Part shown: positions 1-64,000 of the stretch, one piece after another | How the letters are laid out: each line of letters begins with the position of its first letter | How positions within the stretch are numbered: the first letter of the stretch is position 1 | DNA from: Eledone cirrhosa | Lineage: Eukaryota | Assembly (NCBI GenBank): GCA_964016885.1 | Contig: OZ024754.1 | Coordinates: forward strand, 3,286,001-3,350,000 | Direction of reading: 5' to 3' | DNA: 64,000 nucleotides | Position numbers and translations under genes: made by a program | The notes under the pieces: generated by a model | Told to the model about the DNA's origin: nothing | Databases searched by the model: none | Seen by the model: the letters and a program-made list of their open reading frames with translations, nothing else

Positions 1-168
1 ATATATACACTGCACAACCGGTATATAGAAGCGGTCTTGCATTCTTGACCAACGAACTATGTATAATAAAGCAACTTATGGCCACTAAACAGTTGAGGCT
101 TTGATGTGTGTGTGTTTGTGTATATATATATGCGTGTGTATATATGTGTGTGTGTGTACATCAAGCTT

Positions 169-242
169 AATATAGAAATGGCTTTCCTGATGATTTCTTT
201 TGAATGAAACAGTGGTAGTCCTGTAGAAGCGATTTCCATATT
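169..242 (+). ncRNA. Type I hammerhead-like motif, family A
   Basis: CTGATGA at 187-193, stem II TTC/GAA, GAAA at 206-209, stem III ACAG/CTGT, GUA site. Long stem I AATATAGAAATGGCTTTC/GAAGCGATTTCCATATT. Atypical U-U at the base of stem II. Confidence 0.65.
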
Positions 243-436
243 GAACTTGATGTTTACACTCTACTAATGTAATGAGTACCTTACTGTGGTTACCTCCGAT
301 TGAACTCGGGACTCACACACACACACATTCATATATATACACATATATATATTTACAAACACTCACATTCATATATTGAAATTCTGATTACATATATATA
401 TATATATATATACATATATATAAGAACCTTACTTAC

Positions 437-488
437 CATCTAAAGAATACCAGCTTCCAGCATGGGTAGCCACCCTCTTCTTGGACAT
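437..488 (-). CDS. MEMO1: MEMO1 first coding exon (gene continues left of the window)
   Basis: ATG at 488 reads MSKKRVATHAGSWYSLD-G, matching the conserved MEMO1 N-terminal HAGSWY motif. It is followed by a GTAAGT donor at 436-431 (phase 1). Confidence 0.9.
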
Positions 489-1000
489 ATTCTGAAGGAG
501 GCGTGAAGAAGAGAGCAGCAGTAGAAGAAGTAGCGGTACCAATAGCAAAAGGATGGACTGGAGAAGTCTTTGATTGTTATGAAGGAGTATAGCGAAGGCT
601 GTATGTGTATGAATCGGCTGTAAGGCAACAGTTGTAACAGCAGAAAAGGTGCTGTTTATGTTACTAATAGCCGGGTGGACAGTAGTAGTGTCATGAAGGT
701 AAGTCTGTTGACAGCTACAGCTAGTGTAGTATGAGTAGCGGTGAATGTAAATATCTATTTTTCTAGATTTGTTAAACCCCCGAAGAGATTTAAACAACAA
801 AAAATCATTGGTATATAAATAAATATATATGTTTTGTGTGTGTCGGATAATTCAGTTAAGTAAAAAAAAACCCAGAAAACTTAATATTATTCTGCCATTG
901 AACCGACACAATGTAAATCTGTTCAATGTAAAATAATAAACTGGACTGAATAAAAATAAAGAAGGGAACTTCTTCACCGTTTAGAGATAATTTCTTTAAA

Positions 1001-1057
1001 ACTTCCGGTGAAAGAAAGAGAGTAGATGACAGTGTTAGAGAGTCAGTGCGCCTGCGC
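1001..1057. promoter_or_regulatory. Likely MEMO1 promoter motifs (ETS/GABP-like and NRF1-like)
   Basis: ACTTCCGG at 1001-1008 and TGCGCCTGCGC at 1047-1057, about 0.5 kb upstream of the MEMO1 ATG in otherwise AT-rich DNA. Motif match only. Confidence 0.4.
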
Positions 1058-1159
1058 TAACTCAGGTGCTGTCTAATTTCCGCTTTATAATTGTTTACAA
1101 ATATTTAGACAGAAATGTTTCCCTTTCGTTTCAACCGGCTTTAATTTCTACCACATTTG

Positions 1160-1430
1160 GTGGAGGCACGTGTTGGACTTAGGATCATAATGTCGTAGGT
1201 TCGATTCCTGGACTGGCTTGTGTGTTGTGATCTTGAGCAAGACACTTCATTTCACGTTGCTCCAGTTTACTCAGTTGAAAATGAGTACCTGCAATAGCTG
1301 GAGGTTTAACCCTGCGATGGACTGGCGTCCTGTCCAGGGGGGAGTCTTGTACTGTCAGTTACTTCACGCCATTAAACCGAGATAAGCATCGGGCTGATGA
1401 GCCTTCTGGCTTAAGACAGACTTTAGACAT
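1160..1430 (+). mobile_element. Second tRNA-derived SINE family
   Basis: Box B GGTTCGATTCC and core TTGAGCAAGACACTT..ATTTCAC.TTGCTCCAGT. Related copies near 8370, 15780, 16845, 19540, 32935 and 46155 (minus). Confidence 0.7.
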
Positions 1431-2346
1431 TTTATTTAAGAAAATAATACTTCTTTTATCTTATATATAATAACATATCGTCTTAAAGTCACCACTGTGG
1501 TTCTAATTGTGCTGGTTATATTAAAGAATAACAGTACCTTCTTTTTATTATTACACCTTTTTCTGAGACGGAGGTAATCATTAAAAAAATAAAATAAGGC
1601 TGTCCCCCAAAAATGTATACATACTTTGATTATCTGTACAGGCAATATTTATTAGAATGCTCAGCCTTGGTGTATATATTGTGCTCGTGCACAGAAATGC
1701 TATAAAGATAGCTTATAAAACAGGGTGAAGGCCCTTAAAAGTTACGATTAGCCGCTATGAAGAATGGAACCATATCTTCGTACAAAATAATAATTTTGCT
1801 TAGAATTTCGAATGTGAAATTTGTTTTTACTTCGATTTTTGATGTTTTGAATAGACATGGACTTCAAAACAATCGTAAATTATTCGGTTCCTTCTATATT
1901 TCCCTCACCCAAAAACTCCATAATACTGGTCACCCAGATGGATGCATTAGTTAGTTTTAATATTGGGAAGAAGGCCAGCAATTTTGAAGGAAAAGTCGAA
2001 TATATCGATCCTCAGTATTTGATTGATTCTTTATTTTATCGACTCGGAAGGATGAAAGGCTAAATTAACCTTGGCAGCGTTTGAATTGTTAGAGTGCAGA
2101 AAACCGGAGCGAGCATTTCGTCCGACGCTCTAACGATTTTGCCGACCCGCAGCCCAAGACGGGTATAATAACAAAACAATTTAACAATTCTCAGCCTAAT
2201 ATAGGTTTTAAAATAACCGCTGTAACACTGATTATATCAAACAATAATTGACGGTGAAATATGATTTATGGGTGAATTATACCATTTTCCAGTCAGTAGA
2301 AATCGAGATGCAAGGGAGAAAACTCTGACCTTTACTTTTATAATTA

Positions 2347-2603
2347 CTAGATGAAAGCGACGTTTGCTCCCTCTTTTTGTCACTCACACACTCTCTCTCT
2401 CTAAATAAATTACGTTCCCTTTCTCTCTCTATTTATGTACATATATCTCGCTTGGCGCTGCACTTCTATGAGGGCGACGTCATAACTTTCTGTCACCTCG
2501 AAAACACACGGCGTTCCTTTTCTCTATGTACATATCTCTCATTTGTTGCTCTCCCTCTCTATATATAAAGTGATGGACAGACGGACAACGCTCTTATAAT
2601 AGA
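2347..2603 (-). mobile_element. Non-autonomous Helitron-like element
   Basis: Minus strand reads A|TCTATTATAAGAGCGTTGTCCGTCTGTCC ... CATCTAG|T, i.e. TC...CTAG termini inserted between A and T. Confidence 0.5.
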
Positions 2604-3318
2604 TTTTTTTCTTCTGTTTTTGTTGTTTTTATCACCCTCCAGAGAACATGCCATGCTTCCTTCTGTACACCAAGATATATATATCAGTATAGCTTTCTTT
2701 TAAAGCAGTTTGAATAAGTTAAGAATTGCTATCTACTTTTTAAAAAAATGTCCATTGATATCAATTAAACATTTACCTACAATTTAAATTAACGCGAGAT
2801 GGTGTGGCAGTTGCAGCAGTTGTCACTGGCCATTCTCTGCAGCAATATCTTTGCCATGTCCATGGGGCACAGCTGAAACCCTGCTCAGATTGGAGTGTTG
2901 AGTCTGTCACTCCCTTTCTTGCATTCCTTAATTCCTTTTTTTTTTTCTTATCATATTTCTGTTTCCTTATTGCCATGTATATTGTATTTTTTTTTTTTTT
3001 TAACTACTGGATAAAGCCCCAGGGGTTGACCCTGAGTAAGATGGTTGAATTACATCCATGGGGATCGACTGGCCTTGCTTGGGGATCCAGCCAGATCAAT
3101 TAGAGATGATTGCAAGCATGGAAAAACAAGTTTAAACACGACAACAGCAATAGCAATGATGATGTTCTACTGATCTCATATAATTAAGTTTGTTTTCTGC
3201 TCACATCTCCATCAAACTCCAACGTTTTTTTATTCACTTTATTCAGCCAGTTTTCTTGTCTATCTATCTCTCTCTATCTATCTATCTATCTATCTATCTC
3301 TCTCTCTCTCTCTATCTA

Positions 3319-3350
<32 letters not shown>

Positions 3351-4505
3351 AATAACTGGCTCAATTAAGCTAATGAGTTATTTTCTCAAAGAAATACATA
3401 TTTTCATTAAAACGATTCTGTAGTTCTCATCTGATATATTTCCCACTGATTGCAGAGTCTCATTGTGTGCCATATGTGAGTCATATCAGATCAGATTAAA
3501 TTTAATTCTCATGCTTTATCAATTCCATCATATCAGATAATTTGTCTCATTAACATAGAGAGGTTCACATGAAATATAACATACTTCCTTTACAGAACTA
3601 CACTGAAACTGTAGTTGTAATAAAAATATAACTATCTCTCTCTTTTACAGAGATACAGCACTATCTATTCCAGTTATTAATATAAAGAGTTGAAATTAAT
3701 GCATGCAAGATTTCGTAGCCCTAGCATCGCTCCTTCATAGTCAGCTAACCCTCATACACCTGTGCAATGTAATATTCAACCCTTTTGATATCATTATAAG
3801 CAGTGGACTGTGTGAAGAGATAATGTGTAGCTATTCTAAGCTGGATATAGATGTTTTTCTCTAGTTTCTCTGACTGGATGTTCTTCCTATTGTCAACCAC
3901 TTTACAGAGTGGACTGGGTGTAGAGATATGGTGCAGCTATTCTAACCTAGATATATATACATTTTTTCTATAGTTTCTGTGACTGGATGTTCTTCCTACT
4001 GTCAACCACTTTACAGAGTGAACTGGGTGTAGCTATTCTAAACCAGGTACATATACAGAGTTAGATGTTAACAACATATGAGTGTTAAAAAAATAACTTC
4101 AATTTAATGCAGAATAACAACAGAAAAAAACAAACAAACATTTATTTAAGTAAATTTCTCATATCCTGGTTTAAAAATATACCCAAATTGCTTAGGTTTC
4201 ATGTATTTCCATTAAAACAACAAAAAACAAAACAACAAAATTGATTCATATTAAGAAAAAGAATAGTAACAAAAAAAAAAAAATGATAGTAGACATGAGA
4301 TTATGAATTAATTTTATGATTTGGATTAAAATAAAAAAATAAAATTTACCAACATTTGTCAAAATGCAGAAATAATCCCAGCAAAAGTGGAAAATATTAG
4401 AAAACAAAAAAAAGAATTATCACTAAAAGATTGAAATATGTGATAAAGTTTTAGTGATGTCATATCTTTTGTTCACAGCTTTCAGGATTGCTTCATTTAT
4501 ATATA

Positions 4506-4797
4506 TAAATATGTAATAAACAACACAATACAATTATTCCATTTACCAAAGGTTTCACGAAGACAGGCAATCCCAACAGAGACGTCTGAAATCGTTCATC
4601 AGAAAGGAAAATTTAATATGGATGTAAGAGAAAAAATTAAAAACAAAGGCCTTTGTTTTTAATTTCATATCTTACATCCATATCGTGAAACCTTTGGTAA
4701 ATGGAATAATTGTATTGTGTTTATTACATATTTAAATAGCTCTGTAATATACATAGAACACTCTCCTTTCTTTTACCCTTTCTATGGAAATACTTCA
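4506..4797. mobile_element. Fold-back element with minus-strand hammerhead (4537-4609), family D
   Basis: Inverted arms at 4506-4560 and 4683-4734. Minus strand reads TTCCTTT-CTGATGA-ACGA...TCGT-GAAA-CCTTTGG-TA-AATGGAA. Tail shared with 5497-5785. Confidence 0.65.
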
Positions 4798-4912
4798 TAT
4801 ATATATATCCAGGGAGTATAACGTGAAGTTACTGTAGGTTCACCCAGGTGAGGACTTGATATTTAAGTTCACGTTAGTAGCGAGATGTAGAGCTAGACAG
4901 AGTGTAATATAT

Positions 4913-5190
4913 TAATACAAGGACGATTTATTAAGCCTTCATTACGTTTATTGATTGGTGAGGTGCGTTTTGCTATTGATCAGCTCAAGGTTTGATCTGT
5001 TTCGATCTGACCCGACTCGGGAATCAAATGCTTGTCGGGCTTCTGTTGTTAGTACAACAGAAGCCCAACAAGCATTTGATTCATGAGTCGGGCCAGATCG
5101 ATATAGATCAAACCTTGAGCTGATCAATAGCAAAACGCACCTCACCAATCAATAAACGTAATGAAGGCTTAATAAATCGTCCTTGTATTA
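4913..5190. repeat. Long inverted repeat, 137-bp arms, 4-nt loop
   Basis: 4913-5049 is the reverse complement of 5054-5190 with about 6 mismatches. Confidence 0.9.
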
Positions 5191-5361
5191 TTATATATAA
5201 ATGTGTGTGTGTGTACATATATATATATATATATATACAAATTTAAGGTATCAAAACATCAAATATGTTTGGTATTTTGTTCTTCTCTACAGAAAAGCTC
5301 AATAGATTTTGTCCAGAGTTATAATAATTCTAATTAATAGATATATGTATATTGAGAGAGG

Positions 5362-5403
<42 letters not shown>

Positions 5404-5496
5404 ACCATATATCCCACGAGAATACACATATTGCATATATACAAAGTACATATTGCAAAGAAAAATATGTACTATAGATGAAAACATATATATATA

Positions 5497-5785
5497 TTTA
5501 ATTATATAATAAACAACACAATATAATTATTCCATTACTCAAGGTTTCACGAAGACATGTGACCTCAACAGAGGTGTCCGAAGTCATTCATCGGAAGGTA
5601 TTAAATTTTCCTTCTCGTGAATGACTTCCGATGCCTCTGTTGAGGTCGCCAGTGTTCATGAAACCTTGGGGTAATGGAATAATTATATTGTGTTTTTTTT
5701 TATTACATAATTAAATAGCTCTGTACTCTGTATTATATATAGAGCACTCTTCTTTCCTTTACCTTTTCCACGGAAATACTTTATA
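5497..5785. mobile_element. Second family D fold-back element, hammerhead cores mutated
   Basis: About 100-bp imperfect inverted arms with cores CCGATGA (minus) and CTCGTGA (plus), and the same 3' tail as 4683-4797. Confidence 0.6.
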
Positions 5786-6048
5786 TTTTATATATATATA
5801 CCAGTACAACATTATTAAAGAAATATTTCCATCCAGATACAAAAGCTAAAACAACCCACATATCTGTGTGCTTGTGCTTGTGTGTGTAGTGACAAATACA
5901 ACACAGGATTCATTCAGCCATTTAAACATTCAAAACATTCATGTACTGTTATATCCATTCTTTATAATTTTAATACTGTATTCCCTCACCTCGTTTCTCA
6001 ATTGTATTTAGTTTTAAGTATCAAAATTTATTGTTAAGTAGTAATAAT

Positions 6049-6235
6049 TGTTTCTACTTTAGGCACAAGGCCAGAAATTACCCAGTACATTACTGGTACT
6101 TTATTTTATCGACCCCGTAAGGATGAAAGGCAAAGTTAACCTCGGCGGGATTTGAACTCAGAATGGCAAGGGCCGTAACTCTATACGTCAAAGCATGGCG
6201 TCCGACCCTCTACCGATACTGCCAATCCACCGCCC
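6049..6235 (-). mobile_element. tRNA-derived SINE with Meta-like central domain (representative of more than 20 copies)
   Basis: Box B GAGTTCAAATCC, core CTTTGCCTTTCATCCTTACGGGGTCGATAAAATAAAGTACCAG, and a 21-bp target-site duplication (6028-6048 / 6236-6256). Other copies near 1960, 7225, 8690, 9060, 10305, 20312, 23690, 29045, 31680-32100, 35020, 39053 and 46986. Confidence 0.85.
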
Positions 6236-6355
6236 TTATTGTTAAGTAGTAATAATGATTATTATAAAGAAGTATATACAAGGTGTCCACAAAATCCCTA
6301 GACAAATTTATACAAATATACATATAAAATTGTCCAGAGACTTTGTGGATACCTC

Positions 6356-6387
<32 letters not shown>

Positions 6388-6423
6388 TGGAAAATGTGTA
6401 TAATCCTTGGTACAGTTAGGTAT

Positions 6424-6556
6424 ATTTGAAAAAAGGAAAAGAATGACTTCACTTGTAGTTCTAAACAATTTGATTTAATTTAATAATATTATAATATAAA
6501 ATTAAATCAAATTGTTTAGAACTACAAGTGAAGTCATTCTTTTCCTTTTTTCAAAT
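6424..6556. repeat. Inverted repeat, 58-bp arms, 17-nt AT loop
   Basis: 6424-6481 versus 6499-6556, followed by (TA)n. Confidence 0.9.
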
Positions 6557-6557
6557 T

Positions 6558-6593
<36 letters not shown>

Positions 6594-6776
6594 TATAGAT
6601 ATGTATATAAGACATTGAATATGTCTTGAGTTGAGATTAAATGCCAGTGTCTTAGCTTCCACACATGATCTCAGATCAAATTTCTGGCAAAATCACATGG
6701 TACAACATAAATAGATGCATACATATAGTTGAAGACAGACAGATACACTTGCACATGCAATATTAAATATATACAT

Positions 6777-6817
<41 letters not shown>

Positions 6818-6947
6818 GATAATATCCTATATCCAAGCAATATATATTAGTTGTATTAATGATTGAAATATAAATGTTATTATAGGGAAAAGAAAGCCAT
6901 ATTCCTCTTTCCCAGGAAGGTTTATTCCAAATGTCTTAGTTTTGTGT

Positions 6948-12491
<5,544 letters not shown>

Positions 12492-12741
12492 CTTTACAAT
12501 TGAACAATTTGTAATTTGAGTTTCGAATTCAAATAAAAACTCGAAAAATAATAATAAAAAGATAAAAGCATTTGTTTTATTTATTAACTTCTTTTTCCTG
12601 AATTAAAATATTTGTTAATATTTAATAAAGTAATAATTAGACTTTATACTGTTTATTGTTTTTAATTAATTTTCGAAACTACGGCTTCGATTGAATTAAA
12701 TAAAACGCGGGAAGAGTAAATTTTGCAGAAAACAGATCAAT
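12492..12741. promoter_or_regulatory. Putative bidirectional YIPF4/EXO1 promoter and EXO1 non-coding first exon
   Basis: The genes are divergent. There is an E2F-like CGCGGGAA at 12706-12713 and a plus-strand GTAAGT donor at 12742. An acceptor (TTTGCTCCAG, ending 16274) lies just before the EXO1 ATG. Confidence 0.45.
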
Positions 12742-13995
12742 GTAAGTTGTTTTATTTATATTGTAGATTATTTCATAAATTTACACGACATACCTATATA
12801 TATATTGACTATTAAATATTTGATTAGGGACACAGTTTCTATATATTCTGTGTTGTTTAGTTTAATTAGATGGCGAAATTAATGTAAGTATTGAAATATG
12901 AAATATTTCTGTTGGTTAATTATTGTATATAGATGTAGACAGCAAATAACGTTGAATGTATTTAGTTTTTGGAGCCGAGAATATCTCACATATATACCAG
13001 GATTGATGGATATATAAAGAATCAGATAAAATTGGACATTTACGTTTTGATATATTAATGGTTTGCATAAGAGAAACCCTATTTTTAAGTCAAGGCTGAA
13101 GAAGGAGTGGACCAACCACCCGCTTAATAGTAATAATAATAATAATAATGAAATGATTGTGCACAGTGCTCAGGTGCACCACAACTCATCAAAGGTGCAT
13201 GTATAGTACATAGAATAATGTACAAAGTTTAACTGTTGGTTCTTGTATCGATTTCCATCTATTGTAGCCCCATGAAGGGAATCTATTCTGTGTATGTGTG
13301 GTGTAGATTTTAAAGAATTACAGTCGGAGATATATTAGAGTTAAAGAGACTTCAATTTTAAATTACTAATGCGGTTTCATGTGGTACAGGATGTTAACAT
13401 TTAACCATTCTTGATAACAACCTACCTGAAACCACCATGGGTTTATGATCGAAAACTGTTTAAATTAAAATGTTTATATTTATATTAAAATCTTCCAACA
13501 CAATTTTATTTAGGAAATTTTTATTAAATAAGGTTTTTTTAAATAAAATTTAAATAGCTTATCAATGAAATGGTTAATTATTTAATTAAATTCTTCAAAT
13601 TTTTTAAAATTAATTAATACACATAGACGGTGTATTTCATTAGAAATGTGGTTATAAAAAAAAGGGTAGGAAATATTTTAATGGCAACTGTTGTACTTTG
13701 GTAGAATATAGAATTAAGTTTCTATAGTCAGGCTTGTCTAATGACGTGGGACGGGCTGTCTGACCCATGCTAGTATGGAAAATGGACGTTAAACTGTGAT
13801 ATGGTATTGTGTGTTTAGTTTAATTGGGCAACATGAATTAATGTAAGTATTGTAATATTAGAGTTTGTACTTTGATGTTTGTGAAACTGGAATAGATATA
13901 ATGTCCTACATAATTGATGTGGCATTGTCTAGTATAAAATATTGTATTGTTGTATATATAGTGTTGTGTATATATATATGTATATATATTATATT

Positions 13996-15300
13996 GTTGT
14001 GAGGCAATTACAGGAAAAGTACCTAGCTAAAAGTAAGCCACTCTACTTGGCATTTGTCGACCTTGAGAAAGCCTTTGACAGAGTTCCACGTGCAGTAATC
14101 TGGTGGGCTCTTAGAAAACTAGGAGTAGATGAATGGCTTGTGAAAGCGGTACAAGCCATGTATAGGGGAGCAGTCAGCAAAGTTAGGATTGGCAATGAGT
14201 ATAGCGAGGAATTTAGCGTACAGGTTGGGGTCCACCAGGGCTCTGTTCTTAGCCCTCTCCTGTTCATCATAGTCCTGCAGGCAATAACGGAGGAGTTTAA
14301 GACCGGATGCCCATGGGAACTCCTGTATGCTGATGACCTCGCACTCATAGCTGAATCTATGGTAGAACTAGAGAATAAATTCCAAACCTGGAAGCAGGGA
14401 CTAGAGAGAAAGGGCCTCAAAGTCAACATGACAAAGACTAAGGTCCTTATAAGTAGACGAGAAAACAGAACCCAGATCCCCTCAGGGAAATGGCCTTGCT
14501 CAGTATGTAGGAAAGGTGTAGGTAGGAACTCCATTCTCTGCCCCAAATGCAAACAATGGGTACACAAGAGATGTAGCGGGATCTCAGGAAGCTTAATTAA
14601 GAATGTAGGATTCACATGCAGCAGCTGTGCTGAAACAGCAAGCAAACAGCCACAGGAAACAAGTACCACCAATCTCTGGGAGGGCCCTGTAGAAACAGTA
14701 GACAGCTTCTGCTACCTAGGTGACCGAATTAGCAACGGAGGTGGGTGCTCAGAAAGTACAATAACTAGGGTAAGAACGGGATGGAAGAAGTTTAGGGAAC
14801 TACTACCACTGCTAGCTGCAAAAGGCTTCTCCCTCAGAATGAAAGGCAGACTGTATGATGCGTGTATCCGAACAGCGATGTTGCATGGTAGTGAGACCTG
14901 GGCGCTGAAGGTGGAAGACTTACGTAGATTAGAGAGAAACGAAGCCTGCATGCTCCGATGGATGTGTAACAGTAATATACGTGAACGACAAAGCATAAAT
15001 GAATTGAGAGAGAGACTGAGCATAAGAGGAATCAAATGCTGCGTGCAGGAGAGGCGGTTACGCTGGTATGGACATGTGATGCGTATGAAGGATGACAGCT
15101 GCATAAAAAGGTGCAGAGCACTAGAAGTTGATGGAAACCGCGGAGTGGGGAGACCCAAGATGACTTGGGATGAGGTGATAAAAGCCGACCTTACCCAACT
15201 ACACCTCTCAAAGTCAATGACACACGACCGTGACTTCTGGCGTCACGCAGTAATACAGGGTACCCGACCTCCCATGGGTACATGCTGAAGCATATAAACA
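13996..15300 (+). mobile_element. 5'-truncated RTE-clade LINE, reverse transcriptase C-terminal part with uninterrupted frame
   Basis: ORF contains LAFVDLEKAFDRVPR, GVHQGSVLSPLLF, LLYADDLAL and RRLRWYGHVMRM...GRPKMTW. An internal Cys-rich PHD-like finger is present. There is no endonuclease domain or genuine start, and it begins within a (TA)-rich tract. Confidence 0.92.
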
Positions 15301-15329
15301 ATATGCCCCCCCCCCCCCCCCACCGCAAG

Positions 15330-15592
15330 GTGGTCGTGGAGGTGCCACGGCAAAAAAGCACCCAGCCCACACTGTAAAGTGGACGTGTAGGCGCCACGAA
15401 AAAGCACCCAGCACTCACTGTAAATGAGGTTGGTGTTAGGAAGGGCATCCAGCTGTAGAAATCAAGCCAGATCAGTTCCTGTATGAGCAAGGCATGGTCA
15501 GCCGACCAGACACTGCCCACAACAGGACAACCCGTCTAACCCATGCTAGCGTGGAAGAACGGACGTAAAACGGTGATGATGATGATGATGAT
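15330..15592 (+). mobile_element. Repeat family with RTE-like (GAT)n tail
   Basis: GGTTGGTGTTAGGAAGGGCATCCAGCTGTAGAAA...AACCCATGCTAGC.TGGAA..GGACGT.AAA.GATGATGAT. Copies near 11260, 16680, 17080, 22600 and 27030-27560. Confidence 0.7.
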
Positions 15593-16287
15593 ATATAGTG
15601 TTGTGTATCATTTCATCATCATTCATTTCATTTTACGTCTGCTTGCAAGGGTGGGACGGGAACTGATTCTGGCTTGATTTCTACAGCTGGATGCCCTTCC
15701 TAACACCAACCTCATTTACAGTGAGTGCTGGGTGCTTTTTTTGCCGTGGCACCTCCACGTCCACTTTGCAGTGTAATGATAGAGACCCCAGTCCCTATCA
15801 TCTCATTTCTACAGCTGAGTAAACTGGAACAATGTGAAATAAAGTGTCTTGCTCAAGGAAACAACACATGACCCGGTCTGAGAATTAAACTCACAACCTT
15901 TCGATTGCAAGGCCAATGCTTTAACCACTAAGCCATGTGCCTCCACCTGTATATATATACATATATATATAAATATATATATAGTATTGTATTGTATATA
16001 TATATATATAGTATTGTATTGTTGTACATGTATATATAGTTAGTAGTGTTGTGTGAATATATATGTATAATGACCTCAAGGGGCTGATGGCAACTTCTTT
16101 TTCTGTCTTTTAAGGGTCTTCACTCTATTTTCTTAGCTATTTTATAACATCTCTGCACACGAGTACATCATCTCATCCTTTACATTAATTTCTATATTCT
16201 CAGCAGTTCAAAGTCCAATCTCTCGACTACGTACATTGTTTGCTATATTTTGGTTCTTTTTTAGTTTGCTCCAGTCAACGTGAGAGA

Positions 16288-16640
16288 ATGGGCATCACTG
16301 GTCTTTTGCCATTTCTGAAAAAGATTCATGTACCGATAAACATATCGCAGTTTCAAGGTGCAACTGTGGCCATTGATGTGTATTGTTGGCTGCACAAAGG
16401 AGCGTTTTCTTGTGCCGAGAAATTGGCCTTTGGAGAGAGTACAGACCAGTAAGTACAACATTTATACGATACATGTATCCAGTTTATTAGAATCCTGTGT
16501 ATTCCTGGCTGTTGTAAGAAATGACTAAAAGGATTTGTGACAGGAAGGTATCTTACTGTACAACATTGCTGTAAATAGTCCTGTCCCGTACATGCCAGCA
16601 TGGAATAGTTGATGTAAAAATGATGGTTTGTCTGTGTGTA

Positions 16641-16679
<39 letters not shown>

Positions 16680-17012
16680 TCATCATCATCATTTTATGTA
16701 CGCTTTTCCCTGCTTGCAAGGGTGGGACAGGAACTGATTCTAGCTTGATTTCTACAGCTGGACGCCCTTCCTAACACCAACCTCATTTACAGTGAGTGCT
16801 GGGTGCTTTTTTCCGTGGCACCTCCACGTCCACTTTACAGTAGAATGATAGGGACCCCAGTCCTATCATCTCATTTCTACAGCTGAGTAAACTGGAGCAA
16901 TGTGAAATAAAGTGTCTTGCTCAAGGAAGCAACACATCACCCGGTCTGAGAATTGAACTCACAACCTTTTGATTGCAAGGCCAATGCCCTAACCACTAAG
17001 CCATGTACCTCC

Positions 17013-17053
<41 letters not shown>

Positions 17054-31053: not shown

Positions 31054-31406
31054 ACAAGGGTCAGCTGAAAAGTTCACAGGCTGACCAAGATACTCTCATA
31101 AAATGACCAAATGAAGTTTATTTTTCAACATAGTCTCTTGAAAGAAACAATTCAGTTATTAATAAGAAAATGCAGTAGAGGAAAACCCCAAAAAATCATG
31201 GGCAGAGGTGGTGAGAGCTGACCTCAGATCGCTGAAGCTCACAGAGGAGAGATGCTGTGCTGAATAAGTCCCGTCTCACCCTTGCAAGCAGGGAAAAGTG
31301 GACGTAAAATGAGGATGATGATGATGATGATGAATAAGAAGAGTTGAAATTAATGCATGCAAGATTTCACAGCTCTAGCATTACTCCTTCATAGTCGACC
31401 CTCGTA
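31054..31406. mobile_element. Mariner-like MITE interrupted by an RTE tail
   Basis: Ends ACAAGGGTCAGCTGA...GTCGACCCTCGTA. The RTE fragment at 31169-31332 is flanked by TSD AATAAGAA. Related copies at 35172-35455, 3665-3756 and 56245-56825. Confidence 0.65.
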
Positions 31407-32327
31407 TATACACAAATAAAACAATTTATTTTTTGCTGTTTTACTATAAAAAATGATGAAATATCTTTTATTTCCCATAATTATATATAGAATTAAACAA
31501 TTTATATTTTTTAAAAAGGGTTCGGTTTGAGGAGAAGACACTCATACACCAAAAGGGGTGATGGTGTTGTCCTTTATTAATTTTTTAGGTTAGCCAGGGT
31601 GGTGGTGAGACTAAGATGCTGGAATAAGCCAGCACCCTCATGGGTGTCACTTGATGTGTTGGTAAAATTAGCTGCCAATAATGTTTCTGATTTAGACACA
31701 ATGCCAGTCATTTTAGGGGAGGGGAAAGTCGATTAAATCGACCCCATAAGGATGAAAGGCAAAGCTAACCTCGGCGGGATTTGAACTCAGAACGTAAAGG
31801 GCCGTAACACTATGCTGCAAAGCTTGGCGTCCGAGCCTCTACTGATACTGCCAAATAATAATGATTTCTTATATAGGCACAAGGCCAGTAATTTGGGAGA
31901 GGGGGAAGTCGATTAAATCGACCCCAGTACATTACTGGTGCTTTATTTTATCACCCCCGTAAGGATGAAAGGCAAAGTTAAACTCGGCGGGATTCGAACT
32001 CAGAATGGCAAGGGCCGTAACTCTATGCGTCACCAAATAATAATAATAAGTCATAACTCTATGGCACGAAGCAGGGTGTCTGACGCTCTACCGATACTGT
32101 GAGCTGCCAATAACAAAATAAAAGTGTTTGCCGCAAATTCCTGGTATTTTCAAAACTATAAATAGATTGTGTTTTTGTTATATTTTTTAGTATGTGGTGC
32201 TTTTGTCTAGCATGGCAAAATGGACGTAAAACGGTGATATATAGATATAAACGCAATATATATATATATATATACATATATATACAATATATTAACAAAT
32301 GGAAACTATATTTATAAAATCATATTT

Positions 32328-32394
32328 ATTTCATTATACATATTTCAAGGGCCACCAAGGCAAACTATGGTGCGCTTTCATCAGCAGATAAAAT
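32328..32394 (-). ncRNA. Type I hammerhead, family C (3-nt duplication before the core)
   Basis: Minus strand ATTTTAT-ctg-CTGATGA-AAGCGCACCA...TGGTGGCCCTT-GAAA-TATGTAT-A-ATGAAAT. Flanks 32290-32455 match 60960-61107. Confidence 0.6.
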
Positions 32395-32734
32395 ATAATA
32401 TAGGTTAGTTGTATAAATAAATATTGACATACCCTGAAAAAATGCAACCATTGTTGAGTGCTTTATATCAGTTATAAAAATATTTTGCTTGTTGCATCCC
32501 AACAAATTAAATATAACCTCTACATATATATATATTTATTAAAATAACAGATTAAAGTTTAAGCAAAGAATCGCTGCTTTCACCCTTATATTTATCCTAT
32601 CGAGCCCTCTTTGGATTTTAGTCTTCAAATTTATTATTATTACTATATATATAAACGCAATATAAATATATATAAAAATGTGGGAGAAGACACGTGCACT
32701 TATTGAGTGATATACCACAACAAGGGGCGTTAGA

Positions 32735-32789
32735 ATTACCCAGCTCGAGCTGAGGATCTGCATAAGGTGAAACATTTGTCCTCGGTAAT
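32735..32789 (+). ncRNA. Type I hammerhead with bulged stem I
   Basis: ATTAC-ccagct-CGAG-CTGAGGA-TCTGCATAAGGT-GAAA-CATTTG-TC-CTCG-GTAAT. GUC site, cut after 32780. Stem II is weak. Confidence 0.65.
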
Positions 32790-34228
32790 GGTGAACTGTT
32801 GTGGAACTACTTCTACCAAACTCTACCACTGAGTGCTCTACTACTACGGATGTAACCCTCCAATGTTCTACTATTATATATATATATATATATAATAGTA
32901 GGTATATCTCTAACGAGATATACCTTGTGATTTAATGATAGGGACCCCAGTCCTATCATCTTATTTCTACAGCTGAGTAAACTGGAGCAACGTGGAATAA
33001 AGTGTCTTGCTCAAGGTCCGAGAATTGAACTCACAACCTTTCGATTGCAAGCCCAATGCTCTAACCACTAAGCCATGCGCCTTCACGTGTGTGTGACAGC
33101 TCTACATACTTACACACCTATCAAACTTCATTTGCAAACATTTCCTTTTTGAAAGTAAATTATTTATATAATAAATTTCATTTAAAGTAGAGACACTTCG
33201 ATAAATATCTTATTCGATGGTGTTAGATCACAACGTGGTTGGCGCCATTCACATTTTCCTTTGCAACTCTAAGACGCTCTTAGATATCACGATTGGATTT
33301 TCATTCCATCTGTAAAATATGTGTGTTTATATATATATATATATGTGTGTGTGTGAGAGTATATATATATATGTGTGTGTGTGCGTGTGAATATACACAT
33401 ATGTATGAGTGAATATATATATTATATATATATATATAGTGAAAAAGGAACGGGAACAAAACAGAGAGGCAGTACGAACATATATATATATGTGTGTGTG
33501 TGTGTATGAATATATATATATATATGTGTGTGTGTGTGTATATATATATATAAGCGTGTGTGTGTGTATATATATATATAAGTGTGTGAATATATATATA
33601 TATGTGTGTGTGTGAATATATATATATATAAGTGTGTGTGTGTGTATGAATATATACTCACACACATATGTGTACATACACACAGACACTCACGCATACA
33701 CATACATTATATATATATATATATATAAACATGGTATATATATAAAGTCTATATATCACATATACGCTATACTCCGAAGGCCTCACGAGAAAGCCCAATT
33801 TTTCATCTCCTCTTTAGCTCATGAAATAATTCTAAGGCAGTTCAATAAACACGCCTTTCTAAATGATTGATCTACAAGTTAATAATCTATTTGCTTACAA
33901 GTATCACCATTGCGCTGTAGCACTTACAAAACTCTTGACAGACTCAACGGTTTCTATTGATAACAAGATAACGAAATATATAATAATTGTTCTATCGATT
34001 GATCTCACTCACACATTCTCTCTCTTACTTTTGACACTGTCGACTGTGAAACTCTATTGGGTAGCCGCCATTGAAATATATATTCGTGTCTGAGTTTTCT
34101 GCTTTGAAATGGTTTTTCTCAATTTCTCGATGGAAGATCGCAGCATGTCAGTGCATGTCAGTACTGGAGATATATCATGTAAAGCTTGTTGAAGCATTGG
34201 TGACAATCTAACTACCTACAGACCTGGC

Positions 34229-34265
<37 letters not shown>

Positions 34266-34450
34266 CCCACTTTCGGGTGGATGAGAGATGTCTTGTCTTG
34301 TGAAAAATCGGTATAGATATCATTATGGAAAATCTCCCCATTTTGCCTCATTTCTCCCCGTTTTGGGGGTATTTTATTCATGGTACTCTCCGTTTGGGTC
34401 TTTAGAGGTTGGCAGGTCTTTACCTAGCTGCTTTTTGGTGTCTTGTATCT

Positions 34451-34495
<45 letters not shown>

Positions 34496-35891
34496 AATCC
34501 CGCCGAGGTCAACTTTGCCTTTCAACTTTTCTAAATTGATAAAAAAAAAAAAAAAGTACCAGTCTAATCCTGGGTCGATATTCTTTCTCTATACACCCTT
34601 CTCCCTTCCATTCTCTCACCCTCTCTATCCTTCTCTGAAAGACAACTGCTCTATTTCGACCTAGAGAGGAGATAGACTCCACTAGGATTTTATAAAATGC
34701 CCCAGAAGCGCCGTATGTCACTACGGCACCAAAACGCCTCCCCCAAAAGTTATGGAACTGTGTATATATGAATGCATCTGATATCTTGTCTCTGGTTCAA
34801 TGCGTTACTTATTGTGATAAAATTTGTCTTTTATCCTTTTATCACTTCGGAGCTGGATTTTGTAATTAATTTTTACTATTACACCCAATAGATTAAGTAC
34901 CAGTAATGCGCTGGAATAATTGCTGGCCTTGTGCCAAAAATAGAAACAATTATTACAACCGTCTCTGTCCAATTTGTGATGATTAGTTTATAAGAAAGAA
35001 TGTAGTTAAGGAACATAAAATAATGGTTTCTGATTTAGATACAAGGCCAACAATTTTGGGGGGAGGGGAAAGTCGATTAAATCGACTCCAGTGTGTTACT
35101 GGTACTTTATTTTATCGACCCTGCAGGGATGAAAGGCAAAGCTAACCTCGGCAAGATTTGAACTCATTATTATACAAAGGTCAACTGAAAAGTTCACGGG
35201 GTGACCAAGATACTCTCATGGAATGACCAAATGAGGTTTATTTTTCAACATAGTCCCTGGAAAGAAACAATGCCGTTATTAATAAGAAGAGCTGAAATTA
35301 ATGCATGCAAGATTTCACAGCTCTAGCATCACTCCTTCATAGTCAGCCAATGGCCAAGATACTCTCGTGGAATGAGTAAATGAGGTTTATTTTTCAACAT
35401 AGTCCCTGGAAAGATACAATGAAGTTATTAATAAGATTTGAAATTAATGCATGAAGACATCAATTCTAATGTGACGAACCTGTTATCTCTTCTCCCGTCA
35501 TATTTCGATTGGCTTACACATTTTTTTAACACGATATCTTACTTCTCATTTTTTTTCTTTTTCATTCATGGCTCTCGTGCTATAAGAGGTACCACACTTT
35601 TCCCTTGACGTCACGTAAAATTCTATCTGTACTTGTAGCTTAATTGCTATAAATTAATGATCTGTTTCTCGTCTCTTACTCTATTGGATAACGTTTGGAT
35701 TATGTCAGACGCTGTGACCCCAGGTGGACCAGCATAACGTTGGTAGGGGTCGAAACTGTTCAGATCCACATCAACGGCCAATGACCATGGTTTGTATTAT
35801 TATTTTTTTTAAATATTTTTTTAAGGTTTCCCCCCTAAAAAATTATTTTTCGTTCGTTGTCTTGTCCTCTCTTTGTTAAATTATCTTAAGT

Positions 35892-35922
<31 letters not shown>

Positions 35923-36200
35923 TCTTTTCGGGTTATAGTTACTGTCGCTCAGAGAGTGGGAAGACTCGGTGCACAGTCTTTCCTCACTTTAAAAAAAATT
36001 TCACGCAAGGCATTACACGATAGCTTAATTGATAATTAGTAATGTTATATCGTGCAATGGCAATACTCGATAACGAGGGGGCAGCCATCAAGTATGTATG
36101 TATTTTATATATATATATATATATATAAATCAGCCCTCACTCATGAAAACAAGCGGTAAACTAATATATTTCTCCAATATGCTTTGTTATTTCTGTTAAC

Positions 36201-36246
<46 letters not shown>

Positions 36247-36519
36247 AACATACGCGCGCGCACACATATAAACATACGCGCGCACACACATACACACACG
36301 TATATATATATATATTGCTTCATTGAATAGAGATTATGAAAGAGGGGAAATGGTGGAGGTGTGAGGAGGGAGAGGAGCAGATTATAGTATAGTAATGGGT
36401 TTAGTAGTAGTAGTAGGAGGAGGAATAAAGATAAGATAGAGGGGAAGGTGGGATGGGGAGGAGTTTGAAAGGGGTGAGGGGCAGATGAAAAAAGATGACG
36501 AGAAGATAAAAAAACGTAA

Positions 36520-36950
36520 ATGATGACGACGATGATGATGATAGTAGTAGTGATGGTGGTGGTGGTAGTGATGGTGATGGTGGTGGTAGTGGTGGTGATG
36601 GTGATGGTGATGGTGGTAGTGATGATGATGGTGGTGGTAGTGATGATGGTGATGGTGATAGTGGTAGTGATGATGATGGTGGTGGTGGTAGTGATGGTGG
36701 TGGTGATGATGGTGATGGTGATAGTGGTAGTGATGATGATGGTGGTGGTGGTAGTGATGGTGGTGGTGATGATGATGGTGGTGATAGTGGTAGTGATGAT
36801 GATGATGGTGATAGTGGTAGTGATGATGAGGGTGACGGTGCTGCTGATGGTAGTGGTGATATTAGTGATGATGATGATGATGATGTTGGATATGATGATG
36901 ATAGTGGTGATGATAGTGATGACATTAATGATGATGATGATGATGATGTA
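36520..36950. repeat. (GAT/GGT/GTA)n trinucleotide tract
   Basis: Direct reading. Similar tracts at 20978-21181, 48440-48840 and 49070-49800. Confidence 0.9.
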
Positions 36951-36992
36951 AGTGTAGTAAAGAAAACTCGAGACTGCACGTAATAGTTTCTG

Positions 36993-37023
<31 letters not shown>

Positions 37024-37186
37024 TGTTTGTGTGCGTGCCTGTGTGTGTGTATGTGTGGGTGTGTGTGTGTGTGTGTGTATATAGATACAGGGTGTCCCAA
37101 AAATGTATACACACGTCAACAGCATTCTAATAAAAGTGTGTATACATTTTTTGGGGGGGAGGGGGGGACACCCTATGCTGCCAACA

Positions 37187-37241
<55 letters not shown>

Positions 37242-37914
37242 GTTTCTACTTTTGGCACAAGGCCAGCAATTACCTGAGTACATTACTGGAAAACATGGCG
37301 CCCGATCCTCTACCGATACTGCCAATTCAATAATAATAATAATAATAATAATAAATATATTTTTTAAATATATTGAAAATATAATGAAATATCTTTTTTT
37401 TTTAGGTTTTTATTTTTGTTTAAATTTCGTTTTTGTTTTTTTATATTCATTTTGTTAATAATTTTTTCAAATTTTTGTGGGTTTTTTTTTTAATTAAAAA
37501 AAAATGTTCTAATCTTTTATTTTTTTTGTATATTCTTCATTCTTATTAATTTTATTTTATTATTATATATTTTTTACCGAATACTTGCCCGGATGTTGCA
37601 TTATGTTCTACAGAAGCAGGTGCAAATTTTATGGCAAACCTTTTGCTTCCTTCTTTACATTTGGTGTTAGAAATGGTAGCTGTGATGAGATATAGTATTG
37701 TAGTAGTATTATCTCATAGAAAAAGGTGGTGGTGGTGGTGGGTGGTGGTGACGGTGACGGTGGAGGAGGGGGGGGGGGGGTGCAACAACAACAATAAGAA
37801 AACAGAAAAAAAAGGTAGAAGGAATATATCTGGTTTTTTTTTTTTGCTCTATTACTTGCTGCCTTTGAAATTATTTCTGTACTCATATTTATTGAATTTA
37901 TCTTGGTTTTCTCT

Positions 37915-38510
37915 GTTGGCTGGTTGGTTGGTTGGTGTGTTGGTTGGTTGGTGTGTTGGTTGGAGTGTTGGTTGGTTGGTTGGTGTGTTGGTTGGTGTGT
38001 TGGTTGGTTGGTGTGTTGGTTGGTTGGTTGATGTGCTGGTTGGTGTGTTGGTTGGTTGGTGTGTTGGTTGGTTTGTTGGTTGGTGTGTTGGTTGGTTGTT
38101 GGTTGGTGTGCTGGTTGGTTGGTTGGTTGGTGTGCTGGTTGGGGTGTTGGTTGGATGGTTGGTTGTTTGGTGGGTTGGTTGGTTGGTTGGTGTGTTGGTT
38201 GGTTGGTGTGCTGGTTGGTTGGTTGGTTGGTGTGCTGGTTGGGGTGTTGGTTGGATGGTTGGTTGTTTAGTGGGTTGGTTTGTTGGTTGGTGTGTTGGTT
38301 GGTTGGTGGGTTGGTGGGTTGGTTGGTTGATTGGTTGGTGTGCTGGTTGGGGTGTTGGTTGGATGGTTGGTTGTTTGGTGGGTTGGTTGGTTGGTTGGTG
38401 TGTTGGTTGGTTGGTTGGTGTGTTGGTTGGTGTGTTGGTTGGTTCGTGTGTTGGTTGGTGTGTTGGTTGGTTGGTGTGTTGGTTGGCTGGTTGTTTGGTT
38501 GGTGTGTTTG
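37915..38510. repeat. (TTGG)n tetranucleotide tract
   Basis: Direct reading. Confidence 0.92.
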
Positions 38511-38820
38511 TTACATTAAAATGAGAAAGAGGAGTGAGAGAGAAAGGGTGAAAAGAGAGAGAGGGATGGGAGAGAAATGGTGAGAGGGATGAAGTAAAGA
38601 GACACAGAGAGTGAGAGAGAGAATGTAAGAGAGAGAGAGGGGGAGATGAGGAGAGAGAACGAGAAAGAAAGAGAGAGAGAGATGGGGAACCATTACTCTA
38701 TTTTATCTGTTCGTTTAACATATTTCAATTTCTAATATGAAAAGTTATCCATGAAGTTAAGATATGGAAGAAAATATCTGACAAAGAAATACATGTTAAA
38801 AATCTTTCAAGAACTATATA

Positions 38821-38854
<34 letters not shown>

Positions 38855-38867
38855 CATATAGACACAC

Positions 38868-38934
<67 letters not shown>

Positions 38935-39797
38935 GAGATCTGCCGTCGGGGTCTAACATTTTCCTATTACCCACTCTACTACCCTAAGTATTGAGTACTC
39001 TGGTGCGTTATGGTCCATCTGGTTCCTTACCACAACTCCTTCGTTATATATAACGGTGGATTGGCAGTATCGGTAGAGGGTCGGACGCCATGCTTTGACC
39101 CATTCTGAGTTCAAATCCCGCCGAGGTTCACTTTGCCTTTCATCCTTACGGGGTCGATAAAATAAAGTACCAGTAATACACTGGGTAATTGCTGGCCTTG
39201 TGCGAAAAGTAGAAACAATTATATATATATATATATATATATTTGTTGGCAGCATAGGGTGTCCCCCCCAAAAAATGTAGACACACTTTTATTAGAATGC
39301 TGTTGACGTGTGTATACATTTTTGGGACACCCTGTATCTATACACACACACACACACACACACACACATACCCCCCCCCCCCCCCCACACACACATATAT
39401 ATTATTTTTTTTATTTTATTGACTTCGGAAAAACGACAGGCAAAGTTGACCTCTGTGGGGTCTGAACTCAAAATTTAAAAAGCCGGAACAAATACTACGA
39501 GGTATTTGTGTAGCCAGTTCACCGCCCGAATTTATAGATGCTATTGTTTCTTCAAACAACATTCATTTCATTTCTAGTTGAAAATTATTTTAAAGGGATA
39601 TAACTCATTTGACATTAAATTTAGAATTATCTCCCATGTAATTTTCACAATTTCCACATAACATAAGCAGGTGGAAACTCGCGGCGTAGCAGGCTGATAA
39701 CGGGAGAATCTTCAGCATAAGAATTCCCTTCATACCAGTCACGTATGGAGGTCGATGTAAATAAAATGTCATTAAAAATATCTATTATTATTATGTA

Positions 39798-40462
39798 TGG
39801 TGGTGAATTGGCAGTATCGGTAGAGGGTTGGACGCCATGCTTTCTAGCATAGTTACGTCCCTTTACAGTCTGAGTTCAAATCCCGCCGAGGTTGACTTTG
39901 CCTTTCATCCTTACGGGGTCGATAAAATAAAGTACCAGTAATGTACTGGGGTAATTGCTGGCCTTGTGCCTAAAGTAGAAACAATTATTGTGTAAGGCGG
40001 TGGCTTGGCAGTAACGGTAGAAGGTCAGACACCATGGTTTGTATCATAGAGTTACGGCCCTTTACGGTCTGAGTTTAAATTCTGCCGAGGTTAACTTTGC
40101 CTTTCATCCTCACGGGGGTCGGTAAAATAAAGTACCAGTAATGCACTGGGATAATTGCTGGCCTTGTGCACAAAATAGAAACAATTGTTATGTAGAGCAT
40201 TGGACACCATGTTTCGTGGCATAGAGGATAGTGTTGCCTTTAAACCTTACAGGGTCGATAAATAAAGAATCAGTAATGCACTGGGGTCGATTTAATCGAC
40301 TTTCAGATTGCTGGCCTTGTGCCTAAATTAGAAACCATTATTAGAGAAGTTCAAATCCCGCCGAGGTTCACTTTGCCTTTCATCCTTACGGGGTCGATAA
40401 AATAAAGTACCAGTAATGCACTGGGTATTTGCTGGCCTTGTGCCTAAAGTAGAAACAATTAT
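39798..40462 (+). mobile_element. Head-to-tail cluster of four Meta-like SINE copies
   Basis: Repeated SINE core and GCTGGCCTTGTGC...AGAAACAATTATT tail. Confidence 0.8.
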
Positions 40463-40825
40463 TAGAGAAGTTACGGAGAAACTAATTTAGACTTGATCTG
40501 TATTTATGCGACGGTTTCTTTACCAAATTTTGAGACTTACCGGTGTCTGTAAAGATCATGGGACGCTACTCCTTCTCTCATAACAAATGCATATTAAAAA
40601 CCATAACAAACACATATTAGCCATAACAAACATATTAACCATAACGAACACATATTTAGCCATAATAAATACATATTAGCCATAGCAAACACATATTAAA
40701 GCCATAACAAACACGTATTAAGCCATAACAAATACATATTAAACCACATATATATGTGGCTTATATATGTACACACACACATATATATGTATATTATACA
40801 CATGCATACGCAGTGCCTTTGTCAC

Positions 40826-40861
<36 letters not shown>

Positions 40862-40865
<4 letters not shown>

Positions 40866-41050
40866 CGAAGGAAATGTGGTAAGGAACCAGATGGACCATA
40901 ACGCACCAAAGTACTCAATACTTAGGGTAGTAGAGTGGTAATAGGAACGAGTAAGACCCCGACGGCTGAGCTCAAGCCGTTTCGACGGCTAATTCTGGAC
41001 GAATTAGCCGCCGAAACGGCTTGAGCTCAGCCGTCGGGGTCTTACTCGTT

Positions 41051-41055
<5 letters not shown>
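40862..41055 (-). mobile_element. Family F fold-back element with truncated hammerhead
   Basis: 55-bp arms at 40941-40995 and 41001-41055, carrying GAAA-CGGCT TGAGCTC AGCCG-TC-GGGGTC but no CTGANGA. Related copies at 38935-39050, 41115-41218 and 63721-63860. Confidence 0.65.
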
Positions 41056-41108
<53 letters not shown>

Positions 41109-41215
41109 CACGTCAGATAGGGTGTGGTAAGATACCAGGTGGACCATAACGCACCAGAGTACTTGATACTTGGGGTAGTAGAGTGGGTAATAGGAAAAGA
41201 CCCCTGAGTCTTTTC

Positions 41216-41244
<29 letters not shown>

Positions 41245-41246
<2 letters not shown>

Positions 41247-41404
41247 GCTTTCCTGATGATTTCCTTCGAATGAAACAGTTTTAGTCCTGTAGAAGCCATA
41301 TATATATTATATATATATTATATTATATATTATATATATATATATTATATTATATATATATTATATATATACATTTATATATATACATTTATATATTATA
41401 TATA

Positions 41405-41439
<35 letters not shown>

Positions 41440-41501
41440 GTTTTCCTGATGATTTCCTTCGAGTGAAACAGTTCTAGTCCTGTAGAAGCCATTTCTATAT
41501 T
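41245..41501 (+). ncRNA. Two tandem family A hammerhead motifs (41245-41298, 41438-41491)
   Basis: Both read TGG(C/T)TTTC-CTGATGA-TTTCCTTCGA(A/G)T-GAAA-CAG..CTG-TA-GAAGCCA. They are 193 bp apart and embedded in (TG)n/(TA)n. Confidence 0.65.
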
Positions 41502-42326
41502 ATATATATATGTGTGTGTTTATGTGTGTGTGTGTGTGTGTGTGTATATGTAAACATAAGAATATATGTAAGTATATAGGTATAAGATAAAGATCGGTGT
41601 GGTAATAGTAACAGTGAATATAACGGTGTAAGCCAATAACTAGTGCCTTTGTCTCTCTCTTCCGAAACCTCGGATATCTCACCCACACAACACCCACATT
41701 TGAAATATTGATTAAAATATACTCATGCGCCTACATGCCTGCACACACACACAGACATACACATGCACAAACACACACATGCACGCACACACATATACAG
41801 ACACCTGCATACATACACACACACACACGCGCGCTCATACACACATATACATGCACATACATGCATGCAGGCATATATACGCACGCATTCTCTCCCACAC
41901 ATACTTACCATATATACGGTTATATACCTACATACCACAATACTCTTACCAAGGCTTACCTGTCATTAATGACTTCCATACGTCCAGGTAAATATATACA
42001 TATACACATTTACTATTGTCACACTGAAGTACAGACGTGGAGAGGTGAGATACATGCATATACACACATACATACATACATACATACATACATACATACA
42101 TACATACATACATAAATATAGATACTTATATATACATACATATACATACACATACATACACATACATACACATACATACACATACATACATATACTTACA
42201 CATATTTATACGTGTGTGTGTGTGACATAACAAAAAGGTGTAAAAGGTAAACAGAAATAATAACACAATCAGTACAGTATATGGAAGGAATATATTAGGT
42301 TAACGTTTGAAATAGCAGGAAGAGGG

Positions 42327-42362
42327 TCTTAACGTTTCGGACGCTAGTCCTTCATCAGAAGA
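42327..42362 (-). ncRNA. Minimal type I hammerhead motif, family B
   Basis: Minus strand TCTT-CTGATGA-A-GGAC TAGC GTCC-GAAA-CG-TT-AAGA, with an extra A after A9 and palindromic ACGT stem III. Related copies at 23520-23555 (degraded) and about 50990-51035 (truncated). Confidence 0.6.
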
Positions 42363-42473
42363 AAGAATGAGAAATAAGATAGATTAAAGGGACGGATAGA
42401 CTCCCGATATAAATTTGGAGGTGACTGCAGTTAAAACTATTCGATAAGTTATTGAATTCACAACGTTTTTATC

Positions 42474-42526
42474 TGTCGAATACACGCGTTTCGCTGTAGA
42501 AGTTTCCGCAGCTCGTCAGTCCGACA
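42474..42526 (-). ncRNA. Type I hammerhead ribozyme with canonical core
   Basis: Minus strand TGTCGGA-CTGACGA-GCTGCGGAA AC TTCTACAGC-GAAA-CGCGTG-TA-TTCGACA. 7-bp stem I, paired stem II, self-complementary stem III ACGCGTGT, GUA site. Confidence 0.8.
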
Positions 42527-42758
42527 TTTGAAGGTTGCCGGACTGACGAAACGTACTTATACGACCGAAGAATATGTGAATTTAACATAATTCTTATATC
42601 TATCTTCCGGCTGTTATTAGATTTATTTTTGTTTGTTATTTTGTTCTTGTCCAAAGATAGATACTTTGGTAAATATAGATGAACAGATAGCTATAGATAG
42701 ACATGTAGGTAAGAGAGACTGTTCGGTAGGTAGAGGGAAATGTTTCCAAAGAGATAGA

Positions 42759-42800
<42 letters not shown>

Positions 42801-42888
42801 ATAAGATAGCTAGGTAGATTGATAAATATACAAAGAGATAGATCGACAGACAGACACACAGCTAGACTGACCACCTTGTCAAAATTGT

Positions 42889-42944
<56 letters not shown>

Positions 42945-43064
42945 ATCTGTATATATATTTGTGTGTGTGTGTGTTGAAAAGGCTTGCTTAACACATAGGC
43001 TGAAACCGCTTGTCTCTCTCTCTTTCTCTCGTTCTCTCTCTCTATATATATATATCTATATATA

Positions 43065-43137
<73 letters not shown>

Positions 43138-43566
43138 CCATATACCTCCTATTTTTCAGACATTCATTAAAAAAATTTTATTTTTTACAATTCTTGTCAT
43201 CCTTTCCAAATTATTTTTTACATTTCTGGTAAATGTTGGAACATTACCATTCTACACCACTACCATATATACTACTATATATATATATATATATACATAT
43301 GTCTGTATATATGTAAGTATGTATATATATATTTATGTATATATTTATATATATATTATATGTATATATATATATATATAATGTCTGTATGTATGTACAT
43401 ATGTATATATATTTATATACATACAGACATATATATATATATATATATATATGTCTGTATGTATGTATATATATATATATATATATATGTCTGTATGTAT
43501 GTATATATATTTATATATATATTATATGTCTGTATGTATATATGTATATATATTTATATACATACA

Positions 43567-43634
<68 letters not shown>

Positions 43635-43734
43635 AAATTGAGGTTGGTAATGGCACATGGAATATATATATTCCATGTGCCATTACCAACCTCAATTTTC
43701 TCTATAACCTTCGTTTTGTGTAGAAAATTACACT

Positions 43735-43769
<35 letters not shown>

Positions 43770-43929
43770 GTATGTATGTATATATATTTATATATATTAT
43801 ATGTATGTATGTATATATATTTATATATATTATATGTATGTATGTATATATATTTATATATATTATATGTATGTATGTATATATATTTATATGTATGTAT
43901 GTATATATATTTATATATATTATATGTAT

Positions 43930-43961
<32 letters not shown>

Positions 43962-45059
43962 GTACGTATTCTTTCGTTGCCACCTCCGCAACGCTAGTGG
44001 GCCGCCATGTTTGTGCAGTTGTAGAGTTGAAGACAGCACTCAGGGTTCAATGACAGCAGTAGAGTTGGTTACATACCTTCTTCTTATCATTTAGAAGAGT
44101 TGAAAGCCTTTCCCTCTAATTTGCATACCGATCGTCTGCTTAAAAACAGCAGCAGTTCTTATTATTGTAAAAATATTTCTTTCTCACAAACATCACCTCC
44201 CCCTCCCTCACAGACTTCTGCTGCCCTTCACACATTCACTTCCTCTACCTCTTCCTCACGTTTTCATCACCGTCCTCTTCCTTCTCCTCCTCCTCCTCCT
44301 CAGAATAACCCCCCCCCCCTGCTCGTCATCATCATCATCATTATCTTCATGATTACAATGAACAACATTTTTGCTTTTTCTTGTCCCCCCCCTCCCTCTC
44401 TCTCGTTTTTGATTCCTCCTCCCCTGCCTCCTCCTCCTCTTACCTCGTACCTCTTTGTCCACCTCCACCGCTGCCTCCTCCTCTTACTCATCCTCTACCC
44501 TCATACCCCCACCACCTTGTCCACCTCCTACCTCCACCAGTTTGTCCACCACCACCACCACCACCACCTCCTCATCCTCCTACCCTCACCCCCCCCTTGT
44601 CCACCTCTCCGTTCTCTTACTCCACGTCGTTCTCGTTCCTTCAACTCTACCTTCTCCTCACAGTCACCCTACCTCCATTCCTCCACCCTCTCTCTCTATC
44701 CTCCCCCTCTATCTGTCCTCCCTCTCTCTCTCACTATCCCTCCCCATCCTCTCTCTCTCACTATCCCTCCTCTCTCTCTCACTATCCCTCCTCACCCTCT
44801 CTCTCTCACTATCCCTCTCCACCCTCTCTCTTTCACTATCCCCTCTCTCTCACTATCCTTCTCTCTCACTATCCCTCTCCTCCACCCCCTCTCTCACTAT
44901 CTCCTCACTACCCCCCCCCCCTTCTATATGCTATGCTATTGTCAAGTAAGCAGGAATATACCGCCATGTCGACTCAACCAACCGGTTTCAACTCTTCACC
45001 AAAGTAATTTCAGAGCAGCACGAATGTCACTAAATCTCTCTCTCTTTCTCTCTCTCTCT

Positions 45060-45144
<85 letters not shown>

Positions 45145-45565
45145 ACACCGACAGACATAGGTTCAATCTCTCAGCACACCACCTTGGTTAATGTCTTCTT
45201 CCAAAGCCTTACGTTAACCAATGCCTTGTGGCTTGTATACGGACACTGCTGAAGCACGTCACACGCACAGACACGCACAGACACGCACAGACACAGACAG
45301 ACACACACAGACAGACACACCGACAGACAGACAGACAGACAGACACATATATATATACTGTGTGTGTGTGTACGTTTATGCCCCGTACCGGTCAAACCGC
45401 TGAGGTACGGGACATAAAAAAAACAGAAAAGGATTTATAAAATAAGCACAAAGTTGAAAAAATAAATACAGAGGTGATATGATCGTCTAAATCCCAGCAA
45501 ATATATATATATATATATATATATAGAAGAAGAAGAAATTAAAAGATGGTTAGAAAAGTTCCATG

Positions 45566-45636
45566 TATTCTATTATGCACATTTCAAAAACAAATATCAT
45601 CCAGGGGCGATATTTGCGTTCTCATCAGATAAAATA
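45566..45636 (-). ncRNA. Type I hammerhead, family C
   Basis: Minus strand: stem I TATTTTAT/ATAGAATA, CTGATGA, stem II GAA-C-GCAAATATC/GATATTTGT-T-TTT, GAAA, stem III ATGTGCAT, AUA site. Confidence 0.75.
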
Positions 45637-45689
45637 GGGAGACATGATATGAAGCTTAAAAAAGAGACTTGTGAGCAAGGTAGTGTCTA

Positions 45690-45734
<45 letters not shown>

Positions 45735-45923
45735 TTGTTTTGCGAGGTTTTTGATATGAAATCGTGTGTCGAAACAAATATTGTTATACTTGGGAAGGGT
45801 CATATTGTAATAATATTGCCACAATTAACGGAACACACTCACTGTTTGGTTGGTTTTCGCTTCTGTATCTTTTATATCAGTTAATTTATTCGGTCCTGGA
45901 TATATATATATATATATATATAT

Positions 45924-46106
45924 AAATGGCTTCTACAGGACTGGAACTGTTTCATTCGGGAGAAATCATCAGGACTTCCTGATGATTTCTCCCGAATGAA
46001 CCAGTTCTAATCCTGTAGAAAGAAGCATTTTCTATATTAAATATTTATACTCTGCTTTGTATTGAGTACTTTACTTACTGTGGTTAACCCCGATTGAACT
46101 CGGGAT

Positions 46107-46107
<1 letters not shown>
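45924..46107. mobile_element. Family A element with inverted hammerhead pair (45924-45974 minus, 45975-46030 plus)
   Basis: Head-to-head duplicated HHR motifs. The plus copy has GAAA>GAAC and the minus copy has lost stem I. The 3' tail matches 243-312, and (TA)n flanks both sides. Confidence 0.65.
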
Positions 46108-46145
<38 letters not shown>

Positions 46146-46366
46146 TAGTAACGATCGACTTTCGTCAAATCGGACCGAGGAAACAATGTTTCCATTGGTC
46201 TTTCCAGTTGGTAATACTATATATCGGTCGTAACTCCAGGTAGAAGGAGCAACGTGAAATAAAGTGTCTTGCCCAAGGACATAACGCATCGCCTGGTCTG
46301 AGAATCGAACTCACAACCTAACGATTGCGAATCCAATTCTCTAACCACTCAGCCACACCCCTTCAC

Positions 46367-46425
<59 letters not shown>

Positions 46426-46899
46426 AAGAGTTAGTCAATCATGGCCTATCCTGTACCACACCACACTACGCCACTCACTGGCTAGTCGTCTGCTTCAGAC
46501 GACAAAGTTCAACCAAATAAATGATGAAACTTCTATTACGAAGAAGGGCGTTTACAGGCGAACTTACGCAGTGTATGTTGGGTGTCTGTGTGTCTGTCGG
46601 GTGTAGTAGTGGGTGGATGGTAGTGGGAGCTCTGTAAATGTGTAAGAACCGTGGACGTGGTAATGTGGTAGTGGAACCAGCGAGTAGATTCTCTACTGAA
46701 ATATCGTAAACTGCTTTTTTGGTAGGATAGAGAATCGACGGAAAGAAAGTAAAGTTAGTGTGAGATATCAAGTTACAAACACCCGTACATACATACATAT
46801 GTTGCATACATACATATGTACATACATACATATATTTATTTATACACATATACATACATATATGCGTCCATATATACTTATACACATAAATTAAAAAAA

Positions 46900-46932
<33 letters not shown>

Positions 46933-46941
46933 AACACACAC

Positions 46942-46989
<48 letters not shown>

Positions 46990-47144
46990 GTTTCTATTTT
47001 TGGCACAAGGTCAGCAATTATCCCAGTGCATTACTGGTATTTTATTTTATCGACCCCGTAAGGAAGAAAGGCAAAGTTAACTTCGGTGGGATATGAACTC
47101 AGAGCATATAATATGTATATATATATATATGTATCTGTGTGAAT

Positions 47145-47470
47145 ATGTATGAGGCCGAAGTTACATTTGTAAACACCAACCAATCAGTGTGGAGTAAAAG
47201 ATATGTAGTTATGGTGCAAGACAAGTTTAAACAAATGTTTTATTCCCATATCTCGTCTTTTAAACAGCTACGGCAATTGTGAAACAAGTCTGGCAACTGA
47301 AAGACAGGAGTTTTCCTCATATAATAAACTGGAGAATTTATGAAAAGTCCAGACCATATCCAACGGTTCAACGAGTTGTGCTCTTTGTAGTAGGGGAAAA
47401 TACCCTATTCTCTAAGGCTACAATCTTCTAATGTATACTTAAACTCAAAAAGTACTTGTCTTCCTCTTTG
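47145..47470 (+). pseudogene. Frameshifted Penelope-like element GIY-YIG endonuclease relic
   Basis: Three successive frames read YEAEV...KRYVVMVQDKFKQMFYSHISSF / TAIVKQVWQLKD...INWRIYEKSRPY / NGSTSCALCSRGKYPIL...LNSKS. This parallels the PLE endonuclease pattern VYxAxV..YIG...FKxR..H..SF..T.LS..IW.LK..I.W.I...PY.NG...C.LC..EK..I..LN. Confidence 0.75.
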
Positions 47471-47892
47471 AAACATCATCTCTCTTCCCATATTTACAAT
47501 ATTCACAGGTCAACACGCGTTTTCTTCTTCACTCTTTCCTTTCTTGAATCTGCAATTTCCTAAGATTGGATGGCTGTTGACTCTTATGAGTTCCCCTGCC
47601 CTCAATCGGGTTTTGATTTTCTTCCCGCAGGGTGGTGTTTAATATTACCATCTTCGCCAAGCAAGCTTGGTGGGGTTCACTACATAAGACAATAAAAAGG
47701 ATCTCAATCGAAAAAGCTGAAATGTAAAAAAACTATGGAGTTCTGTCTTAAATTGAAGCAGCCAGTCGTTAAACTGAAAGGAAAAAAGAGCCGAGAGATG
47801 AAATTTGCCTTAAGACCCAACGAACGAAGGAACCTCGTGTAAGCCTACGTATACATAAGCTCACACAAACACATATACATACATCTGTGTGC

Positions 47893-47951
<59 letters not shown>

Positions 47952-50318
47952 CTTACATAGATACATACACACAAAATTACCCAAGCACATAAGTATATGA
48001 CCATTTCTCCAACAGTAACAGGAACGTGTGTGTAGGTGGCTCCCTCTGACGTACAGTGGTAAAACTTACTATAGCTGCTAATGAGTAATTCAGTATTCCA
48101 CAGTAGTCCAGCCAGTTCCATCTATTAATGACTTCTCCTTCGTAGGCAAGACTAGTTTGATATCCACATGCTAATTATGGAATCATTAAAGCAGAATCTA
48201 GAATATTGTGAAATCACTAAAGTAACTTATCAAATCTCCTGCTGGTTAATGACTCATTAACATATGGTTTGGCAATTAATTTACTTCTATTTATTTCAAA
48301 GAAAAAAATAGAATAATGAAAGAAAAAGAATTATATATATGTCAAATTTTTGTTTTGACTTTCACTGAATAATCTTGTATGTATATATGTATATATATAT
48401 TGATGGCGATGGTGATTGTGATGTGATGATGTGACCGAGATGTTGGTGGTGGTGGTGGTGGTGGTGTTGGTGGTGTTGGTGTTGTTGGTGGTGTGGATGT
48501 CGTTGTTGGTGTTGTTGTCAGTAAGGAAGTCTTAGTGGAATTGGTGGTGGTTGCTGTCTTGTTGGTGGTGGTGGTGTTGGTAGTGTTGGTGGTGTTGGTG
48601 GTGCTGGTGATAGTGTTGGTGTTGTTGTCAGTAAGGAAGTCTTAGTGGAATTGGTGGTGGTTGCTGTCTTGTTGGTGGTGGTGGTGTTGGTAGTGTTGGT
48701 GGTGTTGGTGGTGTTGATGGTGCTGGTGATCGTGTTGGTGTTGTTGTCAGTAATGGAAGTCTTGGTGGAATTGGTGGTGGTTTCGGTCTTGGTAGGTAGT
48801 GTTGATGGCATTGGTGATGTTGGTGATGGTGGCGTTGGTGGCGTGTGTGTGTGTGTGTGTGTGTGTCGGGGAGGGGGGGGATGTTGGCCTCACAATTAAA
48901 ATTCTACAAAGTCGGTCGCCGCTGATCGTGTGATGTCTCCATGGTAGAAAGAAAGGTGGAACTGATATCTGCTTCGGATATCACACCTTGCTTTGAAAAA
49001 CAAAACGAAAACAAGAAGAAAAAAACAAAACGAAAAAAAAACAAAAAACAAAAAAAAAAACAAGCCGACGACAACAACAACAATAATAACGAGGACGATG
49101 ACAACAACGACGACGACATTACAATGACATAACAACAACAACAACACCAACAGCAAAATGAAAACCACAAGATTAATAATGAGAAGTGTAAAAACCACAA
49201 CAATAACAACAACAACAATAATAGCAACGAGAAAAACAACCTTTTCTTCCTCCTCCTCATCATCACCATCATCATCATCATCAACAACAACAACAATAGC
49301 CATAGCAACGTTGACATCAACAACCACAACAAAAACAACTGCAACAACAACAAAAACAACTGCACAATAATAGCAGCCACCACAATCACTACCATCATCA
49401 CTACCGCCATTACAACAACAATAACCACAACAACAGTAACCACCACAACAGCAATAACCACAACAACAATAACAACAGTAACCACAACAACAGCGACAGC
49501 AATAATCACAACAACAATAACAGTAACCACAACAACAGCGACAGCAATAATCACAACAACAATAACAGTAACCACAACAACAGCGACAGCAATAATCACA
49601 ACAACAATAACAACAGTAACAATAACCACCACAACAATAACAACATCCACAACAGTTATTATAACCACAACAACAATAACAACATCCACAACAGTTACTA
49701 TAACCACAACAACAATAACAGTAACAACAATAACAGCCACAACAACAACCTCAATAACATCAGTAACAATAACCACAACAACAATAACAACAAGAGCAAC
49801 AACCGTACGGAAAAGTGTGAATTGGATGAGAGGCAGTAATTAGCAAACAATTAAGATAGCGAACTTATTTTGAACATTGCTGAACACACATGGGAAATAA
49901 TAGGAGGGGAGGGGGCAATATTGGGTTGGTAGTGGGGTCTGAAGATAGTGTAAGGGGGCTGGAATATATTGATATAAGGGGGCAGATTATGTGTGTGTGT
50001 GTGATCTTAAGGCGAGAACTGTAAGACGAAAAGATGGCGCTTAAATGTAAACGAAACCCTTTGATATTTATACATTGACACATTCATATATATATATATA
50101 CATACACATACCCCCCCCCCCCCCCACACACAGACGTAGACACAGATATACATATATACATTCACACACTCACATATGTACATATATACATATACATACA
50201 TACGTACACACACAGGCAAACACACACACATACATACATACATACATACATACATACATACATACATACATACACACAGACACACAGACACACAGACACA
50301 CAGACACACAGACACACA

Positions 50319-50375
<57 letters not shown>

Positions 50376-50880
50376 ATATGTATATTATATACATGTATAT
50401 ATTTATATAACAGAAGACCAGACTGGAAATATCCTTTTAAAGTTTTAATGTTGCATAAAACATTATACATATTTCAATGGTTAAGTTACATCATCCGATC
50501 ATGACGTAAGACCTTGGCGACATTATCAGGTTCGGATTGCATAATTAGTTAGTCAATAAAAGGAATTACGGCAAACAAGAATCGAGAATAGATAATATAC
50601 TTGACTCGGAGATGGCCCACAAAATTCGGTATTTTGTTGCGGCGAACAATTTCCTAATATCACATTTATCAATACTAAGCATTGTGGGTTTGGTAAGCGC
50701 GACCAATGGGGGCGCTGGGGTTGTTCATAGACAATGCCATGCAGTTAATGAGAACCAAGCGGTCTGCTGGTAGAAAAATTAGGGGCACTAAACTCTGTGT
50801 GTTCAGACTCTGTATCAGCTATGGGTTTCATTGTCTACCATAGATGAGTTGCATAACGTAGAGTACTGTTCTTATTATTA

Positions 50881-50928
<48 letters not shown>

Positions 50929-51878
50929 TTGTGTGTGTGTAAATGGCAAAAGGAAATAAGAAAACAAACGACACTAATATATTTGTTTAATGTTTGAAAT
51001 AGCAGAGAGAGAGAGTCTTAACGTTTCGGACACTAATTCTTTTTCGTTTTCTTTTTTTTCTTTCTCTTTTTCTTCTTTCACCATCACCACAACTGTTACC
51101 ACTACCTCATTATCTTCCCCTTCTCCATTCCTTCCATCTTTTTCTCACCTTTTCTTTAATTTTCCTCAGCAGTAATCCCCCTCCCCACACCCCACCCCCG
51201 CTCTCATTTCTTCTTTTCGTTTAGTTTCTGTCATCATCACTGTTGTTGTTGGTGTTGTTGTTGTTGTTGTTGTTTAATGTAAAGAGGATAGAAGAACACA
51301 TGCAGAGGGGGTGAGTCAACGTGGTTGGAATTCCACCAAGAATGGTGAATCTAGAGCAAGCGTCTAACTAGACCTCCAGAAATGTGAATTTGTTTATGTG
51401 AAGGAGACAATAGAAGACAAAAAAGATATTTTGATAAAAAAAAATATATAAGCATAAATAGGCACACACATAGAGACACATACATACACATATGTATGTA
51501 TGTATGTATGTATGTATATATATTTATATATATATATATATATATATAATGTGTGTGTGTGTGTGTGCATCCATATATATGTGTATATATATGTGTGTAT
51601 ATATGTGTGTATATATGTGTGTATGTGTGTATATATGTGTGTATATATGTGTGTATATATGTGTGTATATATGTGTATATATGTGTGTATATATGTATAT
51701 ATATATGTGTATATATATGTGTGTATGTATGTATATGTATATATAAGTATATATGTATGTATATATGTATATATATATATGCATATATATATATATGTGC
51801 ATATATATTTATATGCATATATATGCATATATATGTATATATGCATATATATTTATATATATATTTATTTTTGTATGT

Positions 51879-51972
<94 letters not shown>

Positions 51973-52220
51973 GAAGCGATCTCCTCTACACTGTAGTTAC
52001 ATGTGCTGGCTTAAGGCGGCTATTGCTGCAGTGTCTGTGTGTATGTATACATGTATGTGTTTATATGTATTCATGTGTGTGTGTGTGTGTGAGACAACAG
52101 ACATGACACCTTTCTTTACACATCTTTCTCACTTTCAATACAAACAAAATATCACCTTCATTTTTATGTGTCTGTGTCTCTGTGTGTGTGACTCCATGTC
52201 TGTGTATATATACACATATG

Positions 52221-52260
<40 letters not shown>

Positions 52261-52266
52261 TATGCT

Positions 52267-52311
<45 letters not shown>

Positions 52312-52314
52312 GCT

Positions 52315-52361
<47 letters not shown>

Positions 52362-52364
52362 GCT

Positions 52365-52415
<51 letters not shown>

Positions 52416-52422
52416 GCTTATG

Positions 52423-52453
<31 letters not shown>

Positions 52454-52454
52454 G

Positions 52455-52507
<53 letters not shown>

Positions 52508-53408
52508 GCTTATCTATATATATATATTTAAGAGTTAAACAAGATTCAATGAATACATCAAAGAATATATATATATATACAATAGAATTATTTATAATTG
52601 AAAGGTATCACCTCAACTATGAACAAATAATAAACTATAATCTTGGTATATTATGATCAATACATATATATATAGTTGAAAATTCTGACCTCTTTAAGTT
52701 TAATTATAAGGCCGGTTGATACTTTAGGCACTCAAACTATTTAACAATAAATTCTTTAATTATTATAAATTATATTATAGAAGCTTTGTCAATATTATAA
52801 GTAATGTTGGTAAAGATTACCTTCGTTGGGATATAAACATTATATATATATATTTTCTTTCTTTCTCGTGTGTCGTAAATCCTTTAAATTTGTTTACATT
52901 AAATTTGAATTTTAGAAATTTAACATAACTATATTATAATATTAATACAAATATCTATTAACTTTTAAAACCTAAAATATGATTTTTTACCCTGAAATAA
53001 CATGCATTAAATATTTTGAAAATTAACCGCCAACTATATTATATAGAAATCTGTGTGTATAGAAACTTGAACATAAATTACTCCCCTTTTGTCTCTCTCT
53101 CTCTCTCTTTAATCATCTTTCATCTGTCTTCTCAAGCCACATACTAAATATGTCATCACATCAGCTGTTTCTTCCTCTGTTTTCCTTTCCCTCCTCTTTC
53201 TCTAGTAGTTTTTAAAAATTAAAAGTTTATAACTGTTATATTGATACCATGTATTTCTTAAAATATATTACACGCACCCTCTCTATTGTTTGTATTACGT
53301 TATCTCATGTTATCAATATTAGGTTATAAATATCGAGTTTTGTCATAAGTTAATCACTACCTTGATTAAATCTTAACCATCTACCATGTCAGGGTATGTC
53401 ATGTATCA

Positions 53409-53481
53409 TTTTATTTTATCTGATGAGGACGTACTGTTGAACTTAATTCAGTACCTCTGAAATATGTATAATAAAATAAAA
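53409..53481 (+). ncRNA. Type I hammerhead, family C
   Basis: Stem I TTTTATTTTAT/ATAAAATAAAA, CTGATGA, stem II GGA-C-GTACTG/CAGTAC-C-TCT, GAAA, stem III ATATGTAT, AUA site. Confidence 0.75.
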
Positions 53482-53612
53482 TTGATCACAAGAATATCTA
53501 TTTTGTTAATATTTTGAATTAATATTATATATATATACACACACATAAGCTTATGTATGTATATATATATAAATATATATATAATATATATATATATACA
53601 CATATGCTTATG

Positions 53613-53643
<31 letters not shown>

Positions 53644-53672
53644 GCTTATGTATATATATATATACATATGCT

Positions 53673-53716
<44 letters not shown>

Positions 53717-53789
53717 CATACATATGCTTATGTATATATATATATATGTATATATATATAAATATATATATAATATATATACATATGCT

Positions 53790-53834
<45 letters not shown>

Positions 53835-54119
53835 ACACACACGCACGCACGCACGCTTATATATATATATATATATATAATATATTTAAAAACACACAGA
53901 TACATGCGGACACACACATATATACATGAATGCATCCGCACCCAACTGTGAGTTAAGGGTGCCAACTTCACCGATGTTGCTCAATGAATGACTGGGACAG
54001 ACCAATTCAGTTTGAACCAGACTGAACCAGTATCAGAGTTAAAAATACATTATGAAGAGAGAAGAAACATTTAGATATAATTAGTAATAAAATGTATCAT
54101 ACCTAAACTGTTCCTAAAT

Positions 54120-54207
54120 TCCTCGACTACGTAGTTTCGTGGCATAAACAAAAACAATATATCAAAGATATAGAGTCCTTGTGAGGTCTGCCAACTTATC
54201 AAGAGGA
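54120..54207 (-). ncRNA. Type I hammerhead ribozyme, U3:A8 variant (inverted copy)
   Basis: Reverse complement of copy 1 with one substitution in a stem II sub-loop. Confidence 0.78.
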
Positions 54208-54347
54208 TACCTCATTTTACTAGTCTCAAGAACGCGTCTACACGACGTGAGAAAGAATCCCAAAAGGCGGAGGGGGAGATAGTCACGCGATATAACGGTC
54301 GAGAAACAGAGCTAAAGACGCGTTCTTGAGACTAGTAAAATGAGGTA

Positions 54348-54435
54348 TCCTCTTGATAAGTTGGCAGACCTCGCAAGGACTCTATATCTTTGATATATTG
54401 TTTTTGTTTATGCCACGAAACTACGTAGTCGAGGA
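54348..54435 (+). ncRNA. Type I hammerhead ribozyme, U3:A8 core variant (copy 1)
   Basis: Stem I TCCTC/GAGGA, core TTGATAA...GAAA, stem II GT(T)GGCA/TGCCAC, palindromic stem III ACTACGTAGT. GUC site, predicted cut after 54430. Confidence 0.8.
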
Positions 54436-54938
54436 ATTTAGGAACAGTTTAGGTATGATACATTTTATTACTAATTATATCTAAATGTTTCTTCTCTCTT
54501 CATAATGTATTTTTAACTCTGATACTGGTTCAGTCTGGTTCAAACTGAATTGGTCTGTCCCAGTCATTCATTGAGCAACATCGGTGAAGTTGGCACCCTT
54601 AACTCACAGTTGGGTGCGGATGCATTCATGTATATATGTGTGTGTCCGCATGTATCTGTGTGTTTTTAAATATATTAATAACTCCCTCTGGTCGAGCAAT
54701 CTTTGAAGTGTGGGGACAACTGGAAAGCTTCCATTACTCATACTTCTCGCCTTCTTCACTACCTCTTCTACGGCCTCGATATGAATACCCCCTCCGCCTC
54801 CGTGGTATTTTCTTCGTGGTTATAAGAGGCTTAGCTCTGTTTCTCGACCGTTATATCGCGTGACTATCTCCCCCTCCGCCTTTTGGGATTCTTTCTCACG
54901 TCGTGTAGACGCGTTCTTGAGACTAGTAAAATGAGGTA

Positions 54939-55026
54939 TCCTCTTGATAAGTTGGCAGACCTCGCAAGGACTCTATATCTTTGATATATTGTTTTTGTTT
55001 ATGCCACGAAACTACGTAGTCGAGGA
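54939..55026 (+). ncRNA. Type I hammerhead ribozyme, U3:A8 variant (copy 2)
   Basis: Identical to copy 1, shifted by 591 bp. Predicted cut after 55021. Confidence 0.8.
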
Positions 55027-55529
55027 ATTTAGGAACAGTTTAGGTATGATACATTTTATTACTAATTATATCTAAATGTTTCTTCTCTCTTCATAATGTA
55101 TTTTTAACTCTGATACTGGTTCAGTCTGGTTCAAACTGAATTGGTCTGTCCCAGTCATTCATTGAGCAACATCGGTGAAGTTGGCACCCTTAACTCACAG
55201 TTGGGTGCGGATGCATTCATGTATATATGTGTGTGTCCGCATGTATCTGTGTGTTTTTAAATATATTAATAACTCCCTCTGGTCGAGCAATCTTTGAAGT
55301 GTGGGGACAACTGGAAAGCTTCCATTACTCATACTTCTCGCCTTCTTCACTACCTCTTCTACGGCCTCGATATGAATACCCCCTCCGCCTCCGTGGTATT
55401 TTCTTCGTGGTTATAAGAGGCTTAGCTCTGTTTCTCGACCGTTATATCGCGTGACTATCTCCCCCTCCGCCTTTTGGGATTCTTTCTCACGTCGTGTAGA
55501 CGCGTTCTTGAGACTAGTAAAATGAGGTA

Positions 55530-55617
55530 TCCTCTTGATAAGTTGGCAGACCTCGCAAGGACTCTATATCTTTGATATATTGTTTTTGTTTATGCCACGA
55601 AACTACGTAGTCGAGGA
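55530..55617 (+). ncRNA. Type I hammerhead ribozyme, U3:A8 variant (copy 3)
   Basis: Identical to copy 1, shifted by 1182 bp. Predicted cut after 55612. Confidence 0.8.
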
Positions 55618-55689
55618 ATTTAGGAACAGTTTAGGTATGATACATTTTATTACTAATTATATCTAAATGTTTCTTCTCTCTTCATAATG

Positions 55690-55728
<39 letters not shown>

Positions 55729-55853
55729 CTTGTTTCTCAATGTGTGTGTGAGTGTGTGTTTCTGTATGTGTAAATGTTTGGGAATTATTTGAAGTAGTTT
55801 TGAGCGATGGACAAAATATAAGAAATATTTCTCGCCTGGGTTGACGCCTATTC

Positions 55854-55918
55854 TTACCGAATGTTACCGAACGTTACCGAATGTTACCGAACGTTACCGA
55901 ATGTTACCGAACGTCACT
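55854..55918. repeat. 10-bp tandem repeat TTACCGAA(T/C)G
   Basis: Six to seven copies alternating ATG/ACG. Confidence 0.85.
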
Positions 55919-56291
55919 GATTGCCGCCGAATATGTACATACTGGATTACTGTTAGAAATAAATATTTAATTTAAAATGGTCGGATTCCTTAACTCTTCT
56001 CATATTAACGCCAAGCAAGTTACTGTTAATATATTTCAGTAAAAAATGATTAGAAATTTGAAATATGTATGTCCCAATAGAACCGACCACCTTGTTAATG
56101 GCGGAGACGAGGAAAGTTGGGTAGAGGCTAATCACTACGCTAAACATTATTGGCCAGCTTTTCCGCCATTTTAGATTTTAAGCTTGTAGCTACGAGTGTC
56201 ATTTTAAAAATGGTCAAACATTATACACTTATGTGTATAGTATATACGAAGAACGGCTGAATAGTTCATGCATTGATTTCAACTCTTATAA

Positions 56292-56806
56292 AATAACTGT
56301 ATTGTTTCTTTCCAGAGACTATGTTGAAAAATAAACCTCATTTGGTCATTCCATGAGAGTATCTTGGTCAGCCTATGAAACTTTCAACCGACCCTCGTAA
56401 TAACCGCATTGTTTCTTTCCAGAGAGTATGTAGAAAAATAAACCTCATTTGGTCATTCCATGAGAGTATCTTGGTCAGCCTATGAAACTTTCAACCGACC
56501 CTCGTAATAACCGCATTGTTTCTTTCCAGAGAGTATGTAGAAAAATAAACCTCATTTGGTCATTCCATGAGAGTATCTTGGTCAGCCTATGAAACTTTCA
56601 ACCGACCCTCGTAATAACCGCATTGTTTCTTTCCAGAGAGTATGTAGAAAAATAAACCTCATTTGGTCATTCCATGAGAGTATCTTGGTCAGCCTATGAA
56701 ACTTTCAACCGACCCTCGTAATAACTGCATTGTTTCTTTCCAGAGACTATGTAGAAAAATAAACCTCATTTGGTCATTCCATGAGAGTATCTTGGTCAGC
56801 CTATGA
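56292..56806. repeat. 107-bp tandem repeat derived from a mariner-like MITE end (about 4.8 copies)
   Basis: TAACCGCATT recurs at 56401, 56508 and 56615. The unit is the reverse complement of the MITE end at 31054-31160. Confidence 0.9.
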
Positions 56807-57375
56807 GCCCTTTAGACGAACCTTGCTGAAGTGTTAACAAAGAAACTAACTTAAGAAGCGTAGAAATATTTAAGTTGTTAAATTAACGAAAACCAATTCT
56901 GTATAAATTGCAGTAAAATAATTTCAATATCATTTTTAAAATAATCTAGAATTAGTAATATAGATAACTTTCTATATCTTAAATCTAGTGTTTGGAATAT
57001 AACTTAACAAGATTCTTACTTAAAACTATTACGGAAGCTGTTAAAATAAATATAAACTCTTTGCAGCAGTCAATTTTCTTTCATAGAACACAAGATGGTT
57101 TTAGACGGTTTGTTATGAGAAGAATAAATGAGATAATATTTCTTACGTAAGCTTGAAGGTTGAGATTTTTTAACAAGGCAAATAAGAGATGTGTTAACAT
57201 CCATCCCTTTTCTATAGAATTAACGTTGTGCTCTTACGGCTGGAGTATTTTGGTAAATAACATAACGTGTTCCGATACTATGGATATGTGGTTAGAATGT
57301 CTTAGGAGATCAGAGAGTCACTCCAGGTAGAGCTGCTACTTCTCCGAATTGAGATATCACAGCTCCGATACTATG

Positions 57376-58072
57376 GAAAGAATCGCTGGAGATATTTGTA
57401 GCTCAGAAATCAGTCACTCCAGGTACAGCCGCTACTTCTCCGAATTGAGAGATCACAGCTCTGATTACTATGGATATTTGGTAAGAATGTCTCAGGAAAG
57501 AATCGCTGGAGATATTTGTAGCTCAGAAATCAGTCACTCCAGGTACAGCCGCTACTTCTCCGAATTGAGAGATCACAGCTCTGATTACTATGGATATTTG
57601 GTAAGAATGTCTCAGGAAAGAATCGCTGGAGATATTTGTAGCTCAGAAATCAGTCACTCCAGGTACAGCCGCTACTTCTCCGAATTGAGAGATCACAGCT
57701 CTGATTACTATGGATATTTGGTAAGAATGTCTCAGGAAAGAATCGCTGGAGATATTTGTAGCTCAGAAATCAGTCACTCCAGGTACAGCCGCTACTTCTC
57801 CGAATTGAGAGATCACAGCTCTGATTACTATGGATATTTGGTAAGAATGTCTCAGGAAAGAATCGCTGGAGATATTTGTAGCTCAGAAATCAGTCACTCC
57901 AGGTACAGCCGCTACTTCTCCGAATTGAGAGATCACAGCTCTGATTACTATGGATATTTGGTAAGAATGTCTCAGGAAAGAATCGCTGGAGATATTTGTA
58001 GCTCAGAAATCAGTCACTCCAGGTACAGCCGCTACTTCTCCGAATTGAGAGATCACAGCTCCGATATTATGG
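57376..58072 (+). repeat. 120-bp tandem repeat derived from an RTE LINE fragment (about 5.8 copies)
   Basis: Exact 120-bp period, and the unit matches 10545-10650. Confidence 0.92.

Positions 58073-64000: not shown

Follow-up and report, generated by a model that had tools for sequence, protein, structure and literature searches.

How did a non-coding 591-bp repeat, each unit carrying one hammerhead ribozyme motif, come to stand as a tandem behind its own inverted partial copy inside a (TA)n tract of the Eledone cirrhosa genome? We examined the window, that is, the whole stretch of 64,000 nt that was analysed, and followed the repeat through the 3.0 Gb genome. We consider it likely that the locus is a young non-LTR retrozyme insertion, in which the reverse transcriptase (RT)/endonuclease of a Penelope-like element (PLE) primed both cut target strands on one monomer RNA, itself likely circular.

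The initial annotation had described 591-bp direct repeats with an inverted partial copy upstream, flanked by (TA)n and lacking a real ORF, and the layout of the locus bears this out (Table 1). Comparison of position i with i+591 gave 0 mismatches along the whole direct arm, the upstream piece reverse-complements the unit with a single mismatch, at 54182, and (TA)n is present at both outer ends. The unit has a GC content of 41% and, read as a circle, has stops in all six frames; the window's ORF list holds no frame of at least 150 codons overlapping the element. Across the family, arm junctions mostly show overlaps of 0-11 nt. The partial units had been read as the product of rolling reverse transcription. 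Both cDNA arms do stop variably, which fits that reading, but the boundary at 54316 is merely the stop point of this copy; the real fixed points of the unit are two start sites, at unit positions 195 (site A) and 360 (site B). The window copy ends in B on the inverted arm and in A on the direct arm. The inverted piece is better read as a second, separately primed arm than as a broken 5' end.

Table 1 Features of the element and tandem arrays elsewhere in the window.
Feature	Position	Strand	Basis or remark
Left (TA)n-rich target tract	53552..53877	.	sequence
Inverted arm, unit 516-591 + 1-362, reverse complement	53878..54315	-	alignment to unit
Outer end of inverted arm, start site B (unit 360-362)	about 53878-53880
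Head-to-head arm junction	54315..54316	.	blunt at this copy
Direct arm, 2.33 identical 591-bp units	54316..55693	+	self-comparison
Outer end of direct arm, start site A (unit 195-196)	55692-55693
Right (TA)n target tract	55694..55719	.	sequence
Type I hammerhead 1	54349..54434	+	motif scan; predicted cut after 54430
Type I hammerhead 2	54940..55025	+	motif scan; predicted cut after 55021
Type I hammerhead 3	55531..55616	+	motif scan; predicted cut after 55612
Type I hammerhead of inverted arm	54121..54206	-	motif scan; predicted cut at 54125
Predicted 591-nt self-excised monomers	54431..55021; 55022..55612	+	predicted hammerhead cuts
Long hairpin unit 125-177, then internal start site A (unit 195)	54440..54510	+	predicted fold
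Internal copies of start site A	54510; 55101
Long hairpin unit 286-349, then internal start site B (unit 360)	54601..54675	+	predicted fold
Internal copies of start site B	54675; 55266
Tandem array 107 bp x4.8	56292-56806		no hammerhead
Tandem array 120 bp x5.9	57375-58087		inside 279-codon open frame 57331-58170; no hammerhead
Tandem array 80 bp x13	29743-30787		no hammerhead

The annotated type I hammerhead was recovered once in every unit (unit 34-119), with predicted cuts at its GUC sites, and the minus-strand hammerhead of the inverted arm is an addition to the initial annotation. Our motif scan of the whole window found five type I hammerheads, four in the element and one in an unrelated neighbour. 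The core reads UUGAUAA, the U3-A8 variant, and not CUGAUGA. Stem I is CCUC/GAGG; beyond the core come stem II, bulged at unit 47 and lengthened by 44 nt, then GAAA, a palindromic stem III and the GUC site. Stem III could form 3-4 pairs and, being palindromic, can pair with a second copy. An Rfam scan at the gathering score and at E<=10 returned no hammerhead match and only chance miRNA matches on TA repeats, a miss that is likely due to the U3-A8 core and the long stem II. Judged on sequence, the motif is not a chance one, because the genome holds 7,300 exact matches of the ribozyme 3' 24-mer against 0 for the reversed control, and because a sister family keeps 41 of 42 ribozyme positions (p=3e-5). 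Core positions are nearly invariant across 126-132 insertions.

Folding of the predicted monomer differed between the strands, with z=-6.9 against shuffles for the ribozyme strand and z=-1.1 for the opposite strand, and the predicted helices are partly kept in the sister family. A long predicted hairpin precedes each end site by about 10-20 nt. They lie 165 nt apart, and this A-to-B stretch is the equivalent of the Penelope 'tail'. The predicted circle pairs unit 190-199 with 102-111 (window 54505-54514 with 55008-55017). According to the fold model, such pairing of site A with the ribozyme 3' half would block cleavage; the sister family retains 8 of its 9 pairs.

Other copies proved abundant genome-wide, with ends at two fixed unit points. 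The best unit matches are 98-100% identical and spread over many contigs, the median divergence from the majority sequence is 0.8% (133 insertions), and the longest arm measures 4,433 nt, or 7.5 units. Together with the exact ribozyme halves, these copies confirm the young, dispersed, non-coding tandem hammerhead family that had been proposed. The sister family (580 nt; L209-L228, e.g. G000:C4:289451908) is 73% identical overall, and its identity around the two end sites is 87% and 79%; the high identity at ribozyme and end sites suggests selection on these parts. A search for copies in which stem II is shortened gave 8 matches (L201-L208), which have lost parts of its extension; L205 and L206 represent tandem units with the same deletion there. 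Target-site duplications of retrozymes, when present, exceed 4 bp; here (TA)n hides them, and non-TA 5' flanks are duplicated in 1 of 21 cases (L014). At L014 the target, (TA)n included, is directly duplicated over about 50 bp, and at L084 an inverted flank of about 30 bp lies outside both TA tracts.

Insertions of this architecture occupy over 170 unlinked loci, each with alleles and junctions of its own. This spread is hard to reconcile with a satellite or fold-back made at the DNA level, by recombination or rolling-circle DNA replication, or with an assembly artefact at the locus, as are the combination of fixed 3' ends with variable 5' stops and the strand asymmetry of both folding and the A>G excess described below. 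Identical units can mislead assemblers, and the junction at this locus is known from the assembly alone; contigs of run X2, possibly the assembly's own source, show loose (TA)n ends at 54510 and 54675. We regard such an origin as highly improbable, and at the family level it is largely refuted.

We next consider where the insertions end. For outer ends there are two places, unit 195 (A) and 360-366 (B), both closing on a TA step that continues the register of the target; inner (5') ends lie scattered. Among the outer ends listed, 101 share a single junction at 195 and most others lie at 360-362. Junctions numbered 1,473 for A and 1,063 for B, counted on the forward strand only; loose patterns count minus-strand sites several times. 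Our samples comprised the first ribozyme matches on contig C1 (50 loci), A-end picks (63), top-scoring matches (23) and B-end picks (40). We left out matches below 84% identity or 30 nt, insertions shorter than 90 nt (60 in the B-end sample), loci L055, L156 and L187, second copies of local duplications (L043, L188) and edge-cut loci (L017, L238). Complete two-armed insertions numbered 92: 87 paired A with B, 5 had one end elsewhere, and neither A+A nor B+B occurred; the A+B share was 68/72, plus 19/20 in the set picked by B ends. In the unbiased, ribozyme-picked set every two-armed insertion was A+B (22/22; P=1.3e-7 under independent choice), and one-armed ends among these 50 insertions were 12 A, 11 B and 2 other. 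Each arm passes the other arm's start site in 35 of 70 two-armed rows. The sister family gave 13 A+B and 1 B+B (L224) among 14 resolved two-armed copies.

Both arms of one insertion represent one haplotype. They differ at 8 of 2,391 shared-site comparisons (72 polymorphic sites, 61 insertions), and arms of different insertions differ at 20,503 of 149,613 (13.7%). Rare variants were found in all units (50) or in one unit (168) and seldom in between (7), which indicates that arrays were mostly made at once. Within single arms, minor alleles were fixed in all units in 241 cells and mosaic in 13. At L074, 7 A>G differences and 2 other private changes run through 7-8 pieces of both arms. The stops of the cDNAs avoid no region of the unit and show no accumulation at the ribozyme cut (unit 110-122: 2/206, with 4.5 expected, and 2/59); pieces spanning the predicted cut carry a substitution in 7 of 321 cases and an indel in none. 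Where private alleles are fixed throughout 4-8 units, the array must have regrown from a single monomer, for which a circle is the simplest form. The mosaic arrays L153, L230, L151 and L057 suggest that, in some cases, the template was a multimer or was switched, or that units recombined later. The earlier proposal of copying from a monomer or circle is thus supported indirectly by the one-haplotype arms, the all-unit variants and the unbroken cut site, and falls short at these few mosaic arrays.

The mosaics would be at home in a scheme in which a PLE enzyme uses the same two sites on an uncleaved linear multimer, with a weak or idle hammerhead and growth by template jumping or unequal DNA exchange. 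An uncut RNA would equally explain why stops do not pile up at the cut, and unprocessed RNA is the main substrate of the anole PLE in vitro, according to the portions of that study available to us (PMC11167929). We consider this scheme unlikely, given that private variants running through 4-8 units, often in both arms, require regrowth from one unit, that the rarity of intermediate variants points to arrays made at once, and that the ribozyme is kept in the sister family. It would also place A>G changes in single units, where they are rare.

This last point rests on the distribution of A>G changes on the ribozyme strand. In an unpolarised count they made up 14/50 all-unit and 8/168 single-unit variants; in young copies polarised by old ones, a list that contains a few alignment artefacts, 17/52 and 4/90; and among additional loci from the subfamily to which the window copy belongs, 7/12 and 2/36 (p=3e-4), a replicate that is not fully independent because several A>G sites are shared with the polarised set. 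The corresponding A>G:T>C ratios were 14:12 (p=0.16, not significant), 17:9 (p=0.005) and 7:2 (p=0.019). An edit on a monomer that is copied repeatedly yields all-unit changes, matching this pattern, whereas errors of rolling RT, or edits on a linear multimer, yield single-unit changes. From the A>G excess and the folding asymmetry, we take the ribozyme strand to be the RNA strand. ADAR disfavours a 5' G, and G preceded the changed A in 0/14 and 1/17 cases against a background of 28/133. No 3'-G preference was found at the changed adenosines, nor an excess in paired regions (13/21; background 80/133).

We therefore favour, with fair but not strong confidence, A-to-I editing of the template RNA as the source of the excess. 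A less probable source is RT or polymerase error, or RNA-to-RNA copying, which would leave the rest of the model standing; the ADAR context signal is weak and the unpolarised strand bias is not significant, as such a source would allow. However, errors of rolling RT are expected in single units, the near-absence of a preceding G is left without explanation, and the changes at sites 61, 71, 392, 455 and 510 recur on both T351 and C351 backgrounds.

For the enzyme, we scored 150 matches of 10,595 GIY-YIG candidates and fetched 50 loci. Loci L121-L140 represent at least six PLE families with RT + GIY-YIG frames, several of them (TA)n-targeting; their clade was judged by motif alone, from a CX4CX2C linker of the Neptune/Nematis type as described in the parts of PMC8557442 we could draw on. 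By eye, several of these families have U3-A8 minimal hammerheads, a CCGG stem III and two (TA)n ends. At L121, a 938-codon RT + GIY-YIG frame lies between repeats bearing a minimal U3-A8 hammerhead. The ends of this family, again in (TA)n, occupy two sites separated by 67 nt (2,960 and 6,574 exact junctions), and its facing pairs are one of each in 29 of 31 cases (first 52 Mb of C1; expected 43.5%; p=5e-9). The distance from cut to first site is 82 nt, as against 80 nt from cut to site A in the 591-nt unit, and its second site, TTTCTAATATAT, resembles site B. Exceptions to the one-of-each rule count against it, namely the B+B copy of the sister family and two facing pairs scored as 2+2 in the L121 family.

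BLASTN of the unit against the 50 GIY-YIG loci found no homology save one neighbouring copy and microsatellite-like matches, and no PLE protein match was found anywhere in the window. We therefore infer the partner from its footprint. The mobilisation by a PLE that the initial annotation had put forward is strongly backed by the shared two-end, one-of-each footprint in (TA)n, but homology names no partner family. The enzyme class is well supported as Penelope-like; since several (TA)n-targeting PLE families coexist and homology is lacking, any exact partner, such as the L121 family, is a candidate by footprint. At L047:4590-4740, the 5' end of a retrozyme arm abuts a tiny two-armed insertion of the L121 family, without (TA)n, and at L065 an L121-family end lies in the same TA tract as a retrozyme.

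The lack of homology also touches the question of whether the unit is simply the pLTR of an autonomous PLE yet to be found, the arrays being 5'-truncated by-products and not a self-propagating family. PLE hammerheads likewise show a U3-A8 core and a palindromic stem III (PMC4209133), matches to pLTRs are common among frog retrozymes (10.64898/2026.07.22.740005), both as far as the text at hand extends, and the GIY-YIG candidates scored were a small part of the total. In 133+40 insertions, however, the unit was joined head to tail to itself or stopped, and in 0 did it run into an ORF; subfamilies with their own alleles spread as pure arrays, the 580-nt sister family behaves alike, and the shortened-stem-II variants (8 listed) led to no coding element. 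We hold this possibility to be very unlikely.

For the preferred reading, a retrozyme copied by a PLE enzyme, we propose the following course. A read-through transcript would be cut by its hammerheads into 591-nt monomers, probably as dimers formed through the palindromic stem III. A host ligase may then close the monomer, and ADAR may edit some of its adenosines. A dimeric PLE protein would nick both strands of a (TA)n tract, whereupon one cDNA would start at site A and the other at B through 3-7 nt of TA microhomology. Both cDNAs would be extended around the template and across the cut site, end at random points and be joined head to head, often by short microhomology; survival of a single arm would leave a plain 5'-truncated tandem. 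A broader version can be advanced only tentatively: that each insertion is the fossil of a single ADAR-edited circle copied from two sites by a dimeric PLE RT, that editing writes heritable A-to-G changes which drive the evolution of the family, and that the same twin priming explains the tail and the inverted arms of all EN+ PLEs.

In LINE-1 twin priming, both target strands prime on one RNA and the inverted arm is joined by microhomology; the position of the second primer varies, and this primer limits the first cDNA. Here, by comparison, the two sites are fixed, and either arm can grow longer than one unit. The nearer relatives are the EN+ PLEs, which share partial tandems, an inverted arm, a tail at one end, (TA)n targeting and two RT start sites (PMC8557442, PMC3846280, PMC11167929), differing, in the portions of these papers accessible to us, in a tail of 30-40 nt, against 165 nt here, and in encoding a protein. 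Within the same limits, the PLE tail is optional and stands at one end of inverted insertions (PMC8557442, PMC3846280). The available text of PMC11167929 places it between two internal RT start sites, reports both target strands nicked and extended in vitro, predicts a dimeric protein, and has the anole PLE insert without need for ribozyme cleavage from start sites not homologous to the target, so that the TA microhomology present here is lacking there. Inverted copies were attributed to self-priming on an antisense template in the part of PMC3846280 consulted, whereas our data favour two primers on sense RNA. The locus has the features of PLE-type insertion, namely partial tandems, variable 5' truncation, a head-to-head inverted arm and a microsatellite target. 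It works like a PLE insertion, yet is not an autonomous PLE, because the unit is without ORF and the window without a PLE protein match.

As a retrozyme, the element shows tandem type I hammerheads, no ORF, dispersed multicopy distribution, GC below 50% and a stable fold; self-cleavage and circles are predictions. The following comparisons draw on partial texts of the sources. With metazoan non-LTR retrozymes it shares the non-coding tandem with one type I hammerhead per unit (Cervera and de la Pena 2020, PMC7229834; Li, Clavereau and Pollet 2026, 10.64898/2026.07.22.740005), as well as GC below 50%, thousands of copies, a stable predicted fold and coexisting PLEs. It differs in unit size (591 nt, against 170-400 nt in tested invertebrate retrozymes and vertebrate consensuses of up to 972), in the U3-A8 core, in the absence of pLTR homology among the 50 GIY-YIG loci, and in a predicted fold that ties the ribozyme 3' half to site A. 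The two-site, one-of-each footprint, the single-haplotype arms and the A>G excess were seen here and not in the accessible text of the metazoan retrozyme papers. Minimal PLE hammerheads (Cervera and de la Pena 2014, PMC4209133) share the U3-A8 core, the palindromic helix III and likely dimer-dependent cleavage, and differ from the 3-4-pair stem III, long stem II extension and non-coding tandem without adjacent ORF found here. In that work the U3-A8 covariant was reported in Schistosoma PLEs, palindromic stem III was linked to dimer cleavage, and PLE-type hammerheads cleaved weakly. Retrozyme cleavage was efficient in coral and mussel (PMC7229834), and in frogs it was seen in vitro for 1 of 9 dimers (10.64898/2026.07.22.740005).

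The retrozyme kind is already known, and what is unusually informative is the insertion-level evidence on mechanism. In the text available, tandem cDNA made from a circle by a PLE had been proposed (PMC7229834, PMC4209133), a model that came there without insertion-level evidence, and the making of tandem, inverted, tailed PLE insertions was named an open question (PMC8557442). The family offers countable evidence in its one-of-each starts, single haplotypes, unbroken cut site and all-unit A>G changes. It also supplies material for in vitro work, namely a compact 591-nt substrate and a 938-aa candidate enzyme, and points to a way in which RNA editing could lead to inherited changes of DNA. A literature search found no paper that treats this family, twin priming by PLEs, the pairing rule, the haplotypes of arms or edited copies of retrozymes; bioRxiv supplements and papers under subscription lay outside it and may bear on these points.

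We made several minor observations. Runs X1 and X6, which bear other organism codes, each gave a single self-closing contig of the unit (window 54316-54906), 620-621 nt in length, at a depth of about 8; circle and tandem are indistinguishable in such contigs, and trace DNA or carry-over is as likely an origin as any other. A 451-codon open frame at 13933-15288 (+) lies in a GC-richer stretch of the window and has no match to PLE proteins. Directly upstream of the element stands an unrelated hammerhead repeat (52587-53537, +), whose hammerhead (53416-53474) has a canonical CUGAUGA core, a stem I of about 12 bp and an AUA site. No PLE frame linked to this repeat was found in 14 loci. Its copies are 84-98% identical (2,529 candidates) and end in (TA)n, and some have inverted arms (L273, L275).
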